IMG/VR virus record: IMGVR_UViG_3300049924_000079
Span: 1 to 61,334 of that record
From: a virus
Lineage: Duplodnaviria > Caudoviricetes
Direction: 5' to 3' (one strand)
DNA: 61,334 nt
This document shows, one piece after another, positions 1 through 61,334 of this stretch. Under the pieces are notes generated by a model. It did no database searches, was not told the DNA's origin, and saw only the letters and a program-made list of their open reading frames with translations. Each line of letters opens with the position of its first letter. Positions within the stretch are counted from its first letter, which is position 1. Both the position numbers and the translations under genes were made by a program.

Positions 1-95
1 TTACCAGATACTAGACATCCTTGCGCAAGACTGCGTGATTAACTAGGCCCCCGCGCTAATGTTTAATACTGTACAATACGCACAAGGACATCAAA

Positions 96-224
96 ATGAA
101 AACCATCATCGTACTGGCCGTTGTCGCTATGGGCTACATGCTTAGCAAGAACCCACCAGAGAAGCAGCCAATGGGCGATCCGTTGCCCGCACACTACCCA
201 ACGAAAGGAAAAGAAAAATCATGA
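96..224 (+). CDS. Small hypothetical protein, 42 aa (MKTIIVLAVVAMGYMLSK...), hydrophobic N-terminus
   Basis: AAGGA RBS upstream; stop overlaps the next ATG (ATGA at 221-224); below the ORF-track cutoff. Confidence 0.5.
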   Translation: MKTIIVLAVVAMGYMLSKNPPEKQPMGDPLPAHYPTKGKEKS

Positions 225-547
225 ACACTTACACGCTGACTCAAGCGCAGTATGACAAAATGTACGCTATTGGAGAATTTGCATCCGGTATACGCGAAAT
301 ACTTCGGTTGCTCAAACCAAACTTGCAAGAGCCTGTTGCGCGTGTAGACGATCTTGAGCGTGGTGGACGTATCAGAGCGATGCATTTAAAACTTGGTTTA
401 GATGCTGAGTTATTTGACCACCCAGCACCCATGAGCAAAGAAGACATGGTGAAGGTTCTTGAGGCTTTGACTAGTGCACCTTGGAAAAACTATAAGACAA
501 ACAAAGCCATCACAATTATGCAATCAGCTATTGAAAGAATGAAATGA
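221..547 (+). CDS. Hypothetical protein
   Basis: AAGGA RBS; ATGA coupling on both sides. Confidence 0.7.
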   Translation: MNTYTLTQAQYDKMYAIGEFASGIREILRLLKPNLQEPVARVDDLERGGRIRAMHLKLGLDAELFDHPAPMSKEDMVKVLEALTSAPWKNYKTNKAITIMQSAIERMK

Positions 548-744
548 TCGAACTCTATTTAACAATTTTTGTATGCGGAGTGTTTACTGGCGCGGCGTTT
601 ATGTACGTAAGCAATGCGCTACTAGAGTCTTACATGAGCAGCTTAGAAACAAGCGATGCTCAAGCCGCACGCGAAGGCGCGGAGCTACTGGCTAGAGCAA
701 ACGCCGAGCTCAAAGTTCGCGAGCGTGTTGGAGGTAACGTATGA
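544..744 (+). CDS. Hypothetical protein with N-terminal hydrophobic segment
   Basis: ATGA-coupled; LYLTIFVCGVFTGAAFMYV. Confidence 0.6.
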   Translation: MIELYLTIFVCGVFTGAAFMYVSNALLESYMSSLETSDAQAAREGAELLARANAELKVRERVGGNV

Positions 745-1598
745 CCAAACAAATAAAGACTTGGCAAGAGCGCTACCACGATCATCCAGATCAAGAGTAT
801 TGCATGTTGCTTGAAATAGATGAGCTTCGCGCAGAACTTGACCTACTACAAAGTGATTCTTACGAAGCTATTTGGCAGGCACTACAGCGAATTGAGACTG
901 CTATTGTGTGTTTGCCAACATTTGAGGTTGAGGTAGACGGTGGAGTTGATGCGTGTGCTGAAAACATTGTGCTAGCAATCATTAAAGCCGCCGCCCTCCT
1001 GAAATCCAAACCCGCACTTGCACAGACAGAGCAGCCAGCGCAAGGGGAGCCGGTAGCGTGGCTTATTGAATACGAGCATCGCGCAGGTGGAATGAACAGA
1101 GGAAACAGCCTAACGAAATTTGACTATGTTTGGCACAAGCATTCTTTTTTATCAGGTTTCAAAGACGCAAAAATAGACTCAGAAAACTGGCGCAACAGAA
1201 AAGAAACGCCGCTTTACCCCGCCGCCCTCCTGCAATCCAAACCAGCAGAGCCAGTTAATCAGGCGCTGTTTGATGCGCCTGAAATTCTCGCCAAGTACAC
1301 AGGTTTCAACGGGCACCGTCAGTGGGTCAAGGTGGGCGCGTGGCTGCATCCCGGAGATTGTGTGGCGGTGCTATCGCCACAGCGCGCAGTGCAACTTCGC
1401 GAAGGACGCACTCAATACGTTGAGGCAGCACAATCCGCTAAACGGGAGCCGCTTACGGATGAGCAATTCAATGACCTCGTGATGCAACATCTTGGCCCAC
1501 ATGCATTAACTGGCGGGAAGATGAGTGTTTATGACGCATTTTTGCTTGCGGTGCGCGCCACCGAAGCCGCCCACGGAATAACGAAAGGCCAACAATGA
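741..1598 (+). CDS. Modular accessory protein (Ead/Ea22-like EPVAW...PLY and PLTDEQ...EAAHGI modules)
   Basis: GGAGG RBS; motifs QGEPVAW, TPLYP, EPLTDEQ, RATEAAHGIT typical of mosaic phage accessory proteins. Confidence 0.65.
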   Translation: MTKQIKTWQERYHDHPDQEYCMLLEIDELRAELDLLQSDSYEAIWQALQRIETAIVCLPTFEVEVDGGVDACAENIVLAIIKAAALLKSKPALAQTEQPAQGEPVAWLIEYEHRAGGMNRGNSLTKFDYVWHKHSFLSGFKDAKIDSENWRNRKETPLYPAALLQSKPAEPVNQALFDAPEILAKYTGFNGHRQWVKVGAWLHPGDCVAVLSPQRAVQLREGRTQYVEAAQSAKREPLTDEQFNDLVMQHLGPHALTGGKMSVYDAFLLAVRATEAAHGITKGQQ

Positions 1599-1816
1599 CT
1601 ACATTCAAGATGCCTGCATACCTAAACGCAAGCTACGAAGGCGACAGGCTGTTCACAGACGCGCAGCTTAAGCAAGCATTACGCGATGTACTGGAGCAGG
1701 CTGCAAAACTATGCGACCCATACGAACCAACAGATACTAGCTCCGATACTTGGGACAAAGCTACAGAGTTGTGTGCAGAGAAAATCCGCGCCATGATTAA
1801 GGAGATACCAGAATGA
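1595..1816 (+). CDS. Hypothetical protein
   Basis: ATGA-coupled; LEQAAKLC...CAEKIRAM pattern common in phage accessory ORFs. Confidence 0.7.
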   Translation: MTTFKMPAYLNASYEGDRLFTDAQLKQALRDVLEQAAKLCDPYEPTDTSSDTWDKATELCAEKIRAMIKEIPE

Positions 1817-2355
1817 CTGAATACATCACAAAAAAACAAGCAAACGAAATACTAATGTTTGTTGGCGGTACATGGGATGACTGCATCCGCGATGATAATG
1901 AGCTCTTGTACACGAGTATGAAGGCAGCCATCCAGCGACACAAAAACTCGCAGCCTAAGCCTGCAAGCGTGGAAGAGATTAAATCTTGGATAGCCCGCTG
2001 CCATGCTGCTGGCGATTTATCCGCAACAGACGCACAAGCAAAGCAGATAGAGGCTAAGGATGTGGAAATATTACGACTTCAGCATGAAGTAGTGAACCGT
2101 AATCAGCGTGCGCTTGATGGCGACAAGGCCGTGGCTACCTTAACAGCCGCTTTAGATAGAGAAGACGCTATGCAAGCTGTGATCACAGATCAGCGCCAAG
2201 CAATCACCCAACAAGCCGAAGCCTTAGCACAGGCGCTGGCTGATGTTGAGCGGTTGCAGTATGAGGTTGACGCTATCCAGGCCATCAAGGAAGAACGCGA
2301 CCAACTCCGCGCCCAACTAGCAGCACTTCAAGCAGACCCAAAGGACGGCGTGTGA
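1813..2355 (+). CDS. Hypothetical coiled-coil protein
   Basis: AAGGAG RBS; heptad-rich C-terminal half. Confidence 0.7.
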   Translation: MTEYITKKQANEILMFVGGTWDDCIRDDNELLYTSMKAAIQRHKNSQPKPASVEEIKSWIARCHAAGDLSATDAQAKQIEAKDVEILRLQHEVVNRNQRALDGDKAVATLTAALDREDAMQAVITDQRQAITQQAEALAQALADVERLQYEVDAIQAIKEERDQLRAQLAALQADPKDGV

Positions 2356-2555
2356 AGTGCCCGACATGCGGAGCATGGACGCAAGTGCTGGAGACACGAG
2401 CCAGCACCAACGGTAAACGGCGAAGGTACGAGTGTGCAAACTTGCACAGGTTCACCACCCTAGAGACCGTGGTGCCGCTAGTAATAAAAGAGAGGGGAAC
2501 GGTAAGAAACACAGCCCCCGCAACCGAAAAGGGAGACGCTAATGGACAGTTCTAA
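2352..2555 (+). CDS. Zinc-ribbon protein (NrdR N-terminal / Ogr-Delta-like)
   Basis: MKCPTCG...VLETR...RRRYEC..HRFTTLE matches the NrdR-type Zn ribbon. Confidence 0.75.
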   Translation: MKCPTCGAWTQVLETRASTNGKRRRYECANLHRFTTLETVVPLVIKERGTVRNTAPATEKGDANGQF

Positions 2556-2736
2556 ATTGAAAGGAAACGCAATGAGATACACCATATACACCAACGAGGA
2601 GTTGGTGCGCATAGTAGACAACACCGCGCAAGCCAGCGAACTGGAGCGTGAACTCGCCAACAGACTAGACGCGCTACTAGCCCGCGAAGCGCAGCTGGAC
2701 AACGCGCAAGCAGTACACAGAGGAGCCGCACAATGA
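2542..2736 (+). CDS. Hypothetical protein
   Basis: GGAGA RBS; in operon order; start could be the later ATG. Confidence 0.6.
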   Translation: MDSSKLKGNAMRYTIYTNEELVRIVDNTAQASELERELANRLDALLAREAQLDNAQAVHRGAAQ

Positions 2737-2942
2737 AAGACCCCAACTCCCCCTTCAACTGGCAGGGCAAGCCCTCTATATTCGCGAAAGACCACGCCTT
2801 CACAGGGCTGTACGCTAAGGTGTCCGAACGCTCTACTAGAAACGCCGGGCCGAACATATGCCTGCGAGGATCTAACTTGTTCTTGGCGGACACCTTTCGC
2901 CAGATTATCGCGCACAGTCGCGCTACACCGGGGGGCGTATGA
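2733..2942 (+). CDS. Hypothetical protein
   Basis: GAGGAG RBS; ATGA-coupled. Confidence 0.6.
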   Translation: MKDPNSPFNWQGKPSIFAKDHAFTGLYAKVSERSTRNAGPNICLRGSNLFLADTFRQIIAHSRATPGGV

Positions 2943-3136
2943 ATGATGTACCGGACTTCAAACAATGGGACACCCCCGCGCTGGTGAGGTTCTGCGAACA
3001 GGCGTACGTGCATATGCAAACAACGCAGGCAGACATGGAGGTGCTTCGCGCCAGCATAAAGGATGCCGTTAGGGCGTACCGAGAGTTAGTAATTAAACAC
3101 GCAAAGGAAAAGCAAAATGACAACAACCAGTATTGA
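2939..3136 (+). CDS. Hypothetical protein
   Basis: ATGA-coupled; in operon order. Confidence 0.65.
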   Translation: MNDVPDFKQWDTPALVRFCEQAYVHMQTTQADMEVLRASIKDAVRAYRELVIKHAKEKQNDNNQY

Positions 3137-3398
3137 CGCGACGCTAGACGAACGCGGTGCCCGCTACGGCACCTTCCAAGGCCATGCCGAAGTTACACAG
3201 CACCTCAAAGCGTACTACCGTGAACAGCTTGCCAAGCGCGGTAAGGAACTACACGCCGACCAATACGAAGCGCTGGATATGGTGATGCACAAGATAGGAC
3301 GCATCATCAACGGCGATCCGGACTACGCAGACTCGTGGGTAGATGTTGCGGGATACGCGAAGCTGGTGGCAGATCGTTTGGAAGGGCGGGTGCGATGA
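3117..3398 (+). CDS. DUF6378-like conserved phage protein
   Basis: TLDERGARYG...ALDMVMHKIGRIINGDPDYADSWVDVAGYA. Confidence 0.75.
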   Translation: MTTTSIDATLDERGARYGTFQGHAEVTQHLKAYYREQLAKRGKELHADQYEALDMVMHKIGRIINGDPDYADSWVDVAGYAKLVADRLEGRVR

Positions 3399-3700
3399 CA
3401 CCAGAAGCGAAAACAAAAGCCGCTATCAAGAAAGTGCTTGAAACGGCAGGCATCTACTTCGTCATGCCTATGGGTACCGGGTACGGCAAGTCCGGCGTAG
3501 CTGACTTCGTCGCCTGTCACAACGGCAAGTTCTTAGCGATAGAAGCCAAAGCAGGTAAAGGGCGCACCACTGCGCTACAAGACCGGGAGCTACAGCGTGT
3601 ACGAGACGCGGGCGGCGTGGCCCTTGTGGTCAGTGACAAGCCCGAAGACTTTGTGTTGCTCGGCGACACGATTGAAACTATGAAAGACAAAAGCAAATGA
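3395..3700 (+). CDS. VRR-NUC domain nuclease
   Basis: TPEAKTK...GVADFVAC..GKFLAIEAKA...TALQ PD-(D/E)XK pattern; ATG at 3395 overlaps the previous stop. Confidence 0.85.
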   Translation: MTPEAKTKAAIKKVLETAGIYFVMPMGTGYGKSGVADFVACHNGKFLAIEAKAGKGRTTALQDRELQRVRDAGGVALVVSDKPEDFVLLGDTIETMKDKSK

Positions 3701-3951
3701 ATGAACATACACAAGAAAAATACGCAGCACTCGCCGAGAAAGACAGACAGTCTATTACCGACATGATAGACGTGGCGGTAGCCGCGCTAAGTACCGAGAA
3801 CGGCGCACTGGTGCTTCTAGTGGATGTCGAAGGACAGGGCGTAGCACAGATGCTCGCCGCAGGTAATCAGCTACTCGTGGAGCCGCTGCTGCGCAGTGCG
3901 GACGCGGTGTGCGATAGGGTGTTCAGTAACCATGCAGGAGTACTACAATGA
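3697..3951 (+). CDS. Hypothetical protein
   Basis: ATGA-coupled to its neighbours. Confidence 0.65.
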   Translation: MNEHTQEKYAALAEKDRQSITDMIDVAVAALSTENGALVLLVDVEGQGVAQMLAAGNQLLVEPLLRSADAVCDRVFSNHAGVLQ

Positions 3952-6899
3952 CCCAGCCATTCAAAACACTCCTTTGCGCCGATTTTGAGACGCGCTGGAG
4001 TAGCAAGCCTACCGAATGGAGCGAAGACCCGTTCACGCTTTCTAAGATGACCACCGAGGAGTACATCCGCTCCCCGTTGTTCCACGCCTTCGGGCTGTGC
4101 CTGCACGAGGTAGGCGCAGAGACGCCTATCCAGTGGTACTCCCACGAAGAACTGCCCCGCATACTGAAAATGTATGACTGGTCTACAACCGCTATCCTGT
4201 GCCACAACAGCCAGTTCGACGCAGCAATCCTGTCCTATGTATACGGCGTCAAGCCGTGCTTCATATTCGACACGCTGTCTATGGGCCGCGCGCTACGCGG
4301 TGTGGAAGTGGGCAACTCGCTCATGAAGCTGGCAGAAGACTACGGCCTGCCCCCCAAGGGGCGGGCTGTGCACAGCACCGACGGCCTGTTCACGCTACCT
4401 GCGCATATTGAGCAGGAGTTGGCCGAGTACTGTAAGCACGACGTGTTCTTGTGCGAGGAGATATTCGCGAAGCTGCTGTACCGCATCGACCCGCTGACCG
4501 GCGAATCTGCCGGGGAGTTTCCAAAAAAGGAGCTACGCCTTATCGACATGACGGTGCGTATGTACACCGACCCGGTGTTGGTGCTTGATAAGCCGATGCT
4601 GGAGCATGCGCTGGTGGAAGAGAAGACGAAGCTGGCCGCCGCGCTGGAGCGCACAGGTGTAGCGGAGACATCACTGGCCAGTAACGACCAGTTCGCCGAA
4701 GTACTACGCACTATGGGCGTCGCACCTCCCACCAAAGTCAGCAAGGTGACAGGCAAGGAAGCATATGCGTTTGCCAAGAACGACGCGCTGTTCCAGTCTC
4801 TGCTTAACGGGGACAACGAAGACGTAGCCCTGCTGTGCGAAGCCCGGCTCAAGGTAAAGTCCACGCTGGAGCGCACCCGCGCGCAGCGCTTCATTGACAT
4901 CTCGGAGCGCGGCACACTGCCTATCCCGCTTGCATACTACGGCGCGGCGACGGGGCGTTGGGCGGCGGCAAAAGGCGCGAACCTGAACCTTCAAAATCTC
5001 AAGCGGGGTTCGTTCCTACGCAAAGCGATCATGGCCCCGGACGGGTATCTGCTTGCAGTAGCGGACTTGTCACAGATCGAACCCCGGGTGTTGGCGTGGT
5101 TGTCGGGGTACGAGGACATGCTCGACATCTTCCGTGCAGGGGGCGACCCCTACGCTACGTTTGGCGCACAGATGTTCGGGATACCGGGGCTTACCAAGGA
5201 CACACACCCCCTGCTTAGGCAGTCGGCCAAGTCTGCTTTGCTAGGCGCAGGCTACCAGCTCGGGTGGGCCAGCTTCGCGGGGCAGTTGCTTGTGGGCTTC
5301 CTAGGTGCGCCCCCGCAGCGATACACCAAAGCCGACGCAAGGCAGTTAGGTGTGACTGCGCAGGATGTGCAGAAGTTCTTGTCATGGGAGGACAACATGA
5401 AGGCTATGCAGGAGATACCCCACACCTGTACCGAAGAGGAGCTGCTACTGCACTGCCTAGCTGCCAAGGCAATCATCGACAAGTACCGTAGCGCCGCAAG
5501 CCCCGTGACAGACTTCTGGTCTCTGCTAGGCAACCTGCTGGAGCGCAGCTTGGTAGGCGGTGAGGAGTACAACCACAAAGACGTGCTGCTGTTCCGTAAA
5601 GGTGAGATCATCATGACAAACGGCATGGCGCTACGCTATCCTGACCTGCGGGCGCACATAGACCCCGAAGACAAGAAGAAGCGTGTTGTGTACACCTACG
5701 CTGATGGTAAGAAGCGGGTGAAGCTGTACCCCGGTAAAATCTGCAACAATTGTATAGCCGAAGGAACTGATGTACTTACTTCTGCGGGGTGGGTACCTAT
5801 AGAACAGGTGTCGAAAGAAATGGCCATCTTTGATGGCGTAGATTTTGTAGCACATGCAGGGCTATCATTTAACGGAGTTCAAACATGTGTTACAGTAGAC
5901 GGTGTTTATATGACACCAGATCACGAGGTACTTACTTATGCAGGTTGGAAAAACGCATCACAACTTCAAGGACATAACCGGGAAAAGGTACGGTATTTTG
6001 ACAGCAGTGAAGCCCTTGCGCTCTGTGAAAGGCAGTTGGCAGTGGCGGATGTTGTGCGATTGTGGAAAATCCTGCGCGAAGCAAACGTCCGACTTACAGA
6101 AGGAAGCGAAGAAAGGGCGTATGCAGAACTGCGGATGCCTAACGCGACAGCTTATCGGGCAGGCCAATACGACGCACGGAATGTCGGGGCACCCCCTATA
6201 CATAGTTTGGCGCAACATGCGGAACCGCTGCTACAAAGAATGGGAGCCTGCATACAAGAACTATGGAGCGCGGGGCATAACTGTGTGCGTACGGTGGCGC
6301 GACAGCTTCGAGAACTTTTCGGCAGACATGCAGTCTACCTACGCGCCGGGGTTGACACTGGAACGTCGAAACAACGAGCGGGGGTATTCCCCGAGCAACT
6401 GTTACTGGGCCACATATACGGAGCAGGCACAAAACACACGCAACACAATACGCGCCGTGAACGTCCCGAAGCTAGCAGAACAGACGGGCATAAGTCGTTC
6501 GACGATTTACTACAGACTACAGCACGGGTGGCCAGTATCCAAGCTGAAAATGAAACCGGATTTGGGGAACGGAAAGAAAAAGCTGTATACGACATCGTAG
6601 ACTGCGGCCCCCGTAAGCGTTTCATTGTTCGCGGTGTGTCCGGTACATTTGCAGTCCATAACTGCACACAGGGCACCGCACGTATCATCATGTCGGACGG
6701 CATGTTACGTATCGACAAGGAGTACCGGGTACTGGGGACTGTGCATGACGAGTGTATCGGGCTAGTGCCCGAGGCAGAGGCGCAACCAGCGTACAAGTGG
6801 ATGCTACAGCAGATGGTACAGGTGCCCAAGTGGATGCCTGGCATACCGCTCAATGCGGACGGTGGGGTACACAAGCGATACGGTCTTGCGAAAAATTAA
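3948..6899 (+). CDS. polA: Family A DNA polymerase precursor with 3'-5' exonuclease, intein-containing (about 679 aa after splicing)
   Basis: Exo motifs DFET, HNSQFD, YCKHD; TGRW, NLQN, motif A DLSQIEPR, motif B RQSAKSALLGAGY, motif C VHDE. Confidence 0.95.
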   Translation: MTQPFKTLLCADFETRWSSKPTEWSEDPFTLSKMTTEEYIRSPLFHAFGLCLHEVGAETPIQWYSHEELPRILKMYDWSTTAILCHNSQFDAAILSYVYGVKPCFIFDTLSMGRALRGVEVGNSLMKLAEDYGLPPKGRAVHSTDGLFTLPAHIEQELAEYCKHDVFLCEEIFAKLLYRIDPLTGESAGEFPKKELRLIDMTVRMYTDPVLVLDKPMLEHALVEEKTKLAAALERTGVAETSLASNDQFAEVLRTMGVAPPTKVSKVTGKEAYAFAKNDALFQSLLNGDNEDVALLCEARLKVKSTLERTRAQRFIDISERGTLPIPLAYYGAATGRWAAAKGANLNLQNLKRGSFLRKAIMAPDGYLLAVADLSQIEPRVLAWLSGYEDMLDIFRAGGDPYATFGAQMFGIPGLTKDTHPLLRQSAKSALLGAGYQLGWASFAGQLLVGFLGAPPQRYTKADARQLGVTAQDVQKFLSWEDNMKAMQEIPHTCTEEELLLHCLAAKAIIDKYRSAASPVTDFWSLLGNLLERSLVGGEEYNHKDVLLFRKGEIIMTNGMALRYPDLRAHIDPEDKKKRVVYTYADGKKRVKLYPGKICNNCIAEGTDVLTSAGWVPIEQVSKEMAIFDGVDFVAHAGLSFNGVQTCVTVDGVYMTPDHEVLTYAGWKNASQLQGHNREKVRYFDSSEALALCERQLAVADVVRLWKILREANVRLTEGSEERAYAELRMPNATAYRAGQYDARNVGAPPIHSLAQHAEPLLQRMGACIQELWSAGHNCVRTVARQLRELFGRHAVYLRAGVDTGTSKQRAGVFPEQLLLGHIYGAGTKHTQHNTRRERPEASRTDGHKSFDDLLQTTARVASIQAENETGFGERKEKAVYDIVDCGPRKRFIVRGVSGTFAVHNCTQGTARIIMSDGMLRIDKEYRVLGTVHDECIGLVPEAEAQPAYKWMLQQMVQVPKWMPGIPLNADGGVHKRYGLAKN
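5751..6662 (+). mobile_element. Intein (304 aa, residues 602-905 of the polymerase)
   Basis: Starts CIAEGTDVLT (block A), TPDHEVLT (block B), VYDIVD (block F), ends AVHN followed by +1 Cys; removal restores KLYPGKICNN-CTQGTAR. Confidence 0.93.
5938..6600 (+). CDS. HNH homing endonuclease nested in the +1 frame inside the intein
   Basis: DITGKRYGILT..W..LCDCG..NCGC..HGMS..LY..WRNMRNRC..YGARGITVC.RW..FENF..LERRNNERGYSPSNCYWAT..EQAQN plus a C-terminal HTH; SD GAGGT at 5925-5929, 8 nt before the ATG. Confidence 0.9.
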   Translation: MQVGKTHHNFKDITGKRYGILTAVKPLRSVKGSWQWRMLCDCGKSCAKQTSDLQKEAKKGRMQNCGCLTRQLIGQANTTHGMSGHPLYIVWRNMRNRCYKEWEPAYKNYGARGITVCVRWRDSFENFSADMQSTYAPGLTLERRNNERGYSPSNCYWATYTEQAQNTRNTIRAVNVPKLAEQTGISRSTIYYRLQHGWPVSKLKMKPDLGNGKKKLYTTS

Positions 6900-6914
6900 C
6901 CAAGGAGAAAGAAA

Positions 6915-7205
6915 ATGACATTTAAAAATTGGCTTAGGACACAAACACGCCGTCTTTATTGTGCGCTAGCACACGACGGCTGGGTACGCGCAGAAGACAC
7001 TGCGGAGAAGAGATGGGTTACGGTTCGCGGACGGCGCGGTTATTTTGTCGGTATGTGCCCGAACAACTTTTCGTGTGTAGTATGTTTTCAAGAGCGAGTA
7101 CCGTCGCAGTTTGGACGCAGTGACGTTTTGCAAAACACGTATGTGGAAGTTCCGCCGTACGTCATAACTAGCGTAGCTACTAACGCTAAAGATTTTTGGA
7201 AATAA
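6915..7205 (+). CDS. Hypothetical protein
   Basis: AAGGAGAAAGA RBS. Confidence 0.65.
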   Translation: MTFKNWLRTQTRRLYCALAHDGWVRAEDTAEKRWVTVRGRRGYFVGMCPNNFSCVVCFQERVPSQFGRSDVLQNTYVEVPPYVITSVATNAKDFWK

Positions 7206-7220
7206 CCAAGGAGAAAGAAG

Positions 7221-7496
7221 ATGAAACTAGATTTTGGAATACCTCCCAAAGAGCACCGTGGCTGGCCGGGCTATGCGGACGTGGACGTAGACAAAGATGG
7301 CCTACTGGTGGTGCCCTGCGGAGCGTCTGGCGGGATGAACGAAGGACACCCCTACAGGTACGCATTGAGCGTATCGCCGTCACAGCTACTGCGCCTTGCG
7401 TGGCGTATACAGTTCCTTAAGCTGCGGTTTACTTACGCATGTGTAAAGCACCGCGTGCACTACCGTATCTGTAAGGCCCTAGGCTGTAGAAAATAG
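7221..7496 (+). CDS. Hypothetical protein
   Basis: AAGGAGAAAGA RBS. Confidence 0.65.
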   Translation: MKLDFGIPPKEHRGWPGYADVDVDKDGLLVVPCGASGGMNEGHPYRYALSVSPSQLLRLAWRIQFLKLRFTYACVKHRVHYRICKALGCRK

Positions 7497-7512
7497 AAAC
7501 AAGGAGAAAGAA

Positions 7513-7791
7513 ATGGAAATACCTAAGACATTCAAGATAGGCGAACGTGCGTGGAGAGTGCGCACAGACGGCGCGGCACTGCCTAGCGGCGTATACGGGA
7601 TGTGCTACCCACGCTATGAGGTTATCCGCGTAGCGAAGCGCGCCCCACAGGACATGACAGAGAGCTTCTGGCACGAAGTCACACACGCTGTCCTGTTCGA
7701 CATGAACCACCCGCGCTGGGACGATGAGGAGTTCGTCACGGCATTCAGCAAACGGCTTACCCAAGTCATTCACACAGCGGAGTTTTTATGA
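7513..7791 (+). CDS. Small zincin-like (HExxH) protein
   Basis: YGMC...FWHEVTHAVL...DEEFV. Confidence 0.7.
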   Translation: MEIPKTFKIGERAWRVRTDGAALPSGVYGMCYPRYEVIRVAKRAPQDMTESFWHEVTHAVLFDMNHPRWDDEEFVTAFSKRLTQVIHTAEFL

Positions 7792-8000
7792 TTACATGGT
7801 TAAAACACGGGGACTGCCAACACGTAAACCACATTCGAGGCCCCGGCTGGGCGGAGTATGACGCCATAGCGGCGGCAGGCAAGATAGGGGTGCCCCACAT
7901 AGGGTACGTGCCCTGCACAGGGCAGTACATATTCAGCGGGGCCTTGCTTGAGAAAACGCCGACAGGCGTACGTGTTGTCAAAGGAGCAGTGAATGCATAA
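7788..8000 (+). CDS. Hypothetical protein
   Basis: GGAG RBS; overlapping coupling. Confidence 0.55.
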   Translation: MITWLKHGDCQHVNHIRGPGWAEYDAIAAAGKIGVPHIGYVPCTGQYIFSGALLEKTPTGVRVVKGAVNA

Positions 8001-8199
8001 ATATGAGTACGGGCACCCCACCGCACCAAACCTGTACCGCCTCGCCGGTGGCTACATGCCGGGCCTCGCGCAGCTGTTCGTGGGAGAGAAGTGCACGCTA
8101 GACGGCGCAGCACATACATGGGAGCACGTATCACCCGGCACGGAACGCTGCCCCGTGTGCGGAATACACCGTACAGACACAGGATATAAAAATGCCTAA
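7993..8199 (+). CDS. Hypothetical protein, possible Zn-binding (C..HTW..CPVC)
   Basis: AAGGAG RBS. Confidence 0.55.
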   Translation: MHKYEYGHPTAPNLYRLAGGYMPGLAQLFVGEKCTLDGAAHTWEHVSPGTERCPVCGIHRTDTGYKNA

Positions 8200-8854
8200 G
8201 CACTCATACAGCGCGATCAAAACCTACGAGACGTGCGCACGCAAGTACCACGAGACCAAGATACTGAAGCTATGGCCTCGGGAAGACACCGAAGCTACGC
8301 TGTACGGAACCCAACTGCATGAGCAAGCGGAGTTCTATATACGCGACGGCAAGCCCCTAGACAAGGGGTTCGAGTTTCTCAAGCCGGTACTAGACAACCT
8401 AGCGGCCATGCCCGGGCGCAAGTTTTGCGAGTTGGAGATGGGCGTCAAAGAGACGCTGGAGCCCTGCGACTTCAATGACCCGGACTACTGGTGCCACGGT
8501 ATCGCGGACTTGGTGATCGTGGACGACGACAACTTCACTGCGCGGGTGTTCGACTACAAGTCTGGCAATGACAAGTACCCGGACACCGACCAGCTCATGC
8601 TCATGTCGCTCATGATATTCAAGCACTTCCCCCACGTGCGCACCATTACAGGCGGGCTGTTGTTCGTACTCAAAGGCACTGTACAGAAATACAAAGTGGA
8701 GCGGGAGCAGGAAGCCGCGTTGTGGTGGCGCTGGCGTGAAAGGATTGCTAAACTAGACGCCTCGATCTACCACAACGTGTGGAACCCCAAGCAGTCAGGA
8801 CTTTGCAGAAAATACTGTGAGGTCTTAACGTGCCCCTTTAACGGAAGGAGATAG
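8192..8854 (+). CDS. PD-(D/E)XK exonuclease (Cas4/RecB-like, Fe-S cysteines)
   Basis: SYSAIKTYETC, GTQLH, GIADL..VFDYKSG, QL..MS, LCRKYC...CPF. Confidence 0.9.
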   Translation: MPKHSYSAIKTYETCARKYHETKILKLWPREDTEATLYGTQLHEQAEFYIRDGKPLDKGFEFLKPVLDNLAAMPGRKFCELEMGVKETLEPCDFNDPDYWCHGIADLVIVDDDNFTARVFDYKSGNDKYPDTDQLMLMSLMIFKHFPHVRTITGGLLFVLKGTVQKYKVEREQEAALWWRWRERIAKLDASIYHNVWNPKQSGLCRKYCEVLTCPFNGRR

Positions 8855-8856
8855 TC

Positions 8857-9126
8857 ATGCCAACAAAAGCTGAAAACCGCAACTACAAAGCGGAAGCCAA
8901 GAAAGAAACCCCCGCCAGAAAGCAAGCACGCCGCGACCGCATGAACGCGCGGTACGGCTACGAGAAGGAAAATGGGGACTTGCCTACGGATATGCAGGTA
9001 GACCACATCAAAGCGCTAAGCGCAGGGGGGACGAACGGTAAGAAAAATCTACGCGCCATCCCCAAGGCCCGCAACGAATCGTTCAACCGCAAAGGCCCCG
9101 GCGGTAAGCAAGTAGGCAAAGCGTAA
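8857..9126 (+). CDS. Small HNH endonuclease
   Basis: VDHIKALSAGGTN..NLRAI...N. Confidence 0.8.
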   Translation: MPTKAENRNYKAEAKKETPARKQARRDRMNARYGYEKENGDLPTDMQVDHIKALSAGGTNGKKNLRAIPKARNESFNRKGPGGKQVGKA

Positions 9127-9230
9127 AAGTAAAGTTGGGCATCCGCGCAAACGGGTGTATAGTAGCGTTTCTGTTCGACGAACGGCCCTTAAACAAGGCC
9201 CTCGTCGTGTACTGCTTTTGGAGAAAGACA

Positions 9231-10793
9231 TTGAACATACTAGAAAACAAGGCGCTGCAAATACGCACGCGCAACCCCGAGAAGTTCTCGGTAATCCCTA
9301 AGCGCCATGTGCAGCCCATCCCCGGTGGCCACGAGGTGACGGTATTTTGGGGACTTGACGAAGCGCGAGTGCTTAAGAACCTAGGCGTCAAGGACGTGCC
9401 CTCCCCCATCGAACGCGACTACAACTGGCCCGGACGCTACCGTCCTATGGCCCACCAGCGGGCCACCTCGGGGTTTCTAACGCTGCACCGCAGAGGGTTT
9501 GTCTTTAACGACCCCGGCACAGGCAAGAGCTTAGCGGCGCTATGGGCAGCAGACTACTTAATGAAACGCAAAGAGGTGCGGCGATGCCTCATCATATGCC
9601 CACTGTCCATCATGCAAAGCGCGTGGATGGGAGACCTGAACAAGAGCATTATTCACCGCAGCGCCGCTATTGCCCACCACGCCAAAGCATCCCGCAGGGT
9701 GGAAATCATTCAAGGCGACTACGAGTTTGTGATTATCAACTACGACGGGCTGAACCTAGTCGCCAATGAAGTTGTGGCCGACGGACGGTTTGACTTGGTT
9801 ATCGTGGATGAAGCGAACGGGTACAGCAACGTACAGACACAGCGGTGGAAGTCGTTGGCCAAGATACTCAAGCCCGACACGTTCCTGTGGATGATGACCG
9901 GCACCCCCGCAGCGCAGTCACCGGTGAACGCCTTTGGACTGGCCAAGCTGGTGAACCCCGGTGGAGTGCCCAACTACATGACCGCATGGCGCGATAAGGT
10001 TATGCACAAAGTAACCCAGTTCAAGTGGTCTCCTAAGCACGACGCCAAAGAGAAAGTACACGCCGCACTACAGCCCGCCATCCGGTTCACCAAGGAGCAG
10101 TGCTTAGACCTCCCGCCAGTAATCAAGATGACCCGCGAAGTAGCGATGACCGCGCAGCAGGCCAAGTACTACGAGCGCATCAAGAACGACATGCTGGTAG
10201 TGGCGGCAGGGCAGACCATCAGCGCAGTAAACAAAGCGGCGGTGGTAAACAAGCTACTGCAGATAAGCGCGGGGAGTGTGTACAGCGAGGACGGAGAGGT
10301 GGTCGAGTTCGATGCCACACCGCGATACAACCTGCTGTTAGAGATTCTGGAGGAGACAGACAGAAAAGTAATTATCTTTGCCATGTACCGCTCCAGCATC
10401 GACGCTATCGAATCATTCCTTACCAAAAAGGGCTACAAAGTGGGCGTCATAGACGGGCGGGTCACTGCCACTAATCGCGGCACGCTTATCAACCAGTTCC
10501 AGAACACGCCTGACCCACAGGTGCTGGTGATGCAGCCACAAGCCACCGCCCACGGCATCACGCTAACCGCCGCAGACACCGTAGTTTTCTTTGGCCCGTT
10601 AATGAGCGTAGAACTGTACACGCAAGCCATTGCCCGCGCAGATCGCAAAGGACAGACCTCAGACAAAGTTACGGTAATCCACATCCAAAGCAGCCCCATA
10701 GAAAAGAAGATGTTTGCTGCAATGGACGCCCGTGTAACAGACCACACGCTATTGACAGAAATGTTCGACGAGGAACTAGGAGTAAACAAATGA
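9231..10793 (+). CDS. SNF2-family helicase
   Basis: DPGTGKS (Walker A), IVDEA, MTGTP, HGITLTAA, QAIARADRKGQ; probable TTG start at 9231 after GGAGAAAGA. Confidence 0.9.
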   Translation: MNILENKALQIRTRNPEKFSVIPKRHVQPIPGGHEVTVFWGLDEARVLKNLGVKDVPSPIERDYNWPGRYRPMAHQRATSGFLTLHRRGFVFNDPGTGKSLAALWAADYLMKRKEVRRCLIICPLSIMQSAWMGDLNKSIIHRSAAIAHHAKASRRVEIIQGDYEFVIINYDGLNLVANEVVADGRFDLVIVDEANGYSNVQTQRWKSLAKILKPDTFLWMMTGTPAAQSPVNAFGLAKLVNPGGVPNYMTAWRDKVMHKVTQFKWSPKHDAKEKVHAALQPAIRFTKEQCLDLPPVIKMTREVAMTAQQAKYYERIKNDMLVVAAGQTISAVNKAAVVNKLLQISAGSVYSEDGEVVEFDATPRYNLLLEILEETDRKVIIFAMYRSSIDAIESFLTKKGYKVGVIDGRVTATNRGTLINQFQNTPDPQVLVMQPQATAHGITLTAADTVVFFGPLMSVELYTQAIARADRKGQTSDKVTVIHIQSSPIEKKMFAAMDARVTDHTLLTEMFDEELGVNK

Positions 10794-10818
10794 ACTAAAA
10801 AATATTTTTGTTAAGAAG

Positions 10819-10846
10819 TTGACAAACCCTAAAAGTACGCTATACT
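10819..10846 (+). promoter_or_regulatory. Sigma70-like promoter
   Basis: TTGACA-16 nt-TATACT with AT-rich upstream element. Confidence 0.75.
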
Positions 10847-10869
10847 TTACAAAACAAACGGAGAAAGCA

Positions 10870-11301
10870 ATGACTACTGAAACTGACGATACCCAACAGA
10901 CACCGGAGTCCGTAACAATGGACAAGCTGGCGAAAGTCTACATCAAGATGCGGGACAAGCTGGCGCAGCTAACCCGTGAGTACGAGGAGGCCGAAGCCGC
11001 GATCAAGGCCCAACAGGCCGAAGTTGCCGCCGCAATGAAGGACATAATCCAGACCGCAGGAGCCAAGTCAATCGTCACCGCCCACGGAACCGTCGCACTT
11101 AAGACCAGCACACGCTACTACGCACAGGACTGGGAATCAATGTACCGGTTCATTGTGGAGCGCGATGCGGCGTTTCTACTGGAGAAGCGTATCGCCCAAA
11201 AGAACATGTCTGACTACCTTGAACAGAACCCCGGCGACGTACCTCCCGGCCTGAACACCATGTCAGAACTGTCCATCTCTGTAACCAAACCACGCAAGTA
11301 A
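10870..11301 (+). CDS. Conserved replication-module protein (coiled-coil N-terminus)
   Basis: GGAGAAAG RBS; DKLAKVYIKMRD...DWESMYRFI...LLEKRI...PPGLN. Confidence 0.75.
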   Translation: MTTETDDTQQTPESVTMDKLAKVYIKMRDKLAQLTREYEEAEAAIKAQQAEVAAAMKDIIQTAGAKSIVTAHGTVALKTSTRYYAQDWESMYRFIVERDAAFLLEKRIAQKNMSDYLEQNPGDVPPGLNTMSELSISVTKPRK

Positions 11302-11323
11302 TTTTTAACCAAGAGGAACCATC

Positions 11324-12328
11324 ATGAGTAACGTAGCTATTTTCAACCCCGGCCAACTCCCTGCCTTTGCTAAAAAGGGCGAACTCTCCGAAACAGCCAA
11401 AGCCCTAGCGGGCGGCAGCGGCGCGTCTGGCAAGCGCGTCTCTATCAAGGGCGGCGTGTTTCGGCTTATCACTGACGGCAAAGAAGTGGCTGCCCTCGAC
11501 GAGCGCTATATGGACGTGGTCATCGTCAACGCCGCGCCCAAGATCAGCCGTACGTTCTACGCCGCTAGTTACGACGAGAACAAGCCTGCCCCTCCCGACT
11601 GCTGGAGCGCAGACGGTACCAAACCCGACGCTAGTATCAAAGCCCCGCAAGCCACAAGCTGCGTGAATTGCCCACAGAACGTGAAGGGCTCCGGTCAAGG
11701 CGACTCTCGCGCGTGCCGCTACGGCCAGAAGATCGCCGTGGTACTTGCCAACGACATCGAAGGCGATGTCATGCAGTTGCAGCTGTCTGCGACAAGTATT
11801 TTCGGAGACCCCGACGGCGAGAACCGCCCATTGCAAGCGCACTCACGCTGGCTGGTTGCGCAAGGTATCGACCCCACGATGCTGGTTACACGCCTGAAGT
11901 TCGACACCAAGGCCCCCGTACCCAAGCTGTTCTTTAAGGCTATGCGCTGGTTGACCGACGACGAGTACGCCGTAACCAAAGTCAAAGGCGAGTCCGAAGA
12001 AGCCCTCAAGGCCATCACCATGACGGTGTTTCAGCAGGACGGCGGCACAACCGTAGAAGCGCCAGCGGCGTTCGCAGGCACACCGCCCAAGGCAGCCGCG
12101 CTGCCCGTACCGGCTCCGCAGGTAGCCGGCGAGGAAGAAGAGGCCCCGGCACCAGCGCCCGCAGTAAAGGCCAAAGCCCCAAAGGCAAAAGCCGCTCCTG
12201 TAGCGCTGCCCCCCGAGCCGGAGGACGACGAGCCCGTAGTCAAGCCCGCTAAGGTTGCCGCTGCAAAGACTGCCGCGCCTGCGGCCACCGGTCTCGCCGC
12301 CACACTGGCTGCGTGGGACGACGAGTAA
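11324..12328 (+). CDS. Putative single-stranded DNA-binding/annealing protein
   Basis: RVSIKGGVF, PDCWSADG..C..CPQN..GSG..RAC, Ala/Pro/Lys linker, acidic-aromatic tail WDDE; position in the replication module. Confidence 0.65.
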   Translation: MSNVAIFNPGQLPAFAKKGELSETAKALAGGSGASGKRVSIKGGVFRLITDGKEVAALDERYMDVVIVNAAPKISRTFYAASYDENKPAPPDCWSADGTKPDASIKAPQATSCVNCPQNVKGSGQGDSRACRYGQKIAVVLANDIEGDVMQLQLSATSIFGDPDGENRPLQAHSRWLVAQGIDPTMLVTRLKFDTKAPVPKLFFKAMRWLTDDEYAVTKVKGESEEALKAITMTVFQQDGGTTVEAPAAFAGTPPKAAALPVPAPQVAGEEEEAPAPAPAVKAKAPKAKAAPVALPPEPEDDEPVVKPAKVAAAKTAAPAATGLAATLAAWDDE

Positions 12329-12342
12329 GTAAAGGTTTAGGG

Positions 12343-12535
12343 TGTGTGGGGAAGCTCAGAAGACTGGCCTGTCCCTATGTAGACTGTTCAATAAAAGGTA
12401 AGCGCGCGTAAAGCCTGTGAGCACAGTTAGATACTCCCCACACATTTCTTTATCCCCTACTGTATAAACACGACACACCAAACCGGTTTAGGGGGCGTGG
12501 GTCTGGGGGTTCCCGGGCCGTGCAACACGCCTCCT
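12343..12535 (+). ncRNA. Candidate structured intergenic RNA(s)
   Basis: 10-bp stem TGTGTGGGGA(12343-52)/TCCCCACACA(12435-44) with inner GCTCA/TGAGC; second G-U-rich hairpin at 12490-12535. Confidence 0.35.
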
Positions 12536-12543
12536 TCTTAAAT

Positions 12544-12768
12544 ATGACATACCACACAAAAACCCGGATAGCCCTAAAGCGCGCCCCCAGTTCACTGGGG
12601 GTTCGTCTTGGCAGGCTCGCTGTTCGCAAGAACAAATCCGTACAAGAAATCGCGACTGCGACAGGCGCATCCAGAGTGACCGTGTATAGCTGGTTCGCTG
12701 GCGGCACCGTGTCTAATGCGTACCGCACCATCGTCACAAACCTAATAGCAGACATGCAGACCGAATAG
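12544..12768 (+). CDS. XRE/Cro-like HTH protein
   Basis: SVQEIATATGASRVTVYSWFAG. Confidence 0.8.
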   Translation: MTYHTKTRIALKRAPSSLGVRLGRLAVRKNKSVQEIATATGASRVTVYSWFAGGTVSNAYRTIVTNLIADMQTE

Positions 12769-12777
12769 GGGCACGCA

Positions 12778-15690
12778 ATGGATTCACACGACTTCCTCTC
12801 GGCAATACTGCCGAGACAGGGAAAGTACTGCACCTTCGCAATGAAGGGGCCGTTGAGAAAGAACATCTTTACTAACGATCTGGAGAGTCTGTACGAAACC
12901 AACACCACCTTGAGCGAGTCCGGCAACAACGCCTTCTACGCCCTAAGCACTTTCGACGAGCAGGGTACCCGGGAAGCCGCACACGCACAGTACGTCCGCG
13001 CAATATTCGCAGACCTAGACTGCGGTACCGACCTGAAAACGGGCAAACAAAAGGCCTTCGCTAGTAAGAAAGCAGCCGTATCCGCGCTGGTTGAATTCAT
13101 GGACACCACGGGCCTGTCCGCGCTGGGCATGCCGTGGCTAGTGGATTCTGGCGGAGGCGTGCACGCATACTGGCCACTGACCCAAGACGCCACCATCGAA
13201 GCGTGGAAGCCGGTGGCCGAAGCATTCAAGCGCGCGGCGCAGCAGCACGGGCTGCCTATAGACATGACAGTAACCGCCGACGCTGCCCGCGTTCTGCGTA
13301 TGCCCGGCACGCTGAACTGGAAATACACGCCTCCAAAGCCCGTAGTGCTTAAGCAGCGCGGGACGTACTTCTCCCTCACCGGGATCGCTACTGCACTAGC
13401 CCCCTACGCAGTCGCGCCTAAAAAGCCAGACACCTCGCTCGCCCTCGCAGGCACACGCCCACAAGCCGCAGGTGTATCTTCCGTAGCACAAGCACTACTT
13501 GGCAACAGCGTTACGTACTTCAAAAACATCATGGTGCGCACTGCTGCGGGCACCGGCTGCGGACAGATCGCAGACTATATTGCACGCGCGGCAGAAGACG
13601 GCATGGAGCCTTTGTGGCGTGGGCTGTTGTCCATAACCAAGCCTTGCGCTGACGGCGACAAAGCCGCCCGCAAACTATCCGCGCTACACCCGTACGACGA
13701 AGACCGTATGTACGCCAAGTTGGCCGAGATAAAAGGCCCGTACCCCTGCGCCAAACTGGACTCTGAGAACCCCGGCATATGCGGGCAGTGCCCACACTGG
13801 GGAAAGATAACCAACCCCCTCGCACTAGGCCGCGAAGTCATGACGCTGACTACCGCCACAGCAGAAGCCGAGCAAGACGCTCCACAAGACGTACTGCAGG
13901 AGCCCCAGCGCATGCTGCCCACGCCGCCATACGGCTTTGAGTACGGGCGCATCAGCGGTGTGTACTACCGCAAACCCGCAGAAAAAGACGAAGAGGACAA
14001 GCTGCTGCTACTGGTGCCGTTCGACTTCTACATGACGCGCATGATTCGCGATCTGGACAGTACACAGGCGGAGTTCCGCGTGACGAAAGGCGACAAACAA
14101 TTCACGTTTGCGATCCCCACGGCGGAGGCCATCGAGGCGCGCTCCTGCCTTAAGGTGCTGGCTAAGAACAACGTCATGGCAGCCCACGCCGCCCTAGACG
14201 CGTACCTGTACCAGTACGTCCGCCAGAGTATCCAGAATGCGAGCGCCAACGGGGAGGAGATCGTGGTGCCCCAGCGTTTCGGCTGGCAGGCCGACGGTAG
14301 CTTCGCGGTGCACGACACTGTGTTCAGCCCTATCTCAGATGAAAAGGACTTCAAGTTCGCATCCGACAGGCTGCACAACGTCATAAACGCAACCCGCCCT
14401 AACGGGTCTTTGGACAACTGGCGCAGCGTGTTCGAGATGATGCGCCGCAAAGCGGCTACAGACCCTGTGGTTTGGGGGCACCTAGCGGCAGCGGGTATCG
14501 GGTTCGGCACCATACTCATGCAGTTCACCCCTCACGGCTCGCGTGCAGGAGTCTTCCACGCCTGTAGCCCCGGCTCTGGCGCGGGTAAAACCTTTGCGCA
14601 GTCTATGGCGGTATCCGTATGGGGCGAGAACGGGCGCTACATGGTAGCCCCCTCTACCTCTGAGCGGACGATGATGCAGCGTGCCGGTATGTTGGGCAGC
14701 TTGATGCTTGGCGTGGACGAGATCACTAGCAAGAACCGCTCGTTGGCTATGGAGTGGCTGCCTAGCTTCATCTTCGACTACGCCGCCGGTATGCACAAAA
14801 TCAAAGGCAGCGCGTCGAGCAATTCGGAGGTTACGCAGGAGCTGCTATGGAGTGCTATCGCTTTCATCTCGTCCAACACGCCCGGCCTTGAGGCCATGAT
14901 GGGCGCGCGCAAACATACGTCAGAAGGGGAAGCCCGCAGGCACTTGGAGTGGCAGACACCTGCCGGGTACGAGCTAAAGTGGACACCCGAAGAGAACGAG
15001 ATTCGTTCGCGACTGGAGCACAACACCGGCGTAGCGGGGCCGCTATTCGCCAAGTGGTGCGTGCGCAATATCAACAAGGTGCAGTTCGTGATGCAGCAGG
15101 TACTGGAGCACTGGCGCAAAATATCTGGCGCGCGCGACGACGAGCGTTTCTGGACAGCGATGGTGGTCTCTGTAGTTGCCGGGTACGTGCTGGCCGGACG
15201 CAAGTACGCAAACATTGTGGACATCCCCGCAACGCCTATTTTCGAGTTCTTTTTGAAGCTCGTTGTGCGCCAGCGCAGGATTATCGCCAGCAACCAGAAG
15301 TCGGCAACAGACACGCTCAATGCGTACATAGCGGAGTACATGGGCAACTTCATAAAAACCGAAGGCAGCCAAGTCATGCAGCATCTTGTCGGCGGTGCGG
15401 CCATACAGCCAAGCAGTGCGAAGACGCAGGTGCGCGGGCGGGTGGAGTACAACGTCACCCCCGGCCATGTGGACTTCTACATCGAGATGCGCTTGCTCAA
15501 ACTACACTGCGCAGACAGTGGGCTCAGCTACGAAGCGTTTGTGACCCAGTTGCAGGACAACGTGACGGTGGACACGGTACGCAAGAACCTGCTGGCCGGA
15601 ACCAAGGGGCCAGAGATGCGCGTACCTTGCTTGAAAATAACACGCACCATTGCAGACGTGGAGGCCACGGAGGAGGCGTATGGGCTCTGA
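12778..15690 (+). CDS. Primase-helicase (RepB/AEP-type primase plus DUF927-like helicase)
   Basis: FADLDC, VDSGGGVHAYW, DAARVLRMPGT, PYPC..C.QC.H, RFGW, GSGAGKT, GVDE. Confidence 0.88.
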   Translation: MDSHDFLSAILPRQGKYCTFAMKGPLRKNIFTNDLESLYETNTTLSESGNNAFYALSTFDEQGTREAAHAQYVRAIFADLDCGTDLKTGKQKAFASKKAAVSALVEFMDTTGLSALGMPWLVDSGGGVHAYWPLTQDATIEAWKPVAEAFKRAAQQHGLPIDMTVTADAARVLRMPGTLNWKYTPPKPVVLKQRGTYFSLTGIATALAPYAVAPKKPDTSLALAGTRPQAAGVSSVAQALLGNSVTYFKNIMVRTAAGTGCGQIADYIARAAEDGMEPLWRGLLSITKPCADGDKAARKLSALHPYDEDRMYAKLAEIKGPYPCAKLDSENPGICGQCPHWGKITNPLALGREVMTLTTATAEAEQDAPQDVLQEPQRMLPTPPYGFEYGRISGVYYRKPAEKDEEDKLLLLVPFDFYMTRMIRDLDSTQAEFRVTKGDKQFTFAIPTAEAIEARSCLKVLAKNNVMAAHAALDAYLYQYVRQSIQNASANGEEIVVPQRFGWQADGSFAVHDTVFSPISDEKDFKFASDRLHNVINATRPNGSLDNWRSVFEMMRRKAATDPVVWGHLAAAGIGFGTILMQFTPHGSRAGVFHACSPGSGAGKTFAQSMAVSVWGENGRYMVAPSTSERTMMQRAGMLGSLMLGVDEITSKNRSLAMEWLPSFIFDYAAGMHKIKGSASSNSEVTQELLWSAIAFISSNTPGLEAMMGARKHTSEGEARRHLEWQTPAGYELKWTPEENEIRSRLEHNTGVAGPLFAKWCVRNINKVQFVMQQVLEHWRKISGARDDERFWTAMVVSVVAGYVLAGRKYANIVDIPATPIFEFFLKLVVRQRRIIASNQKSATDTLNAYIAEYMGNFIKTEGSQVMQHLVGGAAIQPSSAKTQVRGRVEYNVTPGHVDFYIEMRLLKLHCADSGLSYEAFVTQLQDNVTVDTVRKNLLAGTKGPEMRVPCLKITRTIADVEATEEAYGL

Positions 15691-15880
15691 GAAGTTCCAC
15701 TGGCTTAGGTACAAGGCGGGCGAGTCCTTCTTTGTACCTAGCCTAGACCCGTACCGCACCGCGTTGGCGGGGGTACGTGCGGCGACTAAACAGCGGGGGT
15801 TGCGGATGGGCGGCACCGCCCGGTACAAGGTGGGTATTTACAAAGGCTTGCTCGGGGTGCTCTTCACGGTGCCTCGGTAG
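15680..15880 (+). CDS. Small conserved hypothetical protein
   Basis: GGAGG RBS; FHW..KAGESFFVPSLD. Confidence 0.65.
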   Translation: MGSEKFHWLRYKAGESFFVPSLDPYRTALAGVRAATKQRGLRMGGTARYKVGIYKGLLGVLFTVPR

Positions 15881-15881
15881 G

Positions 15882-18800
15882 CTACTCCCCTTTGATCTGC
15901 CCGTAGACTTCCCTGTAAGACGTTGCCAGCTCCCTGCGGTATGCGTCCACCTTAGCAAGCAGCGCGTCTTTCTCGGCGGCGGTTCTGTCAGAAGCACGTA
16001 TTGCCCGCGCTGCCTTAGCGAGCGACCCCATTTTCTGCATGAACGCCTCCCCCACGTCAGCGCCGGCGTACTCCTTCTCCCGCTCTTTTAGGAGCTGCAT
16101 AGCCTTCGCCTTCTCGCCTTTGTCTAGTAGCCCGTCCACGGTCTTCTTGAACTGCACGAACTCGCCCATCTTGTCGTATGTGTCGTTGATGATGGCCCCG
16201 GCATTGTTCGGCTGGAACACGCCTCCAAACATAGGCATTGAAGACATACGCCGCGTCGCCTTCTCGGGGCCGTCGCCAGTAGGCATCAGGGAGTCTATGG
16301 CAGACAGCACAAACATACCGGTACTACTGGTGTACCCATTGAGAATGTGCTCCATCATTATGGGAGATGCGCCGGTGATCTGCCCCGCCGCCTTGGCCAG
16401 CTCCGTAGTCTTCTCGCGGAACTGAAAGGGTTTCTCCATACTTTGCTCTAAGCGCGAGAGTATGGGGCGTCCGGTGAACATAGAGGTGCCGGTGCCGACT
16501 TCGATCAACGGCTTTACGGCTTGCGGAAGGAAGTAGCTGCTGCCCCCGGGAACCGTATTCCACAGTATCGTCTTGAAAGCCTTTACAGCTTCGTCGCCGC
16601 CGTGCTTGTCCGTCATGCTGTTGTATAGCGCCTCGGGAACAGACTTGAATATATAGCCAAGCTCGAACGGCACAGGAATGCGTAACGGCTCGTCCACGCC
16701 CGGCACGCGCACAAACCAATTGCCGTACTTCTGTTCTGGTAGCGCATCTTTGTAGGCCTCGTCGTCCTCCATAGCGGCGGCATACACCAAGCTCGTTGCG
16801 GCTAAAAGTGTACCGCGCGCAAGCAGTTTGCCCCGAATATTCAGACGTTCGTTGTTTGGCATCTGCCCCCGGAAGGACTTGTACAGCACGTTCAGGGACT
16901 GCACCTGCGCGTTCAAGAACGGGATCAGGGCGTTCGCAATGTGCATACTGGGCGACGCTCCACGCTTGCTAAAGTTCATGGACTCCAGCGTTTGCAGGGT
17001 GGCCTCCATCTCGTCCATGCCCTGCTCTATGTAGCTGTTGTACTGTGCGCGGCGGGTCAGCGCGTCTGCTTCGCGCCCCATTGCCTCCATCTTGGCCAGT
17101 ACGTTAAGCCATCCGGGCTTGCCTGCCGTTATCTCGCGAAGCACGACCGCCATGTCGTCCGAGGTGCCGGTAAACACCTGCCCGCCAGTGATCCCCCGGT
17201 TGTTCAAAATAGCCTTGTTCTTGCTGTTGATTTCTTTCAGTGCGCTGTATATAGGGATGATATTTGCTCCGCTGCCCAACGCCGCGCCCATAGAGTCACG
17301 CACTACCGCGCGTGCTTGGTACACCGGACTGATAGTCACGGCCTTGCGCAGTAGCTGCGCAGGCATCGCCAGCAAACGCACTACGCCCGAGAGCTGCGTA
17401 GGGATACCGGCCATACCCTTGACTAACAGATCGGCAGGGATGCCTTCGGGCGTATCTACGCGCGCAAACTTCTTTTCGCCGTTGACGTAGAACTTGATGA
17501 TGGTGTTGCCGTCCACGGTGTGCCCGTCGCCGATAGTGGCCATGCCCATGTCTTGTAGTTCATACGCCGCGTTCCTAGTGGCCATGTTGTTCAACGCCGT
17601 GTCCAGAATCATGCTGGTGTTCTGTATGGCGCTGGTAGTCCAGTCCAAAATCGGGCGGTCGCCGCCGACTAACTCCTGCAGGTGCGGTTGCTCCTTCATG
17701 TTGCCGATACGGATAGGGGACTCACTGCCGATGAGCAGACTGACAACGCCGTTGTCTTCCCGATAGTAGGGCACGTAGTCGTCTTGCGCCACCAGCCGGG
17801 CGGCTTGCTCTTTAGTAACTACCCCGCTCTGCTCCAGCAACTTAATCAGGTTGCGGTTGTACTCGTTGTACTGCTTTCGCGCATCCTTAAACACGTCCTC
17901 CAGCCCCGGAGTGTTCTCTACCTCTTGCATGATAGCGGCCAGTTTAGCCGGTGTAATTATCGGCTGGCCGTTCTTGTCTACGCCGAAGTTGAGCGTCTCG
18001 ATGCCCTTGTTCTTTGCGCGAATGGCGGCTAGGTATCCTGTAAAAAGCTGAGATACAAACTTCTTGTCTTTAATAGGCGCGGCGGACAACGTCTTGCCTA
18101 TGTCACGTAGGTTAGCCCCCTCGACACCTTCAATGAGGTACTGTTTGCGCCCGTCCTTGCGCAGCTTTTCTACGCGCTGCGGCACGCCCACTGTGGCGGC
18201 TACAGAAAGCAGGGTGTTACGCTGGTCGTACATACGGAAGTAGTACATCATCTGCGAGCCCCGCAACGCCTCCATTACCTTAGAGACGCGCTCCAAACCC
18301 GCAAAACGATCTACTAGCGCGGTCTCCCAATAGAGCCCCGAAGCGGCCCCGCGCAGCTTGTCCCACCAAGACTTGTCCCTAGCCACGATAAGGTCTATCG
18401 TTTCTCTAGCCGAGCCCGGCTCGGCGGTAGCGCGCAGGCGCGCAGGGGCTGTCGCGTCTTTCACCGCAGTACTGGCGGTAGTGGGCGCAGGGGCCTGCAT
18501 AAACTTTTCAGACAGTGCCAAGAACTTGTCCAGCATGGGGCCTTTAGGCGGGGTGTTAACGCCGATAAGCCGCAGGATGTTTTGCCAAAACCGCTGGAGC
18601 ATGTTCTTGCCCCCGGTAGCGCCGCTCCACGGCGTCTTGGCCATCAGCGCCTGCACGGGGCGGCTAGCGTGCCCCTCTGCAACGAACTCGGCGAGGTCGC
18701 CGTCGCGAATAACCGTGTTGTCAAACTCCGGTAACTGCATCAGCGCCGCATGCATATCCTCCAGCTCCCGCTTCGCAGCTAGCTGATCCGGCGTCAACTG

Positions 18801-21800
18801 GTTCTCTGGCTTGGTGAGGTTCGCTACCGTGACAGAGTGCACGCTCTCGTGCATCAGCGTCTCTTCGGACAGCCCGGTACGGCGGTTCATAAAGATAGTT
18901 TTACCCGTCTTCGAGACGCCCCCCGGAGCATCGGGCACATCCCCCGGCATATCCGTAACCAACTGCGACTTCACGTCGCCCATCATGGGCGCTATCTTTG
19001 CCGCTACACGGCGGGCTATCGGGTTTGTACTGGCGGCAGCCACCTGTGCCACTGCTGTGCGTGCGTCTCCGTTGTTGAGCGCGGATAGGGTTTTGATAGT
19101 CAGCGCAGTGTCGTTAGGCCCGAGCGTACCCCGCAGCCTGTCTACCTCTTTGGCCTTCACCTTCTCTCCGCCGCTAACGGCGCGCGCAACGCGGGAGGTC
19201 TTTTCCAGCGCCGCTTCGGACACATCGCGGGCTTTCTCCAGACGGGCCACAAAGCCGGTGTACTTCTCGATAGCCTCGGCGTCGTTGTTTTCTTGCGCCT
19301 CTTCCAGCCTAACCTGCGCCTTCTCAAGCAGTGTCTCTATTTTTGAAAGTTCTGCCATTGCTTGCTCGTTAGCGCGCATCTTCGGGGCACGCCCGCTTTG
19401 CGTGACTTTGCCACCAAGCACCGGTTTAATCAGCGGGCCTGCTTTGCGCAGCGGCAAGGAGCCTTGAGAGTTGCCTGTCGCCGCGTTGATACCGCGCTCA
19501 AGTGTCAGGCGGTTAGCGGCGTCTTGGGCTTCCTCCGCGCGTTGCTTGGGCGTGAGTATTTCGGCTTTCTTCGCCCGCTGCTGCGTTATGTTTTGCAGGC
19601 GCACTAGCGAACGGCGCTTTGTTTGTAGGGCGGTCAAGTCTTTGCGGCGCTGGTCGATCGTCTTCTTTTGTTTGCCGGGCTCTAGTATGGCTACTTTCTT
19701 TTCGTCTATCTTTACATCCACCTCTGCTATGAGGGTCGCCAGTGCTTCTTTGGCCGCCGTCGCCAGCTCGGGCTCGTTGGCTAGCGCAGCGGTGGCAATG
19801 TCTATTTCTTTGCGCAGCCCCGCCGCTTCGTACTTGTCCTTGTTACGCATTGCCGTAGAGGCAGTCGCGTCTTTGGCCCGCTCCTCCAGCTCCTGTGCAC
19901 GTTCTTGCAACTTCTCTATGTGCGCCATCGTGTCACGGGCCTGTTCAAAGCGGACGGTCGTGCCGGGGATAGCCTGCAAGCGTTCCAAGCGCGCTTGCTC
20001 TTCGATACGTGTCTGCGCATCGCGCGCCTCTCGCTGCGACTGGGCCTCTTGCGGCTTCGCCTCGACTCTGCTAGCGCTCGCGCGCTCCACCGCGTCCAGC
20101 ATCTCGCGTATCTCGGCGTCTAGCGCCGCTTGCTCGTCCGCTTTCGTTTGTAGCTCCGTAGCTATGCGCTCCGTATTACGGGCGGCAGTATTCCGCGCTT
20201 TTGTCACAACGCCTCTGGCGTGCGCTTCACCGCGTTTGTTTTCACGCTGCTCCGTTAAATACGCTTCGCTACTGCGAAGCGCGGTGTTGGCGGCATTTAA
20301 CTGGTCGCGGGCATTGTTAAGACCCTCGTTGGCACGCTCCACCGACTGTTCGGCGTCGCGCAGTCGCAGCATCAGCTCTAGGTCACGGTTCAGGAACGCA
20401 AGGATACTGCGCTCTTGTATTTGGTTGTCTGTCTTTAGGTACTGCTCAAGCCCGGCGCGGTGCGCATTTATGGCGGCAACTACGTCGGCGTATACACGTG
20501 CGGTGTCTTCCGAGGTCACTTTGCCCCCGGTACTGGCGCGGCGTAGCAGTGCTGCGTGGGCTTCCTGCGCTTGTGCGGCGGCGGCTGCCAACTGCTGCAG
20601 ATCGCTGTCGCTGCTAAATTTAGCGGTGTTCTTGGCGATGCTGTCGAGCACGTTAGCCAGTGTGTCCGCCGCTTTGGAAAGCTCCAGTTGCGCAGCAATG
20701 TACGCGGTTTGCAACGGCTGCAACTGTAGGTCTAGCTCTCGCTCTTGTGCCCGCAGGCGTTCTACGGCAGCGGCGTGTGCGGCTTGCGCGGCTTCTATCC
20801 GTTCGCCACTGGTGCGTTTTGTCGTGTCTAGTTTGTTTTGTAGGGCGACAATATCCCCCCGTAACTGCGCGGCGCGGGCCTGTAGTGGGGCCACCAGTTT
20901 GTACGCCCGCGCCGATGTTTGCAGCGCCAGCCCCACGGCTTTGCGCGACTCGTTAAGCGCATCGCTGGCCAAGAACTTTGTGAAGGCTTCGGGCGTGTCA
21001 AAGATAGCGCCGTGCGTTTCCGTGTCAGGAAACATGTCTTTTTGTATCACTTCGCGGGGGCCGAATGCCGACCATCCTAGCTCAGTGTCCGACCGCTTGC
21101 CCTGTTCGATGCGCGACAGGTGCTCCTGCACCCGCGCCTCAGCCTCGGTTGTGTCTTGTCCTATGCGTAGCTGGTGCAAGTATTTAGCCACGTCGTCTGC
21201 TGCGCGGGACGGGACAGTGCCTCTACGGCTGGGGGGCAGGGGCGTTTCGATACCTTCCTCGGCGCGCGCCAAAGCAGAGAGGTTCCGCTCTATGTCCTGC
21301 ACAACAGGATTGTCTGCAGGTGCGCGGGCTATCGCTTCGCGCAAGTCCTCTTCCGTGGTGCGCGACGATGTTATGGTGCGCTCTATGTCGGGGATGTTCT
21401 GTGAAGCCGGTAGCTGTCCCGACCCGGGTTTCCTAGACCCTGCCAACGCCGCATACGCCCGCTGCCCGCGCCACTCCGCCAGTAACTGCTTTAGCTTTTC
21501 TGGATTTGTACGCCGCTCTTTAAGGGCTTGTTGTATCTCTGCGCGGACTACGTCCTCCGTACGCGAAGGTATCCCGGGGGACACGGCGCGGGTGTCTGTA
21601 CCGCGCGGGACTTCCTGCCGTGCAATGGCGCTGTCAAAATCGCGTATCTCGTCTATCTTGGCGCGTATCTGCTCGCGAAGGTCTTGCTGTACAACCCCGG
21701 TGCCGCGCTGCGCGCGCGCAGTGTCAAGGCGTTTCGTCAGTTCTTTAACTTGGGCCACCAGTTCTTCGCGCGTAGCTTCCCGGCGCTGGGTAGTGGCGGC

Positions 21801-24098
21801 GGAGGTGTACTGCACCGGGGCCGCCTGTAGCGGCAATACGCGCTGCTCGGTCACATTAAGCGGGAGCGCCGCTCGCTCCATTGCGTCTATCTCCGACTGT
21901 GCCTGCCGCTCTTGGCGGGCCTCACCTGCATACCGGGGGCGCTCGTTTGGGCGGTTGCGCAGCCACGCCTCTTCCGCAACAACGTTCTCTCTACGCTTAC
22001 GCGCGGCGTCCTTCCCCTGCGCCATGTCGGCGGCCAACGCTTCGGTGCGCTGGGCGCTTGCCCCCTCTTCTTTGCGCAGGTTCTGCTCGCCCAAGATGCC
22101 TGTGTCAAGCTGTTTTTCCAGCTTCTCCAGTTGTTTGGCGTTGCGCGTGATGGCAGCGTGGTCACCCTCCTCGGCGTTGACACGTAGGGCTTCTTTGATC
22201 TCGTCGATCTTGGCCACCACTGCCGCTTGGTCAGGGCTAGGTGCTTGGTGCTCCGTAAAGCCCAAATCCTTGAGCTGCTTTTCAGCGGCGGCTAACTGCT
22301 GCGTAGCAGTTGCGATCTGTGCGTCTGCTGCTCTAATCCCGGCAACGTCCGCGTTTGCGGCAGCGGCAATGCGCTTTTGGTTGAAATTGGCAACATGGTT
22401 CTGGAGCGTGCGCACCTCGGCTTGCGCGTCCAGTAGGGGCTTCACCTGTGCGTACGCCTCCGCTTTTGGGGCTAGCACATCCCGCTCGAACGCCGCTACC
22501 TGCCCCCGTACCGTGGGGTCTTGCGCAGCGGCGGCTTTCAACTGAGCGAACTGCGCTTCGGCAGCCTTGTAGTCCTGTGCTATTTGGGTAGCATACGCGG
22601 GGTCTTGTGCTTGGCGGGCTTTGAGCTGCGCCATAGCAGCTTGTTGGGCTTGTACGTCCGCCGGTGTCGCGGCAGTCACTGCCGGGGCCTGTAGCGGTTC
22701 GCCAAACAAGTCACGCGGCTGTGCAGCGTCTTGCTCTTGCTGGGCCTTAAGTTGTGCGGCGGCCTCTTGCTCTTGCTGAGCCTTGAGCTGTGCAGCGGCC
22801 TCTTGTTGTGCTTGCGCGTCCAGTAGGGGCTTCACCTGTAGGTACGCCTCGGCCTTGGGCTTGAGCACGTCCGTCTCGAACGCCGCTAGCTTCTCCCGCG
22901 CCTGTTTAGCCAATAGCCTGTCCGCCATGCTGGCGTCTTTACCTACCTTAGCGGCGGCTTTCAACTGGGCGAACTGCGCTTCGGCAGCCTTGTAGTCCTG
23001 TGCTACCTGCGCGGCATACGCGGGGTCTTGCATCTTGGCTTGCTGTGCAGCGGCCTCTTGCTCTTGCTGAGCCTTGAGCTGCTGGGCTTGTTCCTGCTTG
23101 GCGCGAACTTCGTGTCCGAGGACTTCGCTGCGCGCGGCCCCCTTATCCGCGAAACGCCCAGCAACTCCTAAAGGCCCGGACAACGCCGCTTGGTATGCCG
23201 TATCTTTGTATTCCTTAAGCGCCTCTGCATCGGTCAGTGACAGCCCGGCTTGCGCACGCTCCAGCATCTGTTGCACGACTTCGGTGGGCGTCTCCGCGAG
23301 GATACCGACACCTGTGCCCTTGGCCACGCTCATTGCCAAGCCTTCTTTGGCGAGCCGCTCCGCAGCTGCTGGGTTCTTTATTGCGGCGATACCCAGCTTG
23401 GGGCCGAGAACGCGCTTAGCTGTGCCCAAGAAAGGCAATAGATTGCCTACAGTGTCTAACGCACCAGAAGCGGCGGCAGCTCCAGTTGCTGCGACCATAT
23501 TAACAGGGGCGTCTGGATTCTCCTGTACTTGGCGCTGAACGTTGGCTCCCTGCGATGCTAAAAAACCGGGAAGGAATGCGCCCCCCAAACCGCCGACGAT
23601 AGCGCCTATCGCAGTGCCCGGCCCCGGCGCTATTAAAGACCCGCCAGCCCCTCCTATTTTGGCACCCGCGTACCCGGAAGCCCACGTAGCTCCTAGGTTA
23701 GGTATTTGCTGGGCAATAGCGTGAGGGGCCTGCCTGATAATTTCTTTTGCACCGCCGAATAGACCGTCTTTGTCGTAGGCTGCGCCGACTTTATCCATAC
23801 CGACCTCGTCGGCGTACCGGCGCTGGATGCCTTCACTGCGCTTGATCCCTTCTTGGCCCGCCTGCCGCGCATCGCCGGTAAAGGACTTGTACCCAGTACG
23901 GACACTGGACTCTAGCTGCTCAAGCCCTTGCTTGGCGCTAGCAAGGATCCCGGACTCGGGTTTATTAGCTGGAGAGGCTTTTTGCCCCATTAGCTCGGGG
24001 CGCTTAGCTGCTATCTGCCTTGCCGCTTCCTTCGGGTCTATATTGTCGGGGATGCCGTCAACAGTGGAGCCGTCAGGAAGCTGGATGGAATAAGGCAT
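15882..24098 (-). CDS. Giant internal virion/ejection polyvalent protein (2738 aa; zincin-like HExxH domain, LPD38-like C-terminal region)
   Basis: N-terminal G/A-rich membrane-like segments, long coiled coil, TLMHESVH...AEFVAE, EAYK..PE.K.GNWF..LRIPVPFELG; last gene of the virion operon. Confidence 0.8.
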   Translation of the reverse strand: MPYSIQLPDGSTVDGIPDNIDPKEAARQIAAKRPELMGQKASPANKPESGILASAKQGLEQLESSVRTGYKSFTGDARQAGQEGIKRSEGIQRRYADEVGMDKVGAAYDKDGLFGGAKEIIRQAPHAIAQQIPNLGATWASGYAGAKIGGAGGSLIAPGPGTAIGAIVGGLGGAFLPGFLASQGANVQRQVQENPDAPVNMVAATGAAAASGALDTVGNLLPFLGTAKRVLGPKLGIAAIKNPAAAERLAKEGLAMSVAKGTGVGILAETPTEVVQQMLERAQAGLSLTDAEALKEYKDTAYQAALSGPLGVAGRFADKGAARSEVLGHEVRAKQEQAQQLKAQQEQEAAAQQAKMQDPAYAAQVAQDYKAAEAQFAQLKAAAKVGKDASMADRLLAKQAREKLAAFETDVLKPKAEAYLQVKPLLDAQAQQEAAAQLKAQQEQEAAAQLKAQQEQDAAQPRDLFGEPLQAPAVTAATPADVQAQQAAMAQLKARQAQDPAYATQIAQDYKAAEAQFAQLKAAAAQDPTVRGQVAAFERDVLAPKAEAYAQVKPLLDAQAEVRTLQNHVANFNQKRIAAAANADVAGIRAADAQIATATQQLAAAEKQLKDLGFTEHQAPSPDQAAVVAKIDEIKEALRVNAEEGDHAAITRNAKQLEKLEKQLDTGILGEQNLRKEEGASAQRTEALAADMAQGKDAARKRRENVVAEEAWLRNRPNERPRYAGEARQERQAQSEIDAMERAALPLNVTEQRVLPLQAAPVQYTSAATTQRREATREELVAQVKELTKRLDTARAQRGTGVVQQDLREQIRAKIDEIRDFDSAIARQEVPRGTDTRAVSPGIPSRTEDVVRAEIQQALKERRTNPEKLKQLLAEWRGQRAYAALAGSRKPGSGQLPASQNIPDIERTITSSRTTEEDLREAIARAPADNPVVQDIERNLSALARAEEGIETPLPPSRRGTVPSRAADDVAKYLHQLRIGQDTTEAEARVQEHLSRIEQGKRSDTELGWSAFGPREVIQKDMFPDTETHGAIFDTPEAFTKFLASDALNESRKAVGLALQTSARAYKLVAPLQARAAQLRGDIVALQNKLDTTKRTSGERIEAAQAAHAAAVERLRAQERELDLQLQPLQTAYIAAQLELSKAADTLANVLDSIAKNTAKFSSDSDLQQLAAAAAQAQEAHAALLRRASTGGKVTSEDTARVYADVVAAINAHRAGLEQYLKTDNQIQERSILAFLNRDLELMLRLRDAEQSVERANEGLNNARDQLNAANTALRSSEAYLTEQRENKRGEAHARGVVTKARNTAARNTERIATELQTKADEQAALDAEIREMLDAVERASASRVEAKPQEAQSQREARDAQTRIEEQARLERLQAIPGTTVRFEQARDTMAHIEKLQERAQELEERAKDATASTAMRNKDKYEAAGLRKEIDIATAALANEPELATAAKEALATLIAEVDVKIDEKKVAILEPGKQKKTIDQRRKDLTALQTKRRSLVRLQNITQQRAKKAEILTPKQRAEEAQDAANRLTLERGINAATGNSQGSLPLRKAGPLIKPVLGGKVTQSGRAPKMRANEQAMAELSKIETLLEKAQVRLEEAQENNDAEAIEKYTGFVARLEKARDVSEAALEKTSRVARAVSGGEKVKAKEVDRLRGTLGPNDTALTIKTLSALNNGDARTAVAQVAAASTNPIARRVAAKIAPMMGDVKSQLVTDMPGDVPDAPGGVSKTGKTIFMNRRTGLSEETLMHESVHSVTVANLTKPENQLTPDQLAAKRELEDMHAALMQLPEFDNTVIRDGDLAEFVAEGHASRPVQALMAKTPWSGATGGKNMLQRFWQNILRLIGVNTPPKGPMLDKFLALSEKFMQAPAPTTASTAVKDATAPARLRATAEPGSARETIDLIVARDKSWWDKLRGAASGLYWETALVDRFAGLERVSKVMEALRGSQMMYYFRMYDQRNTLLSVAATVGVPQRVEKLRKDGRKQYLIEGVEGANLRDIGKTLSAAPIKDKKFVSQLFTGYLAAIRAKNKGIETLNFGVDKNGQPIITPAKLAAIMQEVENTPGLEDVFKDARKQYNEYNRNLIKLLEQSGVVTKEQAARLVAQDDYVPYYREDNGVVSLLIGSESPIRIGNMKEQPHLQELVGGDRPILDWTTSAIQNTSMILDTALNNMATRNAAYELQDMGMATIGDGHTVDGNTIIKFYVNGEKKFARVDTPEGIPADLLVKGMAGIPTQLSGVVRLLAMPAQLLRKAVTISPVYQARAVVRDSMGAALGSGANIIPIYSALKEINSKNKAILNNRGITGGQVFTGTSDDMAVVLREITAGKPGWLNVLAKMEAMGREADALTRRAQYNSYIEQGMDEMEATLQTLESMNFSKRGASPSMHIANALIPFLNAQVQSLNVLYKSFRGQMPNNERLNIRGKLLARGTLLAATSLVYAAAMEDDEAYKDALPEQKYGNWFVRVPGVDEPLRIPVPFELGYIFKSVPEALYNSMTDKHGGDEAVKAFKTILWNTVPGGSSYFLPQAVKPLIEVGTGTSMFTGRPILSRLEQSMEKPFQFREKTTELAKAAGQITGASPIMMEHILNGYTSSTGMFVLSAIDSLMPTGDGPEKATRRMSSMPMFGGVFQPNNAGAIINDTYDKMGEFVQFKKTVDGLLDKGEKAKAMQLLKEREKEYAGADVGEAFMQKMGSLAKAARAIRASDRTAAEKDALLAKVDAYRRELATSYREVYGQIKGE

Positions 24099-24103
24099 TT
24101 TTG

Positions 24104-26446
24104 CTACTTTATAAGGTCATTGAAATCGTACTTAGCGCCAGAAGGCGATGCTGCTGCCATTGTACTGTCTGTGTAGTACTTTCTCAATAGCGGGTTGCGG
24201 ATAGCCGCCGCATACACTGCGGCGTCGAGCTGTTGCTGCTGCTCTGCTAGAGGCTTCATGCCGAACATGGGGTCGCTTTTCTGTAGCTGTGCGGATGCCG
24301 CGTTCTGTATCTTGGTCATTTCTCTCATGGCAGTTTCGTCCATCTTGAGCCCGCCTGCGCCGCCCCGTCCCCCGGCACCCCCTGCGGCCGCCATATTGCG
24401 ATAGTGCTGTCCCTGCTGATTAGCCTCCTGCTGTCTTATAGCAAGCTGTTTCAAATTGAAGTCGTAGTCCTGTGCCGCCTTCGCGGCCTGCATTGCAAGC
24501 TGCGCTGCGGTAGCTTTCTCCGCGCGGTGTTGTGCGTACAGGGCCGTTGTCTCCTTGAGGTTCCCCAAGCGCTCCATCCGCTTGGCCTGTTTGAGGGTGT
24601 CGTCGGCCTGTTGGTTCGCCTTGAGCGCGGCTTGGTCGAGTTTCTTGGCTTGTTGTATGCTCCCCAGCCCGGCACCCAGTCCTTTCGTTGCCGCTGTCAG
24701 TATGCTTTCGCCTTGTCCGCCCGCCGCTGCCATTGCAAGTCCGCCGTGCATAAGCGCGTCCCAAAAATGGCCTTTCTCGCGGGCTTTGATTTCAGCGCGC
24801 TCGGCTCTGTTCTGGTCTTGATACTGCTTGTAGGCGCTATCAATCTCGGCGTTGCCCTCTTTGGCCAGCTCGTTCCTGCGCCGCACCATGCTCTCGTAGT
24901 CTTCGACTTGAAAGTCCACAGGGGACGCCTTTGCCGACGTGGTGGTAGCCGTGGCTTCCTTGGCGCTAAGTATGCCGGGCAGCCCGGGGGTCGCACCCGT
25001 GCGTGCGCTTGGTTTTGTGCCAGCCGCCACGGTGCTAGCGGCAGTTCTGCGCGCTGCGGGGGCGGAGGGTGTTGTGGCTACGGGTGTTGCGCTTTGCGCA
25101 GCCACGGGTGTGGGTACTGCGGCGGCTACTGGTGTTGGCGCACTGGCCCGTGTGTCTTTTCGCGACCCTCTTGCCGACTCGTCTACGTAGGGGGCGTCCG
25201 CAGGCGCACCGGCTCCCTTGTATATTGCTTCGCGCCGCGCGCGCTCAGCAGGCGTCACGGCTTCCCAAGGCGCTACCCACGCCAGTCTCCTTTGGCGCGC
25301 TGCCTCGGTGCCCTCACGGAGGCGTTCTTGATCGACTTGTCTGTCCGCGACTCTTTGTTCTTGTGCGGCGAGCTGCCCGCGCCACCACTTGCCGATAGTG
25401 CTTTCTGCTGGGCCGTCCTCTTCCGGCGGCACGCTGCTGCCACTACTACCGTCAAACCCGATAATGCCGCCGTCCGCGTACTCCTCTTGGGCACTGGGCA
25501 GCGCGGCCAAACCACCAGCGCGTATCTGCGCACGTCGCTGCATCTCCTGCCGGATAGTCTGCGGGTCATACTTGCCCGACTTTGCCAACTGCTGTAGCTG
25601 CGCGTCCGACATTTTTGTCAGCATCGCTTGCAGTTCCAAGTCATTGGGCGCGCCTATTACACCGCCGTCGGCGTAGCCCCTAATCGTGCCGCCATCCTTC
25701 TTACCCAGCGCGCCCAGTCCTGCCGTGATAAGCCCTGCGGTTTGCGCGGTGTTGTTCGGCGCTTGCCCGTACTGTTGGTTTATGGAGGATGTGCCGCTGC
25801 CCGACAAGATGTCCTTCATGAAGCCCAAGTCTTTGTATGGCTGCTGCTTCTGTGTCAGAAAGTCTTGGTACTGTTGATTCAGGTTCTGCTGGACGTTGGC
25901 CTGCTGCTGCGTACCCATAGCGTTCTGTAGCCGGGCTACGTCTTGCGTCTGGCCCACCCCGGTGTTGTACTGGGATGCGGCGCGATCGAACGCGCTTTGG
26001 GAACCTCTGGCCTGTATGTCATCCAGATTCTGCCCTAGATTGCGTTCACGCTCGCTGCGTACAAGCGCATCGCGGTACCCACCAAAGCCTCCGGCTTGCG
26101 CTGCGCGGGCCTGATCCGTTTGACCTTGTATGTCAGACAGGCGTGTAGCTTCCCGTTTCTGGATGTCTGTTACGTTCTGCTGGTACGGCGACATGTACTG
26201 CCCCACAGCCGCGCCGAACGCGGCGGGGCCTGTCTGCATCCCGCCCATTGTGTTGTACGACTGCGTCTGCAGTGCCGATGCATCTGCCGTTCGCTGCCCC
26301 GAATACGTTTGGTAAGGAGTGCTAGTCAGCGCCTCCGCCTTACCCATGAGCCGTTCCATGTACGGCTGCCCGTACTCCGGCACATTAGACGTGTTCGTAG
26401 TTGTATTTGTTGGGCCTCCACCGCCCCCGCCGCCTCCACCGCACAT
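24104..26446 (-). CDS. Internal virion (DNA ejection/pilot-like) protein
   Basis: MCGGGGG N-terminus, Q-rich YMSPYQQNV..AGGFGG, AAGGAG RBS; located before the giant ejection gene. Confidence 0.7.
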   Translation of the reverse strand: MCGGGGGGGGGPTNTTTNTSNVPEYGQPYMERLMGKAEALTSTPYQTYSGQRTADASALQTQSYNTMGGMQTGPAAFGAAVGQYMSPYQQNVTDIQKREATRLSDIQGQTDQARAAQAGGFGGYRDALVRSERERNLGQNLDDIQARGSQSAFDRAASQYNTGVGQTQDVARLQNAMGTQQQANVQQNLNQQYQDFLTQKQQPYKDLGFMKDILSGSGTSSINQQYGQAPNNTAQTAGLITAGLGALGKKDGGTIRGYADGGVIGAPNDLELQAMLTKMSDAQLQQLAKSGKYDPQTIRQEMQRRAQIRAGGLAALPSAQEEYADGGIIGFDGSSGSSVPPEEDGPAESTIGKWWRGQLAAQEQRVADRQVDQERLREGTEAARQRRLAWVAPWEAVTPAERARREAIYKGAGAPADAPYVDESARGSRKDTRASAPTPVAAAVPTPVAAQSATPVATTPSAPAARRTAASTVAAGTKPSARTGATPGLPGILSAKEATATTTSAKASPVDFQVEDYESMVRRRNELAKEGNAEIDSAYKQYQDQNRAERAEIKAREKGHFWDALMHGGLAMAAAGGQGESILTAATKGLGAGLGSIQQAKKLDQAALKANQQADDTLKQAKRMERLGNLKETTALYAQHRAEKATAAQLAMQAAKAAQDYDFNLKQLAIRQQEANQQGQHYRNMAAAGGAGGRGGAGGLKMDETAMREMTKIQNAASAQLQKSDPMFGMKPLAEQQQQLDAAVYAAAIRNPLLRKYYTDSTMAAASPSGAKYDFNDLIK

Positions 26447-26456
26447 ATTGTTCTCC

Positions 26457-26924
26457 TTAGAAGTTGTAGCGCATTGACGTGGCTATACTTTTGAACCCCA
26501 TACGAGCCCACAGTTTTGCCACACGCAAGTCAGTCACCGCATTAACGTCGAGGCGTTTAACCCCCCGTGCTTTCAGATCGTCAAGAATCGCGCGCACAAA
26601 CTTCTTGCCAACGCCGTTACGGTGCGTCTTGGTTATGAACAGCACGTCCTCGTACGCCACCAGATCGCGGTTGTGCATGTCCTCATACACGTAAATAAGA
26701 GCGTGCCCCACCGGCACTCCGGCAAGCCGCACCAGATACGTGCTCAGTCGCCCCTCAGCTACCGCCTGAAAATAGGCATCCAACCGGGGGTTGTAGTCGG
26801 ACATGTACAGGCCCTGCCCCTCCAAGCGTGCGGTCATCTCCGCATAGTGCTCCTTGCACAGGTGCTCTATCTCAGGGTATACCGCGCGTAAGTCCGCGCT
26901 CAGGAATTCGTACTCCGCGCTCAT
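26457..26924 (-). CDS. GNAT-fold acetyltransferase-like protein
   Basis: PVGHAL..EDVLFITKTHRNGVGKKF..LKARGV..LWARMGF. Confidence 0.75.
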   Translation of the reverse strand: MSAEYEFLSADLRAVYPEIEHLCKEHYAEMTARLEGQGLYMSDYNPRLDAYFQAVAEGRLSTYLVRLAGVPVGHALIYVYEDMHNRDLVAYEDVLFITKTHRNGVGKKFVRAILDDLKARGVKRLDVNAVTDLRVAKLWARMGFKSIATSMRYNF

Positions 26925-28516
26925 GCTGGTAGCAGTTTACGGGCCTTGGCATCCACCGCGACTTTGCCTTTGCCTACGGTTTTACTGCGGCGTTTCTGAA
27001 TGCGGTCGAGCATGGCGTAGAGCTGGCGTGTCCCTGCTTCGGTGGAGCCGTTGCCGAGCTCGGAAACAATGCGTGCAGGAACTACGAATTCACCATCCGC
27101 CAGTTTCGCGGGGCGTTTGCCGTTGATAACCGCCGGGATGCTATCTGAAACGCCGTCTCCGGGGCCGCGCAACGCCTGCCCGCCATCCGAGTAGTTCCCC
27201 AGTGTGCCGCCTTTTGCAAGCGCGGTAATACCGCCGCGCGACATCTTCTGGCGCATCTGCTGGTTTGCCGCTGAGACGTACCTATCGTCTGTTGAAGGCG
27301 TGTATGTGGGCACTTGGCCGCCGTTGGCTAGGGGTGCTGCGCCGTCTTTTAGCACGTACTCCCCGGTGTCGTAGTCGTAATGCGAGTACGGGTTTTCACC
27401 TTTGGTGTTTTTGAGTTTTAGCTGTTGCGCTAGCTGTTCAAACAGCCCCACCCCCCCTCCGGCAAAAAACCCCGGCACTTGGCCGCCGTTGGCTAGGGGC
27501 GTCACTTCTCCGGGCGTCCATGTGTCGTTGAAGTACCTGCGCTCTCCTTGGCCGACGTATTCGGACATAGGTGCGCTTCGGTCTAGGCTGTACGGGCGCA
27601 TGTGTCCTTTGCCTCTGCTGCCTTGCTGAGTGCCAGTCGCTTGTTCGTCCCCGCCCATAAGCAACGGGGACAGGGCCATAAGGCCCATCTTGGCGGTCTC
27701 TTTACCGCCGTCCATGTTCGCGAGGTACGCATCGCGCCCTTGCTCAGTGCCAAGGCCTTCTATACCAGAAGTGGTTTTGTCCCAGTTCCTAGCGGCTAAG
27801 TCCATGCGGTCTACCGGCGCACTGATACCCAGTGTTTCAGCGGAGTTAGGCAGTGCGGCAAGCCCTTGGCTTTGCGCGGGAGCGGCGAGGCCAGCGTCAA
27901 GTCCGGCAGTCATTGTTGGCTGTACCGTAAGCCCTGTGCCTCCGCCCATCTCCGCCAGACCTGCGCCTCCGTAGCCGCCGAGCCCGCTGCCCGCACCGAT
28001 ACTAGCGTCTAGTGCTGGCTGTGCGATAAGCCCGGTACCTCCGCCCATCCCCGCTACTGTCGCAGGTGCTGCCCCTACTGCGCCCGCTCCTGCCGTTGCT
28101 GCCCCGGTGCTAGCCGCATTCGCAGCTGCTGCCTCGGACGCCGCTGTGCCCATAGTCTGTGCCCCAAAACCTGCGGCCAAATTGGCCCCGCCGTACGCAC
28201 CCAGCCCTGCTGTGAGCCCCTTGCCCAAGTCTCCCGTAGCTGCAGTTGTCATCCCGCCGATAGCCGCTGCAGTAATCCACGGAGGAATACCGAACATCAT
28301 GCCCGCAGCGCCGCCCAGCATGGGGAGTATTTTTCCCAAAACGGATGCTTCCGGGAGTCCTGTTTCGGGGTTTATCGTCAGTGATGTGCCGTGGGTTCTT
28401 GCGATCCGCTGCAGCGCGGCGACCTCGTCGGGGGTCATATGCACGAGCGTGCTGTCTCCGTTACGGCCCTTGGCCGCTAGTGCGGCAATTCCGCGAGAAG
28501 TTTTAGTGTGCTGCAT
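26921..28516 (-). CDS. Internal virion protein
   Basis: GRNGDSTLVHM..SLTINPETGLPEA, Gly/Ala-rich core, GPGDGVSDSIPA..LADGEFVVPA. Confidence 0.7.
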   Translation of the reverse strand: MQHTKTSRGIAALAAKGRNGDSTLVHMTPDEVAALQRIARTHGTSLTINPETGLPEASVLGKILPMLGGAAGMMFGIPPWITAAAIGGMTTAATGDLGKGLTAGLGAYGGANLAAGFGAQTMGTAASEAAAANAASTGAATAGAGAVGAAPATVAGMGGGTGLIAQPALDASIGAGSGLGGYGGAGLAEMGGGTGLTVQPTMTAGLDAGLAAPAQSQGLAALPNSAETLGISAPVDRMDLAARNWDKTTSGIEGLGTEQGRDAYLANMDGGKETAKMGLMALSPLLMGGDEQATGTQQGSRGKGHMRPYSLDRSAPMSEYVGQGERRYFNDTWTPGEVTPLANGGQVPGFFAGGGVGLFEQLAQQLKLKNTKGENPYSHYDYDTGEYVLKDGAAPLANGGQVPTYTPSTDDRYVSAANQQMRQKMSRGGITALAKGGTLGNYSDGGQALRGPGDGVSDSIPAVINGKRPAKLADGEFVVPARIVSELGNGSTEAGTRQLYAMLDRIQKRRSKTVGKGKVAVDAKARKLLPA

Positions 28517-28558
28517 GGGAGGGCCTCCAATAAATACCGGTAGCGTAATGGTACCGTA

Positions 28559-29164
28559 TTATGCGTTGTCAGGGAATAGGTAGTGTGCGCTCAAACGCAC
28601 CGAAGGTACTGCGGGGACTGGGGCCGCCACGGGCTCTGCGGACAAAAACACGTTCGTGTTCGACACCGCCCACGCCAGCTCCACGTAGTCTCCGGCCTGT
28701 AGCGTTAGCAACAGCGTGCGCGCGGACACCGACTCGGCGGTGCTAGACCCTACGTACACTTTGTTGGCGGAGTTCGGCACATCTACACCATTGACGCGGA
28801 ACCACGTGTGTGCGTGCCCCCCGGAGCCGGTGCTGTCTAGCTGTATGGACGCATGAAACATGTACATGCCTGCCACGGACACCAGTACCCGCGATGCGGG
28901 AGCGCCGGTGAGCTCTACGCCAGAACGCTCAACCACGGTTGTGTACGCTACCGGGTACGCCGTATTTGCCACGGCTGCCGTGATGCTGCCCGTGCTGACT
29001 AGCACTATGTACCGGTTGAAGCCTAAAAGCAGTTGCTGCAGACTGTTGCTGACTTGGTTGAAGTACAACCGCAGCGTGTTGTCGTGTCTGTCGTGGTACT
29101 CCGGCGCATACTGCGCGGGGGCTAGCGGTAGATTAGGAGCGACCGGAGGGCGTATCTGTGCCAT
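28559..29164 (-). CDS. Putative tail-associated structural protein
   Basis: APNLPLAP..LRLYFNQ N-terminus; beta-rich C-terminal domain (AGMYMF..SIQL..AGDYVEL). Confidence 0.65.
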   Translation of the reverse strand: MAQIRPPVAPNLPLAPAQYAPEYHDRHDNTLRLYFNQVSNSLQQLLLGFNRYIVLVSTGSITAAVANTAYPVAYTTVVERSGVELTGAPASRVLVSVAGMYMFHASIQLDSTGSGGHAHTWFRVNGVDVPNSANKVYVGSSTAESVSARTLLLTLQAGDYVELAWAVSNTNVFLSAEPVAAPVPAVPSVRLSAHYLFPDNA

Positions 29165-29230
29165 GTCTATTACCAGTACACGGCTTCTAGTTTTTTCCGC
29201 GCTGCGGCGGGTTTCGCATTAGTATACACG

Positions 29231-31567
29231 TCAACGTCTCCCATCAAGTCTGACATCAATTCGCGTAGCGCCTAGCTGCCACGTAGTGTCGAGTTGGTTA
29301 GACCGCACCTCCAAGGACATCTGCCGTCCCCGCACACGGGTGTTTACCTGCTGTGTGTATTTCTCTACGGGGTACGACGTAGTGCGCACCACGTCGCCAC
29401 TGGCACTGCCCCCTACCGAAGCCGGGTCGTTGTACCCCGCGCCCGAGCTTTTCAGCGCGGAGAGAGATAGCGTCACCGTAGGATTAGCCGCCGTAGACCC
29501 ACGGAATGTGAGGTCTGGTAGCACACGCCACACAAAACCAAACACCTGCCCGTCACCAATGTCGAACTCTGTCGAGCGGATGTACGACTCAAAAGGCACG
29601 GGGGTGCCAGAGGTGTTGTCGTTGAGCCCGTATTCATGGAACACCAGCGTGTCCTCATACGTCGCGGCGATAGGGTATGCGTTTAGGCCGGAGTCCCGCC
29701 ACGCGGTGCGGGCCATCTGCCCGTTGTACCAGCAGTTCTCCGCGTAGTTGTACACCACGTACCTGTTGATAGTGGTGCTGTCTTGCGTGCAGTAAAAGAA
29801 CCACACCTCATTGAAGCCTTCGTTGGTGCCTGCAAAGAACTGCGAGCCCTGCTCCCGGTTGATGTTCTCGAACACGTACTGTTTCAGGTCACAGACAAGC
29901 GTCTGTGTGCGCCCGTCGTATTTGTAGAACTTGTCCACACCCATCCAGTACACAACGCCTGAGGCCACCGCTACGGCGTGTGGGCCTACGATAGAGGTGT
30001 TGTCTGCCAGTAGCTGCGTGCTCCACACGTAAGGCGGGCCTATGTACTGCATCGAGTACACCGCCGAGTCCGTAAAAACCACAATCTCTTGCCGCGTCTG
30101 TACGGCGCTGATTATCGTAGACCCATTGGATATGCGCACCCCACCGGCTTGGTTCGTGGCCGCAGGCGTCCAGTTGACTGCAGACTCCTGATCGCTCCAG
30201 CGAATAAACATAGGGTCTATGTCGGTGGCCCCGATAGGGTTGACGCCGAGCGCGATCACGAACCGGCTAGTGTCCGAAATCAAAAGCACCTTGTGCGCTA
30301 TAGGCGTGTCGGACGCGCCTGCCAGCGACGCCAGCGGCAGCCCTCTTGTCTGCAGGTACTGTACGCCAGACTGTGTGCCCGATGTGTTTATCGCCGCTCC
30401 GCCGGGCGTAGTGGACAGGTTGCTTATATTCCCCACGGCGTTGCGCACGTAGTACACCGTGCCTGCGGTCAGCCCTGTCGGCAGCGTTCCGCTAGAGTAC
30501 AGCACAACGGCTGTATTTTCCTGCAACACCGTCGGGAACGTCACGACTGCCGGGGACGCTATGGTTATCTGCACCGCTTGGGGGGACATGCCAAAACGGG
30601 CATTCCACGAATAAAGGCTGCCGCCGTGGTATCCGAACACGAGGTCTTGTCCAAAATTGGCAAAGTTCCACGCCCGTATAGTGCCGGTGGACGTACTGCC
30701 TACGCCCCAAGGCCCCGCGCCCCACGCTCCTGCGCCCCACCCCGAGACGCTCCCGGAAATGTCCGACCCCACCGGTATGTCAAACACCGCAGTTACGGTA
30801 GCTCCGCCGGTACCCGTGTCGTAGGCGTTCGCAGGGGTGCCTATATCAATGCTAAACGTGTCCGCCGTTAGGCGCGTCAGTTGGAATGTGGCGTTCAGTA
30901 CGTCAGCGGTAGCCCCGGAGTCTACATACAGCGAGTGCACTCCAGACTGGGTGCCGGAGGTAGCTATCTGCGCGCCGTCGGGCACGTTCGCCAAGCGGCA
31001 CGTAAGCCCTGAAACGCCTACCACGTAGTACGTTACGCCTACTACAAGACCTGTGGGCAGTGCCCCTGTTGTGGACAGTATCACGGGCGTGTTCTGTGCG
31101 AGTGCGACCGATAGTGTCAGTACCGCCGGAGTGGCGATTGTCACGGTGAATGTCTTTGTGCTGAGTGCTGTGGCTCCGGCAAAGGTAACAAAGTCCCCGG
31201 TGGCTGCGCCGTGCCCCGCCGCCGTAACAGTAACCACACTTGAGCCCGCCGTAGCCGCAAAAGGCCCACTATACGTAGCGTATTTACGCACGGGCGTAAT
31301 GTCGTTGTACCCGCCCCCTGCCGCGATGTACGCTTTCAAGTTGGTTCCGACCGCATTCATTACAGTACCGGCCAACGAAGCCCATGTCCAAATGGAGCGG
31401 CACACCCCCTTGAAAGACTGCGCTGAAATCCGCGCCCACCCGCCGATACGCTCAGGCGTACCTTGTCGAAAGCGTACTTTGTCTGCGTCCCACCAGCCGC
31501 CCTCGTTAAAGAGGCGGGTATTTTCTTGGTTGACTCCGGCTTTGGGCGTGAACTTCTGAATGGGCAC
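29231..31567 (-). CDS. Tail tube/nozzle (P22 gp10-like stabilisation) protein
   Basis: KVRFRQGTPERIGGW, IRWSDQE, YWMG..FY.YDG, FNEVWFFY, RVRGRQ; beta-propeller-like; podovirus position. Confidence 0.7.
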   Translation of the reverse strand: MPIQKFTPKAGVNQENTRLFNEGGWWDADKVRFRQGTPERIGGWARISAQSFKGVCRSIWTWASLAGTVMNAVGTNLKAYIAAGGGYNDITPVRKYATYSGPFAATAGSSVVTVTAAGHGAATGDFVTFAGATALSTKTFTVTIATPAVLTLSVALAQNTPVILSTTGALPTGLVVGVTYYVVGVSGLTCRLANVPDGAQIATSGTQSGVHSLYVDSGATADVLNATFQLTRLTADTFSIDIGTPANAYDTGTGGATVTAVFDIPVGSDISGSVSGWGAGAWGAGPWGVGSTSTGTIRAWNFANFGQDLVFGYHGGSLYSWNARFGMSPQAVQITIASPAVVTFPTVLQENTAVVLYSSGTLPTGLTAGTVYYVRNAVGNISNLSTTPGGAAINTSGTQSGVQYLQTRGLPLASLAGASDTPIAHKVLLISDTSRFVIALGVNPIGATDIDPMFIRWSDQESAVNWTPAATNQAGGVRISNGSTIISAVQTRQEIVVFTDSAVYSMQYIGPPYVWSTQLLADNTSIVGPHAVAVASGVVYWMGVDKFYKYDGRTQTLVCDLKQYVFENINREQGSQFFAGTNEGFNEVWFFYCTQDSTTINRYVVYNYAENCWYNGQMARTAWRDSGLNAYPIAATYEDTLVFHEYGLNDNTSGTPVPFESYIRSTEFDIGDGQVFGFVWRVLPDLTFRGSTAANPTVTLSLSALKSSGAGYNDPASVGGSASGDVVRTTSYPVEKYTQQVNTRVRGRQMSLEVRSNQLDTTWQLGATRIDVRLDGRR

Positions 31568-31573
31568 GGCGGG

Positions 31574-31798
31574 CTACCTCACTCCGGCTGCAGCAATGCA
31601 TGTGTAGTAGATACTGCTCACCTGCACGGTGTTGTTCACCAGTGCCCCGAGCGTGTCGTCACTCAGCGGGGGTAGTTGTTTGGGGCAACTGGCTATTACC
31701 AGTGCCGACGGCCCCGCCGGAGAGGGCTTGTTGAAGGAGCTGCATCCCTGCAGGAGGAACGCGGCAGTCAGCGTACACAGTGTTAGTAGTCGTTTCAC
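31574..31798 (-). CDS. Rz1: Outer-membrane spanin (lipoprotein)
   Basis: Signal MKRLLTLCTLTAAFLLQG/C with lipobox; Pro-rich; overlaps the i-spanin in another frame. Confidence 0.8.
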   Translation of the reverse strand: MKRLLTLCTLTAAFLLQGCSSFNKPSPAGPSALVIASCPKQLPPLSDDTLGALVNNTVQVSSIYYTCIAAAGVR

Positions 31799-32006
31799 GA
31801 ATGACCTTTCCCTGAATGGTGGTGTAGACCTGTTTCTGCGACGCTACCGCTTGGGCCGCTGCCTCAGTTGCAGCAGTCACTGCCGCCGCTGCAAGGGTGT
31901 TCTCTCTAGCGCTCGCGGCTGTTGCGTGGTCTACGCCAAGCCTGAAACCACCGGCCCCGGCAGCCAGTGCTGCAACTAAGGCCGCGAGCGCGAAATATGG
32001 GTTCAT
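31659..32006 (-). CDS. Rz: Inner-membrane spanin
   Basis: N-terminal TM, Ala-rich helix, VIRE..VYADC. Confidence 0.8.
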   Translation of the reverse strand: MNPYFALAALVAALAAGAGGFRLGVDHATAASARENTLAAAAVTAATEAAAQAVASQKQVYTTIQGKVIRETTTNTVYADCRVPPAGMQLLQQALSGGAVGTGNSQLPQTTTPAE

Positions 32007-32212
32007 TGCTGTGGTTTAGCCTGCGAGATAACGCGGCCCAGTATGCCGCACGCAAGGATACAGACCGTAAAAATCTGCACCACGTTGGTGGGGATGGTCG
32101 CCTTCATGTCCTCGGGGAGCAGAACCCACGTGCTCTGCACTGCCGATGCAACAACCATAGCCTGCACGGAAAACATACGGGGCGCATCGCGCCAATTTTC
32201 GATCAATTTCAT
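32003..32212 (-). CDS. Putative holin (2 TM)
   Basis: AAGGAG RBS; MKLIENWR..FSVQAM..GILGRVISQ; between endolysin and spanins. Confidence 0.7.
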   Translation of the reverse strand: MKLIENWRDAPRMFSVQAMVVASAVQSTWVLLPEDMKATIPTNVVQIFTVCILACGILGRVISQAKPQQ

Positions 32213-32222
32213 AGTCAGCTCC

Positions 32223-32690
32223 TTAAACATCTTGCAAATTCTTGGCGATGCGCCGCGCCCATCCGCGCCCAAACACATCCCACGTAGACAGCCGGGTCAT
32301 GAACTCCAGCCGGTGTCCGTTGAACCTCGCTACCACTGTCTCCGCATCCAGTCTGCGCACCGCGTTCAGGGTCAACGCCCCAACTACGCCGTCGTCGGCT
32401 ACACCAACTGCCCGTTGAAGGAACCGAATGGCCTGCCCAATACCGCTGTTAACCGCCGTATCGAAAAGCTGAAAAGCCACGCTTGGCGGTAGTATATCGC
32501 ACTGTGCGCGATCCCAAAAGTCCTTTTTGTAGATGTCCTTGGCCTGCCCGAGCGTCAGGTTTGCGATGTCTACATTGGGGTAGCTGCGTTTGGATATGCC
32601 GAACTTGGTTTCGCCACCGGGGTCTCGCGGGTCTTGTACGTAGCCGCCTTCATGGGCAATGAGTTTGTCGAATGCCTGTTCAAAATTCAT
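32223..32690 (-). CDS. Endolysin, glycoside hydrolase family 108 with peptidoglycan-binding domain
   Basis: HEGGYV.DP.DPGGETKFGIS, FDTAVNSG, DGVVGALTL, FGRGWARR; start reassigned to MNFEQAF. Confidence 0.92.
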   Translation of the reverse strand: MNFEQAFDKLIAHEGGYVQDPRDPGGETKFGISKRSYPNVDIANLTLGQAKDIYKKDFWDRAQCDILPPSVAFQLFDTAVNSGIGQAIRFLQRAVGVADDGVVGALTLNAVRRLDAETVVARFNGHRLEFMTRLSTWDVFGRGWARRIAKNLQDV

Positions 32691-32800
32691 TTCCAAAACC
32701 TCGCTAGTAGTTTCAAAACACCCGCTACAACTGCCGCACATATTGCAAACACGACGGCCCCTGCACACCACAGCTCCCACGGCACCTCCACGGCGGTCAT
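32687..32800 (-). CDS. 37-aa single-TM peptide in the lysis cassette
   Basis: MTAVEVPWELWCAGAVVFAICAAVVAGVLKLLARFWK; ATGA overlap at both ends; absent from the ORF track. Confidence 0.6.
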   Translation of the reverse strand: MTAVEVPWELWCAGAVVFAICAAVVAGVLKLLARFWK

Positions 32801-33168
32801 TGCTGCCCTCCACTAGACAGCACCTTCGGGGGCACGCGCACCCCAGACCGTAGTAGCGCAATTTCGAGCTGCTGCTCCACACGCTTAAGTATCTCCAACA
32901 GTTCCTGCCGCTTAATGCCGCTGGCCTCCACACTGTCTATGCGTTTTCGCAGCGCCTCCAGCTCCAGCTCGTGCTGCGCCACTTTGTCCGTCAACTTGTT
33001 GACGCTGTTGAACGTGGCCCACGCCCCGCCCGTAATACCAACGACAGACACCGCCAATAGCGGCGGGATAATCTTGACTATGACAGCGTTCATGGCTGTC
33101 CATACCGGATGCTTGTCTAGCGGTGCGCTCGGTGGCGTATCCGCCGCTCTTCTATTTTCAAATGTCAT
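32797..33168 (-). CDS. TM plus coiled-coil protein (holin/antiholin-like)
   Basis: ENRR N-terminus, one TM, coiled coil; upstream of the endolysin. Confidence 0.6.
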   Translation of the reverse strand: MTFENRRAADTPPSAPLDKHPVWTAMNAVIVKIIPPLLAVSVVGITGGAWATFNSVNKLTDKVAQHELELEALRKRIDSVEASGIKRQELLEILKRVEQQLEIALLRSGVRVPPKVLSSGGQQ

Positions 33169-33638
33169 GGTGTTACCAACAAAAGCACAGTGTCTGTTAC
33201 ATATCCGGCATCAGTAAACATCTTACGCCCTGCGGCCTCGACTGTCGCGGCGCACAGTTCATGGCAGAACCACTTGTCTTGCGCGCCCCAAATACGGTCT
33301 GGCGACAGAGACAGGCCAAAGGCTCCGCGAAAGTCGTAGGGTTTCCCTACTTGTGACTGCACCCACGCCGCGCCTGCGGCTGCGTCAGGTACTTTGAACT
33401 CCCGGCGAGCCACCACTATCTGCCCGCGCAAAGCCTCGCTCAACGGCATCTGCACAACGCCTCGCAGCATAGTGGCATGGTACGCCGTATCATCGAAAAC
33501 AACGAGAGAATGGCTTGCCCGCGCCCACTTAAAACGGCTCACCGGTAGCGCCCAGCGGATGATAGTGGCCGTGATGTGCCACCACGGACGGCGCACAAAC
33601 AAAACCGTAACAGTACTTTTTTCAGCCACGTTCACCAC
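33165..33638 (-). CDS. Permuted papain-like NlpC/P60 (YaeF/YiiX-type) amidase/peptidase
   Basis: SHSLVV..HAT..GV..QVGKPYDF..WFCHEL (His before Cys). Confidence 0.8.
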   Translation of the reverse strand: MVNVAEKSTVTVLFVRRPWWHITATIIRWALPVSRFKWARASHSLVVFDDTAYHATMLRGVVQMPLSEALRGQIVVARREFKVPDAAAGAAWVQSQVGKPYDFRGAFGLSLSPDRIWGAQDKWFCHELCAATVEAAGRKMFTDAGYVTDTVLLLVTP

Positions 33639-34486
33639 CCCCTTTGCGTAGTAGTAGCATACGCCCAGTTTGCGTTGGTCACACCTACGATGTTACCTCC
33701 GCTAGCAGGGGCCACAGCGAATACTCCCAAGGAGTTCGAGACGCTGGTTAGTAAGCGCCGATTAAGTATGCTGACTGGGGATACAAACGCATTGTTACTT
33801 GTGGTGACGTTCGTTACCACGTCTCCCGGAGAATATCCGGCCTCCGCAGTTAGGCATTTGATTATGAAGTCCGATACGTAAAAGGCAGGGTCGGCCCCGA
33901 TGTTATGGTTCCTGCTGACAAAACTCGTTGAGCTAAAAAGCGTATTAGTAAAACCGCTGTTGTACCGCCCCATCAAAGCGTACCACGTAATGCTTGTCAC
34001 CAGCCCAGCAACAGATGTTGTTTCCCCAACGTACACACGCCGTGCTTGTACCGCCGATACGCCGTTGCCGACCTTGCCGACCATCTGTTGAATGTTGAAA
34101 GTGAACCTGCCGTTCGTGACATCGTCGGCCCCGCCCCACCGGTAGACCGGCGCAACAGTGCTACTGCCCGCCGTGCACGTGCCGTCTAGGTTAATGTCCA
34201 AGTACAGGTAATACGTGCCAGTCCCGAAAGAGCCCCATGTCGGGTTTGTGATAGTGCCTACGTAGTCTACCTGCCCCAGTGCGTCGAAGCCGTTAGCTGC
34301 CGTCACTCGCAGCGTGCCTGTGGCTGTTATCGACGTACCGCCCGTTGTGCCGCCGAATGCGGCGTACCCGTTTGTATCCACTGGGCCAGACAGCACGGTC
34401 TGGCGTATCGCTACTGGAAAAACGGCCCGCGCCTGCACGCTCCCGTCTGCAAACGTCAGTCCCGCGTCTGAAAGAGATGTTGTCAT
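33632..34486 (-). CDS. Tail fibre/receptor-binding-like protein
   Basis: GLTFADGSVQ, RQTVLSGPVD; T/G/S-rich beta structure. Confidence 0.6.
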   Translation of the reverse strand: MTTSLSDAGLTFADGSVQARAVFPVAIRQTVLSGPVDTNGYAAFGGTTGGTSITATGTLRVTAANGFDALGQVDYVGTITNPTWGSFGTGTYYLYLDINLDGTCTAGSSTVAPVYRWGGADDVTNGRFTFNIQQMVGKVGNGVSAVQARRVYVGETTSVAGLVTSITWYALMGRYNSGFTNTLFSSTSFVSRNHNIGADPAFYVSDFIIKCLTAEAGYSPGDVVTNVTTSNNAFVSPVSILNRRLLTSVSNSLGVFAVAPASGGNIVGVTNANWAYATTTQRGW

Positions 34487-34487
34487 A

Positions 34488-35177
34488 CTACGCTTTCTTT
34501 ATCCCGTACATGTAGATGGTGCCGCTGCTGATTGTGCCTGACATTCCTATAAAACGTACGGCGTTTACCGGGGTTGTGGTGGCCGTGTACTCCCCCGTCA
34601 AGTTGAGGTGCTGTGTCGTGCCGCCAGCAAGCGCTGTGCTCGTTGTCATCTGCACCTTCTTACGGGAGGTTCCTGATGCGGGGGCGAATAGTCGCAACTC
34701 TCCGCAAAGCCCGCCGAACGCAACTGTGCTACTTATTGATTGCCCGAGCTGCCACGCAAAATACGATGGCAGGTTGAATACTACAAGCCCTCCACCACCC
34801 GTCGTAAACGCTCTAGCGCCCACTGTAAAATACCCCGTACCCGCCTCCCAGCCCCCGCCGCTATGCGACACCTGCATAAACAGCCCGTCGCCGTCACTAG
34901 CCATAACTATGTTCACAAAGACAAAAAGGTACTCGTCGTAGGTGGCGTCAATGCCGGTGGTGAAGGCCAACGAGGCAGAACTCGCGGCTACTTTCTTGTC
35001 TATCAGGGCCATCGCCATGCCCCCGCCGTTTAGCGGCGTTATTGTGCCTGTGCTAGACAGCGTGAGGGCGTCCACCTTTGCCCCGCTGGGGCCGGTCTGT
35101 AGGACGAGTGCGCCGTCGTTGCCCCCGGTAATCGTGAGTGCGTCGTTCGCACCGCCTGCTTTAATTACTGTCGGCAT
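34488..35177 (-). CDS. Tail fibre-like protein
   Basis: ASSASLAF..IDATYDEY..SGTISSGTIYMYGI. Confidence 0.6.
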   Translation of the reverse strand: MPTVIKAGGANDALTITGGNDGALVLQTGPSGAKVDALTLSSTGTITPLNGGGMAMALIDKKVAASSASLAFTTGIDATYDEYLFVFVNIVMASDGDGLFMQVSHSGGGWEAGTGYFTVGARAFTTGGGGLVVFNLPSYFAWQLGQSISSTVAFGGLCGELRLFAPASGTSRKKVQMTTSTALAGGTTQHLNLTGEYTATTTPVNAVRFIGMSGTISSGTIYMYGIKKA

Positions 35178-35192
35178 GTGTGTTCCTCTGTT

Positions 35193-35765
35193 TTACAGCC
35201 ATGACTGCGCGCCCATACCTAAGGATATTCGGGTGATGCTCGTAATGTTTACGGTCAGGTTGGTGTCGTTGAATGTGGTTATGGCGTCCAGCACGTACCC
35301 GTTGGGTGCTGGGATTGATACATCATCCGCAATGCTCACGAGCACCACGTTAAACGTGTCGGTCGTTATGCCGCTGGCCAAGAATATGTTTTGGTCGTAG
35401 TTGAAGCTAGTTATCAGATTGCGTATTCGTATTTTCAGCCCGCCTGTCTGCGCGGAAGCCTTGCCGGAGTAGTCGCCCTGTATGCGCCACATATGCACCT
35501 GCCCCCCTATAGGGTTCTCAATCAGCCGTCCGGTGGGGGTAGTGCCCCGCGCGATGTCGAACATCGCTGCAAACGTCTGCGTCGGTGCAGAGAATGGAAA
35601 TGTGGTGGTCGGGAACGAGCTTAGCGTGGCTGTCGCTGCGCCTATATCGAATGTCTTGGGTGTCGCCGCTACAAAGTTAGCCAGCGCCAGCGTTGTGCCG
35701 AAGTTGGCTTTTACTTGTCCTGCGTTGGTGGTAAACCCATCCCGCCCGTCAATTACTACTGTCAT
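35193..35765 (-). CDS. Tail fibre-like protein
   Basis: MTVVIDG..G N-terminus; AAGGAG RBS; beta-rich. Confidence 0.55.
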   Translation of the reverse strand: MTVVIDGRDGFTTNAGQVKANFGTTLALANFVAATPKTFDIGAATATLSSFPTTTFPFSAPTQTFAAMFDIARGTTPTGRLIENPIGGQVHMWRIQGDYSGKASAQTGGLKIRIRNLITSFNYDQNIFLASGITTDTFNVVLVSIADDVSIPAPNGYVLDAITTFNDTNLTVNITSITRISLGMGAQSWL

Positions 35766-35774
35766 GCGCGCTCC

Positions 35775-36626
35775 TTATGCAATCACCCAGCGGCTGCCGC
35801 TAGGGACTGTTACCACTGCGCCGGTGGCAACGCTTACAATTCCCGCCGTGCTGGCGTTCTTGATTTTGCCAACGGAGTGTACGCCGCTCTGCGTGCCCGA
35901 GGTGTTTATTGCCGTGCCGCCGTCCGTTGCACTTACTTGAAAGGTGCTGCTGGTCAGCCCCGTCGCAAGAACAAAATACTCCGTGTTAATGGCCAGCCCC
36001 GTAGGTAGTGCCCCCGTAGTTGTGAAACGTACCTGCTGCCCCGCCACGTATCCGTGCGCAGCTTTAGTGATAACCGCTGGTGTGGCGATAGTGATGGTGC
36101 AGTTGCCCAGTGCCCCTTGTCCGAGCGTGTAGCTGCCCGTCACAAGTTTGTCGTTCTCGTAGAATATGGAGTCCCCGGTGGCTCCTGCCGCACCGCCGCT
36201 CCCCGACGCGCTGCTGCCTGCCGGTACAAAGTCGGCTGCCGCCGCACTCCACGCCACGATATACGCCTGCCCCGCAGGAACTCGCACACCCACAGTGGGT
36301 GTCGTAGGCCCGCCCTTTATAGTCAGCGGTGCGCTAGACGCATTAACCACCACGTATATCTTGCTCTGCTTGGGCGCTATTAAGGCGCGCTCTGCTGTGG
36401 GGGTGCCGGTGGCAATGAGGATGGCGCAGCGTGCTTGGTTCGTCGCGCCGCCGCCGGTTGTTGTCAGTGTCCAGTCAGCCGAAGTTACGTCGGCAGTGGC
36501 GTATCCGGCCACCGCGTCTTCTACCAATTGCGTTTGCTGCGCGTTGATCGCGTTGCCCCACGCGCCCACAAGCTCGCCTGTGGCCGGTTGAACGAGTCCT
36601 AGCAGTGGCGTGAACGCTGATGGCAT
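35775..36626 (-). CDS. Tail structural protein
   Basis: LLGLVQPATGEL.GAWG, IFYEN, NASTAG...VTVPSGSRWVI; start reassigned to MPSAF after AAGGA. Confidence 0.65.
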   Translation of the reverse strand: MPSAFTPLLGLVQPATGELVGAWGNAINAQQTQLVEDAVAGYATADVTSADWTLTTTGGGATNQARCAILIATGTPTAERALIAPKQSKIYVVVNASSAPLTIKGGPTTPTVGVRVPAGQAYIVAWSAAAADFVPAGSSASGSGGAAGATGDSIFYENDKLVTGSYTLGQGALGNCTITIATPAVITKAAHGYVAGQQVRFTTTGALPTGLAINTEYFVLATGLTSSTFQVSATDGGTAINTSGTQSGVHSVGKIKNASTAGIVSVATGAVVTVPSGSRWVIA

Positions 36627-36628
36627 GC

Positions 36629-36766
36629 CTATTCCTTGGTCTTTACGGGCACCCACGTTGAGGTGCCGCTACTTGTTGTATTTTGCCACGTACTTGCAGG
36701 CGTGTCCACTACAGGCGTCCACGCGCTCGTGCCCCCGTTTGTCGGCACCAAATCAAAACCAGACAT
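36629..36766 (-). CDS. 45-aa peptide with W-x-P-V-like repeats
   Basis: TAAGGAGG RBS; MSGFDLVPTNGGTSAWTPVVDTPASTWQNTTSSGTSTWVPVKTKE fills the gap exactly. Confidence 0.6.
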   Translation of the reverse strand: MSGFDLVPTNGGTSAWTPVVDTPASTWQNTTSSGTSTWVPVKTKE

Positions 36767-36775
36767 ATGCCCTCC

Positions 36776-37213
36776 TTATACAAGCCGCAGTATAGCGTCT
36801 GCCGGGGTAGCTGGGGGGAACTTGACCGTGAAGGTGCTGGTAGAAGTCTTGTCTGCCCCGAAGTCCAGTATGAAAAGGGCAGTCCCTGCACTGGCGGGCT
36901 CGGGGAGTACGTTTTTGTAGATGATCGCCCCACGGGCCGTAAGGGCGGCGTTGATAGTCACATCTGCAAAAGACATGTACACCGTGCTGCCCGAGGGTGT
37001 GGGGGGTTTGTTTATCGTCAGCACAACGCCACCGGGAGGGTACCCGGGTGCAACTACCTCTCCCTGAGTGTCGTATGCGGATACGGCGGGGCCACAAAGA
37101 GTTCTCTTGTTCGTGTACAGCGCCAGTTTATACACGTCAGTGTTGAAGTCGATGCCCCCCGCCATAAGGAGCTGCTTAAAACTGTTGCACACTGCGTTTC
37201 CGTTGAAGGGCAT
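36776..37213 (-). CDS. Conserved virion structural protein
   Basis: CNSFKQLL..YKLALYT..ARGAIIY..LDFGADKT..FP. Confidence 0.7.
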   Translation of the reverse strand: MPFNGNAVCNSFKQLLMAGGIDFNTDVYKLALYTNKRTLCGPAVSAYDTQGEVVAPGYPPGGVVLTINKPPTPSGSTVYMSFADVTINAALTARGAIIYKNVLPEPASAGTALFILDFGADKTSTSTFTVKFPPATPADAILRLV

Positions 37214-37884
37214 TATTGCACCGCCTGTCTAAACTGGCCGCCCCTGTAGGTGTCCGTGCGTAGCTGCCCGTCCCCTAGTCGCTTGGCCTGTACCAAGGCG
37301 TCTTTGAACATCTGGTCATACTTGGCCATCATGTCCGCTTCGCCTTTCATGAACGTGTACGCTTCCACCAGCGCGCCGTAGAGCAGCGCGGGGTCGTAGT
37401 TGTCGCCCAGCCATGTTGTTCCTGCCGTAACTATGGACTCGGGGAAGTAGTTGTAGTGCATCTCGACGTTATACAGCGTGTCGGCTGTGGGGGCCAGTAG
37501 CAGGGACAGCTCCTTCGTTATGACCTCTGGCGGGCCCGCGCTTACTGTCGGCCCGAATACGGCGTAGAAACGCGGTGTTCCTTGCGTGTTGGGGTTCGGG
37601 TATGCCTCGCGCAAGAAGTTCACGTCCTTGTTCAGCAAATAGCTGTAGTTGCCGGTCGTGGTATTCACCACCGCAAAAGAATACATGGACAGGAAGTCCG
37701 CTGGTGTCTCGACGTACTTGCTGCCTGCCGTGATACTGCCCGTCACGTTCTTGCGCAACGAAGGGAACTGCACCGTGTTATAGACACGCCTTTCCGCTTG
37801 CTCGATAAAGCGGTTCATGTCCACCGTGTCGAACGTGTTTTCTGTGGTGCTCTCGATTGCCGAGACTAACGCGGGGTAGTCCAT
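37213..37884 (-). CDS. Putative head-tail adaptor / tail tubular protein
   Basis: FIEQAERR..LRKN..KDVNFLREAYP..LLYGALVEAY. Confidence 0.65.
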   Translation of the reverse strand: MDYPALVSAIESTTENTFDTVDMNRFIEQAERRVYNTVQFPSLRKNVTGSITAGSKYVETPADFLSMYSFAVVNTTTGNYSYLLNKDVNFLREAYPNPNTQGTPRFYAVFGPTVSAGPPEVITKELSLLLAPTADTLYNVEMHYNYFPESIVTAGTTWLGDNYDPALLYGALVEAYTFMKGEADMMAKYDQMFKDALVQAKRLGDGQLRTDTYRGGQFRQAVQ

Positions 37885-37897
37885 CCGATCCTACCCT

Positions 37898-38098
37898 TCA
37901 AGCCATAGGGCCACGCGACATCGTGCCTTTTGTGGCCGCGCCTGTGCCGCGCATCTTGATGCCCGTGGTTTTCATTGGGGGGTAGTCGCTAGTGCGCGTA
38001 GTACCCGCGCAGGCCGTGCGGTCTTTGAACTGCTTAGCCCCGGTGCCGCCGCCCACGTCCGCGTTGGCTACTGTTTTTGGTTGTTTGTCGGTTGCCAT
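37898..38098 (-). CDS. Small basic virion-associated protein
   Basis: KTTGIKMRGTGAATKG..RGPMA. Confidence 0.65.
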   Translation of the reverse strand: MATDKQPKTVANADVGGGTGAKQFKDRTACAGTTRTSDYPPMKTTGIKMRGTGAATKGTMSRGPMA

Positions 38099-38099
38099 G

Positions 38100-38237
38100 T
38101 TAGACTTTCTTGCCTTGTGCAGCGTAGCGTGCCGCAGTGCGGCCTAGCTTTTTCATCTGCTCGTTAGTTTTGCCGCCGTAGTTGTTAGACTTCGCGCCGC
38201 CGTTTGTCGGGGCGGTCTTGGGGGTGCTTGTTGCCAT
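38100..38237 (-). CDS. 45-aa basic protein
   Basis: TAAGGAG RBS; MATSTPK..GGKTNEQMKKLGR..; fills the gap exactly. Confidence 0.6.
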   Translation of the reverse strand: MATSTPKTAPTNGGAKSNNYGGKTNEQMKKLGRTAARYAAQGKKV

Positions 38238-38247
38238 GTTGGGCTCC

Positions 38248-38628
38248 TTATGTCGTTACTGCCTCTATTGTGCCTAGTTGCACCTGAATTGCCAAGGGGT
38301 TTGGTGTGTTGCTCAACAAAGAGCCCCCCACCGGATTCCACCCCCACGCAAACGTACGGCTGCCGCTGCCCGCATCGCCATCGACTGTCGTTCCGCTCGC
38401 ATCGTACTGCCGGTCTGGTCGGGGGTTCCGCACTGCCTGCGGATCTGCAATAGGGTACATGCCCAAGCGTAGCTGCGGATGGTCGTCGTCCCAGCAACTA
38501 CTGCACACCAGCAGATTAACCCGCTTGGTCTTAATGACCAGCTCTTTAAGCGACTTGAGCTTAAACCTAAAGCCGCAGCGGTCGCATGCCGCAATAGCGT
38601 GTTTGCCAGACGAGAACCGATTAGCCAC
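38248..38628 (-). CDS. Zn-binding hypothetical protein
   Basis: CDRCGF..VCSSCWD.DHPQL..DPQAVRNPRPD. Confidence 0.7.
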   Translation of the reverse strand: MANRFSSGKHAIAACDRCGFRFKLKSLKELVIKTKRVNLLVCSSCWDDDHPQLRLGMYPIADPQAVRNPRPDRQYDASGTTVDGDAGSGSRTFAWGWNPVGGSLLSNTPNPLAIQVQLGTIEAVTT

Positions 38629-38631
38629 ACG

Positions 38632-39321
38632 TCACCCAATATATTGCCTACGGGGCACGAACCTGTCGGTGGCCTTCTCGCGGTCTTCGTATGCGGCCAT
38701 GTCCCACGCCTCGTCGTACTGTGCCTTCAACACCTGCAAACGCTCCAGCGCACCGGGTATCTTCAGTGCCAGATAATACGCAAGCCCTGCCACCATAGGC
38801 GGTAAAAAACGGAAAGGCATGTCCATCGTGGTGGCCCCGTCACCCGCATCCTGAATACGCCGCAGCCGCCAGTACACAAACTCGTATGCCTGCGAAGCAT
38901 CTGGCGTTGGCCACAGCGTAATCTGCGGCGTGTTCAAGCGCTGCACCCACACCTGAATAGGGCGGGCTTGTGTCAGTTTATTGGGGATAGATGCGTAGGT
39001 TGGCTCCGCTATCCGCGTGATGGTGAGGTCTGTCTGTGTCGCCGTCTCTCCTGCGCCCGTGCGGATTACGTGGTCTAACAAGTCCACCGTGTCCTCGGGC
39101 AGCGGGTACGTAGCTTGCCCCGGTATCAGCGTGATGCTGCCCTGATCCATCGTCCACAAATTAATCCCCCTGTTGGCCCAATCCGCGAAAAGCAGATTAA
39201 GCGAACGTCGTGCGGTGCGCAAGTCGTACCCCGAGCGCATCTCCGCGCCGCAGCGCTCGAAAGCCTCTTCTACGCTTTCTACGAGGTCAAGATTAAAGGT
39301 GGCTGTGCCAGAGGTTGCCAT
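38632..39321 (-). CDS. Putative head completion/adaptor protein
   Basis: EEAFERCG..GYDLRTARRSLNL..WANRGINLWT..PFRFLP.MVAGLAYY. Confidence 0.65.
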   Translation of the reverse strand: MATSGTATFNLDLVESVEEAFERCGAEMRSGYDLRTARRSLNLLFADWANRGINLWTMDQGSITLIPGQATYPLPEDTVDLLDHVIRTGAGETATQTDLTITRIAEPTYASIPNKLTQARPIQVWVQRLNTPQITLWPTPDASQAYEFVYWRLRRIQDAGDGATTMDMPFRFLPPMVAGLAYYLALKIPGALERLQVLKAQYDEAWDMAAYEDREKATDRFVPRRQYIG

Positions 39322-39564
39322 TTAACACTTCCATTTGTCGAGGGCGAGCTTCTTGCGCGTCGGCTTCCCGTTGGGTTTTTTAAGAGGCCCCGGCATTCCT
39401 GTCATGCGCGCGCAGAAAGAGTCTTTACGCTTGCCCCCCTGCGGCTGCGGGGGTTTGAGGTTCATGCCCTGCTTCTTGGCCGAGGCGCGGCCTTTAGCGT
39501 TGAGCCCACCGGTCGGGCTTTTGCCCTCGGCCCTCTGCCACGCGGGTGTCTTTGGCGTGCTCAT
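39322..39564 (-). CDS. Small basic conserved protein
   Basis: PAWQR.EGK..GGLNAKGRAS..SFCARM..WKC. Confidence 0.7.
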   Translation of the reverse strand: MSTPKTPAWQRAEGKSPTGGLNAKGRASAKKQGMNLKPPQPQGGKRKDSFCARMTGMPGPLKKPNGKPTRKKLALDKWKC

Positions 39565-39797
39565 TTAGCGAAGCCCTTAAGCGTCTGCGCCAGCCGGGCA
39601 CGTTGGCCTAGTTTGCCGCCCTTTTCGGCAGCAGCGGCGAGCTTCTTGTCGGGTATCTTCTGGCCTTGAGGCACGCCCAACTGCTCGTGCAGCGCGCCGG
39701 GGCGCTTTACGGCTTTCTGTATCCAGCCGCCATCTTTGAAGCGTGTTTGTGGCTGCTTGTTCTTGGCAACCGCGCCCATACCCCTAGATGGCATCAT
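39561..39797 (-). CDS. Small basic protein
   Basis: FKDGGWIQKAVKRPGALH..GQRARLAQTL. Confidence 0.7.
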   Translation of the reverse strand: MMPSRGMGAVAKNKQPQTRFKDGGWIQKAVKRPGALHEQLGVPQGQKIPDKKLAAAAEKGGKLGQRARLAQTLKGFAK

Positions 39798-39813
39798 GCT
39801 GTCTACTCCCGTC

Positions 39814-40122
39814 CTAGCACTTACCGCCGCGCTTCATGGCGATCATCGTGCCCTTGGTTTTACCTTTGGACTCAATGCCACCGCCCTTGGCGTACTTCAT
39901 GGACTGCGCCTCGCGCAACTCTTCCTTGACGATCTTCTTGGGCACGCCTGCTTTTTTCATAGCCGTTACGTGCTTCAATTCCATAGACTTAGATTCTTTC
40001 ATACTGCCGCCTTCTGCAAAAAAAGTGTATTTGCCGTTGTCCGTCTTCTTCTTACCAATAGAGGAACGCCCTTGATCGGTTTCCTTCTTGAACAGCGCCT
40101 GTTTCAATGTCGAACTACGCAT
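39814..40122 (-). CDS. Small Lys-rich protein with xxxGG motifs
   Basis: FAEGG, YAKGG, MKRGG. Confidence 0.65.
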   Translation of the reverse strand: MRSSTLKQALFKKETDQGRSSIGKKKTDNGKYTFFAEGGSMKESKSMELKHVTAMKKAGVPKKIVKEELREAQSMKYAKGGGIESKGKTKGTMIAMKRGGKC

Positions 40123-40134
40123 GCGCCACCCCCA

Positions 40135-40476
40135 TTATGCCGCAGTCGCAGCATCTTGTTCTGCGTCTCTGCGCTTTTGGTCGGCTCGGATAAAGGCCAG
40201 TAGCATCAGCATGAGTTGCTGTTGTGTTGCCGTCATACCGGGGATGTCCGCGCCAGTATCGGGGCGCACGCACTGCACTGGCTCGGTGATGCTGCTTAGT
40301 TGCAGGATGTTCTCCGTCATGTAGTCATTAGTGTGTCTAACAACGCCATCGCCATCGACGACAGCCATGCACTCTGTGTACACAGCCTGCGGCGCTCCGT
40401 TTGCCGGGTATGTGAGCTTTATCTCGGACACGCGAGGGAAAAGTTTGTGGGTGGTTGTATCGTAGTTTCTTGTCAT
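40135..40476 (-). CDS. Hypothetical protein
   Basis: GGAG RBS; in operon order. Confidence 0.65.
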   Translation of the reverse strand: MTRNYDTTTHKLFPRVSEIKLTYPANGAPQAVYTECMAVVDGDGVVRHTNDYMTENILQLSSITEPVQCVRPDTGADIPGMTATQQQLMLMLLAFIRADQKRRDAEQDAATAA

Positions 40477-40500
40477 GCTGTGCTCCAGTTACTAAATGTG

Positions 40501-41607
40501 TTAAGGCGCTTGATACCCTTGTACGCTAACATACGCGCCGCCGTTGTTTGTGACTATATTCAGCGCAGTTGCGGCTGTGCCACGTAGGGGTGTTGGGAAA
40601 ACAATGCTGATCGGGCCATATTGCACGGGGTTTGTCGCGTTGTACGGGAAAGCAATTCTCCAGATTGGAGTTGCACCGTCGCTAAGTACTACCTCTACGT
40701 CTACGGTTGTGTTGTTGCTAGCTATCTGGATGGCCGTGACGTAGTTCCTGATACCGGCAGCTCCTGCGGCCCGTGCGGTGTATGTACCGCCAGTGGTAAA
40801 ACCTGAGGCAGGGCATGCGTACTGCCAGTCGTGCTCCGGGATAGAGTACGGTTTAGTGATTTGCGCACCTACCGCAGTGACTATTACGTCAGCCGTCACG
40901 TTAGTGGCTAAAGCCGTGTAGTTAGCCGTAACCGCCCGCGCCCCAATACGTACCGGATTACTCGTAACAACACCGCCCATGGGTACGACTCCGGCCTCTA
41001 CAGGTACTCTTCCAGCAATTTGTGCAGGCAGTTTACCATCAATGCTCGCAGTACTATTGTTGCCGGTAGTTTGCAGCGCACTGGTGGCTGCGCCTGTGGG
41101 CAATGGCAGTGCAGCGGCGCTGATAGGCTGTGTAACTCCAGAGCCGTCCACCGGTGTGCGTCCGCCAACTAGCGCGGGTATGCGGGCAAGTAGCGTCGTC
41201 CAGTTTGTCAGCCCGCGCTTGACGAAAGCAATGAGCGAAAATGTTCCAGTGTCGGTGGTTGCCGAAGCGTCTGCCTGTGCGCCAAGGTTGGTGTTGGTGG
41301 TGCCTATCGACGTGTTTATGGTGGTCTGCAATGCTGCGGTAGCAGCACCAGTTGGTAGGGGCAGTGCAGCGGCGCTGATAGGCTGTGTAACTCCAGAGCC
41401 GTCAACAGGTACACGCCCCGTCACGAGTGCGGGGGTCTTGGTGTCGATACTCGACAGACTTGTGTTGCCGGTGATCTGTAGTGCGCTAGTGGCCGCGCCC
41501 GCCGCTAGCGGCTGGGCATTATCGACAAACACATGTGCAGCGCCGTCTGTGGCTTTCCAGAGAGATGTTCGGCCTGTGCCTGTATCGGTTAATGGTGCTG
41601 TGCTCAT
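40501..41607 (-). CDS. Thr/Ala-rich fibre-like protein with internal repeats
   Basis: PVDGSGVTQPISAAALPLPTGAAT twice; identical 44-nt copies at 41105-41148 and 41360-41403. Confidence 0.65.
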   Translation of the reverse strand: MSTAPLTDTGTGRTSLWKATDGAAHVFVDNAQPLAAGAATSALQITGNTSLSSIDTKTPALVTGRVPVDGSGVTQPISAAALPLPTGAATAALQTTINTSIGTTNTNLGAQADASATTDTGTFSLIAFVKRGLTNWTTLLARIPALVGGRTPVDGSGVTQPISAAALPLPTGAATSALQTTGNNSTASIDGKLPAQIAGRVPVEAGVVPMGGVVTSNPVRIGARAVTANYTALATNVTADVIVTAVGAQITKPYSIPEHDWQYACPASGFTTGGTYTARAAGAAGIRNYVTAIQIASNNTTVDVEVVLSDGATPIWRIAFPYNATNPVQYGPISIVFPTPLRGTAATALNIVTNNGGAYVSVQGYQAP

Positions 41608-41628
41608 GGCCGCGTTCCGTAAAAATGG

Positions 41629-42114
41629 TTAGGCGGGCACAGTGCCGTCGGCGTTGCGCTGGATGTAGTACGCAGACACTACGATACTACCTGCGGTTGG
41701 GTTGCCCGTGGCTGCGGTGAACGTGCCAGTGATGGTAACGTCTGCTGCTCCGATGTTGTCAGTAGCGGATGCGACGGTCGCGGCGTCTACCGTGGCTTGG
41801 GCCACGCGCGTTACGGAGGTGCCTGTGTTGAGCGTAGTCAAGAAGGCGTTAGCGGTGCCCGTTTTGCCGAGCACTGTGCCTACGTTAGACACCGAACCAC
41901 CGGTGATCGCTGCGACAACTTCGATCTGGAAAGCCATGATCTTGGCACCAGCCGGCAGCGTAAACAGGTTTTGTGCAGTGGGCGTTGTAGTGATCGCACT
42001 GAAAGGAATCGTCGCTGTTTGTACCAGTTCTGCTACTCCGCAGTTCATGGAAGTTACAGGGCCTTGGCGTACGGTGCCCACGCGCAGTGGGCCAGAGAAA
42101 GTTGCGGTGCTCAT
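41629..42114 (-). CDS. Putative capsid decoration/minor structural protein
   Basis: TFSGPLRVG N-terminus, LPAGAKI; directly downstream of the capsid locus. Confidence 0.55.
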   Translation of the reverse strand: MSTATFSGPLRVGTVRQGPVTSMNCGVAELVQTATIPFSAITTTPTAQNLFTLPAGAKIMAFQIEVVAAITGGSVSNVGTVLGKTGTANAFLTTLNTGTSVTRVAQATVDAATVASATDNIGAADVTITGTFTAATGNPTAGSIVVSAYYIQRNADGTVPA

Positions 42115-42122
42115 TTTGTGTT

Positions 42123-42190
42123 CCTACTTTGGGGTACTGCCGTCTGTAGGTCGTCTGCCGGGCGCAGTCTGCAGTACCGGTTATCCCGGT
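42123..42190 (-). ncRNA. Candidate pseudoknotted cis-regulatory RNA covering the RBS of 41629..42114
   Basis: Three interleaved complementary pairs: CCGGG/CCCGG, GGTACTGC/GCAGTACC, CCTAC/GTAGG(SD). Confidence 0.5.
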
Positions 42191-42197
42191 GCTGGGT

Positions 42198-43157
42198 TTA
42201 TAACACATGTTGCTTGGCTTTGGCAAGCCTTCTACGTCCATTCGCCTTCTGCCCTTCTAGTTTGGCGCACTCCACGCAGGTGCCTTTTGTTTTACGTAGT
42301 GCGATGTGCCCATGCTCGCAGGGCAGTCCCGTGAAATAGAACTTTGCCTCTTCTGCTTTGGCCTGCGCCCGTGATCTTGGGTAGGTCAGAAACTCCTCGG
42401 GTATCTCCGGGACGTTCACGCTCTCGCCTTGGTACGCCAGCACCCACCCCGCCATAGCGCCGGAGGCGATAGGTTTGCCGGACTTGCACGCACGTATCGT
42501 GGTGGCTATAGAAACCCCCATAGTGTCCCGTATTTCAGTGAGCCCTGAGAAAATGCGCTCCGACCTGTCCGGCAACACGGCGTGTACGGGTTTGCGCATC
42601 TTGGCTTTTGCTTCTTCGGAGTGCTGTTTTCCTTTGAAGCTGGCGTAACGCCCCGCTTCGGCGGCTGCGCGTATCTTGGCCATACCCTCCGGCGATACTT
42701 GCCGCCCCGGGGCTTTAGGCTTGCCGCGCTGCGCGTCCCCGATCTTCTTGCGCACTTCCGCCGATACGGTCTGGCCAAAACGGTAGTGTGCTTCTCCGGC
42801 CCCTTTTCCTGTACGGCTGCTACTTATCTGCGCTTTACTGCCCTCGGTGTGTTTCAGCCCCAAGCGCGGCAGTTCCGCTCCCGGGTTTATGTTGTAGCAC
42901 TCAGGTTTGCCCACGTGCTGCACAAGATATGTGTCTTCTATCTGCAACTGCGATGCGCCCTCTGCTAGTTCTTCTAGTATCTCGAACACAAAGGCTTCGG
43001 GGCCGTACTTGTTCCACGCGGCTTGTAGCCTAGGGTTTTTGTGCGCGCCGCGCTTCAGGTCGTACTTGTGCTGCCACTCTCGCCGCGCAAAAGAATCTGC
43101 ACTGCCGATGTAGTACTTCCCGTTGACCATGTTGGTGATTTGATAGATTACTGCCAT
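42198..43157 (-). CDS. Free-standing GIY-YIG homing endonuclease with NUMOD3-like repeats
   Basis: VIYQITN..GKYYIGS..R..H..L..H.NPRLQAAWNKYG..F.FEILE..E..YN; KHTEGSKAQIS, KQHSEEAKAKM. Confidence 0.92.
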   Translation of the reverse strand: MAVIYQITNMVNGKYYIGSADSFARREWQHKYDLKRGAHKNPRLQAAWNKYGPEAFVFEILEELAEGASQLQIEDTYLVQHVGKPECYNINPGAELPRLGLKHTEGSKAQISSSRTGKGAGEAHYRFGQTVSAEVRKKIGDAQRGKPKAPGRQVSPEGMAKIRAAAEAGRYASFKGKQHSEEAKAKMRKPVHAVLPDRSERIFSGLTEIRDTMGVSIATTIRACKSGKPIASGAMAGWVLAYQGESVNVPEIPEEFLTYPRSRAQAKAEEAKFYFTGLPCEHGHIALRKTKGTCVECAKLEGQKANGRRRLAKAKQHVL

Positions 43158-43184
43158 TTACTGCTCCTGTTGGTAATGTTCGCT

Positions 43185-43212
43185 ATTATGCACAAGAAAG
43201 ACACTATGTCAA
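43185..43212 (-). promoter_or_regulatory. Sigma70-like promoter of the GIY-YIG gene
   Basis: TTGACA-16 nt-CATAAT on the - strand; AGGAG RBS follows. Confidence 0.7.
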
Positions 43213-43244
43213 CCTTTCTGTAGCTTTGTATCGTACCCAGCAGT

Positions 43245-43272
43245 AAAAAAGGGAGCCGTAGCTCCCTTTTTT
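43245..43272 (-). terminator. Rho-independent terminator after the major capsid gene (potentially bidirectional)
   Basis: A6-GGGAGC-TACG-GCTCCC-T6 on the - strand; cUACGg tetraloop. Confidence 0.9.
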
Positions 43273-43310
43273 GTAGCAAAGAACCTAGATTCTGTGCGGT
43301 TTGCCAGTTT

Positions 43311-44243
43311 TTAGGTCGAACCGCTGGATCCCCAGCACCCGAGAGGATCGCTGACCCCGAAGCTGTAACGCTCTCTCGCTTTATACCTTGTGTTCCCCGT
43401 GTCAAAGTCCCCGTCCATAGACGTGACCAAGGGCGAACGTACGAAGTGCTTAAGGCCGTTAGGAACGTCCGTCAGCAAGAACCATGCGTTCGTGTCGGTC
43501 AAGAAGTGGTTGACTACGTAGCCTTGTGGTACGACGCCCATGTTGACGATGGCAGAAATGTCATTGTCGGTGGTGCCGGTACGCAGCTGGGTCTTCATCA
43601 GGCGCTCTGCAACGAACTGCAACGCGACGGGAATAACCATCTTGCGAGGCTTGGCCGCGATCAGCAAACCGCGTTCGTCAGTCCATGCGGCGATCTGGAT
43701 GATCGCGTTCTCCAACGAGGTCTCGTTCAAGTCCACGCCGGTAGTGGGGCTGTTGAAGTTCACGGAGCCGTTAATCAGCGGGTGGCCGACACGACTGCCG
43801 CCAGAACTCACGCCGAACAAAGACACGCCGTCGCCGCCAAGTGCGGTGCTGCTAAAGCCGGTGTTCAGCACAGACGCGCCTTTAACCTGTTTGGTGTACG
43901 CCATAGAGCGGGCCAAAGCCTTCGTATAGCGCGCAGACAGGCTGTCGTACAGGTTGTCCTCGATCGCCTCTTCCGTGATCGAAAAGCCTTGGGCAATTGT
44001 CTCATGGGTGTAGCGCGCGGTGAACGCTTCCTGTGCGTTGTCGTAGCTGATACCGGCACCTTCGGTCTTGACCGGGGCCGCTTGGAAGCCTGACAGTTTG
44101 GTCTCCTCCTCAAAGCTACGCTCCGATTTCTCGACCTCGTAGATTTCCTTGTGCTCTTCGCCGTAGCGGGCATACTCCATGCCGAACAATGCGTTAAGGC
44201 CGGGGAGCAGTTCTTTCAGTAACTGCGAACGTGAAATAGCCAT
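43311..44243 (-). CDS. Major capsid protein
   Basis: MAISRSQLLKELLPGLNALFG..S.RSFEEE..RYTKALARSM..NHFLTD..WF..DFDTGN.RYKARERYSFG; AAGGAG RBS; terminator downstream. Confidence 0.88.
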   Translation of the reverse strand: MAISRSQLLKELLPGLNALFGMEYARYGEEHKEIYEVEKSERSFEEETKLSGFQAAPVKTEGAGISYDNAQEAFTARYTHETIAQGFSITEEAIEDNLYDSLSARYTKALARSMAYTKQVKGASVLNTGFSSTALGGDGVSLFGVSSGGSRVGHPLINGSVNFNSPTTGVDLNETSLENAIIQIAAWTDERGLLIAAKPRKMVIPVALQFVAERLMKTQLRTGTTDNDISAIVNMGVVPQGYVVNHFLTDTNAWFLLTDVPNGLKHFVRSPLVTSMDGDFDTGNTRYKARERYSFGVSDPLGCWGSSGST

Positions 44244-44269
44244 TTTTCAGTACTCCTTGTGTAAATGGA

Positions 44270-44929
44270 TTAGATGCCCAGCGAGTTCGTGTAGGAGTGA
44301 ACACCTACGTTGAACTTCACAAGGAACTCGGGGTAGGCGTCGCCCTCGGTGCCGCGCACCACGTCCACAATACGCATTGCCAGCGTAGAAGTAGCCGCCA
44401 GCGAAGCGCCGTTCGTGCCTACGGTCAAGAACATGGTAGACAGCCCTGTGGTGGCGGAGCCGCCGAAGTTGCCCAAGGCCGCATTCTTGCCGATAGCGCC
44501 GGGCCAGCCGGAGCCGCCAGTACCGCTATTGAAGGTGCCCAAGGCTGCGCTGCCTTGGATCTGGAAGATGCCGTCGTAGTCTTCGTAGACTTGTACCCAT
44601 ATGTCAGTGAAGCCTGCGGTAGTGGCGTTGGCTGGGAGGGTCTGGCCCCACAGAGACTGCCGTGTTCCGGGATTCACATAGCGTACGCCTGCGCACACAC
44701 CGACAATACCTGCGGTGGCGTCTGCTGCAGTTGCGGGGATTTTCACAGCTACGGGGCTAGACGCCACCGCCGCAGGTAAACCCGCCGAGTTCAACGCGAT
44801 AAGCGACCCTGTGAACAGCGCCGTGGTGTCAGCAGAAACTCGATACTCTCGAATTGCGCTGGTGTTGTTTACCTGTGAACCGATCAGCGAGACCGGTTTT
44901 AGGCCGTATGGGGAAGACGTGCTTGCCAT
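44270..44929 (-). CDS. Capsid-associated (cement/decoration-like) protein
   Basis: PYGLKPV..VGVCAGVRY; immediately upstream of the capsid gene. Confidence 0.6.
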   Translation of the reverse strand: MASTSSPYGLKPVSLIGSQVNNTSAIREYRVSADTTALFTGSLIALNSAGLPAAVASSPVAVKIPATAADATAGIVGVCAGVRYVNPGTRQSLWGQTLPANATTAGFTDIWVQVYEDYDGIFQIQGSAALGTFNSGTGGSGWPGAIGKNAALGNFGGSATTGLSTMFLTVGTNGASLAATSTLAMRIVDVVRGTEGDAYPEFLVKFNVGVHSYTNSLGI

Positions 44930-44943
44930 TTGTTACTCCTTTG

Positions 44944-45393
44944 TTAAGAACCTGAACCAAAATTTGCGCCTCTGCTAACACTGGTCTTGCGTTCAGTGAA
45001 AAGCGGCATGCGCGGGTCATTGTTTTTCATGTAGCTGTTATCCACAGAATCCATTTGTTGCTGCGCCTGCTTTTGGTAGTACTCGTCACGGGCACGTGTT
45101 TTCTCGGAAGACATTGCACACAGCATCAGTCCGCCAATTTCCACGTTTCCAGAGGTCGCGTTACCGAACATTTGCAGCTCCGGGTAGTCTTCTGCTCTCA
45201 CTGGCACCCAGCCTTCGCGCATCTTGCGAGACACGTTAGAGGGGTCGGCCTGTCCCAAAATATGCGTCGCAATCCAGCGGAACGCAATCCCCGGACGGGG
45301 GTTGGGGTCAGGCAGATTTGTCGGTGGGACATACACTGCACGAGCTTGTTTGTCGCGTGATACGAGTTCACGAGGGGTACGGGTTTCAGCCAT
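44944..45393 (-). CDS. Conserved head-module protein
   Basis: FRWI..D..NVS.KMREGW.PV.AEDYPE..IGGLMLC. Confidence 0.7.
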   Translation of the reverse strand: MAETRTPRELVSRDKQARAVYVPPTNLPDPNPRPGIAFRWIATHILGQADPSNVSRKMREGWVPVRAEDYPELQMFGNATSGNVEIGGLMLCAMSSEKTRARDEYYQKQAQQQMDSVDNSYMKNNDPRMPLFTERKTSVSRGANFGSGS

Positions 45394-45395
45394 TT

Positions 45396-46337
45396 TTAGT
45401 TCTCCAATTTTGCTACTTGTGCAGCGTATTGCTGCGGGGTTAGTCCTAACTTACTCGCCAATGCAACTTGCGTGGCCGTAAGCTGAACCTTCTTTACACC
45501 AGACGAACGAGTCGCTGGCGCTACTACAGAGGTAGGTCGCTTAGAGGTGCCTTGTGGCTGTTGCCGTCCAACGCTGCCGCCGAACATGTCGGGGAACGTG
45601 GTTTTCAAGCGAGCGTCAATTTGCTCGAAGTAGTCGTCAGATGTCGGATCGACGCCTGAACGTACCAGTTTGTTGTGCAGCCCCATAGCGAAGCTGGTGA
45701 TTTCGGTGTACTCGGGGTCTCCAAACCACTGGTTTCTTGCCTGCCAGCGCAGTGTTTTTGGGTCTGGTTTAGGTTCCGCAAGTACTTGCTGCTGCGTTTG
45801 TACCACCTCTTCTTGTTCTTGTAAAGAGGTTGGGCGAATTTTTTTTGCTTCGGAGGCACGAATCTTTGCGTCGAATAGGGCCTCTTGGGCTTCAATAATG
45901 GCGTCTGTATCGAACGATTCTTGCGCTTCCCGCAGTGCGCGCTTAGCTTTTTCGACCGCCGTGTCCGCAATAGTAAGGGCTTGCTCCACATACTGACGGC
46001 TGCCGTTGTCTATTACTGCACGCATCTGGCGGTTTTCGTCGAGCAGCTGCTTTGCCGCCCGTTCCAGCTCGGCTTTTTCACGCTCAATGGCTTCTTTTGC
46101 CCGGCGCTCGTCGTGCCGCGCGTGGGTCAGCTCCTTGATACGCCCCTGTACCTTGTCGGAATACGACTCCAGCTCCGCTTCGTCCGGGTCAGCTACCTCT
46201 CTGTCCAGCGGCTTGCGGCCTTTGTCCTGCGCCGGGGTGTCGTCCACCACTTCGACTTCAAAATCAGCGTCGTCTACGGGGTCGATGCCGACCGCCATAC
46301 CTTCTTTTTCGTCAGGAAACTCGTATTTATCTGTCAT
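45396..46337 (-). CDS. Putative scaffolding protein
   Basis: Acidic N-terminus, coiled coil, W..RNQWFG, LTATQVALASKLGLTPQQYA C-terminus. Confidence 0.7.
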   Translation of the reverse strand: MTDKYEFPDEKEGMAVGIDPVDDADFEVEVVDDTPAQDKGRKPLDREVADPDEAELESYSDKVQGRIKELTHARHDERRAKEAIEREKAELERAAKQLLDENRQMRAVIDNGSRQYVEQALTIADTAVEKAKRALREAQESFDTDAIIEAQEALFDAKIRASEAKKIRPTSLQEQEEVVQTQQQVLAEPKPDPKTLRWQARNQWFGDPEYTEITSFAMGLHNKLVRSGVDPTSDDYFEQIDARLKTTFPDMFGGSVGRQQPQGTSKRPTSVVAPATRSSGVKKVQLTATQVALASKLGLTPQQYAAQVAKLEN

Positions 46338-46338
46338 G

Positions 46339-46779
46339 TTATACCCCCACTCGTGTTACGCCGCGTGGGTCGTCCACCACGGCCTCTACCTGATCGTCGT
46401 TCAGCAGGCGCATCTCCTTGCCGAACACTTGGAATCTGGTGCCCGCGTAGGTACGCACCAAAATGAAGTCGCCAGCCTTACACCACGGGCCGGACGGGAA
46501 CTTCTTTTCGTCCTTGTAGGCATCGGGGCCTACTGCGAGGACAAACAACACTGCCGTTGCGTGCTCTTCTTGCTTGATGTAGCTGTCTGCACGCACAATT
46601 CCCGTCTCACCAAATGTCTTGGCAACTTCTGGCAGTGCGCAAAGTATCTTGTACCCTTGTGGCTTCGGTAAGTACGTGCCTTTTGCTACGTCAGTTACCC
46701 CCTCTTCCGGGGCCTCCTGCGGAACAATAGTGGGCGGCAGTACCAGCCCCGGTGGAAGGAGGATTTCACTCTTGGTCAT
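46339..46779 (-). CDS. groES: GroES/Cpn10-like co-chaperonin
   Basis: PQGYKIL..TGIV..VLAVGP..CKAGDFIL..YAGT..RLLNDDQVEAVV. Confidence 0.85.
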   Translation of the reverse strand: MTKSEILLPPGLVLPPTIVPQEAPEEGVTDVAKGTYLPKPQGYKILCALPEVAKTFGETGIVRADSYIKQEEHATAVLFVLAVGPDAYKDEKKFPSGPWCKAGDFILVRTYAGTRFQVFGKEMRLLNDDQVEAVVDDPRGVTRVGV

Positions 46780-46969
46780 CTTGGGATACCTTCTTTAATA
46801 GCGCGGTCAAATATTCCTCTGCGATTGCTAGACCGCGAATCACACCACAGAGTTTTTGGTATTCGTCGAACGACTTGCACTGGCCGTTGGCCAAGTCGTC
46901 CGCGTAGTTGTTCATGTCTTTACGGATGTTTTTGCGCAGTGCGTCCGCGAACTGTTGGGTTTCTGTCAT
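46766..46969 (-). CDS. Small conserved head-module protein
   Basis: LANG...FDEYQKLCGVIRGL. Confidence 0.7.
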   Translation of the reverse strand: MTETQQFADALRKNIRKDMNNYADDLANGQCKSFDEYQKLCGVIRGLAIAEEYLTALLKKVSQDDQE

Positions 46970-49386
46970 AGCCTGTCCTTAGCCGCCGCTTGTTGTGCAG
47001 CGATTTGTGCTCGGTGTTTTGCTACATCTGCACCGGTCTGCATACCTGCGCGCTGCTGCGCGTCGGCTCGGGCGGCAGCCTCTGCCATAACCTTCGCCTG
47101 CAGCGCCGCTTTGCGTAGCTCTAGGTCGTCTTGCTTCGCAGCCAAGTCGCCCATAGTCTTCATGCTCTTGAGCTGTAGCTCCTTGTCTTTCTGTGCCAGC
47201 TCTTGCTGCTGCATCGCCAACACTGGGTCTTGTGCATCTTGTGCGGCTTTCTGTTGGGCCACTTTCTGCTGACTCTGCTGCAAAACCTGCTGCCCGGCCT
47301 GTGCCATCATCTGCGCCATCTGCGCCTCCACCTCAGGGGACATCGCCTGCTCGCCCGTACTCTGCGGGAGGGCCATGCCTAGCTGGTGCTCTATCTTCTG
47401 CCTGTAGGCAAAGCCTACGTGCTCACCGACGTGGGCCATCATCGCTGCCTGCATTGCCTGCGCGCGGGGGTTCTGCCCTAGCAACTGCATGATGATAGGG
47501 TCTTGCATGGCCGCCATGTGTACTTGGATGTGCGCCTCGTGGTCTTGGTGCTGAAACGCCTTGATGGGCTCCCCTTTCAGGACAGCCATGTTCTCAGACA
47601 CTGGGTCTCTAGGTTTCAGGTCGTCCGGTAGCGGCAGTATTTTCTCGGCGTTCTTGACTCCGAGCACCCCTAGCATTTGTCGGTGTAGCTGGGGCAGGTC
47701 GTATATGTCCGGGGCCATCTGCGCCATCTGAACTACTGCCTGATACTGCACAACCCGCTGACTCATCGTGGCGGCGTTGGGGTCACTGACGGGAATAATG
47801 TCTACATGCTCGTAGTCCGTCTTCTTGGCGTGGCGCTGCACGTCCCCGTCCGGGTCGTACTCGTAGTCGTCCTCGGTGTAGTCCCGAATGATGTTCGCAA
47901 TGAGCCGCAGCTCCTGCTTCATACTGTAGTGCAGGCGGGCCTGTACCGCAGACATCACCTTAAGCTGCCTCTCTAACAGCGCCAGCGTGGTGCCTACCGG
48001 GGCCTGCGCAGACATGTCGGATACTTTAACGTCCGCAGTGGCTGCGAACCTCCGCCCTTCCTCCACAATGGTGCCAAGCAACTGGAACAGCACCATCGAC
48101 GGCTCCTTGTAAGGAAGCGGTAAGATATTGTCGCGCAATGCGCCAGACCCAATGTCCACGTCGCGGAACTCGCCCGGACTGATAGGGGTGTCGTCCCCCT
48201 TGATACGCAGCCCCCGGGACTTGAGCCCTCCGGGCAAGTTGCTCAGTGTGCCTGCATCTACCAACTGACGCATGATAGACGTTGCACTGGTAGCAAACCC
48301 GCCGATCAGGTGGAAAAGCCCGAAGCCGTATGCTCCGAACCCCGGGATGTACTGGTAATGCACGAAGTGCTGACGCTTACGTTTGAGAACGTCCTCTTCC
48401 TCCCAGTTACGGCGGATGGCCAGAATCTCGTTGCTGCCCTTTATCAGGGTGATTACGTACGGCAGGGCTACTCCCGTGGGCTCCCCTTCGTCGTCTTTGT
48501 CCTCGAACCCCGGCAAATCCAAGTCGGCGTGTACCTCGTACATGACATGGCGGTCGTCGTTGACATCGTTGAATCCCGTCTCTTTGTCCTTGGCGGTTTG
48601 AATTTCGTCGGAGCCTGCCTTGGACACTTCCCCAATGTCCACGTCCCTATAGAACCCCGCCAACTGGAGCTTGCGAATATCGTTGTCCGTCTTGCGCATA
48701 ACGTGCGTTACGCGGTGGCATGTGTCCATGTCCGTGGTGCCGTAGGGCAACACCATGTCTTCGGCGGGGACAAACACCGAAGTCTGACGACCTAGGCTCG
48801 GGTCGAAGTAAACTTTCTTGAACGCGCTGCCGGTGGCCGGAAGGCTCCACAACATGCGCTCGTGCTCTGGTCGATACTCCCGCATCACGTCCGTCATCTC
48901 GTAGTTCATGTCGTGCTCTACGCGCCGCGCGGCTGCCGCTTTGTCCGGTGTCTCTTTGCCAATGATCTTGGTGCGCACCGGGCCTTGGGCCGGGAAAGTC
49001 TCTGTAATAGCCTCGGACTGGAAACGTACCACAGCTTCGGTAATCATCGGATGGAACACGCCGCAAGCCCCGTCCCACGGCTCGGTGCGCTGCTCGTACT
49101 TGAGGCCCAGTAGCTTGAGTCCTTCTACGTACGCTTTCTCCCAGTCCTTACGGCTGGCGATGTCATCGCCAATAGACGCTGCCAAGTCCGAGGCCAAAGA
49201 CTGCAAGTCGCTCTCAGAGACCTCTTCTGCAAGGTTCGCCCCAAAGTCTAGGGCCTCTTCCTCGATCTCCACCTCGACCTCTGCCCCGTCCGGGACGATC
49301 TCTACTTCGATACCCTCTAGTCCGCTAGCGGCGTCGTCTATCCCTTGCGGGGCGGGGTTCATTGTTTTTGCGATATTCGTGGCCAT
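46966..49386 (-). CDS. Portal protein
   Basis: SRKDW..GL.LLG..PW.GACGV.HP..GSAFKKVYFD, GFGL.HLIGG, QLVDAGTLSNLP; Q-rich C-terminal barrel; follows terL. Confidence 0.88.
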   Translation of the reverse strand: MATNIAKTMNPAPQGIDDAASGLEGIEVEIVPDGAEVEVEIEEEALDFGANLAEEVSESDLQSLASDLAASIGDDIASRKDWEKAYVEGLKLLGLKYEQRTEPWDGACGVFHPMITEAVVRFQSEAITETFPAQGPVRTKIIGKETPDKAAAARRVEHDMNYEMTDVMREYRPEHERMLWSLPATGSAFKKVYFDPSLGRQTSVFVPAEDMVLPYGTTDMDTCHRVTHVMRKTDNDIRKLQLAGFYRDVDIGEVSKAGSDEIQTAKDKETGFNDVNDDRHVMYEVHADLDLPGFEDKDDEGEPTGVALPYVITLIKGSNEILAIRRNWEEEDVLKRKRQHFVHYQYIPGFGAYGFGLFHLIGGFATSATSIMRQLVDAGTLSNLPGGLKSRGLRIKGDDTPISPGEFRDVDIGSGALRDNILPLPYKEPSMVLFQLLGTIVEEGRRFAATADVKVSDMSAQAPVGTTLALLERQLKVMSAVQARLHYSMKQELRLIANIIRDYTEDDYEYDPDGDVQRHAKKTDYEHVDIIPVSDPNAATMSQRVVQYQAVVQMAQMAPDIYDLPQLHRQMLGVLGVKNAEKILPLPDDLKPRDPVSENMAVLKGEPIKAFQHQDHEAHIQVHMAAMQDPIIMQLLGQNPRAQAMQAAMMAHVGEHVGFAYRQKIEHQLGMALPQSTGEQAMSPEVEAQMAQMMAQAGQQVLQQSQQKVAQQKAAQDAQDPVLAMQQQELAQKDKELQLKSMKTMGDLAAKQDDLELRKAALQAKVMAEAAARADAQQRAGMQTGADVAKHRAQIAAQQAAAKDRL

Positions 49387-49397
49387 GTCGGCATCTT

Positions 49398-50915
49398 TCA
49401 ATAGTAAGCGGCGCGTGCGCGCCTAAAGAGTTGGGGCTCGTCTGGTTCGTCTGACGCGAGGCGTATTAGACCACCTTGGCGCACGCGAAGCAATGCTTGG
49501 CTGCAGCAGTCCGCGTGCTCGTCGTGATCCGAATTTGGAAATTCGGCGATTTGGTCGATGACCTCTTGTGCCCATCTGGTCTCTGGTGCCCACACCATAC
49601 CCGAGCTGAACATGTCCGCAACGGCATTGAGGCGTACCCGCTTGTCATTCCCACGGCTGGGCGTGAACTCATGGATCGGCAGTCCTGTGGCCCGCATCTC
49701 CTGTATCAGCGGAGCGCCTGCGGCTTTCTTTTCAATCACGACCATGTCCGGCTCCCACTCGCGGTAGTACTCGAACGCGAACTTCTTGAGGTCAGGGAAC
49801 TCCTTACGGCCTGTCCATGCATCCAGTAGTATGAGCTGGTCTTGGTTTTCTTCTTCGTTGAACCACACGCCCCAAGTCTGTACCCCGCTGGGGTCGGAGC
49901 TGTCGTTCTTGCCGTGGGCGGTGTCCCAGCTCTGCAAAATTATTTCGCACTTCGGGGGCTTGGCGTGCGGCCAGCGCCTCCACCACTCGCGTTTAATCAG
50001 CGCGCCTTCTTCGGAGGTGGGTTCTTGCATGTACTGCGCGGCCCAATGCGAGGGCGCTAAAGATGCCTTCTTCTGCAGTAGCTGCTCCACGGGCCACTGC
50101 TCCGGCCAGAGGCTTTTACCAGAAGGGAGGATGGCCGGGAATCTAATCTCCGTCCACTGCGCTGCGTCCGGGTTATTTTCAGACCAAGCCAGTGCTCTTC
50201 CAATAGGGTCTTTTTTCCCCCATCGTGTCCCCACGAAGATCACGCGCCCGCCGGGGGCGAGGCGCTGCAGCGGGCCTACTTGTAGCCACTGGAAGGCGGT
50301 GGCAAAAGCCTTGTCCGGGTCGCCTGCCAAAACGCTCTGCTCTGACACCGCGTCATCAATAACTACAAGCGCACCGCCGTGCCCGGCAATGTTCGCACCA
50401 ATACCGACAGCGAGATACTTTCCACCCAATGTAGTCGTCCAGTTGTCTGCAGCGGACTTGTCTCTGGACACAACCGTATCTGGAAATATGGTGCGGTATA
50501 CGTCCGACTCTATCAAATTGCGTATCTTGCGCCCGAATGAGGCAGATAGGTCTGCTGTGTGCGTGCACATAATTATCGGGTCTTTCGGGCGGTGCCCTAA
50601 ATACCATGCCACAAACAGGTAGGACACTGTTTCGCTTTTGGAGAACCTTGGGGGCATGCTCACCGTTACCCGGGTCTCTTGCCCGGACAGCACATTTGTC
50701 AATATCGGTTTCATGAATCGGTGGTGCGGGCCTTCCTTAAAGTCCGGATACACGGCCTTGCAAAAAGCCAAGAAATCGTCTCTTGCAAGCTGTACGCGTC
50801 GTTTTTCTTCCAGCGCTTCTATGTCCGCCAGAAGCTGCGCTTTATCCGCCGCAGGCATGCTGGGCAGGTTCGCGAGCAGCGCGGCTACAGCCTCGGGAGA
50901 CAGGTCGTCAAGCAT
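49398..50915 (-). CDS. terL: Terminase large subunit
   Basis: MPPRFSKS (Walker A variant), VVIDD, GTRW, QYMQEP, QSWDTA, IEKKAAG, HDEHAD. Confidence 0.93.
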   Translation of the reverse strand: MLDDLSPEAVAALLANLPSMPAADKAQLLADIEALEEKRRVQLARDDFLAFCKAVYPDFKEGPHHRFMKPILTNVLSGQETRVTVSMPPRFSKSETVSYLFVAWYLGHRPKDPIIMCTHTADLSASFGRKIRNLIESDVYRTIFPDTVVSRDKSAADNWTTTLGGKYLAVGIGANIAGHGGALVVIDDAVSEQSVLAGDPDKAFATAFQWLQVGPLQRLAPGGRVIFVGTRWGKKDPIGRALAWSENNPDAAQWTEIRFPAILPSGKSLWPEQWPVEQLLQKKASLAPSHWAAQYMQEPTSEEGALIKREWWRRWPHAKPPKCEIILQSWDTAHGKNDSSDPSGVQTWGVWFNEEENQDQLILLDAWTGRKEFPDLKKFAFEYYREWEPDMVVIEKKAAGAPLIQEMRATGLPIHEFTPSRGNDKRVRLNAVADMFSSGMVWAPETRWAQEVIDQIAEFPNSDHDEHADCCSQALLRVRQGGLIRLASDEPDEPQLFRRARAAYY

Positions 50916-51223
50916 TAGACCTTCTTGGCCTTGCCATAGCCTTTATAGCCGGTGACGCGCCCGCCTTTTGCGTACGTCTTTGTGGCGCCCTTCGATGCCT
51001 TCTCCTGCCGCACCTGCTCGACTTGTGCTTCATATTCCTCTTCAAGTCTGTTCTCACGCAGCCTATCGGCGGCGGCTTGGTTTCTGAGTTTCGCGCTTAT
51101 GGGGTTGCCAAAGGCGTTGTTTTCGTCGGTAATAGTGAACATGCGCCGAAGCGTCGGTGGGGACTCTTTGATTGTTCCAGTGGGCTCGATTGGTTTGTTG
51201 GGCTTGGGTTCTTTTGTTGCCAT
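50915..51223 (-). CDS. Basic hypothetical protein ending YAKGGRV..
   Basis: AAGGAG RBS; TAATG coupling to terL. Confidence 0.7.
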   Translation of the reverse strand: MATKEPKPNKPIEPTGTIKESPPTLRRMFTITDENNAFGNPISAKLRNQAAADRLRENRLEEEYEAQVEQVRQEKASKGATKTYAKGGRVTGYKGYGKAKKV

Positions 51224-51225
51224 GA

Positions 51226-51342
51226 TTACTCCTTTGGGGTTAATGTTTCGATCTCCTGCACGGGCGGGAGCATACTGTGCCTTTGCCTACATAGAAAACC
51301 TGCTTGTCGTTTGCGTGTGTGTATGTACGTGTAGAACCTCAT
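51226..51342 (-). pseudogene. Frameshifted GIY-YIG endonuclease N-terminal remnant fused to a duplicated terS 3' end
   Basis: MRFYTYIHTR / NDKQVFYVGKGT in two frames, then SMLPPVQEIET duplicating terS SMLPPVQEVET. Confidence 0.7.
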
Positions 51343-51956
51343 GGAACGCCCCTTCGCGTAAGCACCACACTGGCGATCTCATCTTCTTGTTCTGCTACAG
51401 CATCTTTTACTAAGATGGTCTCCACCTCCTGCACGGGCGGCAGCATACTGGCCAGCTTGGCGCGAATGCGTGCCTCGATCTCGTCTGCTGATGCTTCTTT
51501 GTGGGTCACCTCGACCCGCGTGGTGAAGCTGTCGATGCCGGTCAGCTTGCCGGTTAGCTCAAGTGCTTTGAGGCGTATCTTGGCGTCTGGGTGTTTGGTC
51601 TCTTCGAGCAGTTTGGCCACCACGTAGCCGCGCAGCTCCTTGGCCTGCTCCACATACTGCCAGTCGTACTCAGACAGCATACCTGCTAGGTGGCGTACTG
51701 CCGGGGGGACTTTGAGCGCGAGGATGGCTTTGTTTTTCTCCGCTTCGCTTTGTGCGGGGCTGGTCACGGTGGCGAATGCCGTACGTGCAAGGTGGAGCTG
51801 GTCTGTTTCAATCATGTCGTCACATGCCCCCAGCGATGCCATGAAGTCGGCAGTGCTGGCTTGGGCGGACAGGAGTTCGGCTGTTGAGGCGTCTGCCAAG
51901 TCAACAAAGTCCGAAGCATCTAGTGCGGCGAGGTGGTCGAAAATTCCGGTTCCCAT
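51339..51956 (-). CDS. terS: Putative terminase small subunit
   Basis: First gene of the late operon; LRGYVVAKLLEE..DAKIRLKALELTGK...F. Confidence 0.6.
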   Translation of the reverse strand: MGTGIFDHLAALDASDFVDLADASTAELLSAQASTADFMASLGACDDMIETDQLHLARTAFATVTSPAQSEAEKNKAILALKVPPAVRHLAGMLSEYDWQYVEQAKELRGYVVAKLLEETKHPDAKIRLKALELTGKLTGIDSFTTRVEVTHKEASADEIEARIRAKLASMLPPVQEVETILVKDAVAEQEDEIASVVLTRRGVP

Positions 51957-51991
51957 ATTCCTTTTGCGCCTGTAGGGTGTAGCGTTTGGTT

Positions 51992-52020
51992 AGTGTACAC
52001 TACGTTTGCCTGTATCGCAA
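51992..52020 (-). promoter_or_regulatory. Sigma70-like promoter for the morphogenesis operon
   Basis: TTGCGA-17 nt-TACACT on the - strand; the -10 lies in the palindrome AGTGTACACT. Confidence 0.55.
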
Positions 52021-52104
52021 ATGGGCAAGTGTCTTTCTCCTTAATGCCGGCGGTCGCGCCCCGGACTTCGATCCCCGACGTTGCAAGACCTCGGGGATTT
52101 TTTT
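52006..52104 (+). ncRNA. Candidate small RNA with an exposed anti-SD tract
   Basis: 5' hairpin 52006-52028, GTGTCTTTCTCCTT at 52029-52042, 3' terminator; no + strand ORF explains the terminator. Confidence 0.45.
52071..52104 (+). terminator. Rho-independent terminator
   Basis: ATCCCCGA-loop-TCGGGGAT followed by a T tract. Confidence 0.75.
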
Positions 52105-52461
52105 GGGCTGAAATTTTTTACAGGCCTTTTTTGGAGGAAGGGGGGTACTTGACTGTTTTAGTCGGGTATTGCTATGGCGTATTTATGCTGTAAAAATATA
52201 GTGTGCGTGCTATGAAAGCTATAGCAACGTTGAGACTTTCCGTCCAATAGTGTTCTTACCGCGCAGCCCCATCCACTCCACAACTGGGGGGTGCCCCCAC
52301 CGTACCCTGCGCCCAGCGGCAAAAAAGCCGAAAAATGGGCCGCCTTATACCACAAAAACCCTGCACTTTTACCCCCTATTGATAATATATATCTATGCAT
52401 TCGCTATTGAGTGCAGCAGCTACCCCACTGCTTGGGGCTTTGAACTTATTGGAGATTGAAC

Positions 52462-52905
52462 ATGACTAAAGCAAACAACACCAGCGCCACTATCAAGACC
52501 ATTGCAGACTTCGGCTTTGCAGCCGGGCGCAGCGACAAGGGCATCGCAGAATTCGCTGCAAAGTATCACGCCCTCTACGTTGCAGCTACAGAGGAAGATC
52601 AAGCCACCATGCGCCGCGACTACTGCCACAACTACTTGGTGGGCAAGTATGACTACACCCATGCGCAAGTTGAGGTCATTGCAGAAACAAAGCGCACCGA
52701 GCGCAGCGAAGAAGACCAGCGCGCATGGAACAATGCGCAAAGCAACTTCAACTACCGCGTGGTGAACGACTGCGGCAACGTAATCAAAGCGGCGCACAAG
52801 CCCGTGAAACAAATCCGCGTGGCAAAGGACTTGCAAGCCACTATCGCGGCGCTTGTCGAGCAATTCGGCAAAGATGCGGTACGCGAAGCCATGAAGCGCG
52901 TTTAA
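52462..52905 (+). CDS. Hypothetical early protein
   Basis: GGAGA RBS; first ORF of the + strand arm. Confidence 0.75.
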   Translation: MTKANNTSATIKTIADFGFAAGRSDKGIAEFAAKYHALYVAATEEDQATMRRDYCHNYLVGKYDYTHAQVEVIAETKRTERSEEDQRAWNNAQSNFNYRVVNDCGNVIKAAHKPVKQIRVAKDLQATIAALVEQFGKDAVREAMKRV

Positions 52906-53093
52906 TGCGTGAGGTACGGCTACCCCTAGGCCGTTACGTTTTCGTGCAGCCTAGGGCGTTCTATTGGCTTTCGTCTCGTCAATTTCTAGCGGTGCGCTAT
53001 GCGTTCGAGGGGACGCGGCCTATTAACCCAACGTCATACCTGCCGCCTGCGCGGCTTAGCGCGCCGCACGATCAACAACCTAAAGGAAAAAAT

Positions 53094-53309
53094 ATGTGCC
53101 TCACCCCCCAACCTACCTACGAACTGTACCGCGCTTGGGTAAATCAACCCAGCACCTTGCAGCCACGGCACGACTTGCACGGGCGGTACTGTGTGTGCCT
53201 CGATACGGGAGCTGACACTGTGCGCCTGTACTTTACCGAGGGCGCGTTGCACTCGACGCTTGCGCCCCGTGAGTGTGTTGCCCGCGTCAAAATAAGCAGC
53301 GCCGGTTAG
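53094..53309 (+). CDS. Hypothetical early protein (71 aa)
   Basis: AAGGA RBS; RAWVNQPSTLQP.H.LHG; stop lies within the palindrome. Confidence 0.7.
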   Translation: MCLTPQPTYELYRAWVNQPSTLQPRHDLHGRYCVCLDTGADTVRLYFTEGALHSTLAPRECVARVKISSAG

Positions 53310-53408
53310 ATGTTCTAACCCGTGAGTCTAGCCCATTGCCTTGCTTGCAGGGCTTTGGGGTGCGCTTACTTGTCCATACTGGACAGGCGTCGCCTTGGAG
53401 TTTTTATC

Positions 53409-53651
53409 ATGTCCACACGTACCGCCCACAATATCCGCAACAACGGCATGCTGTCGTTTCTGTCCCTCGACACGGCCCCCGATAACACCCCCCGCGCGTA
53501 TGCCAACCTAGCCACTGGCAGGACACGCCATAACGTCTACACCCACGCCCCTGTGCAGGTGACCTACGTCAAGCGAACGGTAAGAAAACTAACCGCAACT
53601 TTCACCTATGCCCTAAATTTCGCTACCAAAATGCAAAAAAGTGCGTACTAA
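53409..53651 (+). CDS. Hypothetical early protein
   Basis: GGAG RBS before MSTRTAH. Confidence 0.5.
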   Translation: MSTRTAHNIRNNGMLSFLSLDTAPDNTPRAYANLATGRTRHNVYTHAPVQVTYVKRTVRKLTATFTYALNFATKMQKSAY

Positions 53652-53707
53652 AACCACTTTTTGCAATACTTCTTTTTTCCAGCGTATTGCCACCCCGTTT
53701 TTTAGCG

Positions 53708-53720
53708 TAAGTCGTTGATT
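53708..53720 (-). promoter_or_regulatory. IHF consensus site
   Basis: AATCAACGACTTA matches WATCAANNNNTTR; lies in an AT-rich non-coding region. Confidence 0.55.
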
Positions 53721-54070
53721 TATATAGGCCGGTTAGATTTTCTAACCTTACTTACCTTATAACATCTACGTTTATATATATACGTGCGTGAGAGTGTGTG
53801 TATATAGGTATCAATACGTGGAAAAATACATGTGCGTATTTAATAGCTTCTCTACAAGTTTGCGTATGCATTTTTTTGGCTGCCGGGCTGCCGGCGCTTT
53901 ACAAAAAACCCCCTAAAAGTGAGTGTTCATGCGGGTTTCAAGCCTGGCGGCCTAGTGTCAAAAACGCTGAAAAGCCCGTTTTGCAATACGCACTTTTAGG
54001 ACATCGTGTAGTAGAGAAACGCCCATAAAGTACAATTTCACCCCTTCAACCCTCCGAAAGTGCAAAAAAC

Positions 54071-55036
54071 ATGCGACAACAAACATTAGTACACATAGCA
54101 AATACGCTACGTAGCTTCCAAGAAATCCCCCCACACACCGTTCACGCCGTGCTTGCCGCGCTCTCTACTACAAACAAAAAAGTGCGTATTGAGAGTAAAT
54201 GGAAGGCCATGCTGTCCGCCCTCGCATCCGACCGACGCTCCATCGCGCAGAATATGGACAAGCGAAGCGCGGACATGCGCCCTTTTTACGTCGAGTATTT
54301 GACCATCTTGGACACCGTGCGCGAGAAAATGCGTATCGCAGCAACGCAAGGCACACCCGAGCAAGCCCACGCCCTTGCACTAAAAACCAACGAGGCGCGC
54401 ATGGTGGAGGGCAAACCGCCAAACGGGACTAACGCTACGTACTGGGCCACGTGGGTGCCGCCGCGCATCCGAGAGGACTTCGCCGCCCGACTAAGCGCAC
54501 ACTACACCCGCACGAGGCAGAGGCAGGGCACACGGTTCACCCCGTTCGTGACGGGCACACATCGTGCACAGGCCAAGCAAGCAGCGGACAACTTGCGCGC
54601 CACTATCGGGCGGATACGGGACACCCACGCTTCACACCCGGGGGCTGCTACGGGCTACACCCCATACCGGGCACTGTACCTATGCGCCGCGCGCATGGCA
54701 GAGAAGGCACTCTATGCCCGACAACAGGGGTATGCGCTGGGTACGCATAACACGATAGACCACCCGCTGCCTGTGAATTGGCTCGCCTTACTGGATGCGC
54801 CGATGCGCGAGAGGCTACGCGCCGCGCAGGACAACCCCCACGCCGTGACATTGGACGGGCTAGCCCACTTCTATGAACCGCCGCGCGGAGTTGACCCCGG
54901 CGAAGCACTGCCCGAGCTGTATGAGATAGACGCCGCCCATGCGCAGACTAGCGGGTTAGAGAATCTAACCGAAGACAAGAACCCCGCCACCAGTCGGTCA
55001 CTGGCAACACTAACGGGCGAAGCCCAAGGAGATTGA
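54071..55036 (+). CDS. Hypothetical protein (321 aa)
   Basis: Long ORF in operon orientation; weak RBS. Confidence 0.7.
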   Translation: MRQQTLVHIANTLRSFQEIPPHTVHAVLAALSTTNKKVRIESKWKAMLSALASDRRSIAQNMDKRSADMRPFYVEYLTILDTVREKMRIAATQGTPEQAHALALKTNEARMVEGKPPNGTNATYWATWVPPRIREDFAARLSAHYTRTRQRQGTRFTPFVTGTHRAQAKQAADNLRATIGRIRDTHASHPGAATGYTPYRALYLCAARMAEKALYARQQGYALGTHNTIDHPLPVNWLALLDAPMRERLRAAQDNPHAVTLDGLAHFYEPPRGVDPGEALPELYEIDAAHAQTSGLENLTEDKNPATSRSLATLTGEAQGD

Positions 55037-55037
55037 T

Positions 55038-55553
55038 ATGAAGTACGTAAACCTAAGCGCGTGCATGCAAGCCGCACAACGCGACGCCGATGCCGCTCTA
55101 AGAGACTACGTCGTGTGGTACGACACACAGCCGCCGCACGAGTTCTATTACACGCAAGACAATGCAGATAACACGCTGCCTAATACAGAAGGGCGTAAAC
55201 GCTGGGCCACCGTAAGGCCTGCACTATATAAGGTAGCCCCGCTACCGCCCGTTACCCCCAGCACGCCCGCTCCGCGTAGACGCTTTGACCCTTTCCCCCC
55301 AGTGCAGTCAAGGTACGGCGCACCTATGGGCCGCCACGGATGCTGCCCGGCGGACTTGCAAGATGCCCCCCGACTGCACGCCAAACACCAAGGCGGTGGC
55401 GACGGGTACGATAAAGGCGGAGCGTACTGGGGTACGCCGCACGACGTATGGGGCGTGTGGGCACGCATCGACGGGGAGAATCTCTGCACCTACGTGCGCG
55501 CTACGTCTAGGCTAGCCGCGATAGCACAGGTACGCACAGGAGAGGAACGGTAA
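55038..55553 (+). CDS. Hypothetical early protein
   Basis: AAGGAG RBS; SRYGAPMGR..GYDKGGAYWG. Confidence 0.75.
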   Translation: MKYVNLSACMQAAQRDADAALRDYVVWYDTQPPHEFYYTQDNADNTLPNTEGRKRWATVRPALYKVAPLPPVTPSTPAPRRRFDPFPPVQSRYGAPMGRHGCCPADLQDAPRLHAKHQGGGDGYDKGGAYWGTPHDVWGVWARIDGENLCTYVRATSRLAAIAQVRTGEER

Positions 55554-55619
55554 GAAACACCGCCGAACTCAGTAGCCCGGTTAGAAGTTCTAACCAACAA
55601 CTAGCAATAGGAGAATGAA

Positions 55620-55838
55620 ATGAACCACGAAACTTTTAGAAAAGAGATAGACGCATTCGCTGCCGAACAAGGGTTAGAAGCACCATGCACCACCGTCATA
55701 GCTTTTGAATACTGGCGACACCACCAAAGCTCCAACGGTACTTACGCAGAAATGCTCGAATGGGCAACAGATCCTATAAAACACGTACAACACTGCAAGA
55801 CGTGCATCCTTATCAATCAATCACCAACAGGAGAATGA
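55620..55838 (+). CDS. Hypothetical early protein
   Basis: AGGAG RBS. Confidence 0.65.
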   Translation: MNHETFRKEIDAFAAEQGLEAPCTTVIAFEYWRHHQSSNGTYAEMLEWATDPIKHVQHCKTCILINQSPTGE

Positions 55839-55839
55839 A

Positions 55840-56241
55840 ATGACTACACAAATTAAGCACCGCCTCACGGGCGAAGTACTGTTCGAGGACGCCACCGCGA
55901 CAAGCATGCGTGAGCTAGTCGAGCGCGCCGTAGCCGCAGGCGTGAGCCTTGCGGGAGTCAGCCTTGCCGGAGCCAAACTACTCGGAGCCAAACTACGCGA
56001 AGCCGACCTAAGCGGAGCCGACCTGCGCGGGGCCGACCTACGCGGAGCCGACCTACGCGGAGCCGACCTACGCTTGGCCGACCTACGCGGAGCCGACCTA
56101 CGCGGAGCCGACCTAAGCGAGACCAGCCTAAACGTAGCCGACCTACGCGGGGCCGACCTACGCGGAGCCGACCTAAGCGGAGCCGACCTAAGCGGAGCCA
56201 AACTACTCGGAGCCGACCTACGCGAAACCCTTCGCGGTTAG
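55840..56241 (+). CDS. Pentapeptide-repeat protein 1
   Basis: A(D/N)L(R/S)G repeats; 15-nt tandem GGAGCCGACCTACGC. Confidence 0.9.
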   Translation: MTTQIKHRLTGEVLFEDATATSMRELVERAVAAGVSLAGVSLAGAKLLGAKLREADLSGADLRGADLRGADLRGADLRLADLRGADLRGADLSETSLNVADLRGADLRGADLSGADLSGAKLLGADLRETLRG

Positions 56242-56309
56242 AAGATCTAACCCACCCGCCACCAGTCGGTCACTGGTAACACTAACGGGCGACGCCCAAG
56301 GAGAATGCT

Positions 56310-56789
56310 ATGAAAACGAAACAACCCTATCTCAAAGCTGAGTTCACTACAAACCACAGCGAGGCCACGAACTATAACGGCCCCAAAGAACTCACCGCAT
56401 ACTACAAACTGGTAGACAAGAAAAGCGAGGCCGTTGTAGTGGACTGCCGTATATATGCCGGGCGCAGCGTGAGCGCGTCAGCCGTGTATTGCAGCTTATG
56501 GGTAAAACGCAAACAACCGTGGCCTGACGGTAACACTAGGACGAGCGGCAAAGGTACAGCTACTGGGTACGGGTACGACAAAGCAAGCGCCGCACTAGAG
56601 GCGGCTATCGACAGCGCGGGCATAAAACTGTGGGGCGCTGTCTACGTGCAGCCTGCCGACAAGGCCGTGGATGCACGGGCACTACAAAAAAACCGAGCAC
56701 ATATCGCAGGCACCGGCGCTATGGACGCGGCCTTGTGCGCTATCGCCCACGCCGCAGGCTTCACAGACTGCATCTTTGTACAGGGTTAG
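56310..56789 (+). CDS. Hypothetical early protein
   Basis: AAGGAG RBS; SG.G.A.GYGYDKASAA. Confidence 0.75.
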   Translation: MKTKQPYLKAEFTTNHSEATNYNGPKELTAYYKLVDKKSEAVVVDCRIYAGRSVSASAVYCSLWVKRKQPWPDGNTRTSGKGTATGYGYDKASAALEAAIDSAGIKLWGAVYVQPADKAVDARALQKNRAHIAGTGAMDAALCAIAHAAGFTDCIFVQG

Positions 56790-56824
56790 AACTTCTAACC
56801 AACAATCACCAACAGGAGAATGAA

Positions 56825-57424
56825 ATGACTACACAAATTAAGCAGCGCCACACGGGCGAAGTCCTGTTCGAGGACGCCACCGCGACAAGCACGAGGGAGC
56901 TAGTTGAGCGAGCCGTAGCCGTAGGCGTGAGCCTTGCGGGAGCCAGCCTTCGCGGGTTCCACCTACTCGGAGCCAATCTACGCTGGGCCAACCTACGGTA
57001 CGCGGACTTACAAAATGTATGTATGCGCAGGGCGAAGTTACACAGAGCGAACATGAGCGGAGCCGACCTAAGCGGAGCCGACCTAAGCGGAGCCGACCTA
57101 AGCGAGGGCTTACTAGAGGGCATCGTCTGTATACGCACCAACCTAAGCGGCGCCAACCTACGCAGCGCCCACCTACGCGGTAGCCTTATGGGCTTGGCCA
57201 GTCTAAGCGGGGCTGACCTAAGCGGGGCTGACCTAAGCGCGGCCAACCTAAACGAGGCCGACCTACTTAGAGCTAACCTGAACGGAGCTAGCTTGCGCGG
57301 AGCATGGGCGTTTGCGACAAACCTGAGCGGGGCGGACATGCGTAACGTAAAGCGACACACCGTAGACCTACGCGAAGCGATCCTAAGCGGGGACACGCTG
57401 TTCGACACCCAGCAACCCGGTTAG
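56825..57424 (+). CDS. Pentapeptide-repeat protein 2
   Basis: Same N-terminus as paralogs (MTTQIK..TGEVLFEDATATS); start reassigned to 56825. Confidence 0.9.
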   Translation: MTTQIKQRHTGEVLFEDATATSTRELVERAVAVGVSLAGASLRGFHLLGANLRWANLRYADLQNVCMRRAKLHRANMSGADLSGADLSGADLSEGLLEGIVCIRTNLSGANLRSAHLRGSLMGLASLSGADLSGADLSAANLNEADLLRANLNGASLRGAWAFATNLSGADMRNVKRHTVDLREAILSGDTLFDTQQPG

Positions 57425-57459
57425 AACTTCTAACCAACAACCACCAATAGGAGAATGAG

Positions 57460-57768
57460 ATGACTGACGTAAATAAAACTCAAACAGACAGCAAACTCAA
57501 CTACACCGACCACGACGGCGCGCGCCGCGAAGTACGTGGATGCACCCTAACTGTAGACCACCTTGACCGCCATTGGATATGGAGTGACCAGACGCAAAGC
57601 AACCTAGTCTACAAGACCAAAGGACGCGAGAACGCCCTGCTTGCCGCACTAGATAGCGCGTTGTTCGACATACATCTGAAGGACGCGCGCATCGCGGAAC
57701 TGCAACGCATAGCAGACTTAGCAATGGCTTTTGCCGACGAGATCAAACCAGACGAGGAGACAGCATGA
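57460..57768 (+). CDS. Hypothetical early protein
   Basis: AGGAG RBS. Confidence 0.7.
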   Translation: MTDVNKTQTDSKLNYTDHDGARREVRGCTLTVDHLDRHWIWSDQTQSNLVYKTKGRENALLAALDSALFDIHLKDARIAELQRIADLAMAFADEIKPDEETA

Positions 57769-57872
57769 TGCACCAATTCTACGTATCACGCCACGCCGGG
57801 GGCGTAACTTACCTTTGCCTCCGAGACCCTAATCACCCTTGGTACGGCACGGTAGTGCGGAGGCTATCATGA
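57765..57872 (+). CDS. Possible 35-aa peptide
   Basis: GAGGAG RBS; ATGA overlaps at both ends. Confidence 0.4.
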   Translation: MMHQFYVSRHAGGVTYLCLRDPNHPWYGTVVRRLS

Positions 57873-58087
57873 CTACAGAACGCCGACCGCGCAGTACCCC
57901 GAAGGCGCAGCGCCTGCCCGACGGGAGGTACATACGCTTTAGCTGGAGGTACAACACTTGGCAGGTGCAGGGAGGCCCCCTGCGTGAGTGGCGAAACATT
58001 CGCCCCGAACTAGCCCGATGCTATGCCGCAGCCGGGTTTCCCATAGGCACCCACGGGGTGCGTAACACTTCAACTTTAGGAGAATGA
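57869..58087 (+). CDS. Hypothetical early protein
   Basis: GGAGG RBS before MTTERRP. Confidence 0.6.
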   Translation: MTTERRPRSTPKAQRLPDGRYIRFSWRYNTWQVQGGPLREWRNIRPELARCYAAAGFPIGTHGVRNTSTLGE

Positions 58088-58088
58088 T

Positions 58089-58298
58089 ATGCAATACGAC
58101 TGGCCACTACTACGTGCACAGAAACAGCTTTTGTTGGCGCTGTGTGACCACGCCTGTAGCCCGGAAGAGGCCGAGTTACTAGAAGGCGTGGTGTGTCTAC
58201 TTGACGCGTTACAAGACGCCGCCGTAGACAACGGCGAAGCTACAGAGGAAGCGGTATTCGGCAACACCGCCCATCAACAATCACCAACAGGAGAATGA
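58089..58298 (+). CDS. Hypothetical early protein
   Basis: AGGAG RBS; DWPLLRAQK..LEGVV.LLDALQD.A. Confidence 0.7.
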   Translation: MQYDWPLLRAQKQLLLALCDHACSPEEAELLEGVVCLLDALQDAAVDNGEATEEAVFGNTAHQQSPTGE

Positions 58299-58299
58299 G

Positions 58300-58911
58300 A
58301 TGACCACACAAATTAAACACCGCCTCACGGGCGAAGTCCTGTTCGAGGACGCCACCGCGACAAGCATGCGTGAGCTAGTCGCGCGCGCCGTAGCCGCAGG
58401 CGTGAGCCTAAGCGGAGCCAACCTACGCGGAGCCAGCCTTGCCGGAGCCAAACTACTCGGAGCCGACCTACGCATGGCCGACCTATGCTGGGCCGACCTA
58501 AGCGGAGCCGACCTAAGCGAGACCAACCTAAGCGGAGCCGACCTATGCTGGGCCACCCTAAGCGGGGCCGACCTACGCGGAGCCGACCTACGCGAAGCCG
58601 ACCTAAGCGAGACCAGCCTAAGCGGAGCTGACCTGCACGGGGCCAACCTAACCGCCGCCAACCTAACCGGGGCAGACCTAAGCGAGACCAACCTACGCGG
58701 AGCCGACCTAACCGACGCCAACCTAACCAGCGCCGACCTACGTGGGGCAGACCTACGCGGAGTCAACCTAAGCAGAACTGACATAAGCTGGGCCACCCGA
58801 ACCGACCCCCGCCTAACCGGCGAGGACATATTCGCGGCCATCCTAACCGTGGTTGCCCTAGTCTGGACAGTCCTAATAGGCATCCTTTTGCTCGACGCAT
58901 TTCGCGGTTAG
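58300..58911 (+). CDS. Pentapeptide-repeat protein 3 with C-terminal TM segment
   Basis: Pentapeptide repeats followed by IFAAILTVVALVWTVLIGILLL. Confidence 0.9.
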   Translation: MTTQIKHRLTGEVLFEDATATSMRELVARAVAAGVSLSGANLRGASLAGAKLLGADLRMADLCWADLSGADLSETNLSGADLCWATLSGADLRGADLREADLSETSLSGADLHGANLTAANLTGADLSETNLRGADLTDANLTSADLRGADLRGVNLSRTDISWATRTDPRLTGEDIFAAILTVVALVWTVLIGILLLDAFRG

Positions 58912-58980
58912 AAGATCTAACCCACCCGCCACCAGTCGGTCACTGGTAACACTAACGCCCATAGAGGCAAGGAGATTGAC

Positions 58981-60450
58981 ATGGAAAAAGATGCACGTTT
59001 TCAACTGACATGGAACCTAGGCGCACGCGCCATACGCACCGCCGTAAGCAGGAGTAACGACACCCAGCACAGCTGGTGGGTAGACTTAGCAAACAAGTAC
59101 GCACTGCACCCAGTAGTGGCCCGCATAATCAACGAGGGCGTGCGCCCCTCCGACTGGCAACAACTACTACTAGAGTGGCCGCACGTAAGTACCGAAGACG
59201 CGATGCAGATCGCATACACCCGTGACGAAGTTAAGGGCAAAGCGGATATACAGACACGTACTAGCATTGGCAAGTACCTAAGCAGGCATTGGCCTCACGT
59301 GCCCGACCACGTGCGTAGAGACTGGGCAGGAACTTTTGCCCCCGCGAAGTACGAGATACGCGACACTATGGAAGGCATCATCAGCGGCGTGGAACTCGGG
59401 CCGCGTTCGTGCATGCAGTCGGGGTTCGGCACCATACCTTTCACTAGCGCAGACAAGCAACGACTGGTGCAGTGGCAGACCGACAAGTCCGTAGACGTGT
59501 CTTGGGAAAAGCACCCGTACTCGGTGTACGACCCTGCACTGGGGTGGCGTATGGCTGTGCGCACATCTGTAGACGCCGGCAGTGGCGTAGATGCCCGTGC
59601 GCTTGTGTTTGTAGATGCTACCGACGGTACCAAAGTGTTCGTGCGCAGCTATCAGCGCAACGCGGCAGGCGACCATGCGACATCGGGCAGCGACGAGAAA
59701 CTAGAGACGTGGTTGCGCGACCAAGGGTTCACGAAGGTGGACGAATGGCCGGACGAAACGCCGATGAAGCGCATAGAGAACCCGTATGTCGATGGAGTAA
59801 TGATGCCGTATATCGACGGAGACACACAGACAGTTCGCGAGGAGAACGGGTATATGTACATAGACAGCGGCGGCGATTTGACCTGCACGAACACAGACGG
59901 TAGCGTTGGCGAAAGCGGCATCGGCTCGTGCGCGGACTGCGACGACACAATCCGCGAGTACGACCACTACATATGGGCCGGTAGACACGAAGACCGGCTG
60001 GTGTGTGACTGCTGTGCGCACGAGTACGTCTATGCGTACGGTTCTGTTCGAGGTCGGGGAGCAGGATACTACATACGCTCAGACGACGCGGTGGATGTTA
60101 AGGGGGACTGGTACGACCCGGAGAATCTGCCGGACGGCATAGTGCAGTTGCACGATGGCGATTATGCACACCTAGACGACGTGGTACATATCGACTCGCA
60201 AGGAGAGTACTACTTGGCCGACGGCGAGGACGTGTGCTGCACTGCTGACGGCGAGTGGGAAATGTGCAAAGACTGCGTGGTGTGCGAGGACGGCGAGTGG
60301 CGTCTTGAGGACGACTGTGTGTTATGCGAGGACGGCGAGGTGCGTCTTACGGCAGAATGCGTGTTATGCGAGGACGACGGCGAGTGGTACGAGCGAGGTA
60401 CTGAACCGGAAACTAAACAAATGGAATTGCCACTAGGAGAAACGAAATGA
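58981..60450 (+). CDS. Hypothetical protein with Cys/acidic repeat C-terminus
   Basis: GPRSCM, HPYSVY, ARALV..FVRSY, MPYIDG, CADC..CDCC, repeated C-x-x-CEDGE. Confidence 0.8.
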   Translation: MEKDARFQLTWNLGARAIRTAVSRSNDTQHSWWVDLANKYALHPVVARIINEGVRPSDWQQLLLEWPHVSTEDAMQIAYTRDEVKGKADIQTRTSIGKYLSRHWPHVPDHVRRDWAGTFAPAKYEIRDTMEGIISGVELGPRSCMQSGFGTIPFTSADKQRLVQWQTDKSVDVSWEKHPYSVYDPALGWRMAVRTSVDAGSGVDARALVFVDATDGTKVFVRSYQRNAAGDHATSGSDEKLETWLRDQGFTKVDEWPDETPMKRIENPYVDGVMMPYIDGDTQTVREENGYMYIDSGGDLTCTNTDGSVGESGIGSCADCDDTIREYDHYIWAGRHEDRLVCDCCAHEYVYAYGSVRGRGAGYYIRSDDAVDVKGDWYDPENLPDGIVQLHDGDYAHLDDVVHIDSQGEYYLADGEDVCCTADGEWEMCKDCVVCEDGEWRLEDDCVLCEDGEVRLTAECVLCEDDGEWYERGTEPETKQMELPLGETK

Positions 60451-61334
60451 GCAAAGCAAACATGAAGGCACATACCGAAACAACCAACGCAGCCAGTGCG
60501 CTACCCTTACTAACGGCCAAGGACGTGCCGAACAACACCCTCATGAAGACGTTGTACCATGCCTGTAGCATACGGCGTGCGGCAGGTAGCGTGACCGAAG
60601 GACAGTTTGTAGCGTGGCTTTGTAAGCAACTCCCCGTAACACTTATCGACGAGGCGGGGAACATACACGTAGACACACGTAAAGGGCCGCAGCACCGCAC
60701 TATGTTCACAAGCCATACGGACACGGTGCATCGTGACGGGGGGGACAACCCCATCCGGTTAGACACTTCTAACCCGAAGGCCGTAGTGTGGCGCGCATCC
60801 TCCGGTAGCTGTCTAGGCGCAGACGACGGCGCTGGCGTAGCGCTTATGGTGCACATGATCGAGGCAGGTGTGCCCGGCCTTTTCGTCTTTTTCCGGGGCG
60901 AGGAAGTCGGTGGCGTAGGGTCATCATGGCTAGCGGACAACATGCCGCAAGCACTCGACGGTATCGACAGGTGCGTGAGCCTCGACCGTGCGGGGTACGG
61001 CGACGTGATTACTCATCAAGCGGGGGAGCGATGCTGCTCCGATGCGTTTGCCGACGCACTGGCAGGCGCGCTAACCACCGACGACTTCACCCTAGCCTTC
61101 CTGCCCGACAGCACCGGGGTGTTTACAGACAGCGCCAACCTCACGCGCATAGTAGCTGAATGCACGAACCTGTCCGTTGGGTACGCGGCGCAGCACGGTG
61201 ATGGTGAATGGCAAGACGCCACCTTTCTACAAAGGCTAGCCGAGCGGCTGGTAACGGTGTCATGGGACGCGCTGCCTGTGGAGCGCAAGCTCTTTGAGGT
61301 GGAGAAGAACGGTAAGAAAATGCAGGGCTGGTGG
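60447..61334 (+). CDS. M20/M28-family Zn peptidase-like protein (runs off the window end)
   Basis: SHTDTVH, LGADDGAG, FFRGEEVGGVGS, SLDR, TNLSVGY..QH; AGGAG RBS; open to 61334. Confidence 0.85.
   Translation, partial: MSKANMKAHTETTNAASALPLLTAKDVPNNTLMKTLYHACSIRRAAGSVTEGQFVAWLCKQLPVTLIDEAGNIHVDTRKGPQHRTMFTSHTDTVHRDGGDNPIRLDTSNPKAVVWRASSGSCLGADDGAGVALMVHMIEAGVPGLFVFFRGEEVGGVGSSWLADNMPQALDGIDRCVSLDRAGYGDVITHQAGERCCSDAFADALAGALTTDDFTLAFLPDSTGVFTDSANLTRIVAECTNLSVGYAAQHGDGEWQDATFLQRLAERLVTVSWDALPVERKLFEVEKNGKKMQGWW

What the first reader, a model, noticed from the sequence alone, without database searches (positions are those of the whole stretch)
5751..6662. Intein whose homing endonuclease is a separately translated gene nested in the +1 reading frame
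Seen in sequence: the polymerase frame is open through a canonical intein (C1, TPDH block B, VYDI block F, HN/C), but its roughly 200-aa middle has no recognisable endonuclease motif. The same DNA read in +1 (5938-6600) is a complete HNH endonuclease with an N-terminal CxC/CGC region and a C-terminal HTH. Its Shine-Dalgarno GAGGT is formed by the block B codons CAC GAG GTA (H-E-V), and its stop TAG is formed by the block F codons GTA GAC. It therefore fills exactly the slot an in-frame endonuclease normally occupies. In the examples checked, HNH codons preceding K/N/D/E/S end in C rather than T (CAC AAC, TTC AAG, TGC GAT, TAC AAA, GAC AGC, TTC GAG), which is what keeps the intein frame free of stops. 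Established: bifunctional inteins normally carry LAGLIDADG or HNH domains in frame. Inference: a free-standing HNH gene invaded a mini-intein, which splices the junk linker out of the polymerase, giving a dual-coding composite selfish element with uncoupled nuclease expression. I cannot confirm whether this architecture has already been published.
Basis: partly seen in the sequence, partly recalled or inferred. Interest (0 to 1): 0.93.

Follow-up and report, generated by a model that had tools for sequence, protein, structure and literature searches.

The report
Intein with endonuclease in +1 frame
A phage DNA polymerase gene carries a self-splicing protein insert (intein) whose middle is read in a second reading frame as a separate DNA-cutting enzyme; the arrangement is real, old and widespread, though the general idea is already in print.

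Summary
The polA ORF (3948-6899) runs open through a class-1 intein (5751-6662). A 220-codon ORF in the +1 frame (5938-6600) belongs to a large family of free-standing phage "HNH" homing endonucleases (phrog_374, E=1e-53).

It is not a sequencing error. In 81 of 81 loci scored, the polymerase frame is open and the endonuclease lies in +1, intact in 79. An independent assembly matches the window with no gaps.

Selection acts on the +1 frame. Between the window and a 95%-identical copy, 30 of 40 substitutions in the overlap fall on +1-frame third positions. In the exteins, 63 of 76 fall on polymerase-frame third positions.

The polymerase frame has 0 stops where about 8 are expected. The +1 protein folds confidently (pLDDT 87). 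The in-frame middle does not (pLDDT below 50), while the splicing ends match mini-inteins.

A Shine-Dalgarno made from block-B codons co-occurs with the ATG (28/5/1/25), which argues for separate initiation. The 77 closest polymerases that could be read lack the intein.

Out-of-frame intein endonucleases are already published (dnaX, actinophages), so this is a new, very large member of a known kind. The "HNH" label rests on annotation only: no Pfam HNH hit, and an invariant Arg sits where I-HmuI has its catalytic His.

The parts
3948..6899 (+). Family A DNA polymerase precursor ORF (983 aa), open through the intein
   Evidence: PF00476 E=3e-24; phrog_17 E=2e-69
3948..5750 (+). N-extein (601 aa), ends ...KLYPGKICNN
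5751..6662 (+). Class-1 intein, 304 aa: Cys1 ... TPDH ... VYDIVD ... VHN
5751..6005 (+). N-terminal splicing (Hint) lobe, intein residues 1-85. pLDDT is above 90 to residue 70 and falls to 65 by 85. From 5938 on it overlaps the first ~23 codons of the +1 ORF, so this stretch is truly dual-coding
   Evidence: (Mtu RecA mini-intein, E=5e-6, query 52-89)
5913..5924 (+). Intein block B, T-P-D-H
5925..5929 (+). GAGGT Shine-Dalgarno candidate for the +1 ORF, formed by Glu-Val codons after the block B His, 8 nt before the ATG
   Evidence: co-occurrence with the ATG across the family
5938..6600 (+). +1-frame ORF, 220 aa: HNH-like homing endonuclease of free-standing phage type
5980..6141 (+). N-terminal beta-rich module of the +1 protein with four invariant Cys (C40, C42, C65, C67): probable zinc ribbon (inferred)
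6355..6435 (+). Predicted beta-beta-alpha core of the +1 protein (residues 140-166) with invariant R143, N154, N166
6451..6531 (+). C-terminal helix-turn-helix of the +1 protein (residues 172-198)
   Evidence: (HTH models, E 0.003-0.1, all below their cut-offs)
6006..6560 (+). In-frame linker (intein residues 86-270): kept free of stops but no confident fold and weakly conserved
6561..6662 (+). C-terminal splicing lobe (blocks F and G), pLDDT 84-93; ends His-Asn
6663..6665 (+). +1 Cys codon (TGC), the splice nucleophile. Intein-less relatives have Val or Ile here
6663..6899 (+). C-extein (78 aa + stop) with the QGTA and VHDE polymerase motifs (motif names recalled)

Best explanation
This is a composite selfish element inside an essential phage gene. 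Ribosomes reading polA in frame 0 make a 983-aa precursor. The two ends of the insert (residues 1 to about 85 and 271-304) fold into a Hint domain. The roughly 190-residue middle is an unstructured loop. Class-1 protein splicing (Cys1, block-B His, terminal His-Asn, +1 Cys) then releases a 679-aa polymerase. Other ribosomes start independently at ATG 5938, using the GAGGT built from the block-B codons. They read the same DNA in +1 and make a 220-aa DNA endonuclease of the free-standing phage type: a Cys4 module, a beta-beta-alpha core and a C-terminal HTH. In a mixed infection this enzyme is expected to cut or nick the intein-less polA allele near ...GKICNN|VTQG.... Repair from the intein-bearing genome would then copy in the intein, the nested gene and the Cys codon together. 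Shown here: the anatomy, selection on each frame, stop avoidance, the folds, conservation of the arrangement, the patchy distribution, and the younger age of the insert. Inferred: splicing, separate initiation, nuclease activity and its target.
For: (1) The +1 frame is the selected one. Window against L004: in the overlap, 30 of 40 differences are +1-frame third positions (30 synonymous in +1; 32 non-synonymous in frame 0). In the exteins, 35 of 40 and 28 of 36 are frame-0 third positions. Six further independent close pairs agree: middle region [156, 53, 36] by frame-0 codon position, N-terminal lobe [14, 10, 59]. Across six lineages the middle is 45% identical in +1 and 24% in frame 0, over 15 pairs. 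(2) Frame 0 is kept open: 0 stops where 8.0 are expected, with no stop-free case in 5000 recodings. The same holds in six related loci, while free-standing homologues have 11-23 stops. (3) The arrangement is conserved: 81 of 81 loci have frame 0 open and the endonuclease in +1, none in frame 0 or +2, and 79 of 81 have no stop. The same holds in APSE-1, Shewanella phage SFCi1 and Caulobacter phage GB2A, and in SNF2 and DEAD-box helicase genes. (4) Folds: the +1 protein has pLDDT 87. In the intein frame, pLDDT is above 90 for residues 1-70 and 84-93 for 271-304, but below 50 for 114-269. The 23 best Foldseek PDB matches listed (ranks 1-26) are inteins or intein-like domains, and the profile hits the Mtu RecA mini-intein at E=5e-6. 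(5) Separate initiation: GAGGT or AAGGT after the block-B His co-occurs with ATG five codons later (28 both, 5 SD only, 1 ATG only, 25 neither; Fisher p=1e-10; 59 of 70 distinct sequences scored). A second start, ATG or GTG ten codons after the His, is used by the others, including APSE-1. A +1-frame stop lies 3 nt before the first ATG in 19 of 70 sequences. (6) Mobility: 77 of the 80 closest polymerases have an empty site and the other 3 could not be read. The intein differs by 2-6% between the window and L004, against 12-15% for the exteins. Third-position differences are 5 of 83 against 63 of 191, p=6e-7. GC3 of the intein N lobe is 0.27 against 0.74 for the N-extein. (7) No assembly error: an independently assembled contig is identical with 0 gaps, and a variant contig from another study also has 0 gaps.
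Against: No experiment or expression data: no RNA run holds the stretch, so translation of the +1 ORF, splicing and cleavage are all inferred. The nuclease identity is weak. There is no Pfam HNH hit for the window protein or for any of 56 relatives. Foldseek found no PDB match for the whole model. The only link to a solved HNH enzyme is a non-significant profile match to I-HmuI (E=1.5), which puts an invariant Arg where I-HmuI has its catalytic His. The SD/ATG association is not corrected for shared ancestry, and Glu-Val also serves the intein. One relative (L005) has the ATG without the SD. The RNA around the start shows no special structure (z=-0.2), and no internal promoter-like site stands out. 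The lower divergence of the overlap region could partly reflect double constraint; the argument for recent transfer rests on the non-overlapping 187 + 62 nt. The 80 loci are the best of 455 or more matches to a query that included the linker, so relatives with other middles are under-sampled.
Confidence: 0.8

Rival explanations
1. Hitch-hiker: the +1 gene is an independent selfish endonuclease that uses the intein loop only as a safe harbour. Its target lies elsewhere and it does not mobilise the intein.
For: Its relatives are overwhelmingly free-standing genes (1087 phage records; BFVD matches). One relative (L141) has a free-standing copy just downstream of an intein-less polA. The intein sits at four different codon positions of the polA motif, which is looser than classical intein homing.
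Against: The intein and the nested gene are found together, always in +1, in three different host genes and at all four polA positions. On a quick tree with only four free-standing outgroups, the nested genes fall on one side of a branch with SH-aLRT 97. The intein ends and the nested gene share the same low divergence between the window and L004.
Confidence: 0.1
2. Programmed frameshifting: ribosomes slip +1 near block B and back near block F. The endonuclease would then be made as an in-frame domain of a canonical intein, not as a separate protein.
For: An SD-like GAGGT lies just upstream of CTT ACT. This loosely recalls the prfB +1 shift site (recalled from memory, not tested).
Against: Frame 0 would not need to stay open if ribosomes left it, yet it has 0 stops in 81 of 81 loci where about 8 are expected. 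A +1-frame stop lies 3 nt before the first ATG in 19 of 70 sequences, so there is almost no room to shift. A start codon is present at one of two conserved positions and co-occurs with its SD. The +1 ORF ends at different places, once 13 nt beyond the intein, so there is no conserved return site.
Confidence: 0.03
3. Artefact or relic: two compensating indel errors, or a dead endonuclease frame that happens to be open.
For: Nothing beyond prior suspicion. Two of 81 loci (L043, L056) do carry one stop in the +1 ORF, so copies can decay.
Against: The same frame relation holds in 81 of 81 independently assembled loci and in isolate phage genomes. An independent assembly shows 0 differences and 0 gaps. 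Purifying selection on +1 is clear.
Confidence: 0.01
4. The in-frame middle is itself a functional domain (a new kind of intein insert), and the +1 conservation is secondary.
For: The in-frame middle aligns over its full length in dozens of polymerases. A long helix (residues 85-117) is predicted at pLDDT of about 60-65.
Against: Substitutions in the middle hit frame-0 first positions and change its amino acids (32 of 40). Identity there is 24% against 45% in +1. pLDDT is below 50 for residues 114-269 even with 46 sequences. There is no family hit.
Confidence: 0.04

Closest known systems
Cyanobacterial DnaX intein with an out-of-frame LAGLIDADG endonuclease (Phillips, DeSimone & Gogarten, bioRxiv 10.64898/2026.09.14.751524; first proposed by Gorbalenya 1998 according to that text)
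   Same: A contiguous intein whose extein frame stays open across a nuclease ORF read in another frame. There is low dN/dS in the nuclease frame and relaxed constraint in the intein frame. The authors also interpret it as secondary invasion of a mini-intein.
   Different: A different nuclease family (LAGLIDADG, not HNH-like), a '+2 ORF' instead of +1, a cellular host gene instead of phage polA, and a different intein. Those authors call the architecture a rarity. Here at least 455 viral stretches match, of which the best 80 were examined.
Non-canonical actinobacteriophage inteins (Gosselin, Arsenault & Gogarten, bioRxiv 10.1101/2025.01.02.630785)
   Same: Phage inteins whose HEN is encoded outside the intein frame. 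The in-frame middle has no recognisable structure while the alternate frame folds. The proposed origin is free-standing HENs.
   Different: Their out-of-frame types are an endonuclease VII-like HEN in frame 3 and antisense LAGLIDADG or VSR-like HENs; their HNH inteins are in frame (section 8). I could not see their supplementary tables, so I cannot exclude that one of their inteins is of the present type.
ShiLan domain: hidden out-of-frame HNH in a mycobacteriophage methylase (Arsenault et al. 2025, PMC11855218)
   Same: A same-strand HNH ORF is hidden in another frame of an insertion that keeps the host frame open.
   Different: No splicing domain was detectable, so the insert stays in the protein. 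The proposed start is a GTG with no RBS (leaderless initiation). Here a complete intein surrounds the ORF and an SD is present.
Fractured genes: split inteins with a free-standing HEG between the halves (Dassa et al. 2009, PMC2677866); mobE in Aeh1 nrdA
   Same: A free-standing-type endonuclease gene sits at the canonical HEN position of an intein and is translated on its own.
   Different: There the host gene and the intein are broken into two ORFs and trans-splice. Here the intein is contiguous, because the invading ORF carries no stop in the host frame.
APSE-1 P45 DNA polymerase intein with nested CDS P46 (RefSeq NC_000935.1)
   Same: The same intein family, the same +1 relation and the same nuclease (45% identity). 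The nested CDS is annotated 'HNH endonuclease' inside 'DNA polymerase'.
   Different: The intein is inserted three codons upstream (GKS|CEN...). The start is a GTG ten codons after the block-B His. The annotated P46 begins at an internal ATG and omits about 80 codons. I found no held paper that reads P46 as the intein's endonuclease; the 1999 description is not held.

Membership tests
Intein (class 1, Hint fold) | N-terminal Cys/Ser nucleophile | tested here: met
   Cys1 at 5751-5753; Cys in 70 of 70 distinct family sequences
Intein (class 1, Hint fold) | Block B T-x-x-H | tested here: met
   TPDH at 5913-5924; T55 and H58 invariant in 46 sequences
Intein (class 1, Hint fold) | C-terminal His-Asn followed by Cys/Ser/Thr | tested here: met
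   VHN|C at 6654-6665; HN in 69 of 70 (one SN); +1 Cys in 70 of 70
Intein (class 1, Hint fold) | Hint fold | tested here: met
   In the AF2 model, pLDDT is above 90 for residues 1-70 and 84-93 for 271-304. The 23 best listed Foldseek PDB matches (ranks 1-26) are inteins or intein-like domains, best E=2.9e-3, prob 1.00. The profile hits the Mtu RecA mini-intein at E=5e-6
Intein (class 1, Hint fold) | In-frame insertion at a conserved site, with intein-less alleles | tested here: met
   L133 reads ...GKICNN|VTQG...; 77 of 80 close polymerases have an empty site and 3 were unreadable
Intein (class 1, Hint fold) | Protein splicing | not testable with these tools
   Inferred from intact motifs and the essential host gene
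HNH (beta-beta-alpha-Me) homing endonuclease | Match to a curated HNH model | tested here: not met
   No Pfam HNH family at E<=1 for the window protein, or at E<=0.01 for any of 56 relatives; NCBIfam gave none. Only PHROG families labelled HNH endonuclease match (phrog_374 1e-53, phrog_3377 2e-46)
HNH (beta-beta-alpha-Me) homing endonuclease | Catalytic His at the end of the first strand | tested here: not met
   A weak profile alignment to I-HmuI 1u3e (E=1.5) pairs its D-H with the family's D/E-R. R143 is invariant in 56 sequences and no His is invariant. The alignment is not significant, so this result is provisional
HNH (beta-beta-alpha-Me) homing endonuclease | Structural Asn and metal-binding Asn/His on the helix; beta-beta-alpha topology | tested here: inconclusive
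   N154 and N166 are invariant. Strands 140-143 and 155-158 and helix 160-165 are predicted. There is no significant structural match to a solved HNH enzyme
HNH (beta-beta-alpha-Me) homing endonuclease | Site-specific DNA cleavage | not testable with these tools
   -
[quoted passage not shown] | Nuclease ORF between the splicing blocks, in another frame or strand, with the extein frame kept open | tested here: met
[quoted passage not shown] | Purifying selection on the nuclease frame; in-frame middle without a fold | tested here: met
Fractured gene / split intein with free-standing HEG | Host gene and intein split into two ORFs | tested here: not met
   One uninterrupted 983-codon ORF

The most novel reading that the evidence does not exclude
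This would be the largest and oldest lineage of dual-coding inteins, with a single origin. One free-standing, His-less beta-beta-alpha nuclease gene happened to lack stops in its -1 frame, lodged in a mini-intein, and has stayed in +1 ever since. The composite has spread through family A polymerases and into SNF2 and DEAD-box helicases. It lands at any of four neighbouring codons of the polA motif GGK-x-x-E-N-x-x-Q-A and brings its own Cys codon. On this reading, the insertion point is set by where a Cys scar is tolerated rather than by exact nuclease specificity, and out-of-frame endonucleases in inteins are common in phages rather than rare.
Probability: 0.4. Interest if true: 0.75.

Novelty: new member of a known kind. 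Interest (0 to 1): 0.6.

Why it matters
The finding gives a clean natural case of two proteins read from about 660 shared bases, with clear and opposite selection in the two frames.

It supports the view that inteins acquire their nucleases from free-standing homing endonuclease genes. It sits between contiguous canonical inteins and the "fractured genes" of Dassa et al.

Recent preprints call the architecture rare. Here at least 455 IMG/VR stretches match the intein. All 80 examined are of this type, and isolate phages with laboratory hosts (Caulobacter phages RW and GB2A, Shewanella phage SFCi1) carry it. Separate translation, splicing with a 190-residue junk loop, and homing therefore become directly testable.

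There is also a practical point. Gene callers and annotators miss or truncate the nested gene (for example APSE-1 P46) and label the precursor simply as a long DNA polymerase.

Tried and rejected
**Searches and scans that gave nothing**
- NCBIfam: nothing for either frame.
- ESM Atlas: only unnamed viral clusters; a few carried NUMOD1 or I-HmuI_NUMOD-like modules on a minority of members.
- Search for longer, in-frame fused forms of the nuclease: only 3 proteins of 399-417 aa and no intein-sized fusion. The tool itself calls this weak evidence.
- Genome-contig scan with the helicase P0189: no relative found.
- RNA fold around the +1 start: z=-0.21, no special structure.
- Promoter scan of 5500-6950: 1 site against 1.2 expected. 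The 6 terminator-like sites (1.3 expected) were not pursued.
- No RNA holder is listed for the stretch, so nothing can be said about expression.
- Run X12 laid nothing, and X2 covered only 5655-5805.

**Readings considered and rejected**
- The compositional gap between the intein N lobe (GC3 0.27) and the nested ORF (GC3 0.66 in its own frame) as a sign of a mosaic origin. The gap exists across the family (means 0.53 and 0.66, 61 loci), and the ban on T-ending codons can explain part of it.
- The prfB-like frameshift idea; see the rival explanations.

**Tools and papers not available**
- Gorbalenya 1998 (PMC147447) and van der Wilk 1999 (PubMed 10489345) are not held. I know them only as cited by others.
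- Supplementary files of the Gosselin and Phillips preprints were not seen. They may list inteins of the present type.

**What I read of each paper**
- Phillips 2026: abstract and section 17.
- Gosselin 2025: abstract, sections 8 and 15, and passages.
- Arsenault 2025: abstract, section 22 and passages.
- Dassa 2009: passages.
- PMC7313666: passages.
- PMC549080: one reference-list passage.
- PMC3185647 and PMC6293099: passages; not relevant.

**Rows dropped**
- One search scored 59 of 70 distinct sequences; 11 were dropped because my pattern did not find D-H at the expected place.
- One search used the 6 same-length pairs at 1-20% divergence, each locus once.
- One search used 61 loci that had at least 150 nt of upstream extein.
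- could not read 3 of 80 sites.

Full report
**The object.** The window is a 61,334-base viral record that CheckV estimates to be 96% complete. A 983-codon family A DNA polymerase ORF runs from 3948 to 6899 (PF00476 E=3e-24; phrog_17 E=2e-69). It contains a 304-codon insert at 5751-6662. The insert has Cys1, T-P-D-H (5913-5924), V-Y-D-I-V-D (6585-6602) and a terminal V-H-N, followed by Cys. In the +1 frame an ORF runs from ATG 5938 to TAG 6598-6600 (220 aa). GAGGT (5925-5929) lies 8 nt before the ATG and is made of the Glu-Val codons after the block-B His.

**Which frame carries information.** The in-frame insert has no Pfam, NCBIfam or PHROG match in its middle. Only its first ~75 residues hit PHROG families. 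The +1 ORF matches phrog_374 (E=1e-53) and four more PHROG families labelled HNH or restriction endonuclease. It also has 151 separately called relatives at E<=1e-10 in the large protein collection.

A 95%-identical copy of the intein sits in a polymerase (L004) whose flanks differ by 12-15%, with no gaps. In the exteins, 35 of 40 and 28 of 36 differences are at polymerase-frame third positions. In the overlap, 30 of 40 are at +1-frame third positions, so 30 are silent in +1 while 32 change the in-frame residue.

Six other independent close pairs show the same flip. By polymerase-frame codon position, the middle gives [156, 53, 36] and the N-terminal lobe gives [14, 10, 59]. Across six distant lineages the middle is 45% identical in +1 and 24% in frame 0 (15 pairs).

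**The polymerase frame is kept open on purpose.** I recoded the +1 protein 5000 times with synonymous codons drawn from the phage's own usage. This gave a mean of 8.0 stops in the polymerase frame and never zero; the sequence has zero. The same holds in six related loci (expected 5.7-11.7, observed 0). Four free-standing homologues have 11-23 stops in that frame. Before +1 codons that begin AA, AG or GA, the preceding codon never ends in T (0 of 53, against 26 of 166 elsewhere).

**Folds.** With a 56-sequence alignment, AlphaFold2 gives the +1 protein a mean pLDDT of 87. With a 46-sequence alignment, the intein frame has pLDDT above 90 for residues 1-70, falling to 65 by residue 85, and 84-93 for 271-304. 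It is below 50 for residues 114-269. That model's 23 best listed Foldseek PDB matches (ranks 1-26) are inteins or intein-like domains (best E=2.9e-3, prob 1.00, about 100 aligned residues). The intein profile finds the Mtu RecA mini-intein at E=5e-6. The Hint N lobe extends about 23 codons into the +1 ORF, so that short stretch serves both proteins.

**Not an error, and not a one-off.** The best phage hits of the +1 protein lie inside the DNA polymerase genes of Shewanella phage SFCi1, the APSE phages and four Caulobacter phages. In each, the hit is +1 relative to the polymerase. In APSE-1 a nested CDS is even annotated as HNH endonuclease.

Counting the window as well, 81 of 81 loci have the polymerase frame open, 81 of 81 have the nuclease in +1, none have it in frame 0 or +2, and 79 of 81 have no stop. 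The query included the linker, so relatives with other middles are under-sampled.

An independently assembled contig of the probable source run is identical over 5400-6900 with no gaps. A variant contig from another study also has no gaps. The same composite, again in +1, sits in SNF2 helicase genes (L092-L094) and DEAD-box helicase genes (L125-L128). L130 carries a mini-intein relative without the middle.

**How the +1 protein is made.** Among 59 scorable sequences of 70 distinct ones, GAGGT or AAGGT directly after the block-B His goes with an ATG five codons later. The counts are 28 both, 5 SD only, 1 ATG only and 25 neither (Fisher p=1e-10; not corrected for shared ancestry). The sequences without this pair have an ATG or GTG ten codons after the His. 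APSE-1 is one of them, with AAGGG upstream of its GTG. A +1-frame stop lies 3 nt before the first ATG in 19 of 70 sequences. This leaves no room for a frameshift fusion. Together with the open polymerase frame, these facts favour independent initiation. This is inferred, not shown.

**Mobility.** Of the 80 closest polymerases (67-97% identical in the N-extein), 77 have an empty site and 3 could not be read. None has the intein. L133 is as close to the window as L004 is: 303 against 299 of 339 N-extein bases. L133 reads ...GKICNN|VTQG....

Empty sites have Val (51), Ile (25) or Cys (1) where intein alleles have the +1 Cys, so the element brings its nucleophile codon with it. In the parts of the intein that do not overlap the +1 ORF, third-position differences between the window and L004 are 5 of 83, against 63 of 191 in the exteins (p=6e-7). 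GC3 of the intein N lobe is 0.27, against 0.74 in the N-extein. Across 61 loci the N lobe is on average 0.20 lower than its extein. All of this fits an insert that is younger than its host gene and moves horizontally.

**What kind of nuclease.** The label HNH comes from PHROG annotation and from BFVD structural neighbours named HNH or HTH homing endonuclease, or AP2-domain protein. No Pfam HNH model matches the window protein or any of 56 relatives; only HTH models match, all below their cut-offs.

A profile search of PDB sequences reaches I-HmuI only at E=1.5. That alignment lies exactly on the beta-beta-alpha motif and pairs I-HmuI's Asp-His with the family's Asp/Glu-Arg. R143, N154 and N166 are invariant in 56 sequences, as are four Cys (40, 42, 65, 67); no His is invariant. 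I therefore call it HNH-like. It is possibly a His-less variant, and its activity is untested.

**Comparison with what is known.** Nuclease ORFs outside the intein frame have been described for:
- the cyanobacterial DnaX intein (Phillips et al. 2026 preprint, abstract and section 17, which credits Gorbalenya 1998);
- actinobacteriophage inteins, with an endonuclease VII-like HEN in frame 3 and antisense LAGLIDADG and VSR-like HENs; their HNH inteins are in frame (Gosselin et al. 2025 preprint, sections 8 and 15).

A hidden out-of-frame HNH without an intein is the ShiLan domain (Arsenault et al. 2025). Split inteins with a free-standing HEG are the fractured genes of Dassa et al. 2009.

In eight full-text searches I found no paper describing a same-strand +1 HNH-like gene in a polA intein, or reading APSE-1 P46 as the intein's nuclease. 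The 1998 and 1999 papers and all supplements were out of reach. My verdict is a new, unusually large and well-supported member of a known kind.

**Origin.** On a quick tree the nested nucleases lie on one side of a branch with SH-aLRT 97, apart from the four free-standing ones included. The polA ones form a group at 99. The sample of free-standing genes is small and the root is not inferred. A single rare capture of a gene that happened to lack stops in its -1 frame would explain the constant +1 relation. The simulated chance of that is between less than 1 in 5000 and 1 in 500 per gene. This is inference.

Noticed in passing
L012-L091 flanks (window site 5748-5753 / 6660-6668): The same intein family sits at four different points of the polA motif GGK-x4-x5-E-N-x8-x9-Q-A, and the +1 Cys always replaces a variable residue. 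Counts among 70 distinct sequences: position 4 (6), position 5 (17, including the APSE-like ones), position 8 (38, including the window), position 9 (6); 3 are in SNF2 helicase. On a quick tree of the nested nucleases the polA site changes at least 12 times. One well-supported group (SH-aLRT 99) mixes positions 4 and 8.
   Followed up: partly
L141:2034-2705: A free-standing homologue of the nuclease (15 stops in its -1 frame) starts inside the last codons of an intein-less polA. That polA is the only one of 77 empty sites with Cys instead of Val or Ile at the insertion point.
   Followed up: partly
L092/L093:501-3605; L095-L123: An SNF2 helicase gene carries two inteins, the second of the +1-nuclease type. 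Twenty-nine related viral loci have a gene about 1.3 kb long, without either insert; their best-segment identity to it ranges from 53% to 96%.
   Followed up: partly
L130:1728-2129: A mini-intein relative in a DEAD-box helicase gene matches intein profile positions 1-74 and 267-297, with no middle and no nuclease ORF.
   Followed up: no
L043, L056: Two of 81 loci have one stop inside the +1 ORF while the polymerase frame stays open. The pair L035/L043 also shows many second-position changes in the middle ([11, 9, 1]). These look like decaying nuclease genes in inteins that remain intact.
   Followed up: no
L001:2741-3163 (APSE-1 P46): The annotated nested CDS starts at an internal ATG and omits about 80 N-terminal codons that are homologous to the family. 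A GTG with AAGGG upstream lies at L001:2513.
   Followed up: partly
window 6899-6917, 7205-7223, 7497-7515: Three consecutive small genes are each preceded by nearly the same motif, CAAGGAGAAAGAA, a few bases before the ATG. This is a much stronger ribosome-binding site than the GAGGT of the nested ORF (read).
   Followed up: no
window 5751-5937: GC3 of the intein N lobe is 0.27, against 0.74 in the N-extein. This is the third-largest gap among 61 family loci.
   Followed up: partly
window 8857-9126: An 89-aa ORF whose sequence (…VDHIKALSAGGTNGKKNLRAI…) looks by eye like a small canonical HNH protein. It was not tested.
   Followed up: no
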